Shown here: positions 1 to 64,000 of the stretch, in pieces | How the letters are laid out: the number at the start of each line of letters is the position of its first letter | Position numbering within the stretch: the first letter of the stretch is position 1 | From: Pseudomonadota bacterium | GTDB lineage: Bacteria > Pseudomonadota > Gammaproteobacteria > Steroidobacterales > Steroidobacteraceae | DNA: 64,000 bases | Direction: 5' to 3' | Assembly (NCBI GenBank): GCA_947454465.1 | Contig: CANGJP010000005.1 | Location: 1,565 to 65,564, forward strand | Position numbers and translations under genes: made by a program | The notes under the pieces: generated by a model | Told to the model about the DNA's origin: nothing | Databases searched by the model: none | Seen by the model: only the letters and a program-made list of their open reading frames with translations

Positions 1-2354
1 AAGTCGCTACCGCTCAAGGCCGCGCGCGTACTGTCAATGTTGAAGTTCGCACCAAGAAAACATATCTAAATCGCAGCTTGTTGGAAGAGCAGGACAAAGC
101 TCCTGCAACTGAGGAACCACCGAAGGCGGAAATCGAACCGGTGTCAGTGCCGGAACCGGTTGTAATTGAAGAGCCGCCTGTTCAGTTGACTGAAGAGGAG
201 CTGGAAGCCGCGCGGCTTGAAGCGGAACGCATTGAGCGTGAGCGCAGGGAAGCCGAATTGCGTTTGATGATTCTTGCTGAAACCAGTCAGCTTGCCGAGG
301 TAGAGAGTCAGCGTATTGCTGAAGAGCGTGCTCGACTGGAAGCGCAGCGTCGTCAACAGGAGTTGGCAGAGGCGGCGGCCCGTGAACTGCGTGAGGCCAA
401 AGCAGCCAAGGCCACCAAGGAGCGTGGTAAGCCTGAAGGAGGTTCTGGTCGTACCGAACTGCACATGTCTTCTGATGCCAGTGCCCGCTTTAAGAAGAAA
501 AAGCAGCAACAGCAGCAACAGTTGCAGAGCAATCGTTCGCGCAAAGCCGTGCAAGCGCCTGTGTCTGCTCAGCATGGCTTTGAGAAGCCCGTGGCACCGG
601 TCAAGCACGATGTGCAGATTCCTGAAACCATTACGGTCGGTGAATTAGCACAGCGTATGGCGATTAAGGCCACTGAAGTCATTAAAGTTATGATGAATAT
701 GGGTGTGTTGGCCACCATCAACCAGCCTATTGATCAGGATACGGCTGTGTTGGTCGTTGAAGAATTAGGCCATAACGCCATCGTACAAAAAGAAAGCGCG
801 ATGGATGATGAGTTGCACAGTGGTGAAGCTCATTATGAGTTGTTGCCACGCCCACCGGTGGTGACGGTGATGGGCCATGTTGATCACGGTAAAACGTCTC
901 TGCTTGATTATATTCGCCGCACCAAGGTTGCAGCGGGAGAAGCGGGTGGTATTACCCAGCACGTCGGTGCGTATCATGTGGATACGCCGAAGGGCATGAT
1001 TACTTTCCTTGATACGCCTGGCCATGCTGCATTTAGTGCGATGCGTGCTCGCGGTGCGCAAGTGACGGACGTGGTAATTCTGGTGGTCGCCGCGGATGAT
1101 GGCGTGATGCCGCAAACGATCGAAGCCATTGAGCATTCTCGTGCTGCAGAAGTACCAATCGTGGTCGCGATCACCAAAGTAGATAAACCGGAAGCTGATC
1201 CCGATCGCATCAAGAACGAACTGGTTAAGCATGGCGTCATTCCTGAAGAGTGGGGTGGCGATACCATGTTTGTGAATGTATCGGCACGTGCTGGTACGGG
1301 TATTGACCAATTGCTGGAAACCATCCTGTTACAAGCCGAAGTGTTAGAGCTCAAAGCTGCGCAGGAAGGTATGGCTGCCGGTGTGGTCATCGAATCTTGG
1401 ATTGAAAAAGGTCGCGGTGCAGTTGCTACGATTTTGATTAAGCGCGGCACCTTGAAGTCGGGTGATCCGATTATTGCCGGTCAGGAATTTGGTCGTGTGC
1501 GTGCGATGTTCGATGAGTCAGGTAAGCAACTGAATGCTGCCGGTCCTTCTATGCCGGTGGTGGTATTGGGGCTGTCGGGTGCTCCGCATGCCGGTGATGA
1601 TCTGTTGGTACTTGAAAGCGAGCGTAAAGTTCGTGAAGTGGCGCTATATCGTCAAGGTAAGTTCCGCGATACCAAACTGGCTAAGGCCGCTAGCGCTAAC
1701 AAGCTTGAAGATATCTTCTCGCAAACTGGCGATAGTAAGTCTGCCGTGGTGGCGGTCATTATTAAGGCCGATGTTCAGGGTAGTGCCGAAGCTCTGCGTG
1801 ATGCACTGTTACAAATTTCAACCACTGAAGTCACGGTTAAGGTGCTGTCGAGCAGCGTGGGTGGAATTACCGGCTCCGATGTTTCGTTAGCCGCTACCTC
1901 TAATGCAATGATCATTGGCTTTAATGTGCGTGCCGATAGTGCGGCACGTACCGCCATTAAGGATGCCAATGTTGATGTGCGTTACTACAGCATCATTTAC
2001 GAAGCCATCGATTACGTGAAGCAATTGGCCTCTGGGTTGCTGGCGCCAGAAATCAAGGAAACCATCGTGGGTCTGGCTGAGGTGCGCGATGTATTCCGCT
2101 CCAGTAAGTTGGGTACGATTGCTGGTTGTATCGTGACCGAAGGTTACGTGAAGCGAAACAATCCAATTCGCGTGCTGCGTAACAACGTGGTGATTTTTGA
2201 AGGCGGCTTGGAGTCTCTGCGTCGCTTCAAGGATGACGTTAACGAAGTACGTTCAGGTACTGAATGCGGTATCGGCGTGAAGAGTTACGATGACGTTCAA
2301 GTGGGCGATCAGATTGAATGTTATCTGCGCACTGAAGTTGCACGTAGCGTCTAG
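1..2354 (+). CDS. infB: translation initiation factor IF-2 (5' end cut by window edge)
   Basis: Frame stays open from nt 3 ([21 protein letters not shown]...) upstream of the ORF-track TTG at 78. GTPase motifs [22 protein letters not shown]. Followed by rbfA-truB-rpsO-pnp as in the classical operon. Confidence 0.95.
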
Positions 2355-2372
2355 TGGTTCATTAAGGTCAGT

Positions 2373-2780
2373 ATGGCTAATGCATTCCCCCGCAGTCGTC
2401 GTGTCGCTGAACAGATTCAGCGTGTATTGAGTGAACTGATACGTCGTGAGTTGCGTGATCCGCGCTTAGGGCCGGTGACGATTGTTGATGTGCAGGTCAG
2501 TAAGGATTTGTCGCATGCCAAGGTCTTTTATTCCATCCTTGGTGGCAATAAAGATCCCAAGTTGACTGAAGAGATCATGCGCGATGGTGCTAAATTACTG
2601 CGCGGGCCGTTAGGGCGTGCATTGAGTTTGCGGCATGCACCCCAGTTGACGTTTGTGGCCGATGAGTTAATCGAATATGGAACGCAGTTAAGTTCAATGA
2701 TCAGCGCCGCAGTGAAAAGTGATAGTGAGCGTCACGTCGATGACGTCTCGGATGCTGACATGCCAGACAAAGCGGAGTGA
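2373..2780 (+). CDS. rbfA: ribosome-binding factor A
   Basis: 135-aa ORF starting MANAFPRSRRVAEQIQRVLSELI..., typical RbfA N-terminus. Conserved position after infB. Confidence 0.93.
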   Translation: MANAFPRSRRVAEQIQRVLSELIRRELRDPRLGPVTIVDVQVSKDLSHAKVFYSILGGNKDPKLTEEIMRDGAKLLRGPLGRALSLRHAPQLTFVADELIEYGTQLSSMISAAVKSDSERHVDDVSDADMPDKAE

Positions 2781-2851
2781 TGACTGGAAGGTTCATAGAG
2801 TTGAACCGGTGTTATTCATTATCTACTTCATTGCAGTTATTCAGTCAGTAG

Positions 2852-3787
2852 ATGAATCAATCTCGTCCTAAGCGATTCGATCGTCATGTCGATGGCATTT
2901 TGTTGCTGGATAAGCCGCAAGGCCTATCTAGTAATGCGGTGTTACAACATGCGCGTGGTTTATTTCGTGCCTTGAAAGCAGGGCATGCCGGTAGTCTTGA
3001 CCCGTTGGCTACTGGGATGTTGCCTATTTGTTTTGGGCAGGCGACCAAAGTGTGTGGATATCTGCTGAATTCATCTAAAACTTACCGTGTCATCGCGCAG
3101 TTGGGTAGCAAAACTGATTCGGGTGACGCTGACGGGGTGGTGGTAGAGCAACAGCCCGTGCCATTGATATCACCGCAGCAGATTGGGCAGGTGCTGACTT
3201 CATTCTTAGGATCGCAGAAGCAGGTGCCACCCATGTATTCGGCATTGAAACATGAAGGGCGGCGACTCTACGAGTTGGCGCGTAGCGGTGAAACGATTGC
3301 GCGCGTGCCGCGCGATATCGTGATCGAACGGATGACTTTGCTGCGGTTCGAACCTACGCAGATCGAATTTGAAGTGAGGTGTTCAAAAGGCACCTATGTC
3401 CGTTCGCTGGTGGAGGACTTGGCGCAGCGGCTCGGTACCTTGGCGCATGTCACCTTGTTGCGGCGCCTGCAGGTCGATCCGTTTGATGCGACCCGCATGG
3501 TGTCCGTGGAGCAATTGGCTGACCTGTCCTTAGAGGAGCGTGATGTCCTGCTTCAGCCTGCCGACATCGCACTACAGTCGATGCCCCTGCTGGCGCTAAA
3601 CGCCGCACAGGAAGTGGATTTGTTTCATGGCAAGGTTCTGAGCGGATTTTCGACTCTTGCGGCGACGTTGTTGCGAGCCTACGGACCCCAAGACCGGTTT
3701 TTGGGGGTGGTGCGTTCGGATGGCGAGGGGCTCGTTCGGGCAGAACGCCTGTTTGTCCCTGCTGGGAGTGGGGGGGCGGACAGTTAG
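2852..3787 (+). CDS. truB: tRNA pseudouridine(55) synthase
   Basis: GILLLDKPQGLSSN and catalytic-Asp motif GHAGSLDPLATG. Synteny rbfA-truB-rpsO. Confidence 0.94.
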   Translation: MNQSRPKRFDRHVDGILLLDKPQGLSSNAVLQHARGLFRALKAGHAGSLDPLATGMLPICFGQATKVCGYLLNSSKTYRVIAQLGSKTDSGDADGVVVEQQPVPLISPQQIGQVLTSFLGSQKQVPPMYSALKHEGRRLYELARSGETIARVPRDIVIERMTLLRFEPTQIEFEVRCSKGTYVRSLVEDLAQRLGTLAHVTLLRRLQVDPFDATRMVSVEQLADLSLEERDVLLQPADIALQSMPLLALNAAQEVDLFHGKVLSGFSTLAATLLRAYGPQDRFLGVVRSDGEGLVRAERLFVPAGSGGADS

Positions 3788-3812
3788 GTGGCGGATTTTG
3801 CTTGAGCTTGGG

Positions 3813-3838
3813 GGGCGCGCGACATAGAATGCGCGCCC
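3813..3838 (+). terminator. GC-rich hairpin between truB and rpsO (possible attenuating terminator or rpsO leader element)
   Basis: GGGCGCGC (3813-3820) / 10-nt loop / GCGCGCCC (3831-3838). Only a weak T tract follows. Confidence 0.35.
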
Positions 3839-3902
3839 AGTTTCAAAGTCATGGTTATGGCTGCCGACGTGCAGCGCATTTCGAAGTAACGAGGTTGAGC
3901 AG

Positions 3903-4169
3903 ATGTTGTCGAGCGAGCAGAAGAGCAGTGTCCTTAAAGATTTCAGTCGCGGTCCTGCTGATACCGGTTCACCTGAAGTACAGGTTGCCTTGCTGTCCGC
4001 TCGTATTAATGGCTTGAGTGAACACTTCGCCAGCCACAAATCGGATCATGCATCACGTCGTGGCTTGCTGAAGATGGTGAATCAGCGTCGCAAATTGCTG
4101 GACTATCTCAAAAGCCGCACGCCTGAGCGTTATCAGGAAATCATCAGTCGTCTCGGTCTGAGACGCTAA
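3903..4169 (+). CDS. rpsO: 30S ribosomal protein S15
   Basis: 88 aa. ...[23 protein letters not shown]...[22 protein letters not shown]... is near-collinear with E. coli S15. Confidence 0.97.
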
Positions 4170-4183
4170 CCGAATCGATCTCT

Positions 4184-4220
4184 ACGGGCTGCCTCTGCAT
4201 ATAGTGGCAGCCCGTTTTTC
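4184..4220 (+). terminator. rho-independent terminator / pnp leader hairpin after rpsO
   Basis: ACGGGCTGCC (4184-4193) / 12-nt loop / GGCAGCCCGT (4206-4215) followed by TTTTT. Confidence 0.8.
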
Positions 4221-4277
4221 ATTTATGCAGAAACTCTTCTGCACATTCTTTAAGTCATAAAGCGGCAGGAAATAATC

Positions 4278-6362
4278 GTGAGTCTAGTTAAAAAGAGTTT
4301 TCAATACGGTGGTCAGGTAGTGACGCTTGAAACGGGTGAAATGGCCCGGCAGGCTGATGGTGCCGTGTTGGTCACCATGGGTGAGACGGCAGTATTAGTG
4401 ACCGCGGTTGCCAAGAAGCAGGCCGATCCTAATAAGGATTTCTTCCCTCTGACGATTAACTACGTTGAAAAAACCTATGCAGCTGGTCGTATTCCTGGTG
4501 GTTTCTTCAAGCGTGAAGGCCGTCCAACTGAGAAAGAAACTCTGACTGCTCGTTTGATCGACCGTCCTCTACGTCCGCTCTTTCCTGAGCATTTCTTCAA
4601 TGAGATTCAGGTTGTGGCCACCGTGGTTTCTGTTAACAAGGACATCGATCCGGATATCGCCTCCATGCTGGGTGCTTCGGCTGCTTTGGCTATTTCCGGT
4701 GTGCCGTTCCAAGGACCGATTGGTGCCGCCAAAGTTGGTTACAAAGATGGGCAATACATTCTCAATCCAACGGCTTCACAGTTGAAAGAGTCCAAGTTGG
4801 ACTTAGTGGTTGCAGGTACGGCGCAGGCGGTATTGATGGTGGAATCAGAAGCCAACTGCTTGTCTGAAGAAGTAATGCTCGGTGCCGTGGTCTTTGGTCA
4901 TGAGCAAATGCAGGTGGCCATCAATGCCATTAACGAATTGAAGGCAGAGGCAGGTAAGCCGGCGTGGGATTGGCAGGCCCCTGCAGCTAACACCGCACTT
5001 GAATCCGCAGTGTCTGCTCAGGCGCATGCAGCGTTCACTGAGGCTTATCAAATCACTGAAAAGCAGGCGCGCTATACCCGCGTTGGCGAAATCAAGAAGG
5101 CAGCTGTCGAAGCGTTGACTTCTGGCGATGCCCCGCAGTTTGCTGCGGCTGAAGTAGGCAAAGAATTAGCCAATCTGGAATACAAGATTGTGCGTGAGCG
5201 AATCCTGTCAGGCGCACCTCGCATTGATGGACGCGATACTAAGACCGTACGTCCTATCACTATACGTACTGGTGTGCTGCCACGTACTCATGGTTCAGCG
5301 TTGTTCACCCGTGGTGAAACTCAGGCACTGGTCGTCACGACATTGGGCACTGGAAAAGATGCACAGTTGATTGATGCCATAACCGGCGAACGTAAAGAGC
5401 CGTTCATGTTGCATTATAACTTCCCTCCGTTCAGTGTCGGTGAAACCGGCATGATCGGCTCACCAAAGCGTCGTGAAATTGGTCACGGTAATCTGGCGCG
5501 TCGCGGTATTAGTGCCGTGTTGCCGGACATGGAAAAGTTTCCGTATGTCATCCGTATCGTGTCAGAAATTCTCGAATCAAATGGTTCCAGTTCGATGGCC
5601 TCTGTGTGCGGCAGCAGCTTGGCATTGATGGATGCGGGTGTGCCCCTGAAGGCACCGGTAGCCGGTGTTGCCATGGGCCTGGTGAAAGAAGGCGATCGCT
5701 TCTCGGTGTTGACCGATATTCTCGGTGATGAAGATCATCTCGGTGATATGGATTTCAAGGTGGCGGGTACGGCGGATGGCGTGACCGCGCTGCAAATGGA
5801 TATCAAAATTAACGGTATCACCAAAGAAATTATGGACGTGGCTTTGACTCAGGCCAAGGCCGGTCGCTTGCACATTTTGGATGAAATGAACAAGGTATTG
5901 TCCGCTTCACGTGCCAGCATGTCCGAATGGGCGCCAAGCATCATCACCATCAAGATTGATCCAGAAAAGATCCGCGAAGTCATTGGTAAGGGCGGTGCGG
6001 TAATTCGTGCTATTACTGAAGAAACTGGCACCAGTATCGACATCGACAATGACGGTACCGTGAAGATTGCGTCGGTTGATGGCATGGCAGGTAAAGAAGC
6101 TCAACGTCGTATCGAATTGATTACAGCAGATGTTGAAGTAGGCCGTGTGTATGAGGGTAAGGTGGTTCGCTTGATGGACTTCGGTGCCTTCGTTAGTATT
6201 TTGCCGGGCAAAGATGGTTTGGTGCACATTTCGCAAATTAGCAATGAGCGTGTCGAGAAAGTCAGCGACAAACTCAATGAAGGCGATGTAGTGCGTGTGA
6301 AGGTGTTGGAAGTGGATCGTCAAGGTCGCGTGCGTCTATCCATGCGCGATGTTGATGCTTAA
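4278..6362 (+). CDS. pnp: polyribonucleotide nucleotidyltransferase (PNPase)
   Basis: 694 aa, GTG start. Two RNase PH-like halves ([10 protein letters not shown]), then C-terminal KH and S1 domains ([15 protein letters not shown]). Confidence 0.97.
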
Positions 6363-6407
6363 TCACCTATAAGCGGCGAGTCACTTCGCCAAACTGTAAA
6401 GTTGAAA

Positions 6408-6443
6408 AACGCCGTGCGATGTAAATCGTGCGGCGTTTTTTTA
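6408..6443 (+). terminator. rho-independent terminator after pnp (may act bidirectionally toward gluQ)
   Basis: AACGCCGTGCGA (6408-6419) / 6-nt loop / TCGTGCGGCGTT (6426-6437). The 12-bp stem includes two G.U pairs and is followed by a T run. Confidence 0.8.
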
Positions 6444-6488
6444 TAGATGGTGATGTGATTAGGCCATGTGTTTTATTTATAGCGATGT

Positions 6489-7418
6489 TTAGTTCGTGGA
6501 CTTGCCTTCAGTGTTGTCGTCGCGGTGAACAATCTGCCTTATCTGTCTTAAGGCATTGGGATTCCAGTGCTCAATGGCCCACTGCCACAGTGTATTTAGA
6601 GTGGCAGTCTGTAATGCTGGCGGTGGACATTGCAGTAGTAAGGACAATACGTGCCACAGGGTGGGGCCAGTTCGTGTGTTATCAACCGACGTGGCGGCAG
6701 TGGATTTACTCAATTTATGGCCGGTTGCATCTGTGACGACAGGCAGGTGCAGGTAAGTCGGTGTGGGTAAATGTAAAGCGTGTTGCAGGGCAATTTGGCG
6801 TGGCGTGTTACTCAATAGGTCGATGCCCCGCACTACTTCGGTGATGCCCTGTGCGGCATCATCCACGACCACCGCAAGTTGATAGGCAAACCAGCCGTCA
6901 CGTCGTTTGATCACGAAGTCGCCAATGCTATCGGCTAGGTTCAAGCACTGCATGCCTTGTAATGCATCGGTGAAGCAGATGGGTTGCGCGGGTACACGAA
7001 ATCGCCATGCGAATGGACCTTGTGCATGCATGGGGCCATGACGGCACAAGCCTGGGTAGCGTAATTCATCGTGATCGCGTAGATCACTACGTTGTAGTGC
7101 CTGTAATTCACTTCGGGTACAGCTGCAGGGGTAGCTTTGCTGCTGGTCAATTAAGAATTGCAGTGCCTGTTCATACGCTTCAGTCCGTTGGCTCTGGAAG
7201 ATAATTGGCTCATCCCAGGTCAAGCCGAATGCTTCCAGTGTTCGCTGAATATGATCGGCAGAACCAGGTACGGTGCGAGGGAGGTCTAGGTCTTCAATGC
7301 GCAGTAACCACTGTCCCTGCGCCTTGCGTGCTTGCAGATAACTAAAGGTAGCCGCGACTAGCGATCCGAGGTGAAGCGGGCCTGTCGGTGACGGGGCAAA
7401 GCGTCCACGATAAGTCAT
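6489..7418 (-). CDS. gluQ: glutamyl-Q tRNA(Asp) synthetase
   Basis: MTYRGRFAPSPTGPLHLGSL (HIGH-type motif). LSKS motif in HKLSKSTAA. Lies downstream of dksA as in E. coli dksA-yadB. Confidence 0.93.
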   Translation of the reverse strand: MTYRGRFAPSPTGPLHLGSLVAATFSYLQARKAQGQWLLRIEDLDLPRTVPGSADHIQRTLEAFGLTWDEPIIFQSQRTEAYEQALQFLIDQQQSYPCSCTRSELQALQRSDLRDHDELRYPGLCRHGPMHAQGPFAWRFRVPAQPICFTDALQGMQCLNLADSIGDFVIKRRDGWFAYQLAVVVDDAAQGITEVVRGIDLLSNTPRQIALQHALHLPTPTYLHLPVVTDATGHKLSKSTAATSVDNTRTGPTLWHVLSLLLQCPPPALQTATLNTLWQWAIEHWNPNALRQIRQIVHRDDNTEGKSTN

Positions 7419-7491
7419 GGTGGGTACGCACCAGCGGCATGAAGCAGACCACTGGGCAAGCCATTGACCTTGCCCAGTGCAACTTCAAGGC

Positions 7492-8502
7492 TTATCGGTA
7501 ACGGTCATCCCGGTCGCCGTATTGCCGTTCACGTCGTTCGCGTCGTTCCTGTGCTTCAACGCACAGCGTGGCAACCGGACGCGCTTCTAGACGCTTCACG
7601 CCGATTTCTTCACCGGTCTCTACACAGTAACCGTAGCTACCGTCTTCAATCCGGTTGAGGGCTTCTTCAATCTTGCGGATCAGTTTTCTTTCACGGTCGC
7701 GGGTGCGCAGCTCGAGACTGAATTCAGATTCTTGAGTGGCGCGATCGTTTGGATCGGGGAAGTTAGAGGCCTCGTCTTGCATGTGCATTACGGTGCGATC
7801 CACTTCCTGCATGAGGTCTTTTTTCCAAGACTGCAAAATAGTACGGAAGTGGTCCAACTGAGCCGAGTTCATGTAGTCCTCATCACGCTTCAGCTGGTAG
7901 GGCTGAACATTGCGAGGACCTGCTAGTAGGCTGAAGCTGCCGCTCATTTCGGCATCTTCGTCATTCATAGAAACTGCTTCTTTCATGGGTTTTGATGTAG
8001 AAGACTTCACTGCAACCGCCGTCCTAATGGGGGCTGACGGTGTAGCAGCTACGCCTTTCTTTGGTACTGCTACGGGCGTTGGGGTGGCAGTGGCTGGTGC
8101 CTTGGTTTTGGCAGCTTTACCACTGGATTTGTTCGTTACGGGCTGGGCAACCGGCGTCTCGGGAACGCTAGGTTGGGCCACTGCGACAGCTTTTTTAACT
8201 GTCTTGGTGGCGGGCTCGGCTGCTTTGGCCGGTTTCGTTACGGTTTTGACCGCGCTTTTGACGGGTTTTGCTACTGAGTTGGCTAGCACCTTAGCAATCG
8301 GTTTGGCTTTGGCGGCAGGTTTGACAGCAGCCTTGGCAGCCGGTTTGGTTGCGACCTTGATGACGGTTTTGTCAGCAGGCTTGGCTTTGCTTGCAGGTAT
8401 GGGTTTTTTCTTTGCAGCAGCGCTTTTGACAGCAACTGGCTTAGCGGCTTGTTTGTTAGTTTTTTCTGGTTTCTTCGCGGGCATTTTTTGTGCCTCCATC
8501 AT
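7492..8502 (-). CDS. dksA: RNA polymerase-binding transcription factor DksA with long Lys/Ala/Pro-rich N-terminal extension
   Basis: C-terminal ~150 aa collinear with E. coli DksA: EDYMNSAQLDHFRTIL, tip motif FPDPNDRATQE, EFSLELRTRDRERKLIRKIE, RLEARP. The first ~180 aa are an AKP/KPA-repeat low-complexity region. Confidence 0.9.
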   Translation of the reverse strand: MMEAQKMPAKKPEKTNKQAAKPVAVKSAAAKKKPIPASKAKPADKTVIKVATKPAAKAAVKPAAKAKPIAKVLANSVAKPVKSAVKTVTKPAKAAEPATKTVKKAVAVAQPSVPETPVAQPVTNKSSGKAAKTKAPATATPTPVAVPKKGVAATPSAPIRTAVAVKSSTSKPMKEAVSMNDEDAEMSGSFSLLAGPRNVQPYQLKRDEDYMNSAQLDHFRTILQSWKKDLMQEVDRTVMHMQDEASNFPDPNDRATQESEFSLELRTRDRERKLIRKIEEALNRIEDGSYGYCVETGEEIGVKRLEARPVATLCVEAQERRERRERQYGDRDDRYR

Positions 8503-8694
8503 GACTTGCTGGCCTAAGAGGTCGCGCGATCAAGTGGTCGATTATACATACAGGATGCCTGCCGTATAGTTGCTATTTGATAACAATTACGTACTAAATG
8601 CAGATCGCTTTGGGTAATATTTTTTTGGAGTCTGGGTGCTGCTTTCCCGTACACTACCAAGCCATCCAATTATGACTGCCGAACTCCAGCTGCA

Positions 8695-11600
8695 ATGCGC
8701 CTGAATAAAATAAAACTTGCGGGCTTTAAGTCCTTTGTTGATCCCACTACGGTCAATTTTCCGAGCAATTTGATCGGGGTTGTCGGCCCCAATGGTTGCG
8801 GTAAATCCAACATTATTGATGCCGTGCGTTGGGTGATGGGCGAAATTTCCGCCAAGAACTTGCGTGGCGAGTCCATGTCGGACGTGGTGTTTAACGGATC
8901 GGCTTCACGCAAACCAGTTGGCACGGCCTCCGTCGAGCTGGTGTTTGATAACAGCGACGGCAAATTGTCCGGTCAGTATGCCAGTTTCAGTGAAGTGTCG
9001 CTCAAACGAGTCGTGTCACGCGACGGCCAGTCAGCTTATTTTCTGAATGGCGCCCGTTGTCGTCGTAAGGACATTACCCAATTGTTCCTTGGTACCGGTT
9101 TAGGGGCGCGCAGTTACGCCATCATCGAACAGGGCATGATTTCGCGGGTGATTGAAGCCCGCCCCGAAGAATTGCGTGGCTTTATCGAAGAAGCTGCCGG
9201 CATTTCCAAATACAAAGAATTGCGTCGTGATACCGAAAATCGTATTTCGCACACCAAAGAAAATTTGGAACGCTTGAATGATTTGCGCGAAGAAGTCGAT
9301 AAGCAACTGAACCGTTTGCAGCGCCAAGCCGCCACGGCCCGTCGATATCAAAATCTGAAAGGCGAAGAGCGCGTTTATCAAGCGCAATTGCTTGCCATGA
9401 AGTTGCGACAGATTGGCGAAGATCTGCAAGTCCGTGAACATCTACTGTTGCAACGTGATACGGCGATGCAGGCGGTAATTGCCGAACTTCGTAGCCACGA
9501 AGCACAACTCGAAACGGGTCGTGAAGAGTTGCGGACCAAGTCAGATGAATTGTCGGTGGTACAGGGTCGTCACTATGGCTTGAGTGCAGACATTGGTCGT
9601 GTCGAGCAATCCATTCAGCATGCCCGTGAATTGCGCCAGCGTCAGAATACTGATTTACAACAGACCGAACGTAATTACAGTGAGTTGTCTGAGCATTCCA
9701 AGCGCGACACTCAGCAAATTCAGCAACTGCAAGATGAAGTGACGCAGTTAGAGCCGTTATTAGAAGCTTCTCGTTTACGTGAGTCGGCTGCCGCTGAAGC
9801 GTTGGAGCATGCGGACTTAGCCATGCAGGCGTGGCAGGAAGATTGGAATGAATTCAATGTGCAGGCGCGTGATGCCAGTGAAAAAGCACAGGTTGAACGT
9901 GCCCGTATTGAACAATTGGAAAACCAGTTACGTCGTCTAACGGCTCAGCGTGAGCGTACCTTGGCAGAGATCGATAATTTATCGATCGACGAATTTGCTC
10001 AGCGTATCGAAACCATGTTGCAACAAGATATGGTCGGTAGTGAGCGTTTGGAACATCTTGAAACACAGGTGCAGGACGTGGTCGGTGGCGTCGAGCAGTT
10101 GCGCGTCCGTCAGCGTGAGTTGGTAGCGGCTAGCGACGTCAGTCATCGAGAGTTGCAGCAGGCGCAAGGTCGCTTGGTGTCACTTGAAGCTTTGCAGAAA
10201 GCTGCACTGGGTCAGGCTCAAGGTAAGGTGGCCGACTGGTTGTCAGTTCATTCATTGGGGAACCGTCCCCGTTTGGCACAGCAATTACAGGTTAGCAATG
10301 GCTGGGATCGTGCCGTTGAAACCGTGCTGGGTGCCTATTTGGAAGCGGTGTGTGTTGATCAGTTGGATGATGTTGCCGGCGTGCTGACGACATTGTCTGC
10401 CGGTACCGTCAGCTTTTTGTCTCAATCTCAAGTCAGTACCAGCAGTGCCAGCGCTGAACTCTTGCTGGCACATGTGAAAGGCCCTGCGGGACTGACCTCA
10501 CTGTTGCATGGCGTGCATGTCGTGACCGAATTGGCGGATGCATTGGCAATGCGTGGCCGCTTGCAAGCCGGTGAATCGGTGATCACGCGCGATGGAGTGT
10601 GGATTGGACGTGATTGGCTGCGTGTCAGTCGCGATCAAGATGCTCATGCTGGGGTCTTGGCTCGTGAGCAGGAATTACGTGCATTACGCGATAGTCTGCA
10701 AACCCTTGAACGCACTCATGCTGAATTACAGGCGGAAACCTTACAGGTTCGCAATGCGTTGACCGATCTGGAAGCACAGCGTGACAACGTCATGCAAGAG
10801 CGTAACCAACTGCATCGCAGTAACAGTGAATTGAAAGCACAGCTTAGTGGTTTGCAGTTGCGGGTGGAACAGTCCCGCGAGCGTCACGTGAAGTTGCAAT
10901 CGGAAGCCGAAGAGTTGTCTATCGAGTTGGCGCGTGCTGATGAAGAAATCAGTACGGCCCGTGGTCGTCTGCAATCGGCAGTTGATGAGATGGAGTTGCA
11001 TGAACAAGAGCGGCAACAACTGGATCAACGTCGAGATGCATTGCGTAGCGAATTATCAGTAGCGCGTGGTCGTGCTCACGATGAACGCGCTGAAGCGCAG
11101 CAACATGCTATTTCGTTGGAGTCGAAGCGTTCAGCCTTGGGTTCGATCATTGCAGGGTTGGATCGTATTGAGTCGCAGTTGCTGCAATTGCAAGAACGTC
11201 GCGAATTGTTACAGGCGCAATTGCTTGAAGGTGAAATGCCGCTGGCACAGTTTGATGAGCAGTTGGCTGAGCTCTTAGAACGTCGTATCACACTGGATGA
11301 AGAACTCACTGCAGCGCGTGAAGCGGTCGAGACGGTTGAGCAAGCTATCCGTGCGATGGATGAAGCACGCATGACCACCGAGCGACGTGTTGAAGAAGCG
11401 CGTCAGCAACTTGATGAAGTGCGTATGAGTTTGCAAGAAAACAAAGTGCGCTTAGAGACGCTGCAAGAACAGTTTGCTGCTACGCAGTTCATACTCGAAG
11501 AGGTGCTATCACAACTGCCCCCCGAGTCCACTATTGCGGCATGGGAAGCGGAACTGGCGGAAATTTCCGGCAAGATTGAACGTCTTGGTCAGGTCAATCT

Positions 11601-12198
11601 GGCTGCGATTGATGAATTCAAGGAGCAGTCTGAACGCAAAGAATACCTTGATCGCCAATACACCGATTTGACCGATGCGCTGGAAACGCTGGAGACGGCC
11701 ATGCGCAAGATCGAAAAAGAAACGCGCACGCGCTTCCAAGATACCTTCGACCGCGTCAATGCTGGACTGAAAGAACGCTTCCCACGCTTGTTCGGTGGTG
11801 GTCATGCGTATCTGGAATTGGCGGGGGAAGACGTGCTCAATGCTGGTGTGGCCATCATGGCCCGTCCACCTGGTAAGCGTAATAGCACCATCAATCAACT
11901 GTCCGGTGGTGAAAAAGCACTGACTGCGGTGGCGTTGGTGTTCTCAATCTTTGAATTGAACCCAGCCCCGTTCTGTCTGTTGGACGAAGTGGACGCACCG
12001 TTGGATGACAACAACAATATTCGCTTCTGCGAAACGGTTCGTGAAATGTCGAAGAACGTGCAGTTCATTATCATTACCCACAACAAGGTCACCATGGAAT
12101 TAGCGGATCAGTTGATGGGCGTGACCATGCATGAAGCGGGCGTCTCGCGTCTGGTGGCGGTGGATACCGATGAGGCGGTACGTTTGGCTGCGATGTAA
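8695..12198 (+). CDS. smc: chromosome partition protein SMC
   Basis: 1167 aa. Walker A GPNGCGKSN, long coiled coils with a central hinge, signature LSGGEKAL, Walker B LLDEVDAPLD. Confidence 0.96.
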   Translation: MRLNKIKLAGFKSFVDPTTVNFPSNLIGVVGPNGCGKSNIIDAVRWVMGEISAKNLRGESMSDVVFNGSASRKPVGTASVELVFDNSDGKLSGQYASFSEVSLKRVVSRDGQSAYFLNGARCRRKDITQLFLGTGLGARSYAIIEQGMISRVIEARPEELRGFIEEAAGISKYKELRRDTENRISHTKENLERLNDLREEVDKQLNRLQRQAATARRYQNLKGEERVYQAQLLAMKLRQIGEDLQVREHLLLQRDTAMQAVIAELRSHEAQLETGREELRTKSDELSVVQGRHYGLSADIGRVEQSIQHARELRQRQNTDLQQTERNYSELSEHSKRDTQQIQQLQDEVTQLEPLLEASRLRESAAAEALEHADLAMQAWQEDWNEFNVQARDASEKAQVERARIEQLENQLRRLTAQRERTLAEIDNLSIDEFAQRIETMLQQDMVGSERLEHLETQVQDVVGGVEQLRVRQRELVAASDVSHRELQQAQGRLVSLEALQKAALGQAQGKVADWLSVHSLGNRPRLAQQLQVSNGWDRAVETVLGAYLEAVCVDQLDDVAGVLTTLSAGTVSFLSQSQVSTSSASAELLLAHVKGPAGLTSLLHGVHVVTELADALAMRGRLQAGESVITRDGVWIGRDWLRVSRDQDAHAGVLAREQELRALRDSLQTLERTHAELQAETLQVRNALTDLEAQRDNVMQERNQLHRSNSELKAQLSGLQLRVEQSRERHVKLQSEAEELSIELARADEEISTARGRLQSAVDEMELHEQERQQLDQRRDALRSELSVARGRAHDERAEAQQHAISLESKRSALGSIIAGLDRIESQLLQLQERRELLQAQLLEGEMPLAQFDEQLAELLERRITLDEELTAAREAVETVEQAIRAMDEARMTTERRVEEARQQLDEVRMSLQENKVRLETLQEQFAATQFILEEVLSQLPPESTIAAWEAELAEISGKIERLGQVNLAAIDEFKEQSERKEYLDRQYTDLTDALETLETAMRKIEKETRTRFQDTFDRVNAGLKERFPRLFGGGHAYLELAGEDVLNAGVAIMARPPGKRNSTINQLSGGEKALTAVALVFSIFELNPAPFCLLDEVDAPLDDNNNIRFCETVREMSKNVQFIIITHNKVTMELADQLMGVTMHEAGVSRLVAVDTDEAVRLAAM

Positions 12199-12224
12199 CG
12201 CAGCAGGCGAAGTTGGAGTCGGTG

Positions 12225-13346
12225 ATGAATATCAGTAGCCAATTACGAATCATTCTGTTGCTGGCCGGTGTGGTGGTCTTTGTGGCCATTTACTTTTTTA
12301 GTCGGCGTCGAACTGCTGATACGCAGTCTCCGGCTGCGATTTGGGATGCGCCCAATGCCCACGCAGTAGAACAGCCGGTTTTTCCAACTGAATCCGAACC
12401 CGTGCTGGATGAGGATGAGTTCGAGGTGCCGGCCTATATTCGCAAACAAAATCAGGAAGGCCATTTCGAAAATTCAGATCGTCTTACTGCAGAAGAATTA
12501 CAAGCTATTCATCACTACCAGCCTCAACCCCTGCCTGATCATCTTCTGCATGACGACGAACCAGAAGTGGACGACGTGCAACCGGTCTTTACTGCTGTGG
12601 AGACCGAGCCCTTTGAAATGGATGAATTGCACATCGAGGTTCCCGTTGATGAGCCTGTGATTGATTCAATCCCAGATATCGAACCGGTTACGCTTAACCC
12701 TGAAGTGACTGTGACGCCGTCTGTTCCCCAGCAGGATGTGACGCCACCGGTTGTTCCGATGATCACCGAGCCGGTTGCTACTTATCCTAATGCGGTTGTT
12801 GAAGATGTCGTTCAGCCCACCACTGTGGCGCCCACGCTCTCCGAAAAAGTAACGCCTGCTGTGCAGCAGGCGTCCGTCAGCCCGCCGCCTCCCAAAAAAA
12901 GTGACAAGCCAGTAGGCCTGGTGTCGAGCCGTAAAATTATTGCATTACGCCTGGCCTTTCCAGAACGAGTGGTCGGTGTGCAATTGCTGGAGTTGCTCAA
13001 AAACGAACGCGTTGAGCACGGCAAGTTCAATATTTTTCATCGCTTGCATGACGGTGGCACGGTATTCAGTTTGGCCAGCATGGTTGAGCCGGGTACGTTC
13101 GATCCTGAATTGATGTCAGATCAACAATTTCCTGGCGTGACATTGTTTATGCTGCTGCCTGGTCCATTAGATGGGTTGATTGCATACGATCAAATGCTGT
13201 CTTTCGCGCAACGTTTGGCTCATGCCACCAATGGTCTACTGCAAGATGAGCGTGGTAGTAGGTTGACCGCGCAAATCATGGATCGCTTGCGCGATGAAGT
13301 GCTGGATTTTCAGCATCTCATGGGCGGCTTGGCTCGTTCCACTTAA
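12225..13346 (+). CDS. zipA: cell division protein ZipA
   Basis: N-terminal TM (LRIILLLAGVVVFVAIYFF), acidic/Pro-rich linker, conserved C-terminal FtsZ-binding domain (FSLASMVEPGTFDPE...PGVTLFM). I place the start at ATG 12225 (GGAG 6 nt upstream). The ORF-track TTG is at 12213. Confidence 0.88.
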   Translation: MNISSQLRIILLLAGVVVFVAIYFFSRRRTADTQSPAAIWDAPNAHAVEQPVFPTESEPVLDEDEFEVPAYIRKQNQEGHFENSDRLTAEELQAIHHYQPQPLPDHLLHDDEPEVDDVQPVFTAVETEPFEMDELHIEVPVDEPVIDSIPDIEPVTLNPEVTVTPSVPQQDVTPPVVPMITEPVATYPNAVVEDVVQPTTVAPTLSEKVTPAVQQASVSPPPPKKSDKPVGLVSSRKIIALRLAFPERVVGVQLLELLKNERVEHGKFNIFHRLHDGGTVFSLASMVEPGTFDPELMSDQQFPGVTLFMLLPGPLDGLIAYDQMLSFAQRLAHATNGLLQDERGSRLTAQIMDRLRDEVLDFQHLMGGLARST

Positions 13347-13350
13347 CTAA

Positions 13351-15456
<2,106 letters not shown>

Positions 15457-15538
15457 TCTTGATGTGGCGTCTCGCAGTCTGAACGTGCTGTTTGCTTTTC
15501 GTGCATGCTACAAAGGTGCGGCTAACTGAATTACAGAT

Positions 15539-17056
15539 ATGAATAAAACATTTTTATTGCGCTCATTCATTGTGTTCCTGGTAAGCGGCGGACTGGTATT
15601 GGCTGAAGATGCTGACCGGCCTGCCGACATTCAGCAGTTACGTGATGCCATTGCACAACAGCAATTGCAGCTAGATACACAACGGTTGCAGCTGGAAAGA
15701 CTGGAGGCCGAAAAGATCAGTACGCAGGATGCGCCCCGTGTCGGCATGATTTACGGACGTCCAACTATTTCGACTCCGGATGGTTTTTCTACGATGACGA
15801 TTCGTGCGTATATACAGGCTGATACCGCTCACTATGCTCAGAATGCAGCGGATGGACTGGCTGTGGATTTTCGCCGGGGTTCGGTGGGCACTACACCTAA
15901 CCGCGAAAACAACGGGGCACGTGACTTGAGTGATGGGGCGTACTTCCGTCGCGCCCGGTTTGGTGTGGAAGGCATCATCAACCGTGATTTCAATTATCGA
16001 CTGATGCTGGAACTCGGCGGCAGCGGCACTGAGGGGCCGACCCGTATTAACGATGCGTGGATTAACTATGTGGGTTTTGCTCCATTCACTATTCAGTTCG
16101 GTGCCGGTGCGCCACCTGCAAATATGGATGATGGCACTACGCCCGAGGACGGACTGTTCATTGAACGCGCTTCGCCAGCGGATTTGTCGCGAAGCCTGGG
16201 TGGTGCTGATGGTCGTACTGGGCTGGGCATTCGCGCCAGTGGCGCACGCTGGATGTCTGCATTAACCCTGACCGGGCGCACCGTAAATGATGCAGAAGTG
16301 TACGACTCGCAGAATGCTTGGGTTGCGCGTGTGACGGCGCTGGCCGCAACGTCCACTGACTACAATATTCATCTGGGCGCATCGGCAACCTATGTCGTTC
16401 ATCCTGCGGATGCAGGCGTGGACGCGACCGGTATCCGTTATGGTATCCGTTTCAGGAACCAGCCTGAATTGCGAGTCGATAGTACGCGGCTGATTGATAC
16501 CGGTGCCATTGATGCAGACCATGCCTATGCGACAGGCGCAGAGCTTGCTGCAAACTGGCGAGGAATCCTGTTTCAATCTGAATATTTCTGGTATGGCATA
16601 GACCGGCATTACAGCATATTGGCTGATCCGCGTTTCAATGGTTACTACCTGCAAGCCGGCTGGCTCCTCACCGGTGAAAGTCATCGTTACAACATGGCCA
16701 CGGGCGCTTATATGAATCCTCGGCCCTTTATTCCGTTTTCATCACAGAGCGGCTGGGGAGCATGGGAGCTGGCAGTGCGCTACAGTCATACGGATTTAAA
16801 CTATCACGAAGGTACGGCGGGTTTTGCAGCGCCAGCTGAAGGAGTGCGGGGCGGCGTTCAAAATATCTGGACGACAGGCGTTAACTGGTATGTGAATGCC
16901 AATCTCAAGCTGGTGTTCAATTATCTAAATGTGAATGTGGATCGTCTCAATCCATCAATCACTGCGTTTGGTGCGGCACCTGCTTCGCCGCCGGTTGGAG
17001 TGCAGATAGGACAGCACCTGAATGCATACGCATTGCGTATGCAATATGGACTGTAA
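15539..17056 (+). CDS. phosphate-selective porin O/P family outer-membrane protein
   Basis: Signal peptide, N-terminal coiled-coil (QQLRDAIAQQQLQLDTQRLQLERLEA), then long beta-rich region ending ...YALRMQYGL. Family assignment rests on overall resemblance only. Confidence 0.7.
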   Translation: MNKTFLLRSFIVFLVSGGLVLAEDADRPADIQQLRDAIAQQQLQLDTQRLQLERLEAEKISTQDAPRVGMIYGRPTISTPDGFSTMTIRAYIQADTAHYAQNAADGLAVDFRRGSVGTTPNRENNGARDLSDGAYFRRARFGVEGIINRDFNYRLMLELGGSGTEGPTRINDAWINYVGFAPFTIQFGAGAPPANMDDGTTPEDGLFIERASPADLSRSLGGADGRTGLGIRASGARWMSALTLTGRTVNDAEVYDSQNAWVARVTALAATSTDYNIHLGASATYVVHPADAGVDATGIRYGIRFRNQPELRVDSTRLIDTGAIDADHAYATGAELAANWRGILFQSEYFWYGIDRHYSILADPRFNGYYLQAGWLLTGESHRYNMATGAYMNPRPFIPFSSQSGWGAWELAVRYSHTDLNYHEGTAGFAAPAEGVRGGVQNIWTTGVNWYVNANLKLVFNYLNVNVDRLNPSITAFGAAPASPPVGVQIGQHLNAYALRMQYGL

Positions 17057-17177
17057 GTTACCTGTATTGGCCGTACTGTTTCACGGTTGTTTCAGCATGC
17101 ATGCGGGCGGATCGCATGCCAACCCCATGCCCGGTGAAATATCCGATGCTCAAACTGAGCACCGGATCTGTTACTGA

Positions 17178-17669
17178 TTAGCCGAGGTTTTCAGTCGCCG
17201 CCTGTCCGGCATGAAACTCGCTGTAGATGACAATGGGAATGCCGAGGTCACCGAGTTGTTCTTCAATCACGGGCAACACCGCTTCCCAGTCTAGGCCGCC
17301 GACGCCCGTAGCCAAACGGGGCAGCGCGATGGATTTGAAGGCTTCCTGCTTTGCAATCTTGGCCAGTGATTTCAGGCTGTCGCGCACGTGCTTGAGCGTG
17401 GCGCGTCCGGGATGAGTGGCGTGGCTATTACCGCCTTCCTGAGTTAGCAGATTCACCACACGCAGACCATGGTTGCTACCCCACATCCATGCTTCACCGG
17501 CCTGTGCATGGTATTGCGTACACCAGTGATGAAAATCTTTATGCATGGCGGGATATTTCTGATGCAACGATAGCGCCAGTCCCTGATTCATGGGGTCTTT
17601 GGGTGCTACGCCATGTGCAATGACCTGTGCCTTGCTGAGCAGGATGTCGCCGGAGACGTGCTGGATCAT
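17178..17669 (-). CDS. stand-alone macro domain protein (TARG1/OARD1-like ADP-ribose hydrolase family)
   Basis: 163 aa. GDILLSKAQVIAHGV..., ...SIALPRLATGVGGLDWEAV...IVIYS, collinear with the TARG1-type macrodomain layout as I recall it. Confidence 0.7.
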   Translation of the reverse strand: MIQHVSGDILLSKAQVIAHGVAPKDPMNQGLALSLHQKYPAMHKDFHHWCTQYHAQAGEAWMWGSNHGLRVVNLLTQEGGNSHATHPGRATLKHVRDSLKSLAKIAKQEAFKSIALPRLATGVGGLDWEAVLPVIEEQLGDLGIPIVIYSEFHAGQAATENLG

Positions 17670-17873
17670 GAATGCCTCGTGCAGATTGGATCAGTGAAAT
17701 GGTGTTGATCACTTTAATGCACAGTCAGGCTGAGTTGAGTGTAATCGGTGTCAGTACATCTACGCATGACACTGCGGTGATTCACAGGCTGTGCTCTATG
17801 GTTATATTTTTTTGGCACAGATGAAGTGACGGATGAAGAAGTCTTGTGGGTATTTATCAGTAAGAAGAAGCTA

Positions 17874-17908
17874 ATAAAAAAGGCACCGATCTTTCGACCG
17901 GTGCCTTA
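17874..17908 (-). terminator. rho-independent terminator downstream of the PPIase gene
   Basis: AAGGCACCG (17880-17888) / CGGTGCCTT (17899-17907). On the minus strand the stem is followed by a T run (plus-strand A run 17875-17881). Confidence 0.75.
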
Positions 17909-17929
17909 TTCATTAGCGGTAAAGCTAAA

Positions 17930-18853
17930 TTACTTCGCGGCTTCGCTTGAAGCAGCGCTGCTGGTGGCTTCGGCTACAGGTGCAGCAGGAGCGGCACCGG
18001 CTTCAGCGGCAGCAGATGAAGACGCTTCACTCTTTGGTGCAGGAGCAGGAGCCAAGGTGATCTTGGCGCTCTTACGTAGACCTGCGAGATAGGCTTCGAT
18101 CTTTTTGTTACGAACCAGTGATTCCACTTGGGTCTTTACATCTTCCAAAGCAGGCGGTGTAGGTGCGCGGCTTTCTTGCAGTTTGATGATGTGGAAACCG
18201 AACTGAGTTTTTACTGGGGTTTCAGACATCTTGCCGTTTTCCAATGCTTTTACGGCATTGCCGAATTCAGGCACCATGCTGGCAGGAGAGAACCAACCAA
18301 GGTCGCCGCCATTCTTGGCTGAACCTGGATCCTGTGAGTTCTTCTTGGCCAGTGCAGCAAAGTCACCGCCGGCTTTCAACTGAGCCAGCAGCTTATCGGC
18401 TTCTTCCTGTGTCTTCACCAAAATGTGGCTGGCGTGATACTCGCGCGGCATGGCAGCAACTTGAGTGTCGTATTCGGCCTTGATGTCTTCGTCTTTGATC
18501 TTGTTCTTTTCAAGATAGTCTTTGGTCATGGCTTCGCTGAGGATGTTGCTGCGCCATAGGCTGAGTTGAGCAGCCGATTCGCCTTGCTTGTCCAGACCGG
18601 CCTTTGCAGCTTCGGTGGCAGCGATGTGCATGCCCACCAAACGGTCGATCAATTGCGTGCGTTGTTCTGCAGTCAATTTGTCAGCGGTGGTGCTGCCATT
18701 GCTGACGGCGGCGACGAAAGCATCGAATTCCTTGGTGGAGATTTTTTCACCGTTTACGGTGGCCAGTAATTCTGAATCTTTTACATCGACGCTGCTTTTA
18801 GAGCAGCCAGTGGCGGCAAGAACAGCGAGCGCAAGTGCATAACGATATTTCAT
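17930..18853 (-). CDS. PpiC/parvulin-type peptidyl-prolyl cis-trans isomerase, secreted (possible lipoprotein)
   Basis: Parvulin core (YHASHILV...GGDLGWF...FGFHIIKL). I prefer the start at ATG 18853 (MKYRYALALAVLAATGCS signal peptide). The ORF-track start is 18913. Ala/Ser/Pro-rich C-terminal tail. Confidence 0.85.
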   Translation of the reverse strand: MKYRYALALAVLAATGCSKSSVDVKDSELLATVNGEKISTKEFDAFVAAVSNGSTTADKLTAEQRTQLIDRLVGMHIAATEAAKAGLDKQGESAAQLSLWRSNILSEAMTKDYLEKNKIKDEDIKAEYDTQVAAMPREYHASHILVKTQEEADKLLAQLKAGGDFAALAKKNSQDPGSAKNGGDLGWFSPASMVPEFGNAVKALENGKMSETPVKTQFGFHIIKLQESRAPTPPALEDVKTQVESLVRNKKIEAYLAGLRKSAKITLAPAPAPKSEASSSAAAEAGAAPAAPVAEATSSAASSEAAK

Positions 18854-18927
18854 GTTGGACCTTCTGTATTGTTGAGACAGTATGAGCAATTTATCGAAAA
18901 AGGCAGTTATCAATTGTAAATCGAATT

Positions 18928-19215
18928 TTATTCAGTGATGCCTTGAGCTTCAGCCGGCGTGTACGCGGTAATGCTCAGGGCATGAATGTCAGTTTGCATA
19001 AGATCGCCAAGGCTACGATACACCAGTTGGTGGCGTGCAATGGATCTCAAGCCATCGAATTCAGTACTGACGATCCGAACTCGGTAATGGCCGCGCCCTC
19101 CCTCAGCCCCCGCATGACCGGCATGCAAATGACTTTCATCGGTCAGTTCCATGCTGAGCGGTCTAAAGGCGGCAGCCAAACGCGCGCGGATCATGTCATA
19201 TCGTGGACTGGTCAT
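18928..19215 (-). CDS. BolA family protein
   Basis: 95 aa. ...MELTDESHLHAGHAG...HYRVRIVSTEFDG...RHQLVY..., typical BolA fold signature. Adjacent to yciB. Confidence 0.85.
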   Translation of the reverse strand: MTSPRYDMIRARLAAAFRPLSMELTDESHLHAGHAGAEGGRGHYRVRIVSTEFDGLRSIARHQLVYRSLGDLMQTDIHALSITAYTPAEAQGITE

Positions 19216-19228
19216 GGGTTAAGAGACG

Positions 19229-19795
19229 TTAACGTGTCTTGTCCGATGGTGGGGTGGAGTCATCGTCATTTTTCGGCATTTTGCTGGTCAGCCAAATGCC
19301 TTGTACCACCACAAAGGCGAGGGTTAGTCCTAGGGTGCCAAACATTTTGAAATTCACCCAAGTCGCTTCGTCAAAGTTGTACATGACATAGACGTTCAGT
19401 CCGCCCATAAACACGAAATACCAAATCCACATGCGGTTAAGCGTACGCCAGTGCTGTGAAGGTAGTGTGACTTGTTCCCCCATTAAGCGTTGCACCAGCG
19501 TTTGGCCACCAAAATAGGGCGCAACGGCGAAGGCCAGTGCAAACAGCCAGTCCAGCACGGTCATTTTCCACTGGATAAACACCTTGTCGTGAACCAGCAG
19601 AGTGACGCAGCCGAATACCAGTACCAATGCGGTGGAAATGAGCAACATCGGGCTGATCTTGCGCTTAAGGAACCAGACCCCAACGCACTGCAGCGGCATG
19701 GCAGCCATGATGACCGCGGTGGCTACGTATATACCCTTCAGTTTGTAGGCGATAAAAAAGGCCAGTACGGGTAGGAAGTCGAGCAGCAGTTGCAT
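19229..19795 (-). CDS. yciB: intracellular septation protein A (inner-membrane YciB)
   Basis: 188 aa starting MQLLLDFLPVLAFFIAYKL..., five predicted TM segments. Typical YciB N-terminus. Confidence 0.88.
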   Translation of the reverse strand: MQLLLDFLPVLAFFIAYKLKGIYVATAVIMAAMPLQCVGVWFLKRKISPMLLISTALVLVFGCVTLLVHDKVFIQWKMTVLDWLFALAFAVAPYFGGQTLVQRLMGEQVTLPSQHWRTLNRMWIWYFVFMGGLNVYVMYNFDEATWVNFKMFGTLGLTLAFVVVQGIWLTSKMPKNDDDSTPPSDKTR

Positions 19796-19929
19796 GGGTC
19801 GGTTAACGAGAGTCCATAAAGGGCGCGTATGATACGTGATCTGTCATGGCGCTGTGTCGAGTTGCGCAACTTCCCACCGAATCGTGATGTTTTGCACTTA
19901 AACCGGTCAGTGTCCACAAATTGAAGCCG

Positions 19930-20553
19930 ATGCCCAGTATCTACCTCGATATTCACCCGAAAAATCCCCAGTCGCGCTTGATTCAGCAGGCGGCAAACCT
20001 AGTTCGCGAGGGGGGAGTGATCGTGTATCCCACCGATTCCTGTTACGCGCTGGGGTGTCATATTGGCGATAAAGACGCGCTAGAGCGCATCAGTCGCATC
20101 CGTGCCACGGATAAACACCATCATTTCACCTTGGTGTGTCGCGATTTATCAGAAATTGCCACCTACGCTAGGGTCAGTAATCAGCATTATCGGTTGTTGA
20201 AAGCCTACACCCCGGGTGCCTATACCTTCATTTTACTGGCCACCCGCGAAACCCCGAAACGGCTGCAGCACGAGCGTCGTCGTACCATCGGTATTCGAAT
20301 TCCCGATCATCCCGTGGCCTTGGCGCTGCTGGCTGAACTAAATGAGCCGTTGTTGAGCACCACTTTGCTATTGCCTAACGATGAGCTGCCCATGACCGAC
20401 GCTCGGGACATCCAGGAACGCCTGAAGTATCAGGTGGATGCGGTGTTGGATGGCGGGAACTGTGGTTTTGAACCTACCACGGTGATCGACCTCGAAGGAC
20501 CGGCTCCGGTGGTGCTGCGGCGTGGGCGGGGCGACCCCAGTCCCTTTGAATAA
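19930..20553 (+). CDS. yciO: YrdC/Sua5-domain protein YciO
   Basis: Collinear with E. coli YciO (IHPKNPQSRLIQQAANLVREGGVIVYPTDSCYALGC...HHFTLVCRDLSE...PTTVIDL). ATG 19930 preferred over the ORF-track TTG at 19921. Confidence 0.9.
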   Translation: MPSIYLDIHPKNPQSRLIQQAANLVREGGVIVYPTDSCYALGCHIGDKDALERISRIRATDKHHHFTLVCRDLSEIATYARVSNQHYRLLKAYTPGAYTFILLATRETPKRLQHERRRTIGIRIPDHPVALALLAELNEPLLSTTLLLPNDELPMTDARDIQERLKYQVDAVLDGGNCGFEPTTVIDLEGPAPVVLRRGRGDPSPFE

Positions 20554-20694
20554 TTTCCCGATCAGGGTATCGGGGGTGTATTTCGTGCCGCGTCCGTCGG
20601 TGGCCTCCACTATAATCGGCGGTCTGATTTTCACTTTAACTTGTTTAAGGATGCGGTGACTGGGTTGAAACCCGTCCGCTGCAAAGGCTACGTT

Positions 20695-21906
20695 TTGAGT
20701 TCACCAAACGCCAACAACCGTATTTTGTCAGGCATGCGCCCTTCGGGTGAGCTGCATTTAGGCAATTATCACGGTGCATTGAAGAACTGGGTCGAGCTGC
20801 AATATCAGTACGAGTCCTATTTTTTCATTGCCGATATTCACGCGCTGACCACTGGGTATGAAAACACCACGCAGTTGGAGGCGCGCGTTTGGCAGATGGT
20901 GGTGGACTGGTTGGCGGCGGGCTTGAATCCGGCGGCGTGCACTATTTTTATTCAGTCGCGCGTTCCGGAGCATTCCGAGTTACAAGTGCTGTTGTCGATG
21001 ATCACGCCGCTGAGTTGGTTGGAACGCGTACCTACCTATAAAGATCAACAAGAGCAGTTGAAAGATAAAGATTTAGCGACTTACGGTTTTTTAGGCTATC
21101 CATTGCTGCAAAGCGCCGATATCCTCTTATATAAACCTCAGTTCGTCCCGGTGGGCGAAGATCAGGTGGCTCACGTTGAAATCACCCGTGAAGTGGCTCG
21201 TCGTTTTAACTTTGTGTTTGGTCGTGAAAACGACTTTGAAACCAAGGTGGATAAGGCGCTGAAAAATTTGGGCACCCGCGCCAAGGTGTATTTGGAATTG
21301 CGTAAGCAATATCAGGAACAGGGTAATGCTGAGTCGCTGGATAAGGCGCAAGCTTTGTTGGAAGACAACACCCGCCTGACTCTGGCTGATCGCGAGCGGT
21401 TGTTGGGTTATCTTGAAGGCACGGGCCGCAGTATCTTGATTGAGCCTCAAGCTTTGTTGACCTCCACGCCCAAAGTACCGGGGTTGGACGGACGTAAGAT
21501 GTCCAAGTCGTATGGCAATACCATTGGGTTACGTGAAGACCCTGACAACGTAGCGAAAAAGTTACGCACCATGCAAACCGATCCGGCGCGGGTGCGTCGT
21601 ACGGACCCTGGTAATCCCGAGGCCTGTCCGGTTTGGGATCTGCACAAGGTGTATTCCGATAACAACACCCTGCAATGGGTGCAGACCGGTTGTCGCTCTG
21701 CGGGCATCGGGTGTTTGGAATGTAAAAAGCCATTGATAGACAAAGTGGTAGCCGAAGTCAGTACCATTCGTGCACGCGCTCAAGAATATGAAGAAAATGC
21801 AGATCTGGTGCGCGGCATTATTGCCGAAGGCTGTGAAAAGGCGCGCGAAGTGGCGCGACAAACACTCGATGAAGTGCGTCAGGCTATCGGCATGAATTAT
21901 CGATGA
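20695..21906 (+). CDS. trpS: tryptophan--tRNA ligase
   Basis: SGMRPSGELHLGNYHGAL (HIGH region) and KMSKS. The ORF-track maximum starts at 20641. I favour TTG 20695 (AAAGG 7 nt upstream) from alignment with TrpS N-termini. Start is uncertain. Confidence 0.88.
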   Translation: MSSPNANNRILSGMRPSGELHLGNYHGALKNWVELQYQYESYFFIADIHALTTGYENTTQLEARVWQMVVDWLAAGLNPAACTIFIQSRVPEHSELQVLLSMITPLSWLERVPTYKDQQEQLKDKDLATYGFLGYPLLQSADILLYKPQFVPVGEDQVAHVEITREVARRFNFVFGRENDFETKVDKALKNLGTRAKVYLELRKQYQEQGNAESLDKAQALLEDNTRLTLADRERLLGYLEGTGRSILIEPQALLTSTPKVPGLDGRKMSKSYGNTIGLREDPDNVAKKLRTMQTDPARVRRTDPGNPEACPVWDLHKVYSDNNTLQWVQTGCRSAGIGCLECKKPLIDKVVAEVSTIRARAQEYEENADLVRGIIAEGCEKAREVARQTLDEVRQAIGMNYR

Positions 21907-22997
21907 ATACCGAGTTAACTACCGTGGCAGAAGTATTGAGCAATCCTGAAGCTGATCCGGCTGAAGTACCAGCTGCAGAAGCACAGTCTGCTGAAGTGGC
22001 GGCCGTGCCCCAGCCTCAGCAAGTGGAAATGCCATTCGCAATGGTGGATGGTGAGCCGTACACCGAAGTGCCGCGTGATTTGTATATTCCGCCTGATGCT
22101 TTGCAGGTGTTTCTTGAGGCCTTTGAGGGGCCGCTTGATTTTCTCTTGTACCTGATCCGTAAACAGAACATCGATATTTTGGATATCCCGATTGCTGAAA
22201 TCACCCGGCAATACATGGGCTATATCGATCTCATGGAAAACCTGCAGTTGGAGTTGGCAGGTGAATATTTGCTGATGGCGGCCATGCTGGCTGAAATTAA
22301 GTCTCGCATGCTGCTACCGAGGCCGAAGGTTGAAGACGGCAGTGAGGAAGAAGATCCCCGTGCGGAGCTGGTGCGGCGTCTGCAAGAGTACGAACGCTTT
22401 AAGAAAGCTGCGGATGATATCGATCGTTTGAAGCGTCTGGATCGTGATGTGGTAGTGGCCAGCGTTGAAGTGATCGAGCGCCGAGTGGTTCGTCAGCAGG
22501 CTGAAACCAGTCTGAGCGAAATGCTCAAGGCGTTTCGTGATGTGGTACAGCGTTCTGAGCATTTCAGGCACCACGCCGTTCAGCGTGAGCGGTTGTCGCA
22601 ACGGCAACGTATGACTGAAATTCTCGACATATTGGCACATTCTGAATTCGTCGAATTTATTCGGCTGTTTAAGCCTGAAGAAGGCCGCATGGGCGTCACC
22701 GTGACCTTTATCTCCATTCTTGAATTGATGAAGGAAGGGTTGCTCGACATCGTGCAGGCGGCACCGTATGCCCCCTTGCACGTTCGTAAGGCCGTTGCAC
22801 GGCGTGGTGATATTGATCTGAGTAATGATGCCACGGACACTGAGAATGAAGCAGCGTTGTCACAGCCAGAACTCGAAGATGAGAATGAACTTGATCCAGA
22901 GCCACAACTGAGTGATTTGCCTTCCGAAGAAGTAGTTGCGGAAGCGCCTGAGTTGGTAGCGCCTGAAACATCGACTGATGATGCATCAGTAAATTAA
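21903..22997 (+). CDS. scpA: segregation and condensation protein A (kleisin)
   Basis: FEGPLDFLLYLIRKQNIDILDIPIAEIT motif. ATGA overlap with the trpS stop. Acidic N- and C-terminal extensions. Confidence 0.92.
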   Translation: MNTELTTVAEVLSNPEADPAEVPAAEAQSAEVAAVPQPQQVEMPFAMVDGEPYTEVPRDLYIPPDALQVFLEAFEGPLDFLLYLIRKQNIDILDIPIAEITRQYMGYIDLMENLQLELAGEYLLMAAMLAEIKSRMLLPRPKVEDGSEEEDPRAELVRRLQEYERFKKAADDIDRLKRLDRDVVVASVEVIERRVVRQQAETSLSEMLKAFRDVVQRSEHFRHHAVQRERLSQRQRMTEILDILAHSEFVEFIRLFKPEEGRMGVTVTFISILELMKEGLLDIVQAAPYAPLHVRKAVARRGDIDLSNDATDTENEAALSQPELEDENELDPEPQLSDLPSEEVVAEAPELVAPETSTDDASVN

Positions 22998-23031
22998 CGC
23001 CACTTATAGTGAACTGTAGGAATACCCGCTG

Positions 23032-23811
23032 ATGAATGAATTAGAAATGAAACACCAGTTCGAAGCCGCGTTACTGGCGGCGGGTCGTCCGTTAACTGCG
23101 CAGCAATTGGCTGAATTGTTCGACGAGCGCGAACGCCCCAGTCTTGAGCAAGTGGTCATTGCCTTGAATGCTTTGCAAGCTGATTATCAAGGGCGTGGTA
23201 TTGAGTTGCTAGAAGTCTCCAGCGGCTGGCGTATCCAGATTCGCAGTAACTGCATCGATTTTGTTTCGCGTCTGTGGCAAGAACGTCCAGCACGGTATTC
23301 ACGCGCGTTGCTTGAAACACTGGCATTGATTGCCTATCGACAGCCCATTACCCGTGGTGAGATTGAAGAGATTCGTGGTGTGGCCGTCAGCAGTACCATC
23401 ATGCGCACCTTGCATGACCGTAACTGGATTCGCGTGGTGGGGCATCGTGAAGTACCTGGACGTCCTGAGTTGCTCGCAACCAATAAGGACTTCCTGGATT
23501 ATTTCGGGTTGAAGAGTCTTGATGAGTTGCCAACCTTGGCTGAATTGAAGGACGTTGAAACAATTGGTGTTCAATTGGAGTTCAATACTGCCGATGTAGT
23601 GAGTGATCAACAATCGGCAGATGCTCAGGCCGAAGCCGAGCAGACAGAGGGTGTTGCTGATACTGAATCATCAGAGTCAGCAGAGTCAGCAGAGTCAGCA
23701 GAGTCAGCAGAGTCAGAAGGACTTGCTGATTCGGCATCTGATCTTGAAGTTGGTGAATCGGTTGCAGTTCCAGATGATGCAGTGAGTGACAACACAACCG
23801 AGGTTGCATAA
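23032..23811 (+). CDS. scpB: segregation and condensation protein B
   Basis: ALLETLALIAYRQPITRGEIEEIRGV winged-helix motif. Acidic C-terminal tail containing an (SAE)n repeat. Confidence 0.92.
   Translation: MNELEMKHQFEAALLAAGRPLTAQQLAELFDERERPSLEQVVIALNALQADYQGRGIELLEVSSGWRIQIRSNCIDFVSRLWQERPARYSRALLETLALIAYRQPITRGEIEEIRGVAVSSTIMRTLHDRNWIRVVGHREVPGRPELLATNKDFLDYFGLKSLDELPTLAELKDVETIGVQLEFNTADVVSDQQSADAQAEAEQTEGVADTESSESAESAESAESAESEGLADSASDLEVGESVAVPDDAVSDNTTEVA
23673..23717. repeat. in-frame 9-bp tandem repeat (AGAGTCAGC x4 perfect + 1 imperfect) in scpB tail
   Basis: Read directly: 23673-23708 holds four perfect units, and the fifth unit has one mismatch. Encodes SAESAESAESAESAE. Confidence 0.9.
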
Positions 23812-23814
23812 CTC

Positions 23815-24876
23815 ATGTCCGAGCGTCTGCACAAGATTCTAGCGCAGCACGGCATTGGTTCGCGTCGCGAGGCGGAACGTTGGATCTTGGAAGGCCGAAT
23901 TCAGATCAACGGTGTTACTGCCAAGACCGGTGATCGTTATGAAGTGGGTGATCGAGTGCAACTGGACGGTCGCGACGTTGGTAAGCGACTGGATCATGTA
24001 TTGAATGCACAGGTGCTGGCCTATCACAAACCGCAAGGGCAGCCGATTGAACGACGTCCTGCTGATCATCAATCTCCCGATCATGCTCCCGAGACAGTGG
24101 ATGAGTCTGTTGAAGAACGACTGCCCGTGCAGCGCGGTTCGCGCTGGGTGGCGATTAATCCCATGCATCCGGGTGATAGTGGTTTGTTGTTGTTTACTAA
24201 CGACGGAACCTTGTCTTACGCACTGACACGTCAGAAGAAAAAAATCCCGACGACTTACATGGTGCGTGTGCATGTACGTGGTGGTGTTGCGGCCGCACCG
24301 GTGCTACCAACGACGTTGCGTTTAGATAATGAAACCATCGAGTTCACAGAAGTCTCAGTGAGTAATACGGCACCAGAGGGTGAAAGTGAATCCGGAAATA
24401 TTTGGTACAAGGTCGTGATGCCACGTGCAGATAAACGCGCTGCAGTACGCGCCTTGTTTGTTAGTCATGATCTGACGGTCAGTCGGATGATGCAGGTGGC
24501 TTTTGGTGAGATCACCTTGACTAAAGATATGCCGCGCGCCCGTTCGGTGTCGTTAAAGCCGGCTCAGATGGAGCATTTATATGGCCTGGCGCAGTTATCG
24601 GTACCCGTGAATCCTGCGCTGCGCCCAACGCGGATGAATCGAAGTCGTGGTCATGGTGCGCGTCATGCCGGTAGTGACGTTAGTGGTGAGATCCCGACAC
24701 TCACGGCCAAGGAGTTGAGTGCCGCGGGGCGAGTACGCCGTTCTGCTCAAGCCATGACCTCAACTGCCGATCAAGCGGCGGTACGGCCTGTGCAGCAGCG
24801 TGCTGCACTGCGGCGAGGTAAGGGCGGCGGCTCTAATCGTGCGTCGCGGCCGAGACCTGCTGGGTTTAAGAGATAG
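23815..24876 (+). CDS. rluB: RluB-family 23S rRNA pseudouridine synthase homologue with non-canonical catalytic motif
   Basis: S4 domain (MSERLHKILAQHGIGSRREAERWILEGRIQING) plus RsuA/RluB core (SGLLLFTNDG, YMVRV). The expected GRLD is replaced by NPMH. Basic C-terminal tail. Conserved scpA-scpB-rluB order. Confidence 0.8.
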   Translation: MSERLHKILAQHGIGSRREAERWILEGRIQINGVTAKTGDRYEVGDRVQLDGRDVGKRLDHVLNAQVLAYHKPQGQPIERRPADHQSPDHAPETVDESVEERLPVQRGSRWVAINPMHPGDSGLLLFTNDGTLSYALTRQKKKIPTTYMVRVHVRGGVAAAPVLPTTLRLDNETIEFTEVSVSNTAPEGESESGNIWYKVVMPRADKRAAVRALFVSHDLTVSRMMQVAFGEITLTKDMPRARSVSLKPAQMEHLYGLAQLSVPVNPALRPTRMNRSRGHGARHAGSDVSGEIPTLTAKELSAAGRVRRSAQAMTSTADQAAVRPVQQRAALRRGKGGGSNRASRPRPAGFKR

Positions 24877-24901
24877 CCCGTAAGACGACCAGGAAGCTTT
24901 C

Positions 24902-25750
24902 ATGCAGCGTTTCGTTTTGACTTTGTCCTGTCCTGACCGTACCGGCATTGTGGCGGCGGTCGCTAATTTTCTGCTTGAGCGTCAATTCAATATTGTTGAC
25001 AGTGCGCAATTTGGTGATGAGGCCAACAAGCTGTTTTTCATGCGCGTGTGTTTTGCGCCAGAGCGCAGTGTTCAAGTCGAAGCTATTCGTGAGGTGTTTA
25101 AGCCCATCGGCATGCATTTTAATATGCAATGGGCGATTCATGATGTAGCGATTAAACACCGTGTCATGTTGCTGGTATCAAAGTTCGGTCATTGCTTGAA
25201 TGATCTGCTGTATCGACATCGTATTGGTGCGTTGCCCATCGAGATTCCAGCCATTGTGTCCAATCACCGTGATTTTTATCAGTTGGCAGCGGCGAATAAC
25301 ATCCCGTTTCATTACTTGCCAGTCACTAAAGACACCAAGGACAAACAAGAGCAGAAACTGGTTGAGTTGTTTCAGGAAGAACGCTGTGATTTGTTGGTGT
25401 TAGCGCGCTACATGCAAATTCTTTCGCCGGCTTTATGTGTGCAGCTAAAAGAGCGGGCAATCAATATTCATCATTCCTTTCTGCCGAGTTTTCAGGGCGC
25501 CAAGCCGTATCAACAAGCACATGATCGAGGTGTGAAGCTGATTGGCGCTACGGCTCACTACGTGACTCAGGATCTGGACGAAGGACCCATCATTGAACAG
25601 GATGTGGCCCGCGTTGATCACGCCATGAGCGTAGAGGACTGTGCTTCGGTCGGTCGCGATGTGGAATGCGCCGTGCTGGCCCGTGCCGTGAAATGGCACG
25701 TTGAGCACCGTATTTTGCTCAACGGCACGCGCACGGTGATTTTTAAGTAG
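24902..25750 (+). CDS. purU: formyltetrahydrofolate deformylase
   Basis: N-terminal ACT domain (VLTLSCPDRTGIVAAVANFL) plus formyltransferase core (INIHHSFLPSFQGAKPYQQA). Confidence 0.94.
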   Translation: MQRFVLTLSCPDRTGIVAAVANFLLERQFNIVDSAQFGDEANKLFFMRVCFAPERSVQVEAIREVFKPIGMHFNMQWAIHDVAIKHRVMLLVSKFGHCLNDLLYRHRIGALPIEIPAIVSNHRDFYQLAAANNIPFHYLPVTKDTKDKQEQKLVELFQEERCDLLVLARYMQILSPALCVQLKERAINIHHSFLPSFQGAKPYQQAHDRGVKLIGATAHYVTQDLDEGPIIEQDVARVDHAMSVEDCASVGRDVECAVLARAVKWHVEHRILLNGTRTVIFK

Positions 25751-26510
25751 TGCTGTTGAGCGCTTGGCCAGTGAGGCCCTTGCTGCTGTTGCTCAGCAGG
25801 AATAAGTAGCCTTTCAGAACGTCTTCGGGTTTGGCCAATGCATCACGGTTCTCAGCAGAAAAAGCTTGCATACGAATCTTGGTGTTGGTGATGCCTGGGT
25901 TGAAACTGTTTACTCGCACTTTCGTGTTGCTCAGTTCATCTGCCAACATTCGCATCATGCCTTCGTTGGCCCACTTGGATACCAGATACGGGCCCCAGTG
26001 CGCGCATGCTTGCGAAGCTACATCACAGCTACTGAAAATTATCGAGGCATCCTCTGATTTTTTAAGCAGTGGCAGGCAATGACGCGTCAAAATGAAGGGC
26101 GCGTTGGTGTTCACGTGCATGGCGCGTAACCATTTCTGGATATCGTGATGCTCAATCGGCGCGCGTTCTGCCAGCATGGCGGCGTTATGCACCAGTCCAT
26201 CTAAACGGCCGAAATTGGTTTCGATGGCATCGGCCATCGCCTCGTACTCTGCAGGCCCTGCCTTTTCAAAATCCAGAGGTAACAAGGCCATGGGGTGAGT
26301 GTTGGGATCGGTGACCAGATTGGCCACGGCTTCCAGTTTTCTTTGATTGCGTCCATGTGCAATGACCTGCGCGCCCAACGTGGCGGCCGCAATCGCCAAT
26401 GCTTTACCGATGCCATCGGTTGCACCGGTAATCAGGATGACCCGGCCGCGAAGGGCATCCGCAGCGGGTTGAAAGGTTGTTAATTGTTGCATGGTGATTC
26501 GAACTGCCAA
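25743..26510 (-). CDS. yciK: YciK-family short-chain dehydrogenase/reductase
   Basis: LRGRVILITGATDGIGKA (TGxxxGIG), YLVSKWANEG (YxxxK). Collinear with E. coli YciK. Confidence 0.88.
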   Translation of the reverse strand: MAVRITMQQLTTFQPAADALRGRVILITGATDGIGKALAIAAATLGAQVIAHGRNQRKLEAVANLVTDPNTHPMALLPLDFEKAGPAEYEAMADAIETNFGRLDGLVHNAAMLAERAPIEHHDIQKWLRAMHVNTNAPFILTRHCLPLLKKSEDASIIFSSCDVASQACAHWGPYLVSKWANEGMMRMLADELSNTKVRVNSFNPGITNTKIRMQAFSAENRDALAKPEDVLKGYLFLLSNSSKGLTGQALNSTT

Positions 26511-26588
26511 TCAAGGTCGCGCATGATAGGGGGTGTTGCACTGAAGACCAAGTATGCAACTCACCTGAATGCGTGATTTTTAGTGTTT

Positions 26589-27416
26589 TCAGCCTAGCTT
26601 GCGTGCAGTACGCCACGCCAGCCATAGTTTACGTAGGGGGCTCAGTTCGAGCGGTACGCGGGTGTACCGTGTTGGATCGAGACTGATCATCCTGATCAGG
26701 CCGGCATGCAATTCGGCCAATACCAGCAGTGGGCGAAGTGCCTGTTTTTCTACCGTGAGCAAGCCTTGCTTAAGGGTGTTCAGTGCCATCAGTTGCTGTG
26801 TGCAGCGGCTTTGAATCAGTGCAATGAATTCAGGCGGCCACTCGCTGGACTGCAGGGATTCGTATTCGATATTCAGTGTATCCAGTTCGTCGAGAGGTAT
26901 AAATAAGCGACCGTGATGCAGGTCTTGACGCAGGTCACGGAGGATTTCTGCCTGTCGGATGAATGCACCGAGTCGCGTGGCGGCATCGATCAGTTGTGGG
27001 GAAGGGTGTTCAGTGAAACAGTGCGCCCCCATTGCCATGAGTCCACCAAGTCCGCCGTGTAGATACCGTGAGAGTTCTGCTTCGGTTTCAAAAGTAGTTC
27101 GAGCCAATTCTTGTGCGCTGCTTAGTAAAACGGCATGTAACGAATTGAAATCGCTGTTGCGTGAATGGTGTTGCAGCACTTGCGTGGCGGGATGCCGTGC
27201 TTGGCCTGCGATCAGGTTGTCAATTTCCTCACGCCACCATTGCAGTCGAATATGTGCCACGTCATGACTGGCGCGCGCAGTGTCGTTCAACTCACTTTCT
27301 ATCACGAATACAGCGGCGAGGGGTTCGCGGTGTGCATCGGGGCAATATAGCCACGCGTAATACCGCATCGAGCCCGGCGGCAGTGCGCGCGTTAAAAAAG
27401 ATTGATCAAGCATCAT
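26589..27416 (-). CDS. squalene/phytoene synthase family protein (first Asp-rich motif degenerate)
   Basis: AEILRDLRQDLHHGRLFIPLDEL resembles the second DxxxD region of the family. The first motif position reads IESELND. Confidence 0.65.
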   Translation of the reverse strand: MMLDQSFLTRALPPGSMRYYAWLYCPDAHREPLAAVFVIESELNDTARASHDVAHIRLQWWREEIDNLIAGQARHPATQVLQHHSRNSDFNSLHAVLLSSAQELARTTFETEAELSRYLHGGLGGLMAMGAHCFTEHPSPQLIDAATRLGAFIRQAEILRDLRQDLHHGRLFIPLDELDTLNIEYESLQSSEWPPEFIALIQSRCTQQLMALNTLKQGLLTVEKQALRPLLVLAELHAGLIRMISLDPTRYTRVPLELSPLRKLWLAWRTARKLG

Positions 27417-27492
27417 GCGTATACAGAGGGAGGCTGTGGGCGGTCACAGGCCATGCTACAGCTTTCAGACATCAAGTCGGTGACATGTGCTG

Positions 27493-28770
27493 TCATGATT
27501 TTTCAGTGGGGGCCTCCAGTTGTGCCTGAGTCGGTGTGCGTGCCAAGACTTCAATGGGTTCGATGGAATCCAGTTCTTTATCAGGACGAATGCCCAGTTC
27601 AGTGAACTTGCGTGCACCCGGTAATACCTGCCGTTCAAGCGAGCCCATGGCTGCATTGAAGGCTTCGACGCTGCCATTCAAGTTACGGGATACTTTGCTG
27701 AGATGGGAGGTGAAGACATTGAGACGCTTGTATAAGTCGGCCCCTAAGTCACGAATGATTTGCGCGTTTTGTGCCAATGCCGTTTGTCGCCAACCGTAGG
27801 CCACCGCCTTGAGTAAGGCCACCAAGCTAGAAGGCGTGGCAATAATCACGTCTTGACGAATCGCATCTTCAAGCAGGCCTGGATTTTCAGCCAATGCTGC
27901 ACTGAGGAATTGATCGCCGGGAATAAACAGAATCACAAAGTCGGGGCTTTTCTCGAACTGCGCCCAGTAACTCTTAGCCGATAATTCTTTTACGCGCTGG
28001 CTGACCATGTTTGCATGACGCTGAAGCGCGTTCTGACGAGTTTCATCGGTGCTGGCTTCAACCGCTTCAAGGTAGGCATCCAGCGGTGTTTTTACATCGA
28101 CAACCAATGTCCTACCATCTGGCATGTTGACGATCATGTCGGGACGCAGCGCCCCTTCAGTGGTTTTAGTATGAACCTGTTCATTGAAGTCGCAGTGTTC
28201 GACCATGCCTGCCAGTTCGGCCAGTCGTTTTAAGGTTAATTCGCCCCATTGGCCGCGTACTTCGGGTCGGCGTAGTGCGGTAACAAGATTGCGGGTTTCT
28301 TTTTGCAAGGCTTGTTGGCCAAGCGTGACAAATTCAAGTGATTTACGCAGTTCGCCAAACGTTTCAGCCCGTTCTTTTTCGATGCGAATAATTTGTTGTT
28401 CGGTTTTGCTGAGAGCTTCGCGTATTGGCGTGACTAGCGTTTCAATCGCTTTTTCACGTTCGCCTAATGCAGTGTTGGCCGCTTGCTGATGTTGTCCTAA
28501 GTGTTCCCGTGCCAGTTGTAAAAACGTTTCGCTGTTGGCTCGTAGTGAGCTACCGGCCACAGTATCAAATACAGAGGAAAGTCGTTCCATGCTGAGTTGC
28601 AATGCCGTCTCGCGTTCTAGATTGAGTTGCTCTTGCGATTTGATTTGGGCTTGGGCAACGGCCAATTCTGCGGTGAGTTGTTGTTCATACCGATTAGCCT
28701 GATGGCGGGCGACTAACCAGCCCATCAGCAGTCCGGTGAACAAGGCCAAACAGATGATGATAAGTTCCAT
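27493..28770 (-). CDS. rmuC: DNA recombination protein RmuC
   Basis: N-terminal TM, long coiled coil, C-terminal RmuC nuclease-like domain (PDMIVNMPDGRTLVVDVKTPL...FVILFIPGDQF). Confidence 0.9.
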   Translation of the reverse strand: MELIIICLALFTGLLMGWLVARHQANRYEQQLTAELAVAQAQIKSQEQLNLERETALQLSMERLSSVFDTVAGSSLRANSETFLQLAREHLGQHQQAANTALGEREKAIETLVTPIREALSKTEQQIIRIEKERAETFGELRKSLEFVTLGQQALQKETRNLVTALRRPEVRGQWGELTLKRLAELAGMVEHCDFNEQVHTKTTEGALRPDMIVNMPDGRTLVVDVKTPLDAYLEAVEASTDETRQNALQRHANMVSQRVKELSAKSYWAQFEKSPDFVILFIPGDQFLSAALAENPGLLEDAIRQDVIIATPSSLVALLKAVAYGWRQTALAQNAQIIRDLGADLYKRLNVFTSHLSKVSRNLNGSVEAFNAAMGSLERQVLPGARKFTELGIRPDKELDSIEPIEVLARTPTQAQLEAPTEKS

Positions 28771-28772
28771 GG

Positions 28773-29483
28773 TTAGACCAAAGGCTTGCTGACATGCATC
28801 AGGTAATTTACCTCCACATTACTGCCAAGCGAGCAGTGGTGTGTCAGAGGATGAAACTGAAGGCCGGTAATGTCGTGCAAGTCCAGATGGGCATCACGCA
28901 CCCAAGCTGACAGTTCGGAAGGACGAATAAACTGCGCATAGGTGTGTGTGCCTTTGGGTAATAACTTCAGTAGGTATTCCGCACCGAGGATGGCCATGGC
29001 ATAGGATTTTAGATTGCGATTCAAAGTGGAAAACACCGCGTGGCCGCCGGGTTTCAGCATGGCTGCAATTGTGCTGATCACGCTTGCCGGATCAGGGACA
29101 TGTTCCAGCATTTCAAGGCAGGTGATCACGTCATAGTGACCAAGGTGTTGTAAGGCATGTTGTTCCGCTGATTCTCGCAGATAGCGAATATTCAGGCCGG
29201 CATCCAGTGCGTGCAGGGTGGCCACTTCGATGGTGGACTGGCCTAAATCGATGCCCGTGACCTGTGCGCCGCGTTGATGCATAGCCTCGCACAGCAGGCC
29301 ACCACCACAGCCGACATCCAGCACATGCTTGCCGTTTAAGTGGGTGCGTTGATCGATATAACCGACACGCACGGGATTCATGATGTGCAGCGGCTTAAAC
29401 TCGCCATGTGCGTCCCACCAGCGCTGTGCAAGGCTATCGAAACGGGCAATTTCGGCAGGGTCGTGGTTGGCGGTGGGGTTCAT
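28773..29483 (-). CDS. ubiG: bifunctional 3-demethylubiquinone / 2-polyprenyl-6-hydroxyphenol methylase
   Basis: FDSLAQRWWD, SAM motif VLDVGCGGGLL. Divergent from gyrA as in E. coli. Confidence 0.94.
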   Translation of the reverse strand: MNPTANHDPAEIARFDSLAQRWWDAHGEFKPLHIMNPVRVGYIDQRTHLNGKHVLDVGCGGGLLCEAMHQRGAQVTGIDLGQSTIEVATLHALDAGLNIRYLRESAEQHALQHLGHYDVITCLEMLEHVPDPASVISTIAAMLKPGGHAVFSTLNRNLKSYAMAILGAEYLLKLLPKGTHTYAQFIRPSELSAWVRDAHLDLHDITGLQFHPLTHHCSLGSNVEVNYLMHVSKPLV

Positions 29484-29718
29484 GGCGCGTCTAACTGGAG
29501 GAGCTTGGAAGTATAACGGTCTGGATCAAATTTGGTGTGCCTGATTCGGTGTCTGACGGCGGCCTGATGAAAGGAAAATCACAAGGGGTTTTATGCTCAA
29601 AAATGGTTTGTCTCTGTGCTAGAATTAGCCAAATAACCAGCGTCTCTTGACGGGCATCTGACAAGACCGAAAAGCAGCATTCATTACTCGGCATCCACAG
29701 CGAAAACTCGGCTTAACC

Positions 29719-32307
29719 ATGACTCAAATCGCCAGCGAAATCCTGCACGTCAATCTCGAAGATGAGATGCGTCAATCCTATCTGGATTACGCCATGAGCG
29801 TGATCGTGGGGCGTGCATTACCGGATGTGCGAGATGGCTTAAAGCCCGTGCATCGTCGCGTCTTGTTTGCTATGCGGGAACTCAGCAACGACTGGAACAA
29901 GCCCTATAAAAAATCGGCCCGTGTGGTCGGTGACGTGATCGGTAAATACCATCCTCATGGTGATACTGCTGTGTATGACACCATCGTGCGCATGGCACAG
30001 CCGTTCTCCATGCGTTATTTGTTGGTAGATGGCCAGGGTAATTTCGGCTCGGTGGACGGTGATTCTCCTGCTGCGATGCGTTACACCGAAGTGCGTATGT
30101 CCAAGCTGGCGCATGAGTTACTGGCTGACATCGACAAGGAAACGGTGGATTTCACACCGAACTATGACGAATCCGAACATGAACCGGCCGTGTTGCCTGC
30201 TCGTATCCCGAACCTGCTGATTAATGGCCAGACGGGTATTGCGGTTGGTATGGCGACCAATATTCCCCCGCATAATTTGGGTGAAGTGATTGATGCTTGT
30301 GTGGCCTTGCTGGACAACCCAGTTATCACTATTGCCGAATTAATGCAGCATATTCCCGCTCCCGATTTTCCAACGGCGGGCATCATCAATGGCACCCAAG
30401 AAATTGCTCAGGCCTATCACACTGGTCGTGGCCGGGTGTATATGCGCGCGCGTACCAACATTGAGGAAGATGAGAAAGGCCGTCAGACCATTGTGGTCAC
30501 CGAGTTACCTTATCAGGTAAACAAAGCGCGTTTGATTGAGCGCATTGCCGAATTAGTGCGTGAGAAGGTGATCGAAGGTATTGCCTCGGATGGATTGCGT
30601 GATGAGTCCGATAAAGACGGCATGCGTATTGTCATCGAGCTTAAGCGTGGCGAAGTCGCGGACGTAGTGTTGAATAATTTATTCAAGCACACAGCGATGG
30701 ATTCAGTGTTCGGCATCAACATGGTGGCGTTGTTAGACGGTCAGCCTAAGCTGCTAAACCTGAAGGAAGTACTGGATGCGTTCCTGCGTCATCGTCGTGA
30801 AGTGGTGACGCGCCGTACTGTGTTTGAATTGCGTAAGGCGCGTGAACGTGCACACGTGTTGGAAGGTCAGGCGATTGCCTTGGCTAACATTGATGAAGTT
30901 ATTGCCCTTATCAAAGCGTCGCCAACACCTGCGGAAGCGAAGATTGGCTTGATCGGTCGTGACTGGTCGGGTGGTGCCGTGCCGGCCATGCTGGAGCGAG
31001 CGGGTGCCATTTCAACGCGGCCTGATGGTTTGCCACTAGAGTTTGGTCTGCATGGTCAGCGTTACCGGATGTCTGAAGCACAGGCTCAGGCCATTCTGGA
31101 TCTGCGTCTGCATCGTCTGACAGGACTTGAGCAGGACAAAATCATTGCTGAGTATCAGGAGTTGTTACTGAAGATTCAGGATCTTGGTGACATCCTTGCC
31201 CGTGCTGAACGCTTGGTGCAAGTGATTCGTGATGAATTGCTGGAGATTAAAACCACTTATGCCGATGCCCGTCGTACGGAAATTAATCACACCCATTCTG
31301 ATTTAACACTGGAAGATTTGATTGAGCCGCAGGATGTGGTGGTGACCTTGTCGCATGGCGGTTATGCCAAGTCGCAACCGCTTGTGGATTATCAGGCACA
31401 AAAGCGTGGTGGCCGAGGTAAGGCGGCAACATCGATGAAGGATGAAGACTTCATCGATAAATTATTCGTCGCGCACACCCATGACACGCTGCTATGTTTC
31501 TCAAGTGCCGGAAAGCTGTATTGGTTAAAGGTCTATCAATTACCGATGGCCAGCCGTGGCGCACGCGGTAAACCCATTGTTAACCTGTTGCCGCTTGCGG
31601 AGGGTGAGCGCATTAATGCAGTGTTGCCGATCCATGAGTTCTCGGCAGATAAATATGTATTCATGGTGACCAGTCAGGGTACGGTTAAGAAGACCTCGCT
31701 TGAGGCATTCTCGCGTCCCCGTCAGGCCGGTATTATTGCTGTCGATCTTGAAGAGGGCGATCATCTGGTCGGTGTGGACATCACTGATGGCAGTAAGCAC
31801 ATCATGTTGTCTACAGCCACTGGTAAAGCAATTCGATTTAACGAAGAGGATGTACGTCCGATGGGGCGTGTGGCAGCCGGTGTGCGTGGTATCCGCCTTG
31901 CTGAAAACGACGAAGTGATTTCGTTGATTGTTGTGGATGAGGCTGGATTGATCCTAACTGCTTCGGCTAATGGCTATGGCAAACTAACAGAAGTGGCTGA
32001 ATTTCCCGTGCATGGTCGCGGTGGTCAAGGTGTGATCTCCCTGCAGATCACTGAACGAAATGGTGACGTGGTCGCTGCGGTGCAAGTCAAGCCGGAGGAT
32101 GAGCTGATGCTGATCAGTTCCAACGGAACCTTGGTTAGAACACCGGTGAAAGACATTTCTGTTCTCGGTCGTAATACGCAAGGTGTGCGTTTGATTCGCA
32201 TTGATGAAGACGCGCGTCTGGTCAGTGTTGAGCGCATTGTCAGTGATGGCAGTGAAACGGCTGACGGTGAGGGCGTAGACGGTGACAGTGACAGCAGCGA
32301 GTCATGA
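29719..32307 (+). CDS. gyrA: DNA gyrase subunit A
   Basis: [28 protein letters not shown] region [13 protein letters not shown], beta-pinwheel CTD, acidic tail. Confidence 0.98.
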
Positions 32308-32363
32308 TCCACTGATCGTTGCTGTTGATCGATTGACTGAGTTCGGATGTTGTTTATCTCATC

Positions 32364-33362
32364 ATGTTGAATCGTGCTGAGCGGCTGGCGCTGCTGATAT
32401 TTACTGTGTTGATGCTGGCCTTCACTTACAAAGTGCTGGTCAGTCCTAACCGTACTTTCGATTCTTATTTTTATTCCTACTTGATCAGTGATAACGCGGC
32501 TGCCTTCAAAGCAACCTCCGGTGTGCCCGTGGATTTCGTCACCATGCCCGATCGGGATTATGTAGTTCAAGAGCCGTTCTACACCGTTAAGTTATTGTTT
32601 GTTGCCTTGGCAAGGTTAGTGGCTCCTTATGTGGGTGTCGTTCAGGCTCCAACGACCGTCTCGGCGATAGCTTATTTTTTGTGTGGAGGCATGGTGTGGT
32701 TTTGGTTACGTGCCTTGGGTGTTGCTACAACGTGGCGAACGTTGGTAGCCAGTTTAGTGATGTACACACCCTTTATCACCGATGCGGCAGTGATGGGAAC
32801 GCCTGATTTGTTATGTACGTTGTGGTTGGTGACCGCTACGTGGTTACTAACCTGTACCTCTTATCGTTATTTTCCGGGTGCGCTACTTATTCTCTCTGTT
32901 GCAACGCGTACCGACTGTTTGTTGTTAGGCGGTTTATTGTTAATGCTGACGTGGTGGCAGAAACAAGCGTCCACCGTATTCACGATCCTTGTCGGACTGG
33001 CCATGTTGGGTACCTATTGGGCGATTTCGCTGATGGGGTTTCCACACGATCAGTTGATGGACTTGGTTTTACAGAATACCGGCCGTAGTAGTTATGGCGA
33101 TGCATTAATCCAAAATCTTTTAATGCCCGATGTGGCCTTGCTTATTCCCTTTATGCTGTTGGCGTTGATGGCCGTTAAATTACGCTATCAAGTCGGCTTG
33201 ATGGTGGTGTGTGCAGTGTCGGTCGTCTTGCGTTACCTATTGTTGCCCAATTTAGAAAGCCGCTACCTCGTACCGCAGGCGGTCATTGTCTCCGTCATTG
33301 CAGCGGCGGCGATCTTCGGCCAGTCCCAGACTAAAGGTAGCGATGCAGTTAAATTCTGTTAG
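32364..33362 (+). CDS. hypothetical polytopic integral membrane protein
   Basis: 332 aa with ~9-10 hydrophobic segments. I recognise no family motif. Confidence 0.6.
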   Translation: MLNRAERLALLIFTVLMLAFTYKVLVSPNRTFDSYFYSYLISDNAAAFKATSGVPVDFVTMPDRDYVVQEPFYTVKLLFVALARLVAPYVGVVQAPTTVSAIAYFLCGGMVWFWLRALGVATTWRTLVASLVMYTPFITDAAVMGTPDLLCTLWLVTATWLLTCTSYRYFPGALLILSVATRTDCLLLGGLLLMLTWWQKQASTVFTILVGLAMLGTYWAISLMGFPHDQLMDLVLQNTGRSSYGDALIQNLLMPDVALLIPFMLLALMAVKLRYQVGLMVVCAVSVVLRYLLLPNLESRYLVPQAVIVSVIAAAAIFGQSQTKGSDAVKFC

Positions 33363-33580
33363 GGGATAGAGGGGTGCTCAGGTTCCACGGTGTGAGTCAC
33401 TTTAGTTTGGCGTAGGGTATTGTTCGGCCGTCTTTATCTTTTCATGCTCCCGATCTTGCCAAATTTTTAATTTTATTTATGTTGTGTTTACAAGAGTGAG
33501 GTCGTTCACATAGTCTCTACTTAAGTTTTTATTGCCCAAGGCCGATTCTAGAGTCAATCTTCCTTAAGAGGTTTGGTGAA

Positions 33581-35491
33581 TTGATGCTTATGGCTAAAGC
33601 AAACGAACATTTAATCAATTTAAATGAGGCTATACCTGCTGAGGCAATGCTAATCGGGCAACGGGAAGTACTCGAGCTGATTGCTAAGGGCGCCCCCTTG
33701 CGTGAAACGCTTAGTGCGATTGCCGCATTCGCCGAGCGTCACATTCCTGGCATGAAGGCCTCTATTTTGTATTACGACCCGGCCATTAAAAAACTGCGTC
33801 GTGGCGGCTACGGTCAATTACCCAGTTCCTTCGCTGACATTGTGGACGGTTTGGTGCCTAGCGCTAAGGCGGGGAGTTGCGGAACCTGCGCATGGCGTAA
33901 AGAACGTGTGATTTCCGAAGATGTATTTATTGACCCGCTATGGGACGGGTTTCATGATTTGTGTCGTGCCTATGATATTCGTTCGGCGTGGTCGTCACCT
34001 CTACTGTCCTATGCTGATGATGGGTTACTTGGTGTGTTTGGAATGTATCACCCGAAGGTGCGTGTCCCTACCGTTGCGGACTTGCAGATTGTCGATCAAT
34101 TTACACATTTGGCGACCATTGCCACTCAGCGTCATCGCACTGATGAAACAAACCGCTATCGCGCGAATTATGATGCTCTGACTCAATTGCGTAATCGTTA
34201 CGGGTTGATGTCAGAAGTGGGTACGGTTATTGAGTCTCATTTATCGACTCAGACTCCATTATCACTGGTATTCATTGATCTTGATTCTTTCAAGGGATTC
34301 AATGATGCCTTCGGTCATCTCGATGCCGATCAGTTGCTGCGTAATGTGTGCGATAAGATTCAAGCGACGTTGAAAGACGCGCAGTTGTTAGCCCGCTTTG
34401 GTGGCGATGAGTTTGTGACGTTGTTGCCGGTCTCCACGGAAGTGGCCATCCGGCAATTGCAGGTGTTGCGTCAGGTCTTGGCCGAGGGTGTCAAGATAGC
34501 GGGTCATCAGTTGCCGGTTAATTTTTCGGCCGGTGTGATTGCCGTTACGCCCGAGATGCGCGATATCGAAACCTTGATCTTCGAAGCCGACGAAGCGGTT
34601 CGCGAGTCAAAGCATTGCGGGGGTGGCCATACGCTTTTGGTTGATGCTGAGCGTGCTCTAAGGTCGATCAAGAAACGCGGTCTACCGATGCGCATCGAGG
34701 CGGCATTGGATGCCAGGAATCTCTATCCTCATGCCCAGCCGATCGTGCGACTTTCCGATCAAAAGATAGTTGGTTACGAGTTGTTATTCCGCTTGAATGA
34801 CGCCCAACTGGCCAGTGTCCCTGTACTGGAGTGTATCGCTGAAGCGGAGCGGGTCGGGCTCATACATCGTATTGGTAAGGAGATGTTGGAAGCCGGCGTG
34901 CAATTCCTCGCTCGACCAGAGCAGCAGCACTCTGAGGTTTACCTTTCTATCAATGTATCGGTACGGCAACTCTTGCAGCCGGATCTGGCGGATACGTTCA
35001 TTGAAATTGTACGCCGCGCTGGTGTTGATCCGGGGCGTATCTGTTTAGAAATTACAGAAAGTGCTCAGATTGATCCTGGCAGTCCTGCCCGTAATGTGAT
35101 CAATCAGTTTAAGTCTCTGGGCTTCAAATTGGCGATTGACGATTTCGGCACGGGGTACGCTTCGTTGGCGCACTTACAGTCACTGCCATTTGATGTGCTT
35201 AAGATCGATCGTCAATTTGTTCAGCAATTAGATACCTTGCTTGAAAAGGGTGACCGGTCTAATAAATCGTTGGTTAATTTATGGTTCGCTTCAAAAGAAA
35301 AAAAGCTGGTCAGTAAAGGCGGTTCGATGTGCAGAGCATTGATTGCGATGGCGAAGGCTTGTCAATTAACAATTGTGGCCGAGGGTATTGAAACCGAAGC
35401 GCAGGCAAAGGCCTTGCAGCGGTTGGGCTGTCAGATGGGCCAAGGTTATCTTTGGGCAAAACCGTTTCCGTTAGACACTATTAAGAAATAA
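33581..35491 (+). CDS. GAF-GGDEF-EAL signalling protein (c-di-GMP turnover)
   Basis: N-terminal GAF-like region. GGDEF intact (ARFGGDEF) with no RxxD I-site. EAL-domain residues present (ELLFR, INVS, EITES, DDFGTGYAS, KIDRQF, AEGIETE, QGYLWAKP). ATG at 33584 is an alternative start. Confidence 0.88.
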   Translation: MMLMAKANEHLINLNEAIPAEAMLIGQREVLELIAKGAPLRETLSAIAAFAERHIPGMKASILYYDPAIKKLRRGGYGQLPSSFADIVDGLVPSAKAGSCGTCAWRKERVISEDVFIDPLWDGFHDLCRAYDIRSAWSSPLLSYADDGLLGVFGMYHPKVRVPTVADLQIVDQFTHLATIATQRHRTDETNRYRANYDALTQLRNRYGLMSEVGTVIESHLSTQTPLSLVFIDLDSFKGFNDAFGHLDADQLLRNVCDKIQATLKDAQLLARFGGDEFVTLLPVSTEVAIRQLQVLRQVLAEGVKIAGHQLPVNFSAGVIAVTPEMRDIETLIFEADEAVRESKHCGGGHTLLVDAERALRSIKKRGLPMRIEAALDARNLYPHAQPIVRLSDQKIVGYELLFRLNDAQLASVPVLECIAEAERVGLIHRIGKEMLEAGVQFLARPEQQHSEVYLSINVSVRQLLQPDLADTFIEIVRRAGVDPGRICLEITESAQIDPGSPARNVINQFKSLGFKLAIDDFGTGYASLAHLQSLPFDVLKIDRQFVQQLDTLLEKGDRSNKSLVNLWFASKEKKLVSKGGSMCRALIAMAKACQLTIVAEGIETEAQAKALQRLGCQMGQGYLWAKPFPLDTIKK

Positions 35492-35754
35492 CATTATTTA
35501 GACGTATCTTCTCGTTGGTTTAATCGTTGCGGCGAGTCCTAAATAACGGAGATCGCCGCCGATGTCATGACCGTGAGCATGAGCATGAGTTGGGTACGGC
35601 CGTTTATGTTGTTTATTTCATGCTGTTTATATCGAGTGGTAAATTGGCTTGGCCACTTTTTATTTCATGAAGAAGCGGTCGCATGCGACGCTGTGTGTCC
35701 AAAGCAGTATGCTGTAGGCTCAATTTAAATCCATATTAGCAGGGGAATTTTCTG

Positions 35755-36420
35755 GTGAGTGTGGCTACGTCTGTGCCAATCCTGTATAGCTTTCGTCGTT
35801 GTCCGTATGCCATAAGAGCGCGCATGGCCTTGGCGGTATCAACTGTTCGCTATGCTCTTCGTGAGGTGGCGCTAAAGGATAAGCCTACGGCCTTACTTGA
35901 GGTATCACCCAAGGCAACGGTGCCGGTTTTGGTGTTACCTGAAGGGCAGGTTATTGATCAAAGTCTCGATATTATGCGTTGGGCCCTAGGGCAACATGAT
36001 CCAAGGCATTGGTTGGTGAAGGATGAGTCGTTACGTGCGATGACGATGAGTTTGATTGAGGTTAACGATGGACCGTTTAAATACCACCTTGATCGCATGA
36101 AATATCCGAATCGTTATGTCGATGGGCAGAATCAAGATCATCGGGCTGAGGCGGTTTCATGGTTGGTTCAACTTGAAGATCGGTTACGAGAACACGCCTT
36201 TTTATTGGGTGCGGTCGAGACCTTGGTTGATGTTGCGGTATTTCCCTTTATCCGGCAATTTGCTCATGCGGATCCGTTGGGGTTTGCCGCGTTACCCATG
36301 CCTGCTTTGCAGCGTTGGCTATCTGGTTGGGAGTCGTCCATTTTGTTTGAAACAGTAATGGCCAAGTATCCGATCTGGCGGCCTGACAATGAGGAAATTC
36401 ATGTCCAAGGTGCAGCCTGA
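35755..36420 (+). CDS. glutathione S-transferase family protein
   Basis: Thioredoxin-like N-domain (ILYSFRRCPYAIRARMAL...ATVPVLVLPEG) plus helical C-domain. GTG start. Confidence 0.75.
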   Translation: MSVATSVPILYSFRRCPYAIRARMALAVSTVRYALREVALKDKPTALLEVSPKATVPVLVLPEGQVIDQSLDIMRWALGQHDPRHWLVKDESLRAMTMSLIEVNDGPFKYHLDRMKYPNRYVDGQNQDHRAEAVSWLVQLEDRLREHAFLLGAVETLVDVAVFPFIRQFAHADPLGFAALPMPALQRWLSGWESSILFETVMAKYPIWRPDNEEIHVQGAA

Positions 36421-36793
36421 ATCGAAGTGTCCCTGTGGTTCGCAAAACCCATACCCGTCTTGCTGCGGTCGTTGGCATGCCGGTGCCGTAGCGCCCACCG
36501 CGGAGGCCTTGATGCGGTCGCGGTACAGCGCGTTTGTGTTGCGCAATGAGCCCTATTTGTTGGCTAGTTGGCATCCCTCCACCCGACCGGAGTCCGTTTC
36601 CTTCGAGCCTGACTGCGTTTGGTTGGGGTTGAAGGTGGTCGAGGCGAAGGTGCTGGGCGCTGATCAGGCAGAAGTCGAGTTTATTGCCCGATATCGGGTT
36701 GGGGGCGGTTCTGCTGCCCGGTTACATGAGCGCAGTCGATTTGTGCGCGACGCCGACCATTGGCGGTATCTCGATGGTGCCCAGCCTGGCTGA
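36401..36793 (+). CDS. ychJ: SEC-C motif protein YchJ (UPF0225)
   Basis: CPCGSQNPYPSCCGRWH SEC-C metal-binding motif. ATG 36401 with GAGGA 5 nt upstream (ORF-track start 36389). Overlaps the GST stop. Confidence 0.85.
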   Translation: MSKVQPESKCPCGSQNPYPSCCGRWHAGAVAPTAEALMRSRYSAFVLRNEPYLLASWHPSTRPESVSFEPDCVWLGLKVVEAKVLGADQAEVEFIARYRVGGGSAARLHERSRFVRDADHWRYLDGAQPG

Positions 36794-36926
36794 AAATAAA
36801 TTGGCCTCGGTTCTTGCCTACCGGCGTTTGCCTGATGCGGCTGTATCGGCTTAACGGGCTGAAACCCTGGGGCAAATCCCGTACACTGCGCGGCTTACAT
36901 TTACACTTATAAAAGGTGAGTCAGCG

Positions 36927-38009
36927 ATGAAGCGCGTATTCAATTTCAGTGCCGGTCCTGCCGTATTGCCCCTTGAGGTTCTGCAGCAAGCGGCGGCAGA
37001 AATGTGTGACTGGCGCGGTACTGGGATGTCGGTGATGGAAATGAGTCATCGAGGTAAAGAGTTCATCTCTATTCATGCTCAGGCTGAGGCTGATTTACGC
37101 GAATTGATGGCCATTCCTGCCAACTACAAAGTGCTGTTCATGCAGGGTGGCGCCATTGGTGAAAATGCCATCATTCCGATGAATTTGCTGCGTGGCAAAA
37201 CCAGTGCCGACTACATCAATACGGGTGAGTGGTCGAAGAAGTCCATTAAAGAAGCCAAGAAGTACTGCACTGTGAATGTAGCCGCGACTTCGGAAGCCAA
37301 TAGTTTCACCAGCGTGCCAAAGCGTGACACTTGGAAGTTGGACCCTAATGCAGCCTATGTGCACATTTGCAGCAATGAAACGATTGGTGGCGTTGAATAT
37401 CACTTCACGCCAGATACCGGTGATGTGCCCTTGGTTGCAGATATGTCATCAAATATTTTGTCGCGACCGATTGATGTGTCGAAGTACGGTTTAATTTATG
37501 GCGGTGCACAAAAGAATATCGGCCCTGCCGGTTTGACTATTGTGATTGTGCGTGACGATTTGATTGGCAATGCCTTGCCCATCACGCCTTCTGCTTTCGA
37601 CTATAAGCAACAGGCCGATAACGATTCCATGTACAACACGCCACCGACTTACAGTGTGTACATTGCAGGGTTGGTGTTCCAGTGGCTGAAAAAACAGGGT
37701 GGATTGACCGCCATTGCCGAGTACAACCGTAACAAAGCGGCACTGATTTATGATTACTTGGATAACAGCCCGTTTTACATCAGTCCGGTGGCACGTGAAG
37801 ATCGTTCACTGATGAATGTACCCTTTAAGACCAGTAGTGAAGCCTTGGATGAGGCTTTCCTGAAAGGCGCACAAGCTCAAGGCATGCTGCAATTGAAGGG
37901 CCATCGTTCGGTGGGGGGTATTCGTGCCAGTATTTACAATGCGATGCCGATTGAAGGCGTGCAGGCACTAGTGGCTTACATGAAAGAGTTCGAAGCTAAG
38001 AATCGATAA
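36927..38009 (+). CDS. serC: phosphoserine aminotransferase
   Basis: [15 protein letters not shown]..., [20 protein letters not shown] (PLP lysine region). Confidence 0.96.
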
Positions 38010-38077
38010 ATTAAATTGCAGTGCCTTCCCCTGAAAAGTGGCAAGGTCGGATCAACATAAAAATAGATTGAGCACAC

Positions 38078-39250
38078 ATGTCGTACAAGATTCTGACATT
38101 GAATAATATTTCGGTAAGGGGTTTGGAGCGTCTACCGCGTGATAAATATGAAGTGGCCTCGGAAATTGGCCATCCTGATGCGGTGATGGTGCGTTCAGCG
38201 GACATGCACAGTATGGAAATCCCATCGAGTGTTATAGCAATTGGTCGAGCCGGTGCTGGAACCAACAACATTCCTGTCGCTAAGTTATCTAAGCGCGGTG
38301 TACCGGTATTCAACGCACCGGGTGCTAATGCCAATGCAGTAAAAGAGTTGGTAATCGCCGGCATGTTTTTAGCTGCGCGTAATATTTGTCAGGCGTGGGG
38401 TTACACCCGTGGCTTACAAGGTGATGATCACGCGTTAGAAGAAGCGGTAGAAAAGGGTAAGAAAAAATACGTGGGTTATGAATTGCCTGGTCGCACTTTG
38501 GGTGTGGTGGGTTTGGGTGCCATCGGTGTCGAAGTTGCCAATGCTGCGCACTTGTTGGGCATGAAGGTGTTAGGGTTTGATCCGGCTATCACCGTACAGC
38601 GTGCCTGGCAGTTGTCTTCTGGCGTGGAGCAGGCGTTGTCATTGGATGATTTATTCGCCCGTTGTGACATGGTGACCGTTCATGTGCCCTTGATGGATGC
38701 TACCAAGGGTATGGTCAATGCAGCGCGGCTGAAATTGATGCGTAAAGGCAGTGTTATTTTGAATTTTTCACGTGCGGGGATCGTTGATGAAGCGGCGATG
38801 ATTGCTGCTTTAGATGGCGGTCATATGGGTGCCTATGTCTGCGATTTTCCGACCAATGCCGTGAAGGATCATCCCAAGATTATTGCCTTGCCACATCTCG
38901 GCGCTTCAACCCATGAGGCTGAAGAGAATTGCGCCATTATGGTGGCTGATACCTTGCGGGAGTTTTTGGAGCACGGCAATGTACGTAATGCTGTAAATTT
39001 TCCTGAGGCGGTCTTGCCACGCACCCAAAATTCGGTGCGTTTGGCCATTGCCAATGAGAACGTGCCAAACATGGTGGGGCAGATTTCCAGTGCGCTAGCC
39101 AGTGCCAGTCTTAACATTGCTGACTTACTGAATAAGTCCCGTGGTGATCTAGCCTACAGTCTGATGGATGTAGACGGTGCGTCGATACCAGAATCAGTGG
39201 TGCAGCAGTTACGCGCCATTCCTGGTGTATTATCAGTGCGCGTTCTCTGA
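38078..39250 (+). CDS. serA: D-3-phosphoglycerate dehydrogenase (with C-terminal ACT domain)
   Basis: NAD motif GVVGLGAIG, SRAG...D, PHLGASTHEAEEN, AVNFPE followed by an ACT-like domain. Collinear with E. coli SerA. Confidence 0.88.
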   Translation: MSYKILTLNNISVRGLERLPRDKYEVASEIGHPDAVMVRSADMHSMEIPSSVIAIGRAGAGTNNIPVAKLSKRGVPVFNAPGANANAVKELVIAGMFLAARNICQAWGYTRGLQGDDHALEEAVEKGKKKYVGYELPGRTLGVVGLGAIGVEVANAAHLLGMKVLGFDPAITVQRAWQLSSGVEQALSLDDLFARCDMVTVHVPLMDATKGMVNAARLKLMRKGSVILNFSRAGIVDEAAMIAALDGGHMGAYVCDFPTNAVKDHPKIIALPHLGASTHEAEENCAIMVADTLREFLEHGNVRNAVNFPEAVLPRTQNSVRLAIANENVPNMVGQISSALASASLNIADLLNKSRGDLAYSLMDVDGASIPESVVQQLRAIPGVLSVRVL

Positions 39251-39264
39251 GCGAGTAAAGACAC

Positions 39265-40449
39265 GTGGCAACTGGTAAAGCAAAAACAGTCAGTCGTCGA
39301 TCCGGTAACAAGGGTCGTGGCTTGGGTCTGTCTGTAAAGCCTGTGCAGGCTCAGTCAGCTTTGCCGCCACTCAGTGAAATCCGATCGCATATCGATGGCA
39401 TTGATGATCAACTGCTGGACTTGCTCAGTGAACGGGCTCGTCTTGCGCAGTTGGTTGGGCAATCTAAACGTCAACATGAAAATCTCACGAGCGCAGAGTT
39501 GTATCGTCCCGAGCGTGAGTCTCAAGTTTTGCGTCGTGTGATTGAAAGCAACAAAGGGCCGTTGCGCGATGAGGAAGTAGCGCGACTATTTCGTGAAATC
39601 ATGTCTGTCTGTTTGGCGCAGCAGGAACCGTTGAAAGTCGGTTTTCTCGGGCCTGAAGGTACGTTTACCCAACAGGCGGTATATAAGCATTTTGGACATT
39701 CGGTACGTGGCGTGTCGTTGTCCTCAATACCAGAAGTGTTTCATGAAGTTGAGATGGGGCACACTGATTTTGGCGTGGTGCCTATCGAAAATTCCACGGG
39801 TGGCGTGGTGGAATTTGCCATCGATATGTTCATGAATACCACATTGAAGATTTGTGGTGAGATTGAATTGCGTGTGCATCAGAATTTGATGGGCAAGATG
39901 AAGGGTTTGAAACAGATCAAGCGTATTTGTTCGCACCCCCAGTCGTTGTCTCAGTGTCAGCAGTGGTTACGTGAACATCTGCCGAAGGCGGAGCTGATTC
40001 CTGTGGTGAGTAATTCAGAAGCGGCCCGGCGTGCTCGTGATGAAGATGGCACGGCTGCGATTGCCGGTAAGATAGCTGCTGAGATTTACAATTTGGCGAT
40101 CATCGCGCCTGAAATCGAGGATCGTGCCGATAACACGACACGTTTCATTGTGCTGGGTCGGCACTCATTTGCCCCGAGCGGCCACGATAAAACCACTTTA
40201 ATGGTGTCATCGGGAGATACGCAGTCACCGGGTACGTTGCATCGATTGTTGGAACCGTTGGCCCGTAATCAAATCAGCATGAGTCGTATTGAGTCGCGTC
40301 CCTCACGTCGTAAGAAGTGGGATTACGTGTTTTTTATGGATGTCGAAGGGCATGTAGATACCGAGCCATTGCGCTCTGCTTTGGAAGAACTCAAGCAGCA
40401 TTCCTCGCTATTTAAAGTGCTCGGTTCGTATCCTGCTGCGGTGCTGTAA
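39265..40449 (+). CDS. pheA: bifunctional chorismate mutase / prephenate dehydratase (P-protein)
   Basis: CM domain (IRSHIDGIDDQLLDLLSERARLAQ), PDT domain (VGFLGPEGTFTQQA), ACT (ESRPSRRKKWDYVFF). GTG start gives a ~30-aa basic N-extension. Start is uncertain. Confidence 0.9.
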   Translation: MATGKAKTVSRRSGNKGRGLGLSVKPVQAQSALPPLSEIRSHIDGIDDQLLDLLSERARLAQLVGQSKRQHENLTSAELYRPERESQVLRRVIESNKGPLRDEEVARLFREIMSVCLAQQEPLKVGFLGPEGTFTQQAVYKHFGHSVRGVSLSSIPEVFHEVEMGHTDFGVVPIENSTGGVVEFAIDMFMNTTLKICGEIELRVHQNLMGKMKGLKQIKRICSHPQSLSQCQQWLREHLPKAELIPVVSNSEAARRARDEDGTAAIAGKIAAEIYNLAIIAPEIEDRADNTTRFIVLGRHSFAPSGHDKTTLMVSSGDTQSPGTLHRLLEPLARNQISMSRIESRPSRRKKWDYVFFMDVEGHVDTEPLRSALEELKQHSSLFKVLGSYPAAVL

Positions 40450-40525
40450 TTAGATGCAATACCTGCTGTCGCACCAATAATGTTCGACTTGATGTGGAGT
40501 CGATCATTGCTACCGGAAACTTGCC

Positions 40526-41644
40526 ATGACGTTTAATGCACTTGAACTTGCGGCAGCGCCCGTGCGAGCCATTGCGCCTTATGTTCCAGGTAAGCCACTG
40601 TCTGAATTGGAGCGTGAGTACGGCATCACAGACAGTATCAAGCTAGCCTCTAACGAAAATCCATTGGGCCCAGGGCCCAAGGCACGCAGTGCCATGGCGA
40701 ATGCTTTGCAGGGTATTGGGCTCTATCCGGATGGTAATGGTTTCGAACTTAAACAGGCTCTTGCTAAAAAATATGCCTGCAGCGTAGATCACATTACTCT
40801 TGGTAATGGTTCTAATGATGTACTTGTCATGCTGGCAGAGGCTTTTCTAAGTCCTGCTGTAGAGGCGGTCTATTCACAGTATTGTTTTGCGATTTATCCC
40901 ATTGCGGTACAAGCCGCGGGTGCGACAGCGCGCGTGGCGGCTGCCTATCCAAATACACATGCTATGGCGCTAGGTCATGATTTGCAGGGGATGTCACGCC
41001 TAATCAACGAACGAACTCGATTGATTTTTGTTGCTAATCCAAATAATCCGACCGGTACCTGGGTGACTGCTGATGCGCTGAAGGCTTTTATCGCATCCGT
41101 GCCAAAGGATATTTTGGTCGTAGTAGATGAAGCATACATTGAATATGTGCAGCACAACGAGTTTCCAGATGCCAGTCAATGGATTGATGAGTTTGATAAT
41201 CTCGTCGTGACCCGCACATTTTCTAAAGCTTATGGGCTGGCTGGGTTACGCGTGGGTTATGCATTATCGCATCCAAGTGTTGCTGCTGTGCTCAATCGTG
41301 TGCGTCAGCCATTCAATGTGAGCTCAATCGCTCTTGCGGCAGCAACGGCTGCGCTTGAGGATGCTGATCATTTAAAACAATCTATCGAGCTTAACGCACA
41401 TGGCATGCAGCAAGTGCTTGGCGGTATCCAGGCGTTGGGACTACGGGTTTATCCATCGCAAGGAAATTTTGTGTTGATTGATTGTGCGCGTGCTGGGGCC
41501 TTAGTCAACGAAGCGATGTTACGTCAGGGCGTGATTGTTCGTCCGGTAGCAGGGTATGGCTTGCCCACACAGTTACGTATCACCATCGGTACCGAGCAAG
41601 AAAATGCGCGGATGTTGTCGGCACTGGCGTTAGCTATAAAGTAA
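40526..41644 (+). CDS. hisC: histidinol-phosphate aminotransferase
   Basis: LASNENPLGP, PNNPTG, PLP-lysine motif TFSKAYGLAGLRVGY. Confidence 0.93.
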   Translation: MTFNALELAAAPVRAIAPYVPGKPLSELEREYGITDSIKLASNENPLGPGPKARSAMANALQGIGLYPDGNGFELKQALAKKYACSVDHITLGNGSNDVLVMLAEAFLSPAVEAVYSQYCFAIYPIAVQAAGATARVAAAYPNTHAMALGHDLQGMSRLINERTRLIFVANPNNPTGTWVTADALKAFIASVPKDILVVVDEAYIEYVQHNEFPDASQWIDEFDNLVVTRTFSKAYGLAGLRVGYALSHPSVAAVLNRVRQPFNVSSIALAAATAALEDADHLKQSIELNAHGMQQVLGGIQALGLRVYPSQGNFVLIDCARAGALVNEAMLRQGVIVRPVAGYGLPTQLRITIGTEQENARMLSALALAIK

Positions 41645-41650
41645 TACACG

Positions 41651-42967
41651 ATGGAATTTCTCGATCTTCCTCCACTTCATCAAGCCCAAGGCACGATACG
41701 ACTGCCTGGCTCAAAGAGCATTTCGAACAGAACGCTGCTGCTGGCGGCATTGTCTGAAGGAGTGACGGAGATTCGTGACTTACTGGCTTCTGACGATACT
41801 CAGATGATGCTCCAAGCGCTGCGTCAGTTAGGTGTTCCTATTGAAAAAACCGGTGATTATGATTATCAGGTAACCGGTGTGCCACACGGCTTTCCTAATA
41901 AAGGTGCTGCCGTATATCTATCTCTCGGCAATGCTGGTACCGCTTTTCGTCCATTGACTGCGGCACTTGCCTTGTCAGGTGGGGAATACCTGCTTTCAGG
42001 CGTGGCACGTATGCAGGAACGACCAATCGGTGACCTGGTGGATGCATTACGACAGTTAGGGGCAAATATCCAATATCAGAACAGGGAAGGGTTCCCGCCT
42101 CTTTATATACGACCCGCCATGATTCACTCTCCTGAGAACAATAAGGTATTTGTTAGAGGCAACGTCTCAAGTCAGTTCCTAACAGCCTTGCTGATGGCCC
42201 TCCCATTGATGAAAGAACGAATGGGGGCCGGTATCAGCATAGAAGTGACGGGTGAGTTGATCTCGAAGCCTTACATCGAAATAACGATAAATTTGATGCG
42301 GCACTTTGGCGTGAAGGTGAATCATTCAGGTGGATGGAGTCGTTTAACGATAGCAGGAGGTCAGAAATATCGTTCACCTGGTACTGTGTACGTTGAGGGG
42401 GATGCCTCTTCGGCATCTTATTTTCTAGCTGCTGGTGCAATTGCGGGTGGGCCGGTGCGGGTGGAGGGCGTGGGGCGAAATAGCATTCAAGGTGATGTGG
42501 CTTTTGCTGAAACGCTACAGCAGTTGGGTGCTCGGATCAGGATGGGCGATAACTGGATTGAGGCTGCCGCGCCGACGCATGGTAAGTTGCGAGCATTTGA
42601 TATGGATTTCAATCATATTCCCGATGCGGCGATGACCTTGGCGGTGGCGGCATTGTTCTGTGACGGCCCGTCACGCCTCACCAATATAGGTAGCTGGCGC
42701 GTCAAAGAAACGGATCGCATTGCTGCGATGGCGACGGAGCTTCGTAAAGTCGGCGCTGTGGTTGAAGAGGGCAGTGACTGGTTGCGTATCACGCCACCTG
42801 CGCAACTCACTGCTAGTGCCGTCATCGATACTTATGATGATCATCGCATGGCGATGTGTTTTTCATTGGTTGCACTCGGTGGTGTGCCGATACGCATTAA
42901 TGATCCTAAGTGCGTCGCCAAGACGTTTCCTGAGTACTTCGATAAATTTCATGGCATTGCGCGATGA
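41651..42967 (+). CDS. aroA: 3-phosphoshikimate 1-carboxyvinyltransferase (EPSP synthase), not fused to tyrA
   Basis: [40 protein letters not shown]. Confidence 0.96.
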
Positions 42968-43046
42968 CGTGTTGCCTGCGGTCTAATGCGTACGGTGAAC
43001 CCATCCCTTACACTGCCCGCTGGTTAGTTTTGAGTTGGCAGGATTC

Positions 43047-43730
43047 ATGAGCGTAGTTCCGGTTCTCACCATTGATGGTCCCAGCGGCTCCGGTAAGGGC
43101 ACGTTGGCGCGACGTGTGGCGCAAAAGCTGGGTTGGCATTTGCTTGATAGCGGGGCGCTGTATCGGCTGGTGGCGTTGGCTGGCGCTCGATGTGGTTTGG
43201 GGCTGCACGATGAGGCCGGTCATGCCGAGCTGGCTGCAACTGCGCTGATCCGGTTTTCTGCCGATGCGGCAGGGGAAGAGCAGATTTGGCTTGAAAATGA
43301 AGAAGTTAGCAGAGAAATCCGTACCGAAACGGCTGGCGAAGGCGCCTCCCGTGTCGCCGCGATGCCCCGTGTGCGCGCGGCGCTGACCGCCCGACAGCAG
43401 CAATTTGCTCAGGGGCCAGGGTTGGTGGCAGACGGCAGGGACATGGGTACGGTTATTTTCCCGGACGCTCCGTTGAAGATTTTTCTGACCGCTAGCCCTG
43501 ACGAACGGGCACGGCGACGTTATAAGCAGTTGAAGGACAAGGGTTTCGATGTTAGCCTTGCCGCCCTTTCACAGGAGCTGGCCGAGCGTGATCATCGCGA
43601 TGCGAATCGTGAAGTGTCACCCCTGAGACCTGCCAATGATGCCGAGTTGCTGGACAGCACCGGTTTGAGCATTGAGCAGGTTGAGAACGCGGTACTGGCC
43701 TTGGCGAAAGCTCGTCACTTGCTTCGCTGA
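43047..43730 (+). CDS. cmk: cytidylate kinase
   Basis: P-loop [14 protein letters not shown] 43047 with AGGA 4 nt upstream (ORF-track TTG 43035). Confidence 0.93.
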
Positions 43731-43897
43731 TTTCTGCCTGCTCTCCCTGACACGGGATCGAGACGCCTAGCCCGCGCCGGCAATTTCGAAGTAGAACGAT
43801 TTTTTACACATCATGCAGGATGCGTGGTGATTTTAACTACCCCTGGTTCAGTCGGATGTGGGCCTGGGAAAATTGCGGGTTTTGCCCAAGAGTTCAC

Positions 43898-45571
43898 ATG
43901 TCAGAAAGTTTTGCCCAAATGTTGGAAGAGAGTTTTGCTACCCAGGCGATCAAGCCCGGTGCAATTCTCACTGGTGTGGTTGTTGCTGTCAGTGATGCAG
44001 TGGTTATTATCAATGCAGGGCTGAAGAGTGAAGCCGTGATCGACGTGGCTCAGTTCAAGAACGAGTCCGGCGAAGTGGAAGTCAATGTGGGTGACGAAGT
44101 TGAAGTTGCCCTCGAAAGCATGGAAGACGGCTCGGGCGAAACGCGCCTGTCGCGCGAGAAAGCCAAGCGAGCCCGCACTTGGACACGTCTGGAGCAAGCA
44201 TTCGAGAAGCAGGAAATCATCAAAGGCCTGGTTAATGGTCGCGTCAAAGGCGGCTTTACGGTGGAAATTGATTTCGTGCGTGCCTTCTTACCGGGTTCAT
44301 TAGTGGATGTGCGCCCTGTGCGTGATCCAAGCTACCTGGAAGGCAAGGTTCATGAGTTTAAGATCATCAAGCTCGATCAGAAGCGTAATAACGTTGTGGT
44401 TTCCCGCCGCGCAGTTGTTGAGCAGGAATACAGCGCTGAGCGTTCTGAGATGCTGGAAAAACTGCAAGAAGGCGCGATGGTGCGCGGTACGATCAAGAAC
44501 CTCACCGATTACGGTGCCTTCGTTGATTTGGGTGGCATTGACGGTTTGTTACATATCACTGATATGGCTTGGAAGCGCGTTAAGCATCCTTCCGAAGTGG
44601 TGCAGGTGGGTCAGGAAATCGACGTGCGTATTCTCAAGTTTGATCGTGAGCGTCAGCGCGTAAGCTTGGGTATTAAGCAGTTGGGCAGCGATCCATGGGA
44701 AAACATTGCTCGTCGCTACCCTGCCAATACGCGCATCTTTGGTAAGGTCACCAACATTGCCGACTACGGTTGCTTCGTTGAAATCGAAGAGGGTGTAGAA
44801 GGTCTGGTACACGTCTCTGAAATGGACTGGACTAACAAGAATGTCGCACCTGCTAAGGTCGTACACGTCGGTCAGGAAGTGGAAGTTATGGTGCTGGATA
44901 TCGACGAAGAGCGTCGTCGTATTTCCTTGGGTCTCAAACAGTGCCAGACCAATCCTTGGAAGGACTTTGGCGATGCATTCAATCGTGGCGATCATGTCAG
45001 CGGTCAGATCAAATCGATCACCGACTTCGGTATTTTCATTGGTCTCAATGGCGGTATCGATGGCTTGATTCACCTTTCGGATATCTCTTGGGATATTCCG
45101 GGTGAAGAGGCGGTACGAAGCTACCAGAAAGGCCAGACAGTGGATGCCATGGTCCTGGCGATTGATCCTGAGCGTGAACGTATCTCGCTGGGTATCAAGC
45201 AACTGGCTAAAGATCCATTCTCAACTTGGATCGCCGAACATCCAAAGGGCACTATCGTGACCGGCAAGGTTCGTGAAGTGGATGCCAAGGGCGCTATCAT
45301 CGATCTGGGTGGTGGTGTGGATGGTCATTTGCGTGCTTCAGAACTGTCACGTGATCGTGTTGAAGATGCACGCACCTTGCTGAAGGTGGATGACGAAGTC
45401 GAAGCCAAATTCACGGGCGTGGATCGTAAGTCGCGTACTATCGCTCTGTCGATTAAGGCGAAGGACATGCATGAAGAAGCCGAGGCGATGCAAAGCTATC
45501 GCAGCGATTCTTCAAGTGGTACTAGCCTCGGTGACCTGTTGAAGGAACATATTTCGGGTCAGGATAATTAA
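43898..45571 (+). CDS. rpsA: 30S ribosomal protein S1
   Basis: Starts [13 protein letters not shown] as in E. coli S1. Six S1 repeats. The 26 codons upstream in the ORF track (from 43820) are not S1-like. Confidence 0.97.
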
Positions 45572-45671
45572 TCGGTAATACGGTATCTGGCTGTCGCTCT
45601 TTCCCGGAACGATAGCCAGAACACCGGTGCACTGATGACCATCAGATAGCAAGCGTAAGGCGACCCAACCT

Positions 45672-45974
45672 ATGACCAAGTCAGAACTGATCGAGCTGCT
45701 AGCGGCTAAACAGAAACACTTGCCTACCAAGGACGTTGAGTTGGCGGTAAAGCAAGTATTGGAAATAATGGGTGATGCTTTGGCTGAAGGCGAGCGTATT
45801 GAAATACGCGGATTTGGTAGCTTTTCGTTGCACTATCGTCCAGCACGTCAGGGTCGAAACCCTAAAACGGGTGATGCGGTGGCCTTATCTGGTAAATACG
45901 TACCACACTTTAAACCGGGCAAAGAGTTGCGTGAACGTGTGGATGCCAGTGCCGGCTTGCCTATTAGGGACTGA
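45672..45974 (+). CDS. ihfB: integration host factor subunit beta
   Basis: [11 protein letters not shown]...[26 protein letters not shown]... Confidence 0.96.
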
Positions 45975-46011
45975 GCAAAAACGTTCAAATTAATCCTGAA
46001 TCAAATTTTTA

Positions 46012-46048
46012 GGCGGGTTCAGAGCAATCTGAATCCGCCTTTTGTTTG
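46012..46048 (+). terminator. rho-independent terminator after ihfB
   Basis: GGCGGGTTCAGA (46012-46023) / GCAA / TCTGAATCCGCC (46028-46039), with one G.U pair, followed by TTTTGTTTG. Confidence 0.85.
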
Positions 46049-46087
46049 TCTTCTGCTTTTACATCCAGCAACGTACACTGCGCTGTC

Positions 46088-46375
46088 ATGAGCCGTACAA
46101 GATTTATTTCATTATTGCTATTGGTCAGTGTGCTGGCGATGTTGCTGGTGGCATTGAATCCGCAACCGATGCTGCTGGAATTGGGTGTGCTGCAATTACA
46201 GTTACGCCAGGGTTTGGTACTCGTCATTGTCTTGGCTATGGGGCTGCTCATTGGTGTCATGTTGCGCATTGCATGGATCACCGAATTGTTAACTGAGCGA
46301 GGTCGATTAAGGCGTGCTCTGAAGATTTCCGAGGCCAAGGTACGTGCCGCTACCGGTACACAACTGGAAAAATAA
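46088..46375 (+). CDS. lapA: lipopolysaccharide assembly protein LapA (YciS)
   Basis: ~95 aa, two TM helices. Immediately precedes lapB with a TAATG stop/start overlap. ATG 46088 preferred over the ORF-track 46046. Confidence 0.8.
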   Translation: MSRTRFISLLLLVSVLAMLLVALNPQPMLLELGVLQLQLRQGLVLVIVLAMGLLIGVMLRIAWITELLTERGRLRRALKISEAKVRAATGTQLEK

Positions 46376-47571
46376 TGTTTAGTGAATTTCCGGTCGATTT
46401 TTGGCTGGCCCTGATGTTAGCTGCCGCCGCAGGTTGGGCTGCCGGGCACGTGTGGAGAAGTCTGGGTCGAGCAAAGTCGACATTACGCAGCGAGCGCATG
46501 AGTCCGCAATATTTTGCTGGCTTGAATCATTTGCTTAATGAGCAGCAGGATAAAGCTCTGGAGGTTTTGCGTGGCTTGGCAGAGGCGGATACGGAAACGG
46601 TCGAAACCCAGTTGGCGTTAGGTCACTTATACCGCCGTCGGGGGGAAGTAGATCGTGCCATTCATGTCCATGAAGCCATCATGCAGCGACCAGAATTACC
46701 GGCATTGCTGCATCAGCAGGCCCAGTTTGCATTGGGTGAGGACTATCTCAAGGCTGGATTGCTCGATCGAGCTGAGGTGTGCTTTCAAAAATTGATCGAC
46801 CAACCCGCGCATCGGACAGCTTCGCTTCGTAATCTTCTGAATATTTACGAGCAGCAAGGGGACTGGCTTCAAGCCATTAATGCGTACCAGCAATTATCTT
46901 CGTTTAGTTCGCCCGAGCATCCCACTGCGTTGGCTCATTATTACTGTGAACTGGCTGAGCAAGCACAGCGTGAGGGTATGTTCTCACAGGCTATGGAGAA
47001 TCTTAATCGTGCCTTTGAGGTGCAACGAAATTTTCCACGAGGCAACCTGATTAATGCTGATTTTTATCTTGCTGCAGGTGATGCGCGCAGTGCGGCTGCT
47101 GTGTGTAAACGAGTGATGGAGATTCATCCGCATCTGTTGCCAATTGTTTTACCACTGTTTATTCGTGCGATACGTGCACTTAATATGAGTTTAGATAATG
47201 CGGATGCGCAACTGAGTTTATTAAGTGCGGACAGCAAACAACGGGCTGCGTTGGCTTATGCGGCTATTGTCTCGAATGTGTTTGATGAACCTTATTTGCT
47301 GCAATGTTTGCCAGATTTTTTGCGTCAGGACGCGACCCTCGGTGAAATGGTGCAGGCGTTGGTGGCCGATGCTAATAGCCTAAACAGCGTGCAATTGCAC
47401 AGTGTGGCAACTTCATTGGCTAAGGTTTTTAGGCGTACTCAGCGCTACCGCTGTATCAGTTGCGGCGTAAATACGGGGTCGCATTTCTGGCAATGTCCTG
47501 GGTGCCATAGCTGGGATACCTTGGCACCGGTCAGTCGATTAGAGCTGTCTCCTGTCAGTCGTCGCGGCTGA
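46375..47571 (+). CDS. lapB: lipopolysaccharide assembly protein LapB (YciM)
   Basis: N-terminal TM, TPR repeats, C-terminal rubredoxin-like CISCG...CPGCHSWDT. Confidence 0.92.
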   Translation: MFSEFPVDFWLALMLAAAAGWAAGHVWRSLGRAKSTLRSERMSPQYFAGLNHLLNEQQDKALEVLRGLAEADTETVETQLALGHLYRRRGEVDRAIHVHEAIMQRPELPALLHQQAQFALGEDYLKAGLLDRAEVCFQKLIDQPAHRTASLRNLLNIYEQQGDWLQAINAYQQLSSFSSPEHPTALAHYYCELAEQAQREGMFSQAMENLNRAFEVQRNFPRGNLINADFYLAAGDARSAAAVCKRVMEIHPHLLPIVLPLFIRAIRALNMSLDNADAQLSLLSADSKQRAALAYAAIVSNVFDEPYLLQCLPDFLRQDATLGEMVQALVADANSLNSVQLHSVATSLAKVFRRTQRYRCISCGVNTGSHFWQCPGCHSWDTLAPVSRLELSPVSRRG

Positions 47572-47594
47572 CGATCCATTCTTTTCGGGGCTTT

Positions 47595-47621
47595 CATTTC
47601 TGGGCTCAAAGCCCAGAAATG
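47595..47621. terminator. perfect 12-bp hairpin after lapB (no T tract)
   Basis: CATTTCTGGGCT / CAA / AGCCCAGAAATG read directly. Confidence 0.45.
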
Positions 47622-47714
47622 CATGCGCTCGACCGATTTGGGTGGTGTCACTATTTTCCCCGCAGTAATGCAATGCACATTTGGACCAAACGGGAAATAC
47701 TAGGGAGAGCTGTC

Positions 47715-48008
47715 ATGATTAATTCGATACGTGGTTTGAAATATCTGTTTATTGCTTGCTTGTCCTTGATGCTGGCTGCACCTTCTATAGCTGCAGTGGA
47801 TATCAACAAAGCAGATGCGGTAACGCTGGCTAAGGAACTCAAAGGCGTGGGTGCAGCTAAGGCAAAGGCCATTGTTGATTATCGTACTAAGAATGGTGCA
47901 TTTAAGTCGGCTGATGAGTTGCTCAAAGTCACTGGAATCGGTGAAAAACTCTTGATTCAGAATCGTAGCAATATCGTGATCGGTACCACTGAAACTGCTA
48001 AGAAATAA
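47715..48008 (+). CDS. comEA: ComEA-family helix-hairpin-helix DNA-binding protein (secreted)
   Basis: Signal peptide then VDINKADAVTLAKELKGVGAAKAKAIVDYRTKNGAFKSADELLKVTGIG. ATG 47715 with a GGGAGAG SD. The ORF track starts at 47619. Confidence 0.88.
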   Translation: MINSIRGLKYLFIACLSLMLAAPSIAAVDINKADAVTLAKELKGVGAAKAKAIVDYRTKNGAFKSADELLKVTGIGEKLLIQNRSNIVIGTTETAKK

Positions 48009-48048
48009 TAGGTTCATTGAGGACGGGATGCGCAGGTATGCGCGGGTG

Positions 48049-48234
48049 GTTGGGTGGTCACGAGGTGTTCTTGATGCTGGTACGGGTTGATCGATAAAGC
48101 GTCTTAGGAAGGCTGGTTTTATCTCTAGGATTGGGATGTCCTTAGGTTGATCACAGGATGTATTGTTCAGCATCAAAGGCTCCCATCAGGCTGACAGGAG
48201 TTGGCAAATCAAGAGCACCTCGTGGCCACCCAAT
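48049..48234. repeat. 26-bp long-range inverted repeat enclosing 132 nt, upstream of galU
   Basis: 48050-48075 TTGGGTGGTCACGAGGTGTTCTTGAT pairs with 48208-48233 ATCAAGAGCACCTCGTGGCCACCCAA. The two non-Watson-Crick positions would be G.U in a plus-strand RNA. Confidence 0.85.
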
Positions 48235-48359
48235 TCCTCTTTCAGTCGAAGGTATTGGTTGGGTGGTGCACTATTGATTTAGATATTGTTAATAAATTTG
48301 TCTCGAGCCTCAGTTATGATTGGCCCCACCTTAAAACCGATAAGCGATGGAGTGGGGTA

Positions 48360-49253
48360 GTGAAGCGGTCAGCAAAGATTCAATATGCGGTATTTCCTGT
48401 GGCCGGTCGGGGTACGCGCTTTTTGCCTGCAACCAAGGCTAGCCCTAAGGAAATGCTACCCATCGTCGATAAGCCGCTCATTCAATATGCCGCAGAAGAA
48501 GTGCTGTCTGCAGGCGTCAGCAAATTAGTCTTTGTCACCGGCAGTACTAAGCGTGCGATTGCTGATCATTTCGATTCTGATGCGGAACTGGAGGCCGAAT
48601 TGGAACAGCAGGGCAAGGCTGACTTATTGGCGGCAGTGAGGGGTATTGTTCCTTCTTGGGCGAGTTGTATTTTTATTCGACAGTCTGTGCCATTGGGGCT
48701 TGGGCATGCGGTATTGTGTGCGAAGCCAATAGTTGAAAATCAGCCTTTCTTTGTTCACTTAGCCGATGACTTGATTGACTCTTCGGTACCCTGTCTCAAG
48801 CAAATGGCCGAAGTTTATGAACAACGCGAATGCAGCGTGCTTGGGGTAGAAACTGTACCGATGGAAGAAACCTATAAGTACGGTATCGTGGCCACAGAAG
48901 CGTGCCAGGGTCGATTAAGTCGGGTGACCAAAATTGTAGAAAAACCCAAGCCTGTCAATGCCCCCTCTAATTTAGCTGTCGTGGGGCGTTATATTTTGAC
49001 GGGCAGGATTTTTGAAAAGTTAGAAAAAACGGGGCGGGGTGCCGGTGGTGAGATTCAATTAACCGATGCCATTGCGGATTTACTTGCAGATGAGTCTGTG
49101 TATGCCTACGAGTTTGATGGCAAGCGTTACGATTGTGGTAGTAAGCTGGGTTATCTGCAGGCGACCGTCGAATATGCATTGAAGCATGAGTCACTCGGTG
49201 GACCGTTTGAGCGGTACCTGCGTGAACTGACAGGGCAGTTTAAGAATCAATAA
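48360..49253 (+). CDS. galU: UTP--glucose-1-phosphate uridylyltransferase
   Basis: [41 protein letters not shown] 48360 (GGAG upstream) fits GalU N-termini. The ORF-track start 48201 would add 53 non-homologous residues across the repeat region. Confidence 0.9.
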
Positions 49254-49779
49254 TATGTCGGTGGATTTACTGAGTTGCTCACCGAGAATCAATCAACGGT
49301 GTGTCGTGAATGCTGTGTCGGCAGCGCTTTAAACATGAAAGTACTCTCAGTCTGTTTCTTCATGTGTAGTCTTTTTTGATCAGCGCCATGACGCTCAACT
49401 TAAACTAAGGAATTTATTGGCAGCGCTAAGGAGTGCTGTCAGTCCGATGCGCTTAGTGTTTGGGTTTGTATCATGGCTGCGATGGGGACGGTCATGGCGA
49501 GGTGGGCATGGTGGGCGCGTTTGGCGTGTGGTCGCTAGCCGTTCAAGGGTGAGTATCCCTACCGTCTAGTGTGTTTTGAGCGTGGTAGGGCGTTGGGTTT
49601 GATCCGCTGGGGGAACTAGGGGCTTTCCCTGGAGGTGGATGCGCAGTATGGGGCATGAGGTATACTGCCCAGTGTGTATCAATGTGAACAGTTATCGAGT
49701 GTTTTGTGAGTTCGTGTCTGACCTGACACAGCGTCTTGATACTTGCGCGCTGTTTTGGGAAGTGTAGTTGGGGGGTGTC

Positions 49780-50436
49780 ATGCTTCAGTTTTTTAGGCGT
49801 CTGATTGTGCTGTGGTTGGTGGGTTCTGGTCTGTCGGTAATGGCTGCGCCGCCGGCTGTGTCCATGGCCGTTGAAGGCAATGATTACAAATTACTCACCC
49901 CTGCTCAAGCCACCGCAGATCCAAAAAAGATTGTGGTCAGTGAATTCTTTTCTTACCAATGCTCACATTGCTATGTGTTTTATCCCGTGGTCACCAGTTG
50001 GGCGGCTAAATTACCAAAGGATGTATTGTTTGAGCGGGTGCCAATTTCTTTAGGGCGTGCAGCATGGCAGCCTGTCGCACAGGCCTTTTATGCCTTGCAG
50101 GTCATGGGTAAGGTGGAGCAGATGGATTCATTGATTTTCAGTGCAATCCATACGCAAAAAACGTTGATGTATGACGAACAAAGCGTGACTAAGTTTGTTG
50201 CTCAGCATGGTGTGAATGCCGCTGACTTCACGGCGGCCTATAACTCATTCGGTGTAAAGTCTAGTTTCTTGGCTGCAGAACAGAAAATGAAGTCCCATAA
50301 GGTTCAGGGAACGCCCACTATGGTGGTGGACGGAAAGTACATCGTAAATGGCGAAGGGACTAAAGGCTATGAAGAATTGCTACAGCGTACTGATAGGGTG
50401 ATTGCACTGGCCCGAGCTGAACGATCGCGTAAATAA
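49780..50436 (+). CDS. dsbA: thiol:disulfide interchange protein DsbA
   Basis: Signal peptide, active site FFSYQCSHCY (CxxC), cis-Pro region GTPTMVV. ATG 49780 (ORF-track TTG 49768). Confidence 0.92.
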   Translation: MLQFFRRLIVLWLVGSGLSVMAAPPAVSMAVEGNDYKLLTPAQATADPKKIVVSEFFSYQCSHCYVFYPVVTSWAAKLPKDVLFERVPISLGRAAWQPVAQAFYALQVMGKVEQMDSLIFSAIHTQKTLMYDEQSVTKFVAQHGVNAADFTAAYNSFGVKSSFLAAEQKMKSHKVQGTPTMVVDGKYIVNGEGTKGYEELLQRTDRVIALARAERSRK

Positions 50437-50464
50437 GCATTACGCATCACGCTGCTGTTGTGGC

Positions 50465-50492
50465 GGTACGTACTTTAATTAAGGTACGTACC
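50465..50492. terminator. 28-bp near-perfect palindrome between convergent dsbA and DUF2069 genes
   Basis: GGTACGTAC-TTTAATTAAG-GTACGTACC read directly. No clear T tract on either side. Confidence 0.4.
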
Positions 50493-50508
50493 TTGGTTAC
50501 GATCTGAA

Positions 50509-51494
<986 letters not shown>

Positions 51495-51680
51495 TTAGAA
51501 ATTGATGCAGCGATTGTATGCATAGCTGAGCTTGCCGCATAGCGCAGCGCGGGTTGATGCAACGTCAGTGCCTTGTTACGGTCAAAACTTAAGAGAAAGC
51601 AGTGATTATTCGGTAATAATGCCTACGCGCAGCAATATCAGCAAAGCTGCTGCCAGCACAGTCGGGGATAAGGGTTGCAG

Positions 51681-51971
51681 ATGAATGAATTGTCAAAAAA
51701 AGTGATATATCGATTCCTGATTTCCGGTCGCGTTCAGGGTGTGTTTTACCGCGCCAGTACCCGTGAGCAGGCACACAAACTGAATCTGACAGGCCATGCG
51801 AAAAATCTGCCGGACGGCAGAGTTGAAGTGCTGGCCTGTGGTGACCTCATTGCCATCGACAATCTTGAACGGTGGTTATGGCAGGGCCCGATGGGCGCAG
51901 AAGTCCTGGACGTGGAAAAACAGCTTGTAGAGTCGGTGGCTGAATCAATCAATGGTTTTGGAATTTACTGA
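51681..51971 (+). CDS. acyP: acylphosphatase
   Basis: ISGRVQGVFYRASTREQAHKLNLTGHAKNLPDGRVEV signature. ATG 51681 (ORF-track TTG 51675). Confidence 0.9.
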   Translation: MNELSKKVIYRFLISGRVQGVFYRASTREQAHKLNLTGHAKNLPDGRVEVLACGDLIAIDNLERWLWQGPMGAEVLDVEKQLVESVAESINGFGIY

Positions 51972-52060
51972 TTGATCGTTGATACCGATCGTTTTGCTAA
52001 CCATATAAAACCTACGGACTCGTGCTTCAATCCTTTCAAACACGTCGTGTACATATGACC

Positions 52061-52170
52061 ACCCAACGCCGAGCTAAGCGGCAGGACAAACCGGCGCGAC
52101 AAGGCGAAGCAGCGCCGGTTTGGACTGTCCAGTGAGCGTAGCGAACGAGCTTGAGCGACTTGTTAGGGCT
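52061..52170 (-). other. attC-like (59-base-element) integron recombination site
   Basis: Minus strand reads AG-CCCTAAC(R'')-AAGTC-GCTCAAGC(L'', one extra base)...CAAACCGGCGC/14-nt loop/GCGCCGGTTTG...GCTTAGC(L')-TCGGC-GTTGGGT(R', GTTRRRY). About 108 nt. The boxes closely resemble the aadA-type 59-be as I recall it (..CTAACAATTCGTTCAAGC...GCTTAACTCAAGCGTTAGAT). Confidence 0.65.
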
Positions 52171-52197
52171 TGACATGGTTATTTATACAGATATATT
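52170..52197 (+). promoter_or_regulatory. near-consensus sigma70 promoter for the methyltransferase gene
   Basis: TTGACA (52170-52175) - 16 nt - TATATT (52192-52197). AAGGAAA SD at 52221-52227, ATG at 52234. The -35 abuts the attC R'' box. Confidence 0.6.
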
Positions 52198-52233
52198 TGG
52201 TACTGTCTATGGGTTTCGCAAAGGAAACTAGCC

Positions 52234-53664
52234 ATGAGTACCGAAATTGGCATTAAAGAAGCCGCTTTACAACTGGACATTAGTGAACAAAGGGTTAGAA
52301 CCTTGTGTCGTCAGGGAGACCTAAAATCTCGAAAAATTGGGAATACCTGGCTCATAACTCAAGCAAGTATTGATAAATATGGCCTTAGAACGGCACATAA
52401 GGTGGCCGAAGATCACCCTGCTTACGATGTTTCTGGAATTAACTCCACTAGGCCAATAGCGTTAAGTTTTTTCTCTGGAGCGATGGGGCTTGATCTTGGA
52501 ATTGAAAAAGCTGGATTTCATGTAAGGCTTGCGTGCGAGGTTGATAAATTCTGTAGGCAGACGATAGCCTTAAACCGCCCCAATACGGCTTTGCTTGGGG
52601 ACATAAATGAGTACACGGGAAAGGACATACTAAAAGCAGCCGGGCTTTGCAAGAAGGATGACATAGACCTAATTGTTGGAGGCCCACCCTGCCAAGCATT
52701 TAGTACGGCAGGAAAACGACAAGGGTTTAATGACGACAGAGGAAACGTATTTCTCAAATATCTTGATTTAGCTTTAGAACTACGACCTAAGTATTTAGTT
52801 ATTGAAAATGTTAGAGGCTTGCTTTCCTGCCCAATGGAGCACAGACCACACGAACTTAGAGGGGATGGATTTCCTGATTTATCAGAAGATGAATTAAAAG
52901 GTGGCGCACTAAATTTCATTATTAAAAGGTTAGAAAAATCTGGGTATGGATATTCGTTTAACTTATACAATTCTGCAAATTTTGGTACGCCACAGATTAG
53001 AGAGAGAGTAATAATAATTTGCTCTAGAGATGGAAGAAAACCACCATTTCTAGTTCCAACTCATTCAGAGAATGGTGAGCATGGACTGCCAAAGTGGAGA
53101 ACCCTTAAATCATGCATACAAAAAACTGAAGAGCACCATCACCTGACTTTTCCAGAAAAACGCCTGAAATATTATCGAATGCTAAAGCCCGGACAAAACT
53201 GGAAGGATTTGCCTGAAAAACTTCAAAAAGAAGCAATGGGACAGTCATTTTATGCGGGCGGAGGAAAGACTGGTTTCTTAAGAAGACTGGCTTGGAACAG
53301 GCCTGCTCCTACGCTTGTAACTCATCCAGCAATGCCTGCTACAGACCTTGCTCACCCCGAAGAAGATAGGCCGCTTTCTATTGAGGAGTACAAACGCATT
53401 CAAGAATTTCCTGATGACTGGGTGCTTGCTGGCCCATTGATTCAACAATACAAGCAAATAGGCAATGCAGTGCCACTCAGCTTGGGTTGCGCTGTTGGTA
53501 ATGTGATAAAAGATCTCTTATCCAGAAGAAATGTTGTGAATATTTCAAATTTTCAGTATTCACGATACAAAAACACTTCTCATGAAGAGTGGATAGCTCA
53601 ATTTAAGCAGCAAATAAGAAAACACAAGGCGGATTACAAGCAACAAGAATTGGGTTTTGGCTGA
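52234..53664 (+). CDS. DNA (cytosine-5)-methyltransferase with N-terminal helix-turn-helix domain (type II M subunit)
   Basis: aa ~5-50 excisionase/MerR-like HTH ([35 protein letters not shown]). m5C motifs [69 protein letters not shown]. Confidence 0.93.
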
Positions 53665-53681
53665 AAGCCAAAACCCAATTC
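53647..53681. terminator. perfect 16-bp hairpin between convergent M and R genes (bidirectional terminator candidate)
   Basis: GAATTGGGTTTTGGCT (53647-53662) / GAA / AGCCAAAACCCAATTC (53666-53681). The M stop codon TGA (53662-53664) sits at the loop. Confidence 0.7.
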
Positions 53682-53687
53682 ATTGTT

Positions 53688-54419
53688 TTATTGCCATGGG
53701 TTTTCATTTTCTACAGCCAGGCAGTTAGGATTGTTTTTGATCGTTGATTTTACGAAATTAACAAATTCGACTTCGCTTAAGTTTTTTGTTTTGCATATTG
53801 TATTTAGCTTAGACCACATATATTCGATTCGATCCGCTTTTATTCGGTACCACTTTTTGATTTCCGTTCCATCTCTTACTGCGCTACTTGAACTATTTTC
53901 AGAATTACTTCGATTTTTGATTTGTAACAAACTTCCATCTTCATTAACAAAATCAACAGACCTGACTGTTTCTCCCCATGCGCAGTGCCATCCATGTTTT
54001 TTGAGGTTTATTGATAGATATTCCTCCAGCATTAAGCCAAGAATATTTTCTGCTGACATACCAAGACGATGTGCGTAAGTTGCTTTATTTAAATCATCTT
54101 TCGTTAAGGAGGTAAGCCTTGCCCCAATAATTTCTTCAATTATTGGATCGGGGATTGTGCCGGGTGGATTTGATATTCTTTTGCTTGCCCGACCTTCCAT
54201 GCCTGCTTGATATTTTTGCAGCCATTTTTGTATAGCTGAACGCTCATCATCACTTCCTCCGCCGATATTGCCCGGTACGCGATCTGGGTCATTTGCTACG
54301 ATTTTGAAGACGAAGCTGACACTTCCTTCCCAATCTAACCCCATCTCATTGGCTAGTTGTCGGGCCAGACCCGATGATCGTTTTTCGCCTAGTTTTTGAA
54401 TTGCATCTTTAAGTTTCAA
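53688..54419 (-). CDS. putative type II restriction endonuclease (PD-(D/E)XK-like)
   Basis: 243 aa, convergent with and 23 nt from the m5C MTase. Candidate catalytic D156-X9-Q166-I-K168 (VDFVNEDGSLLQIK). TTG start with GGAG 7 nt upstream. AT-rich like the M gene. I cannot assign a family by eye. Confidence 0.65.
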   Translation of the reverse strand: MKLKDAIQKLGEKRSSGLARQLANEMGLDWEGSVSFVFKIVANDPDRVPGNIGGGSDDERSAIQKWLQKYQAGMEGRASKRISNPPGTIPDPIIEEIIGARLTSLTKDDLNKATYAHRLGMSAENILGLMLEEYLSINLKKHGWHCAWGETVRSVDFVNEDGSLLQIKNRSNSENSSSSAVRDGTEIKKWYRIKADRIEYMWSKLNTICKTKNLSEVEFVNFVKSTIKNNPNCLAVENENPWQ

Positions 54420-54691
54420 AATTAACTCCGATTTTGGATTGGAAAGCCCTAACTAGAAATAGACGACGGTGATATGGGGCCACATGTCCCTTTACAAAGG
54501 GACTTAGTACTGTATGCGTTAGCAGCCATTCCAATGTCTCCTTTGATTTTCAGTTGGTTAGGTCTTTGTAGCACGCACTATCAGAAAACAGCAATTACGA
54601 CATTGGAGGGTTAATGGAAGAGTCCAACCTCGTACATTGGATCACAGGTAATGCAGGTTGGTGCTGAGTGAAATTCAGCCCGTCTATGGCG

Positions 54692-55285
54692 CTATTTGAA
54701 CTGCCATTTATTCGCCAACCTCACCAGCACCAGGTCTGAATAATTGCGTCGGCCAAGGCTGCCGTTATAGCGTGCTAACGCTCGTGCGTAGTCGCCTCGT
54801 TCAAGTTCAAGATAGTATTTGAGAATGGTGCAGCCCATGCGGATGTTATGGCTGATGTCGAGCAGTTGATGATTCTGCATGCCGAGCTGGCTTGGCCAAA
54901 ATGGCATGACTTGCATCAATCCCACTGCCCCTGCTGAGGACGTGGCCCAGCGGTTAAAGCGACTTTCTACATCGATCACTGCCATGACTAGACTGGGAGG
55001 CAGTTGTAGGCGTTTTGATTCGCACTGCACTTGTTCAAGTATCTGGCTGCGCTCATCCTCATTGGCGACCAGTGGTTTAAGTCTAGGTTCCATACTTGCA
55101 AACCAAACCGCGCGATCGTATTTGTCTTCAAAGCATTTGCCATCTGACAGGGCCTGTTTGAGAAGGGGTCCCAGGGCGAGGTCTTGTTGTTGATTGGCGT
55201 GGGCGTCAAGGCACCCCAGGATTAGGCTGGTGAGCAGGGCTAGGGTCAGGAGCGATTTAGGTGAAAAAATATTCATGTGCTGCAC
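54692..55285 (-). CDS. lytic transglycosylase (SLT domain), secreted
   Basis: Signal peptide. Catalytic region VMAVIDVESRFNRWATSSAGAVGLMQVMP. Confidence 0.88.
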   Translation of the reverse strand: MQHMNIFSPKSLLTLALLTSLILGCLDAHANQQQDLALGPLLKQALSDGKCFEDKYDRAVWFASMEPRLKPLVANEDERSQILEQVQCESKRLQLPPSLVMAVIDVESRFNRWATSSAGAVGLMQVMPFWPSQLGMQNHQLLDISHNIRMGCTILKYYLELERGDYARALARYNGSLGRRNYSDLVLVRLANKWQFK

Positions 55286-55460
55286 TACGGATGCGCCGTA
55301 AAATTGACCGAATATCAGGTTTGATGCTGTGAAGTGCTTCTCGTAAGTTGAGATCTAGAGTCCGATTTTCATCCGACTAACAACTGAAGGGGCAATCAGT
55401 CCTGCTATGATCCACCGCCCTGTTGGTTCAGGTGTTTCTAAAGCTACTGCAAGGTTATTC

Positions 55461-56240
55461 ATGAGTCTGGAACCGGAAATCCGTGAGATCGAAGATGAGG
55501 CTAAACCGGGGCGTGGAGTGTATCTATTGCCCAATCTGCTGACCACGGGAACCTTATTTTCTGGTTTTTACGCCATTGTGGCTGCGATTGATGGCAACTT
55601 CTCCCGCGCCGGCATGGCGGTCTTTGTGGCGATGTTGTTTGACGGTCTGGATGGCCGTGTGGCTCGTTGGACCAATACCCAAAGTGATTTCGGCAAGGAA
55701 TACGACAGTCTCTCTGACATGGTGGCATTCGGATTGGCACCGTCCATTGTGGTGTATCAATGGGGTGTGGAGCGTATTGCTGAATACGGCAAGCTGTGGG
55801 GTCGGATTGGCTGGTTGGCCGCTTTTTTCTATGCCGTGTGCGCCGCGTTGCGTTTAGCTCGTTTCAACGTGAAATCGGTCAGTGCGGATAAACGATATTT
55901 TGAGGGTTTGCCCAGTCCTTCTGCGGCGGCTTGTGTGGCTGGCTTTATTTGGGTGGCCAGTGAGTATGGTGTCGATGGCCTAACGGCACTGATGTTAGGT
56001 TTTATGGTGACAGCCACGATTGGTGCCTTAATGATCAGTCGCTTCGCCTATTGGAGTGGTAAGGACCTGAATATGCGGGGCAAGGTGCCCGTTGCCTATT
56101 TGGTGATTGTGCCTTTAGTTTATATTTTCATTTCCATGGGGCCACCTGAAACACTTCTGGCCACTTTCGGTGCGTATGCCTTGTCCGCACCGCTCTGGTG
56201 GATGTGGCGTCGGCTGCGTCGTAAACGTGCTGGGGTCTAA
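55461..56240 (+). CDS. pssA: CDP-diacylglycerol--serine O-phosphatidyltransferase
   Basis: CDP-alcohol phosphatidyltransferase motif DGLDGRVARWTNTQSDFGKEYDSLSD. Multiple TMs. ATG 55461 with AAGG SD (ORF-track start 55407). Confidence 0.9.
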   Translation: MSLEPEIREIEDEAKPGRGVYLLPNLLTTGTLFSGFYAIVAAIDGNFSRAGMAVFVAMLFDGLDGRVARWTNTQSDFGKEYDSLSDMVAFGLAPSIVVYQWGVERIAEYGKLWGRIGWLAAFFYAVCAALRLARFNVKSVSADKRYFEGLPSPSAAACVAGFIWVASEYGVDGLTALMLGFMVTATIGALMISRFAYWSGKDLNMRGKVPVAYLVIVPLVYIFISMGPPETLLATFGAYALSAPLWWMWRRLRRKRAGV

Positions 56241-56265
56241 TCGGTCCGCTAGGTTGTAGTCATTG

Positions 56266-56991
56266 ATGAACTCCCAGCATTTACATTACTTGAAAGCAAT
56301 GGACATTGATGTCTGGGTGCGCAAGGATCGCCCACAACAAGATGCGCCATTGGTTGCTGTAGATCACCAAGTTGCTGTTGTAGCGCAGCCGAACGATACG
56401 GCGCTGCAATTGCCGCCCGGATTATCTTGGGATCAACTGGCCAATACCGTACGTCATTGTGTTCACTGTGAACTTCATCAAACACGTAAGCAGACAGTGT
56501 TTGGTGTTGGTAATCTGCGTGCGGAATGGATGATTATTGGTGAAGCACCCGGTGCCGATGAAGACCTTCAAGGTGAACCTTTTGTCGGTCGGGCAGGGCA
56601 GCTACTGAATGCAATGCTGCAGGCCATGGGCTTTCCGCGTGAGCAGGTTTATATCGCTAATTTGCTTAAATGCCGGACGCCGCATAATCGTGATCCTAAG
56701 CCGGATGAAGTGGCACGCTGCGCTTCGTATTTAACTCGGCAAATCGAGATGATCAATCCTCGCATCATTTTGTGCTTAGGGGGTATTGCTGCACAGAACC
56801 TTTTAAACACGGATAGTGCGATCGGTCAATTACGTGGCCACGTACATTTTCTCGGGGAAAAACGCCGTCCAGTTGTGGTCACCTATCATCCGGCACATCT
56901 ATTGCGTAGCCCGAGTGACAAAACCAAGGCTTGGCAGGATTTGCAGCTTGCCTTGGCAACTTACGCACAGACCGAGCCAAAGCCCGCGTGA
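56266..56991 (+). CDS. uracil-DNA glycosylase, family 4
   Basis: GEAPGADEDLQGEPFVGRAGQLLN and HPAHLLRSP motifs, with ~60-aa N-terminal extension. Confidence 0.88.
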   Translation: MNSQHLHYLKAMDIDVWVRKDRPQQDAPLVAVDHQVAVVAQPNDTALQLPPGLSWDQLANTVRHCVHCELHQTRKQTVFGVGNLRAEWMIIGEAPGADEDLQGEPFVGRAGQLLNAMLQAMGFPREQVYIANLLKCRTPHNRDPKPDEVARCASYLTRQIEMINPRIILCLGGIAAQNLLNTDSAIGQLRGHVHFLGEKRRPVVVTYHPAHLLRSPSDKTKAWQDLQLALATYAQTEPKPA

Positions 56992-57497
56992 GTGAATCCA
57001 TCCCCGAGATGCTCAAGCAGCGGGTACGCGTGCGTGCCATGACCTTGGCAGACCTGCCCGAGGTGATTCAGATCGAGCGTGACGCTTATCCCTATCCTTG
57101 GAGTGAGGGCATCTTTAGGGATTGTGTTCGTGTGGGGTATTTTTGTCGTGTGCTCGAGTTTAGGGGTGTAGTCCAAGGATACGGCATCATGTCATTTGCG
57201 GCCGACGAAGCCCATTTACTGAATATTTGTGTGCATCCTGATTTACGTGATCAAGGGGTAGGTCGTCGCTTGTTGCAATACTTGCTTGAGCACGCTGTCA
57301 GCGTTGGGATGAGCTGCGCTTATTTAGAGGTTCGACCCTCTAATCCAGTGGCGATATACCTCTATGAGTCGATGGGCTTTGTCAGGGTCGGTATTCGTAA
57401 GGGTTATTATCAGGGCAGTCCGGCGCGTGAGGATGCTTGGGTTTATAAGCTTAATTTACCGTTTGAATTACCCCAACGTATCGATGAAACCGTTTGA
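56988..57497 (+). CDS. rimI: ribosomal-protein-alanine N-acetyltransferase
   Basis: GNAT core (AHLLNICVHPDLRDQGVGRRLLQYLL). GTGA overlap with the UDG stop at 56988-56991. ATG 57009 is an alternative start. Confidence 0.85.
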   Translation: MSESIPEMLKQRVRVRAMTLADLPEVIQIERDAYPYPWSEGIFRDCVRVGYFCRVLEFRGVVQGYGIMSFAADEAHLLNICVHPDLRDQGVGRRLLQYLLEHAVSVGMSCAYLEVRPSNPVAIYLYESMGFVRVGIRKGYYQGSPAREDAWVYKLNLPFELPQRIDETV

Positions 57498-57637
57498 GCC
57501 CATGCGCGGGGCTGACGTCATTGCTTAATCTCAGGTCTTAAAGAAGTCTTATGAAACAGGCTGTGTCTGCTGAATCGTAACTTTCAGTTCGCCTGATCCG
57601 TTACAATCGCCTTCTAATCAGGTTTAGCGTTCTGCCC

Positions 57638-59227
57638 ATGTCTGTGTTGCAAGAAGAAATCACCCGCCGTCGTACTTTTGCGATCATTTCCCATCCGGAT
57701 GCGGGTAAAACCACGCTGACTGAAAAGCTACTGTTATTCGGAGGCGCGATTCAGTTAGCGGGCACGGTCAAGGGCCGTAAGGCTGCACGTCATGCTACTT
57801 CCGATTGGATGGCGCTAGAGCAACAGCGTGGTATTTCGGTGACCTCATCCGTGATGCAGTTTCCTTATCGGGGACGCATGGTCAATCTACTAGATACCCC
57901 AGGTCACGAAGACTTCTCCGAAGACACCTACCGTACGTTGACGGCGGTAGACTCGGCATTGATGGTGATCGATTGTGCGAAGGGCGTGGAAGATCGAACT
58001 ATCAAGCTCATGGAAGTCTGTCGCCTTCGTGATACACCCATCATGACCTTCATCAATAAGCTGGATCGTGAAGGCCGTGAACCGATTGAGTTGCTGGATG
58101 AAATTGAGACTGTCCTGAAGATTAAGTGTGCTCCCATCACTTGGCCGATTGGTATGGGCCGCGAATTGCAGGGTGTATATCATTTGCTTGAAGATCGTAT
58201 CTACGTTTATCAGGCGGCTGATAAAGGGCGTGCCGGAACAACAGATGTGATTGATCATCTGGATAGTGCAGCCGCCAGTGAGTTTTTAGGGGCTCGTGCG
58301 CAGTCCTTTCGAGATGAAGTCGAGTTGGTGCGCGGTGCTACTCCTGCTTTTGTGCTCAGTGAATATCTGGCGGGTAGACAATCGCCGGTATTTTTCGGGT
58401 CGGCGATTAACAACTTTGGTATCACGGAATTATTGAATACATTCGTTGAGTTCGCGCCTGGTCCTTTGTCGCGACCGACCAACGGACGGGACGTGGTGGC
58501 TAGCGAAGAAAAGCTCAGTGGCTTTGTGTTTAAAATTCAAGCGAATATGGACCCGGGTCATCGCGATCGTATCGCGTTTATGCGTATTTGCTCGGGTAAA
58601 TACACTAAGGGCATGCGCTTGTTTCACGTGCGATTAAAGAAAGAAATGCGTATTAATGATGCATTGACCTTTCTGGCCGCAGATCGTCAGCATACCGAGG
58701 AAGCGTACGCGGGTGATATCTTAGGTCTGCATAATCATGGCACGATTAACATCGGCGATACCTTTACGGAAGGTGAGTCACTGATGTTCACCGGTATCCC
58801 TAACTTTGCGCCAGAGCTGTTTCGGCGTGTGGTGTTGCGTGATCCACTCAGAATGAAAGCCTTACAGAAAGGTCTTGATCAACTCTGCGAGGAGGGTGCG
58901 ACACAGCTATTTCGTCCATTGCGTAATAACGACCTTATCTTAGGTGCGGTCGGTCAATTGCAATTTGATGTAGTGGCCTTCCGGTTGCAGGATGAATATG
59001 GTGTGCAGTGCAGCTTCGACAACATTAACGTGTATACCGCTCGATGGGTGTACGGCGATGATAAGAAGTTGGAGGAGTTTCGAAATAAAGCCCATGACAA
59101 CTTGTCTGTAGATCATTCTGGTGCATTGGTGTACCTGGCGCCCACGCGCGTGAATCTTGGTCTGACTTTAGAACGTTGGCCTGAGCTTGGTTTTAAGGAA
59201 ACCCGCGAACATCTGGCGGGGGCGTAG
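57638..59227 (+). CDS. prfC: peptide chain release factor 3
   Basis: [35 protein letters not shown] GTPase motifs. 529 aa. Confidence 0.96.
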
Positions 59228-59299
59228 GATGATTGGGGCTGGCTGGGTTGAGCAATTCACGGCTTCCCAGCCAAGTAGGAAAGTAGCTACGGTATTCCC

Positions 59300-60565
59300 A
59301 TGAAACCAAGTGGCCGCATTTTCTCCACGCTGTGGCACAAACCCGTGTTGTATTGGGCGTTTTATGATTGGGCGAACTCTGCGTTCGCTACCACGATCAT
59401 GGCTGGATTTTTCCCGATTTTTTTTAAGCAATACTGGAGTGTGGGTGATCCTAGTCTGAGCACTTTTAGATTAGGCGTTGCCAATAGTGTCGCCAGTTTT
59501 ATCCTGGTTTTGTTAGCTCCGTTGCTAGGTGCAATGGGTGATCGTGGTCATTCACGGCTGCGTTTTTTATTGGGATTTACCGTTCTGGGTGTGGTGGGGA
59601 GTGCGGCTCTATATTGGGTACAGCAAGGTGCATGGCAATGGGCGGTTGTTTTTTATGTAGCAGCGTCTATCGGCTTTTGGGGTGGGCTTATTTTTTATGA
59701 CTCACTGTTGCTTGATGTGGCTTCACCTAAAAATTACGATTTAGTATCTGGCTTCGGATATGGCATGGGGTATTTGGGTGGCGGAATTTTATTCGCCATT
59801 AATGTATGGATGACGTTAAAACCGAGTGTTTTTGGTATTGCAGATTCGGCAAATGCTGTGAAAATATCATTCATGATGGTTGCCGTGTGGTGGAGTGTAT
59901 TCTCAATTCCACTGTTGTTTGGCGTAAAAGAAGTCAAGTCAGTAACTCCGCTGTCTATAGGGCGACTAATAACCAGTGCAGTGTGTGAATTGCTGAATAC
60001 CTTTCACCAGATTCGACGCTATCGTGCGTTATTAATTTTCCTACTGGCTTACTGGCTGTATATCGATGGCGTGAATACCGTGATTAAGATGGCCGTTGAC
60101 TATGGTTTATCCCTTGGTTTTTCCGCTTCAAGTCTTATCGTGGCATTACTATTGGTACAGTGCATTGGTTTTCCAGCAGCGATTCTGTTTGGTTGGCTAG
60201 GTAATCGCTACGGTGCCTTAGGCGGTATTTTGATTGGGATTACTGTGTATGTTTCGGTGACCATTTATGCGGTATTTATGCATGATGTGAGTGAATTTTA
60301 TTATTTGGCGATGGCCATTGGTCTTGTGCAGGGAGGCGTGCAAAGCTTGAGTCGCTCATGGTTCGGTGCGTTAGTACCGACAGAGCGTGCGGGTGAATTC
60401 TTTGGTTTTTATAACATGACTGGTAAATTCGCCTCCGTGCTCGGTCCTACTTTGATGGGGGTTACGGCGTTGTTGGTCGGAACTCGTTATTCGATGTTGT
60501 CTCTGATCGTGTTATTTGTTTCGGGAAGCGTTTTACTGGTTAAAGCCCATCATGCTGCGCAATAA
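59300..60565 (+). CDS. MFS transporter (UMF1-like)
   Basis: 421 aa, ~12 TM segments. N-terminus ...VLYWAFYDWANSAFATTI typical of the UMF1 subgroup as I recall it. Confidence 0.8.
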   Translation: MKPSGRIFSTLWHKPVLYWAFYDWANSAFATTIMAGFFPIFFKQYWSVGDPSLSTFRLGVANSVASFILVLLAPLLGAMGDRGHSRLRFLLGFTVLGVVGSAALYWVQQGAWQWAVVFYVAASIGFWGGLIFYDSLLLDVASPKNYDLVSGFGYGMGYLGGGILFAINVWMTLKPSVFGIADSANAVKISFMMVAVWWSVFSIPLLFGVKEVKSVTPLSIGRLITSAVCELLNTFHQIRRYRALLIFLLAYWLYIDGVNTVIKMAVDYGLSLGFSASSLIVALLLVQCIGFPAAILFGWLGNRYGALGGILIGITVYVSVTIYAVFMHDVSEFYYLAMAIGLVQGGVQSLSRSWFGALVPTERAGEFFGFYNMTGKFASVLGPTLMGVTALLVGTRYSMLSLIVLFVSGSVLLVKAHHAAQ

Positions 60566-60566
60566 C

Positions 60567-61400
60567 ATGATGTCTAGCAAGAATACCTTCAAGCCAGTAC
60601 TGTTAAGTGGTGCAGATGGGGCATCTGCTAAAGTGTATCCGTACGGCGCACATGTAACTAACTGTTGTACGGCAGATGGAATTGAACGTTTATTTTTAAG
60701 CGAACGTGCTGAGTTCAAGCATGGCATGGCAGTTCGTGGCGGCGTGCCAATTATTTTTCCGCAATTTGCAGATTTGGGTTCGTTGGCGAAACACGGACTG
60801 GCGCGTACAGCATGTTGGCAACAAGTCAGTGCTGCTGAGTGTGGGTTGTCCTCGGTTACATTTTGTTGGCAGGAGGATCGTCTCGGTCAAGAAATTTGGC
60901 CCCACTCCTTTGCTGCTGATTATCAGGTTGAGTTGGGTATTGACTCATTAAAATTGATATTGTCGATTTACAACGCTGGGAAGCAGTCGTTTTCGTTTAC
61001 TGCTGCACTCCATACCTATCTCCGTGTGGATGAGATTGCCCATGTCAGCGTCAGTGGTTTGCAGGGGATGCGCTATCGAGATAGTGCGCTAGGTGGTACT
61101 GCAGAGGTTGACTCGGATTCTGCCTTGGTTATTACGGGTGAACTGGATCGAATTTATTTTGGTACTACAAAACCGATACAAGTCATGCAAGTTAATCAGC
61201 GTACGGTTGAGTGCATTGCGGATGGTTTCAAAGATACTGTGATTTGGAATCCAGGTCCTGATAAATCAGCGGCACTGCCTGATATGCAATCAGAAGGCTT
61301 CAGACACATGTTATGTGTTGAAGCCGCTATGATTGAATCCCCTGTTAAGTTGTCACCCGGTATGACGTGGACGGGAAGTCAGTTACTGCAATTGCGATGA
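60567..61400 (+). CDS. D-hexose-6-phosphate mutarotase (aldose 1-epimerase family, YeaD-like)
   Basis: AVRGGVPIIFPQF, ALHTYLRV, VIWNPGP, CVEAA, collinear with E. coli YeaD. ATG 60567 lies just after the MFS stop. 60552 and 60570 are alternatives. Confidence 0.85.
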   Translation: MMSSKNTFKPVLLSGADGASAKVYPYGAHVTNCCTADGIERLFLSERAEFKHGMAVRGGVPIIFPQFADLGSLAKHGLARTACWQQVSAAECGLSSVTFCWQEDRLGQEIWPHSFAADYQVELGIDSLKLILSIYNAGKQSFSFTAALHTYLRVDEIAHVSVSGLQGMRYRDSALGGTAEVDSDSALVITGELDRIYFGTTKPIQVMQVNQRTVECIADGFKDTVIWNPGPDKSAALPDMQSEGFRHMLCVEAAMIESPVKLSPGMTWTGSQLLQLR

Positions 61401-61428
61401 GTAATGTCTTGTTTGTGGAGACTAAAGA

Positions 61429-62136
61429 TTAAAAGAAAAAAGTCAGTCCGACGCTGGTTTCAATGTTGTTGACCACCTTTCTTTCACCGAGCAGGCTGGT
61501 GTCATAAAGTGAGTCCCTCACATCAAGATGCGTGGCTAGTTGATTATTTAACAGCAGTCGATAACCAAAGCCACCGTTCATGGTGAATCGCTTGTCGCCA
61601 CCAAAGTGAGTGGCACCCGCGCCAAGCACAAAATAGAGTGCCGTGTTGTAGGTGCGATTTTCGCCAATAAAGACTTCACCTGGTAATGCATTCCATCCTA
61701 ATGAAAGTGCATAGTTGCGGTATTTACGTTGTGATTCGGTTAATAACTGAATGTTGAATAAGGTTTCTACATTCGATTGTCCTGCGCTAGTTTGTCCATA
61801 CGAGCCTTCGACAAAGAATGACTCTGAGATGTGATAAGCCAATCGTGCGCCTATAACCGGATGACTGCCGAAATCTTCGATATTGATGATTCCGCCATAC
61901 GCCCCCAGTTCAATATTATCTGAATCTATCTTAGGTGTTTTAATGGTGCGGCGTTCAACTTTGGGCTCAATTACCGGTTGCATCACGTCAGCGCCGATGG
62001 GACTGCTTGATCCAGTCACGATAGGCCGATTAACGGGAGTGGCTTCTGTAGCCTTATGGTTTCCCAGTAAGGCGCAGCCACTATTCAACATGGCTAACAA
62101 TGAGATCAGAAGAAAAAGGCTAAGCCGGTTTTCCAT
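61429..62136 (-). CDS. small outer-membrane beta-barrel protein (signal peptide with Cys)
   Basis: LLAMLNSGC signal peptide / possible lipobox. Alternating beta pattern. C-terminal OMP signature ...SVGLTFFF. Start overlaps the upstream gene by 31 nt. Confidence 0.75.
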   Translation of the reverse strand: MENRLSLFLLISLLAMLNSGCALLGNHKATEATPVNRPIVTGSSSPIGADVMQPVIEPKVERRTIKTPKIDSDNIELGAYGGIINIEDFGSHPVIGARLAYHISESFFVEGSYGQTSAGQSNVETLFNIQLLTESQRKYRNYALSLGWNALPGEVFIGENRTYNTALYFVLGAGATHFGGDKRFTMNGGFGYRLLLNNQLATHLDVRDSLYDTSLLGERKVVNNIETSVGLTFFF

Positions 62137-62831
62137 TCTGTAATTTCCTCTTTTTTATCAGAGCTGGTGTGGACGTGGTTATAGTGATACTCCGCCCGAG
62201 CGATAAGGCGGCTGTTGAGATAAAAGCGACCGCCTACACCGATAAAGCTAACAGCCTGGGTGTGTGCTTGTGCCTGATCTTGTATGGTAATGGGGTTAAT
62301 CCTCATGACTCCAGAGCCAATTGACGCGTAGGGGCTGAATCTTTTTGAGGGTGAAAAGGTATGAGTAATATCAATAGTGGCTAAATCCACGCTAGAAAAA
62401 TCACCCAATGCGTGATTGATCGTCAGTTGTGAAGAAAGATGCTCCGTTAATGCATAGCTACCACTGATTGAGAGTAGGCTGGCGCCATCAAAATTACCTA
62501 CCATCAGGCTGCCTTGATAACGGCTTCTGCTCAATTTATCTAGGGTTGGACCTTGTAGTTGAATGGCAGTGCCATCACTACTCAGTGTTCTTGAGAGTTG
62601 AGACTCGTTGACCCAACCCTCGCGTCCTTGGTGTTCTTTGACGAGATACCAACCGGTGCGTTCTTTAAGTATGTTGATTTTGTCGTCACGACTGACGACG
62701 AAAAATACCGGGTATCCAGTGCCGGGGCCAGTGTGCATCTCTATAAAGGCATCCTTGATGGTCACTTCAGTGGGTTGTGAAGCCAGAGATACGGTAGTGT
62801 AGCAAGCCAGTAAAATGAGCAGCAGGCGCAT
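62106..62831 (-). CDS. SH3b-domain + outer-membrane beta-barrel protein
   Basis: Signal peptide. SH3-like segment (GYPVFFVVSRDDKINILKERTGWYLVKEHQGREGWVNESQL). C-terminal barrel ending ...KTGLAFFF. The ATG shares one nt with the upstream stop (TAATG). Confidence 0.75.
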   Translation of the reverse strand: MRLLLILLACYTTVSLASQPTEVTIKDAFIEMHTGPGTGYPVFFVVSRDDKINILKERTGWYLVKEHQGREGWVNESQLSRTLSSDGTAIQLQGPTLDKLSRSRYQGSLMVGNFDGASLLSISGSYALTEHLSSQLTINHALGDFSSVDLATIDITHTFSPSKRFSPYASIGSGVMRINPITIQDQAQAHTQAVSFIGVGGRFYLNSRLIARAEYHYNHVHTSSDKKEEITEWKTGLAFFF

Positions 62832-64000
62832 TAGTTTTTCACCGGCGCTTTAAAAGGGTCATTGTAGTACTGAGCACCAATGTCTATCCATTCAGATATT
62901 AACTTTAGCTCACCTGGCGTTAGCATCGGGCCGGTGCCATTTGAATGGTATGGATTGTTTGGGCTGAATTGACTAAAAAATCGTGAGTGGGCCGCGTCAC
63001 CCGCCATGATAGGTGGGGTAGTCGCTCCATCATGTTGAACCACCAATTGCTGATAGGAAGTGGCCCGCAGGCCTGTGGAAGTGGTTCGACGAAGATCTAG
63101 ATGGCCCGCAGGAATTCCGGATTGATCAATATTTTGCGGGCTGTGGCAGGCTAAACAGTTATCGTTGGTGTCACTTATGATTTGTCCGTTTTGGTTTATA
63201 TCCCCGAAGCCAATTAGTTGTCGTTCCCAGATAGTCTGAATATGGTCTAGGTAATTTATGGTAACGCGGCACAGGCTCGTCCAAACATTGAGGCATGCTG
63301 TGCTGGTCGGTGCGAGCGTACGCAAGCCCCGTGTAGGAATTTGGGTGTCTTGGTAAGGAAGCGTAAAATCGCCTGATCGTGCCGATGTGGGTATTACTTT
63401 TGAGTCTGCGGTCCCTTCTGGCCACACATTCGAGAACGCGATGTTCACGCTTGGTGTGATGGAAGCGCAGTTTTCATTGCTGCAACTCCAGGCGGCCCGT
63501 GCCCGTGCCATCGTTTCTCCGACCTTTGAGGCCGTGAAGTTGTGATTGGCATGAGTAAAGGCGCCGGCGCTATTCGCGCCTGAATACACGGAGTTAAATA
63601 ATCCATTCCGGCCATGCGAAAAGCCGCTTTCACCCGTTGGAGTATTCGTGCGCACTGTATGGCAGCCGTTACATTGAACGGTTTCACCAGGGCGCAGTGA
63701 TAACCATGCATTGTGTCGTGGAAAATTACTGATGCGCCTGCCGTTGGTGTCAACGACAGCAATCTGGAAGGCGACGTTTGCCGGTATTTTCACCCTAACC
63801 GAGCCGTCTGGTTCAATAGGAATATAGCCTAATATTTCACGCATGGAGTTGGTGACGCCAAACGCATCAGGGTCGACCTTGCGAATAGTGGAGGCAGGTA
63901 AGGAAACGGCTTTTTCAATGCGTAGAAAACGTGCCGGACGATTGGTGTAGCAGCTATTGGTGATGTCGGCAGTGGCGCTGATGCTGCAGCCGTTGCTGGT
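62831..64000 (-). CDS. large secreted CxxCH-containing (c-type heme-binding-like) protein, N-terminus beyond window
   Basis: My hand translation shows the frame stays open upstream of the ORF-track Met (63844) to nt 64000 (...NSCYTNRPARFLRIEKAVSLPASTIRKVDPDAFGVTNSMREILGY...). Two CxxCH motifs (CNGCH, CLACH). C-terminal LTPGELKLISEWIDIGAQYY. Confidence 0.7.
   Translation of the reverse strand, partial: TSNGCSISATADITNSCYTNRPARFLRIEKAVSLPASTIRKVDPDAFGVTNSMREILGYIPIEPDGSVRVKIPANVAFQIAVVDTNGRRISNFPRHNAWLSLRPGETVQCNGCHTVRTNTPTGESGFSHGRNGLFNSVYSGANSAGAFTHANHNFTASKVGETMARARAAWSCSNENCASITPSVNIAFSNVWPEGTADSKVIPTSARSGDFTLPYQDTQIPTRGLRTLAPTSTACLNVWTSLCRVTINYLDHIQTIWERQLIGFGDINQNGQIISDTNDNCLACHSPQNIDQSGIPAGHLDLRRTTSTGLRATSYQQLVVQHDGATTPPIMAGDAAHSRFFSQFSPNNPYHSNGTGPMLTPGELKLISEWIDIGAQYYNDPFKAPVKN

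Follow-up and report, generated by a model that had tools for sequence, protein, structure and literature searches.

Clustered attC sites lacking an integron integrase are called CALINs, a term reportedly coined by the authors of IntegronFinder. The single-site counterpart, SALIN (single attC lacking integron-integrase), is defined in a preprint (10.1101/2022.09.11.507474), which also describes SALINs as common (3,400 in RefSeq), shows experimentally that IntI inserts cassettes genome-wide at GWT sites, and presents the attG sites as very numerous, loosely defined and recombined as double-stranded DNA. Restriction-modification (R-M) systems can also be cassette cargo, as with XbaI in Xanthomonas, an R-M system carried as an integron cassette (cited in PMC10661359).

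The sequence studied here (the window) is a 64,000-nt stretch of contig CANGJP010000005.1 in the Steroidobacteraceae assembly GCA_947454465.1. Positions 52067..54453 of the window are a genuine integron gene cassette of 2,387 bp that carries a complete SinI-type R-M system, and the cassette strand is the minus strand. The cassette contains a gene for a SinI-family endonuclease (R) in cassette orientation, convergent with a gene for an HTH-fused C5 methyltransferase (M), and a 108-nt attC at its 3' end. The layout is that of a classical cassette, i.e. a compact unit with a promoterless gene (R) near the 5' end and an attC at the 3' end, and departs from it in that the second gene, M, has a promoter of its own. 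The GC content is 33-47% across 52150-54550 and about 48-59% in the flanks, consistent with the AT-rich interval noted in the original prediction, which was made from the sequence alone. Look-ups of proteins identical to M, Slt and AcyP led to the same strain only.

Read on the minus strand, the cassette begins with the TT of G|TTAGGGCT at 54453 and ends with the G of R' at 52067. At the 5' junction (54446..54454), G54454 belongs to the chromosome and the sequence from TT onward to the cassette. These limits were set by comparison of the junctions with the alleles of relatives and by the same ends in the L090 and L096 copies of the cassette.

The attC (52061..52168, minus strand) is supported by a covariance model, BLAST, a four-sequence alignment and a strict descriptor. 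It consists of R'' CCCTAAC (52168-52162), the spacer AAGTC, L'' GCT[C]AAGC (52156-52149) with an extrahelical C that corresponds to G52153 on the plus strand, 26 nt, the inner stem arms CAAACCGGCGC and GCGCCGGTTTG (52087-52097 and 52112-52122; repeat I3) with a 14-nt loop between them, TCCTGCC, L' GCTTAGC (52079-52073), the spacer TCGGC, and R' GTTGGGT (52067-52061), an exact match to GTTRRRY. The boxes, spacers and stem are all present where the original prediction had placed them, and one small correction concerns the first base of R'', a C and hence a non-purine, so that the box departs from RYYYAAC at one position. When four members of the attC family are aligned, pairing extends to the AAC/GTT core in every one of them, to 100% of the L helix and to 90.6% of the inner stem, which has three compensatory pairs. 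The extrahelical L'' base gives the site the same polarity as its homologues within integrons.

The covariance model was derived from four attCs of integrase-bearing plasmid integrons only and covers only the blaOXA-10-like subfamily. On the strand predicted to carry the attC, it matched 52061-52168 over the full length with 92.4 bits (E 9.6e-28), and the runner-up match anywhere in the 64-kb window scored 11.7 bits. A BLAST search of 7.3 Gb of plasmid sequence gave 41 matching records, and the attC of the blaOXA-10/OXA-256 cassette was 79.6% identical to that of the window (E 4e-13). All of the 40 matches listed are at cassette-array positions, including 35 at blaOXA-10-family genes. Of the matches outside this family, H16, H17, H53 and a Shewanella record were examined individually, and H54 and H55 are short and weak. 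In L114, L115, L122, L123 and L124, the matching attC is that of a cassette in an integron of class 1, of class 3 or of Shewanella, and its orientation is the same. The strict descriptor (R boxes with at most one mismatch, a 7/7 L-box helix, one bulged L'' base and spacers of 4-6 nt) had exactly one match in the window, whereas 0.1 matches per 64 kb would be expected from simulation. The two attCs of pUL3AT, which are in a class 3 integron, were also recovered, and there were zero 7/7 false matches in ~1.2 Mb of related syntenic loci. A second copy of the attC palindrome was found in the 64-kb window by neither the descriptor nor the covariance model. In the minimum-energy fold of the minus strand, both the R and the L helix form and the 5-nt spacers stay unpaired; taken alone, the DNA folding energy does not stand out (z -1.3 and -1.8) and does not discriminate as a test for attC. 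A scan of 51800-54800 against Rfam (E<=10), in which no attC family exists, returned only spurious miRNA-like matches to the terminator-like hairpin between M and R.

The far boundary of the cassette had been noted as a perfect 9-nt complement of R'', and 9 contiguous nt at the 5' start are indeed complementary, in reverse, to the R'' of the same cassette; counted alternatively, this is inverted repeat I9, 13 nt at 92% (52159-52171 against 54444-54456). The same relation was found in nine cassettes with seven different sequences, extending over 6-10 nt in the eight besides that of the window. The R-M cassette family is widespread, its members being single or part of cassette arrays, as in L104, where the R-M cassette lies within a multi-cassette array. 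As the original prediction required, the same R-M genes retain attC flanks and the same ends elsewhere, the copies in the unrelated contexts of L090 and L096 starting at |TTAGGGCTTT. L096 shares the whole attC with the window and the homology stops exactly at ...GCTTAGCTCRGCG|, the cassette end ...GCG|, with A, not G, preceding the cassette TT. The L090 copy is at a G|AT site and no other attC was called nearby. Excision of the window cassette is predicted to give the circular junction ...GCTTAGCTCGGCG|TTAGGGCTTTCC.

R (53688..54419, minus strand) encodes a SinI-family Type II restriction endonuclease of 243 aa (Pfam RE_SinI, E 2e-37), for which 988 homologues were found at E<=1e-10, full length and up to 88% identical. 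The 476-aa product of M (52234..53664, plus strand, against the cassette orientation) is a C5 cytosine DNA methyltransferase (Pfam DNA_methylase E 2.5e-58; TIGR00675 dcm E 3.5e-54) whose N-terminus carries an HTH_17 domain (Pfam E 5.6e-09). Both are full length, with 100% coverage against 243-aa and 476-aa homologues, and as judged by sequence they are a complete Type II R-M pair of the SinI family. For the putative GGWCC specificity of the pair the evidence is indirect: no other 5-mer is as under-represented in the window, and the cassette does not contain it, with equal depletion in relatives without the R-M cassette.

The start codon of R is a TTG at 54419, preceded 6 nt upstream by a GGAG Shine-Dalgarno sequence (54426-54429), and the leader inside the cassette is 34 nt long, close to the ~35 nt originally estimated for what was described as a promoterless gene. 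No promoter-like site was found upstream of R within the cassette, and no terminator-like site was found on the minus strand between slt and R. For M, a near-consensus promoter abutting the attC had been proposed, and a sigma-70-type promoter TTGACA-16-TATATT is located at 52170-52197 on the plus strand, matching 11 of 12 positions, with the -35 box directly abutting R''. It is the only promoter-like site in 51900-54750, and its -35, its -10 and the adjacency to R'' are kept in 15 cassette relatives. The M leader further includes an inverted repeat, GTTTC-N6-GAAAC (52213..52228, plus strand), which overlaps the ribosome-binding region; among the 15 cassette relatives, CGAAAC hardly varies and 12 have kept the GTTTC arm. 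C5 methyltransferases of the SsoII, EcoRII and MspI type regulate transcription via their N-terminal DNA-binding region, and the repeat is a candidate operator for M's own HTH domain or, alternatively, a candidate RNA hairpin. Between the convergent M and R genes lies a perfect 16-bp hairpin (53647..53681; repeat I2), which is terminator-like on both strands and is probably a bidirectional terminator. M would be transcribed from its own conserved promoter abutting R'' and would probably be autoregulated through its HTH domain, and R, with its 34-nt leader, would depend on transcription from the slt side. Given a self-promoted M and a context-dependent R, methylation could precede restriction after transfer of the cassette.

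The original prediction of a single cassette captured at a secondary GTT site is correct in that one cassette occupies a G|TT between acyP and slt. However, the site is not a one-off target but a recurrent cassette locus with conserved flanks. Other cassette sets are present between the same two flanks, and at the same G|TT, in L007, L117, L120 and L121, and in these relatives without the R-M genes the allele junctions, ...TCTAG|TT and G|TTRGRYGGT..., coincide to the base with 54453 and 52067, as had been foreseen. The L007 insert includes a 306-aa ORF and its own 60-nt attC, and that of L117 comprises two cassettes with two attCs. L120 and L121 have still other cassettes, the second ORF of L120 being without a canonical attC. 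In L007, L117 and L120, no Pfam match above threshold was obtained for the cassette ORFs. A single species-level clade, with 92-97% identity in wrbA and slt, has three different arrays. In about 75 more distant Steroidobacteraceae genomes, acyP and slt are adjacent without the R-M genes, and the acyP-slt spacer is about 20-60 nt in outgroups L008-L010, the ones read at sequence level. The empty site is reconstructed as ...CACCGTCGTCTATTTCTAG|TTGGGTGGTCATATG..., with the target form CACCGTCGTCTATTTCTAG|TTGGGTGGTCATATGTACACG. An empty site of this kind had been expected in close relatives; it was not found in literal form among them, and a metagenome scan with a 21-mer from the left flank gave 0 matches. 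As at least five alleles with one or two cassettes each share one junction, the locus acts as a small cassette platform that lacks an integrase and whose content turns over.

The upstream flank (54454..54691, minus strand) extends over 238 nt from the slt stop codon to the junction and holds the palindrome GTCCCTTTACAAAGGGAC at 54486-54503. Its mean column identity is 93% across four alleles, and it is 88-92% identical between lineages in which slt is only 73-75% identical, but it is absent from outgroups L008-L010. The downstream flank (51972..52066, minus strand) extends from the cassette to the acyP stop codon, and its TTGGGT (52066-52061) completes the hybrid R'; the last 56 nt before the junction are identical in L007, and the flank is homologous in L117, L119 and L120. 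Together the flanks amount to ~330 nt, against the 20-60 nt that separate acyP and slt in the outgroups, and hence the original target was not the ancestral spacer. Between lineages that share 73-79% identity in wrbA and slt, the identity rises to 88-97% in the flanks and acyP. This high-identity tract of ~1 kb, consisting of the wrbA 5' end, acyP and both flanks, suggests from sequence comparison that the locus has also passed between species by homologous recombination.

Three features of the flanks were considered and set aside. A small ORF on the cassette strand that ends at the junction (MAANAYSTKSLCKGTC...) was not taken for a gene, with 3 of 3 substitutions between the window and L007 non-synonymous and those among the four alleles, by eye, mostly so. 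In the right flank, a plus-strand ORF of 63 aa is uninterrupted in L007 and L117 but carries a frameshift in the window and L120; it has only two clusters in 5.8 billion proteins and is probably not a functional gene. The joined flanks were also rejected as an old attC, since no R''/L'' partner for GTTGGGT was found upstream either by eye or with the descriptor.

Using tblastn with an IntI1 query validated by Pfam, no tyrosine recombinase was detected in the 64-kb window, for which its absence had been predicted, or in any of 113 loci. The integrase must therefore have acted in trans, and the element, with one attC in 64 kb according to both descriptor and covariance model, an associated CDS and no integrase, is a SALIN in current nomenclature. 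It is not a complete integron, as no integrase gene is adjacent to the array. We infer the recombinase behind the insertion to be IntI: a G|TT between acyP and slt would have served as target for the folded attC of the circular cassette, so that the start of the insert now reads chromosome-G|TTAGGGCT... and its end ...attC-G|TTGGGT-chromosome, both of them typical hybrids. The full explanation, namely a cassette inserted by IntI acting in trans at the acyP-slt G|TT, in a recurrent integrase-less locus with turnover and with the expression scheme given above, is very likely to be correct.

A simpler history would be a one-off chance capture at an ordinary secondary G|TT of the attG type, with the other alleles arising by later attC x attC exchange with the resident attC. 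IntI insertion at GWT sites and the abundance of SALINs, both documented in the preprint (10.1101/2022.09.11.507474), agree with such a capture, as does the isolated L090 copy at G|AT, and from established attC x attC chemistry an exchange at the resident attC should keep both outer junctions. This history is possible but somewhat doubtful, as it leaves unexplained both the 88-92% identity of a non-coding flank beside an slt gene of 73-75% and the origin of the extra ~280 nt of flank.

A further reading, which we put forward tentatively, is that the ~330 nt of flanks (51972-52066 and 54454-54691) are an orphan attI-like docking platform, at which an integrase from another genomic locus or from a visiting element would load and exchange cassettes time after time, the platform itself spreading among Steroidobacteraceae species by homologous recombination. 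The upstream flank is fixed and conserved, and the cassette strand has no sigma-70-like promoter in 51900-54750; we know of no general sequence signature for attI sites. If true, the integron would be split in two, with array and integrase at separate loci, and would be neither a decayed integron nor a random attG capture.

A decayed chromosomal integron, in which intI and attI were once located between slt and the first cassette and deletion of the integrase left attI and the array, is unlikely. The allele differences would then be due to turnover before the loss, or to homologous replacement of the whole array. Insertions by attI x attC recombination go to the first-cassette position, and the first cassette differs in every allele, while all five alleles share a fixed junction upstream of it, as at attI, next to a ~240-nt flank that the outgroups lack and that has changed less than the genes around it. 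However, no intI fragment is detectable in the flanks, where the best tblastn match of three IntI proteins scored 19 bits against a median of 18.5 bits for shuffled sequence and Pfam found nothing in the flank ORF. The one candidate remnant, EEASLVHWAK, which resembles TEKAYVYWAK of IntI3 and is in the expected orientation, was rejected as it scored no better than shuffled sequence and had no Pfam match. In addition, slt ends 238 nt from the junction and acyP and slt are adjacent in about 75 genomes, so that a clean gain and removal of intI would be required, and the three arrays in one species-level clade point to recent turnover, which needs an active integrase.

Lastly, the suggestion that the palindrome is a terminator or REP-like element and that the R-M genes are an island moved by transposition or homologous recombination alone draws on the modest fold z-scores, on the homologous recombination seen at the locus in the high-identity tract and on the fact that R-M genes often move without integrons, but it is effectively refuted by the full-length 92-bit match to the attC model on the correct strand, the homology to attCs within integrase-carrying integrons, the exact G|TT junctions common to five inserts, each with its own attC where one is visible, and the covariation of cassette start and R'', with no second copy of the palindrome in the window.

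The cassette at the acyP-slt locus is a clean natural case of cassettes outside integrons, previously shown mainly in the laboratory and in bulk genome statistics. Its cargo is a complete defence system, and with a self-promoted methylase and a context-dependent nuclease it looks well arranged for entering a new host safely. The blaOXA-10 family, to which the attC belongs, occurs in integrons of classes 1 and 3, so that IntI1 or IntI3 should allow the cassette to be tested directly. An orthologous locus with five cassette sets is also a place to measure cassette turnover at an integrase-less site, and allows one to ask whether some SALIN or CALIN sites are real, reusable attachment sites.

The attC is ~75-80% identical over roughly 100 nt to those of the blaOXA-10/OXA-256 and gcu cassettes (p334D3, pHH128 and Shewanella pNi1-3). 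It shares with the blaOXA-10-family attCs the R''-spacer-L'' block CTAACAAGTCGCTCAAG, L' CTTAGCTC and the GGAC...stem...GCC architecture, but differs in cargo and host, in the chromosomal origin of the distal part of R' (TTGGGT) and in compensatory substitutions in the inner stem. Like the XbaI cassette of Xanthomonas, that of the window has a complete Type II pair in one cassette; here, however, the pair is of the SinI family, the genes are convergent, the M promoter is fused to R'' and M includes HTH_17. M has the N-terminal HTH-C5 methyltransferase fusion of the SsoII, EcoRII and MspI type, together with the conserved leader repeat. However, the SsoII genes are divergent and share a regulated region, whereas those of the window cassette converge and the unit holds no promoter for R.

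With one cassette, one attC and no intI in 64 kb, the window fits the SALIN/CALIN category, L117 with its two attCs being formally a CALIN, and the cargo of the other alleles is mostly of unknown function, as is usual for cassettes. It differs in that one junction holds at least five cassette sets in close relatives and in the greater conservation of the flanks compared with the genes beside them; the available part of the preprint (10.1101/2022.09.11.507474) describes no such orthologous polymorphic integrase-less site. The window site also resembles an attG insertion, as it lies outside attI and attC, its G|TT fits GWT like the G|AT of L090, and R' is formed from the G of the cassette and a chromosomal TT, but it has been repeatedly reused or its occupant exchanged. 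SALINs and CALINs, attG insertions and R-M cassettes are kinds of element that were already known, and the window cassette adds a clear natural example.

On the minus strand at 52168-52061, the window carries a 108-nt element with the attC layout that had been claimed in the original prediction. Read 5' to 3' from 52168, R'' (CCCTAAC), the spacer AAGTC and L'' (GCT[C]AAGC) are followed by 26 nt and a GC-rich stem of 11 bp that closes a 14-nt loop (repeat listing, I3), then by TCCTGCC, L' (GCTTAGC), TCGGC and R' (GTTGGGT), which ends at 52061. The cassette start, G↓TTAGGGCT at 54454-54446 of the minus strand, is as predicted the reverse complement of the R'' end of its own attC over 9 contiguous nt; the same inverted repeat scored 13 nt at 92% in the repeat search (I9). 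The reported AT-richness of the interval was also evident, with a GC content of 33-47% as compared with about 50% outside.

A strict attC descriptor (≤1 mismatch over the two R boxes, L boxes paired at 7/7 positions apart from a single bulged base in L'', and 4-6-nt spacers) found this site alone in the window, where 0.1 would be expected per simulated 64 kb. As a positive control, a class 3 integron was scanned with the descriptor and both of its attCs were recovered, and related syntenic loci of about 1.2 Mb in total yielded no 7/7 false positives. The folding energy of the site was uninformative by itself (z -1.3 and -1.8). Rfam includes no attC family, and a covariance model was trained solely on four attCs from integrons, with the window and its R-M relatives excluded. 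A search of the 64 kb with this model returned one significant match, which was full length (52061-52168, minus strand; 92.4 bits, E 9.6e-28), with the next best match in the window at 11.7 bits. In the alignment, the attCs share a common frame, CTAACAAGTCGCTCAAG...CTTAGCTC, with the L helix 100% paired and the inner stem 90.6% paired, including three compensatory pairs.

When the locus was compared by BLAST with 72,556 plasmids, the 108-nt element was matched best (79.6% identity, E 4e-13) by a site located just downstream of blaOXA-10-family genes, and more weakly by three other plasmid sites. In all five plasmid records opened, the match was the attC of an integron cassette, with the cassette genes encoded on the strand equivalent to the minus strand of the window. 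The site belongs to the attC family. These records were pUL3AT (IntI3, blaOXA-256 and aac(6')-Ib, in that order), Shewanella pNi1-3 (an integron integrase and cassettes), p334D3 (aac(6')-Ib', blaIMP-13, a gcu cassette, fosE and qacEdelta1), pHH128 (intI1, dfrA1, a gcu cassette and aadA1) and P. aeruginosa pHPA0698-3. In the last, the matched site is the blaOXA-17 attC, a homologue of the attC of the window that is split by ISPa25 (IS110-family; 1353-2411 of locus L124).

By its flanking pssA gene, the window belongs to Steroidobacteraceae. Convergent acyP and slt genes are neighbours with no R-M system between them in about 75 related genomes, and the spacer is about 20-60 nt in the outgroups L008-L010. 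In L007, the closest genome, another insert lies exactly at the predicted junctions. Its left (acyP-side) flank is identical to that of the window through ...CATATGACCACCCAAC, and is followed directly by a 60-nt attC on the minus strand (GCCCAAC-CCATC-ATT[C]AACC...GGTTAAT...GTTGGGT), next to which lies a 306-aa ORF with no assigned function; the right (slt-side) flank restarts at ...GGCCCAAC↓TAGAAATAGACGACGG. Further alleles were found via close acyP homologues. Two cassettes are present in L117 (129 aa and 124 aa), both with an attC of their own and both beginning with the reverse complement of the respective R''. In L120, a 130-aa cassette and its attC are followed by a 333-aa ORF without a clear attC, and the first cassette of L121 is different again. 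As homology with the window ends right after TCTAG↓TT and restarts at G↓TTRGRYGGT in all of these alleles, the predicted junctions at 52067 and 54453 are correct to the base, and they are shared by the inserts of relatives that lack the R-M genes. The predicted capture of a cassette between acyP and slt is supported, but the site is not simply a secondary GTT, as at least five cassette sets occupy it. With this refinement, the element is very probably an integron cassette.

The 333-aa ORF of L120 (2421-3422, minus strand) lies beside acyP and reaches the left junction, with its TAG stop within GTTAGG. It has no canonical attC, just a ~38-nt GCCTAC...GTTAGGC remnant, and may be a cassette with a deleted attC. 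Logan short-read contigs of the same strain as the window (L006, L002 and L004) end at 51990 and 54477-54487, a short way outside both junctions, which would fit either strain heterogeneity at the locus or an effect of a nearby palindrome. This palindrome (GTCCCTTTACAAAGGGAC, 54486-54503) is situated 32-50 nt upstream of the crossover with no T-run after it, is kept in five of five alleles (one mismatch in L120), and could be a protein-binding site.

The two flanks together make up about 330 nt that are absent from the outgroups, and four alleles show 93% conservation of the right flank. Three different arrays are nevertheless found within a single species-level group, that of L007, L117 and L120, in which wrbA is 94-97% and slt 92-96% identical. 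The window and L121 lie much further off, at 73-75% identity in slt, yet have the right flank in common at 88-92% identity. Similarly, acyP is 92-97% identical, window included, across lineages in which wrbA and slt are 73-79% identical. In a sliding comparison of the window and L007, a tract of 88-98% identity (cassettes excluded) extends from about 51350 to about 54700 over a background of 75-80%, and spans the 5' end of wrbA, acyP and both cassette flanks. Judged from these identities, the tract looks like a recent import by homologous recombination. The pattern is read as fast cassette turnover at a fixed junction, combined with horizontal transfer of the locus as a whole through homologous recombination, and the flank may be either a functional attI-like site or a mere hitchhiker.

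Among the matches listed, the best named acyP relatives outside its own small clade are from Rhodanobacteraceae (Fulvimonas, Frateuria and Dyella; 61-75% identity over 72-89% of the query), and the single named Steroidobacteraceae match is 66% identical, which hints that acyP itself was imported along with the tract. A 63-aa ORF that crosses the right flank and points away from the junction (window 54473-54668, plus strand; L117 3003-3194; L007 ~9020-9211) is intact in L007 and L117, whereas the copies in the window and L120 are frameshifted; Pfam has no match for it, and only two clusters were found among 5.8 billion proteins. The interval upstream of dsbA, about 2.5 kb away from the cassette locus, is a further variable spot: ~49240-49780 of the window could not be aligned with L007 (large gaps), and the relative L116 and one listed ENA contig have a 583-aa Peptidase_S8 gene there.

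The endonuclease has 988 homologues at E≤1e-10, and in the contexts opened the convergent pair of R (243 aa) and M (476 aa) recurs in unrelated neighbourhoods. In L090, the cassette starts at ACGTG↓TTAGGGCTTTCC, has the same R'' as that of the window and ends at ...ACCGCG↓ATATGC, the insertion target being G↓AT. The attC of L096 is homologous to that of the window along its whole length, and homology stops at ...GCTTAGCTCAGCG↓. The same R-M genes thus keep attC flanks elsewhere. In L104, the pair occupies the third position in an array, with two canonical attCs upstream, and in L105 an attC lies directly upstream of it. In the L105 copy, the R'' box and spacer are tandemly duplicated (GCCCTAACAAGCCCTAACAAG, ~2930-2965). 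Nine cassettes, with seven different sequences at their ends, start with 6-10 nt that correspond to the reverse complement of their own R'', and the blaOXA-256 cassette of pUL3AT has the same relation (TTAGCCACC and GGTGGCTAA). A match of this kind is characteristic of a circular intermediate closed at R', and the R-M unit is a travelling cassette in its own right.

M, a C5 methyltransferase with an N-terminal HTH_17 domain (52234-53664, plus strand), and R, a SinI-family endonuclease (53688-54419, minus strand), run towards each other at a perfect 16-bp hairpin (53647-53681). The near-consensus promoter predicted for M, TTGACA-16-TATATT at 52170-52197, directly adjoins R'' and is the sole sigma-70-like promoter in 51900-54750; its -35 and -10 boxes and its adjacency to R'' are kept in 15 relatives, and M would be expressed from it. 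The M leader includes a conserved repeat, GTTTC-N6-GAAAC, that may plausibly serve the HTH domain as an operator, in analogy to methylases of the SsoII/EcoRII type. As foreseen, R has no promoter of its own. Given its 34-nt leader and no internal promoter or terminator-like site between R and the co-oriented slt gene, R is probably transcribed by read-through.

Of all 5-mers in the window, GGWCC (the recognition site of SinI) is the most strongly under-represented (rank 1 of 1024; 31 counted, 68 expected under a third-order Markov model) and does not occur in the 2.4-kb cassette. The depletion extends over the window outside 52067-54453 and L007, L009 and L010. Close relatives without this cassette show a similar depletion (ratios 0.37-0.59), which is not seen in more distant Steroidobacter (0.74-0.87); this suggests that the sub-clade was long exposed to GGWCC-specific restriction.

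In agreement with the prediction, tblastn with IntI1 (a query in which Pfam identifies Phage_integrase and Phage_int_SAM_4) found no integrase in the window or in 113 loci, even at E≤5. An intI remnant in the flanks was rejected, as the scores of three IntI proteins did not exceed those of shuffled sequence and Pfam searches were empty. An IntI acting in trans would join the folded attC bottom strand (plus strand of the window, extrahelical G52153) to a chromosomal G↓TT, and subsequent exchanges would proceed via either the cassette-site junction or the resident attC.

Single attC sites lacking an integron integrase (SALIN) and cassette insertion at genomic attG sites with a GWT consensus have been described (preprint 10.1101/2022.09.11.507474), and R-M systems such as XbaI have been noted in cassettes (PMC10661359). 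The element is therefore of an already known kind; less expected is an orthologous locus with at least five cassette sets, in which the flanks are conserved beyond the neighbouring genes.
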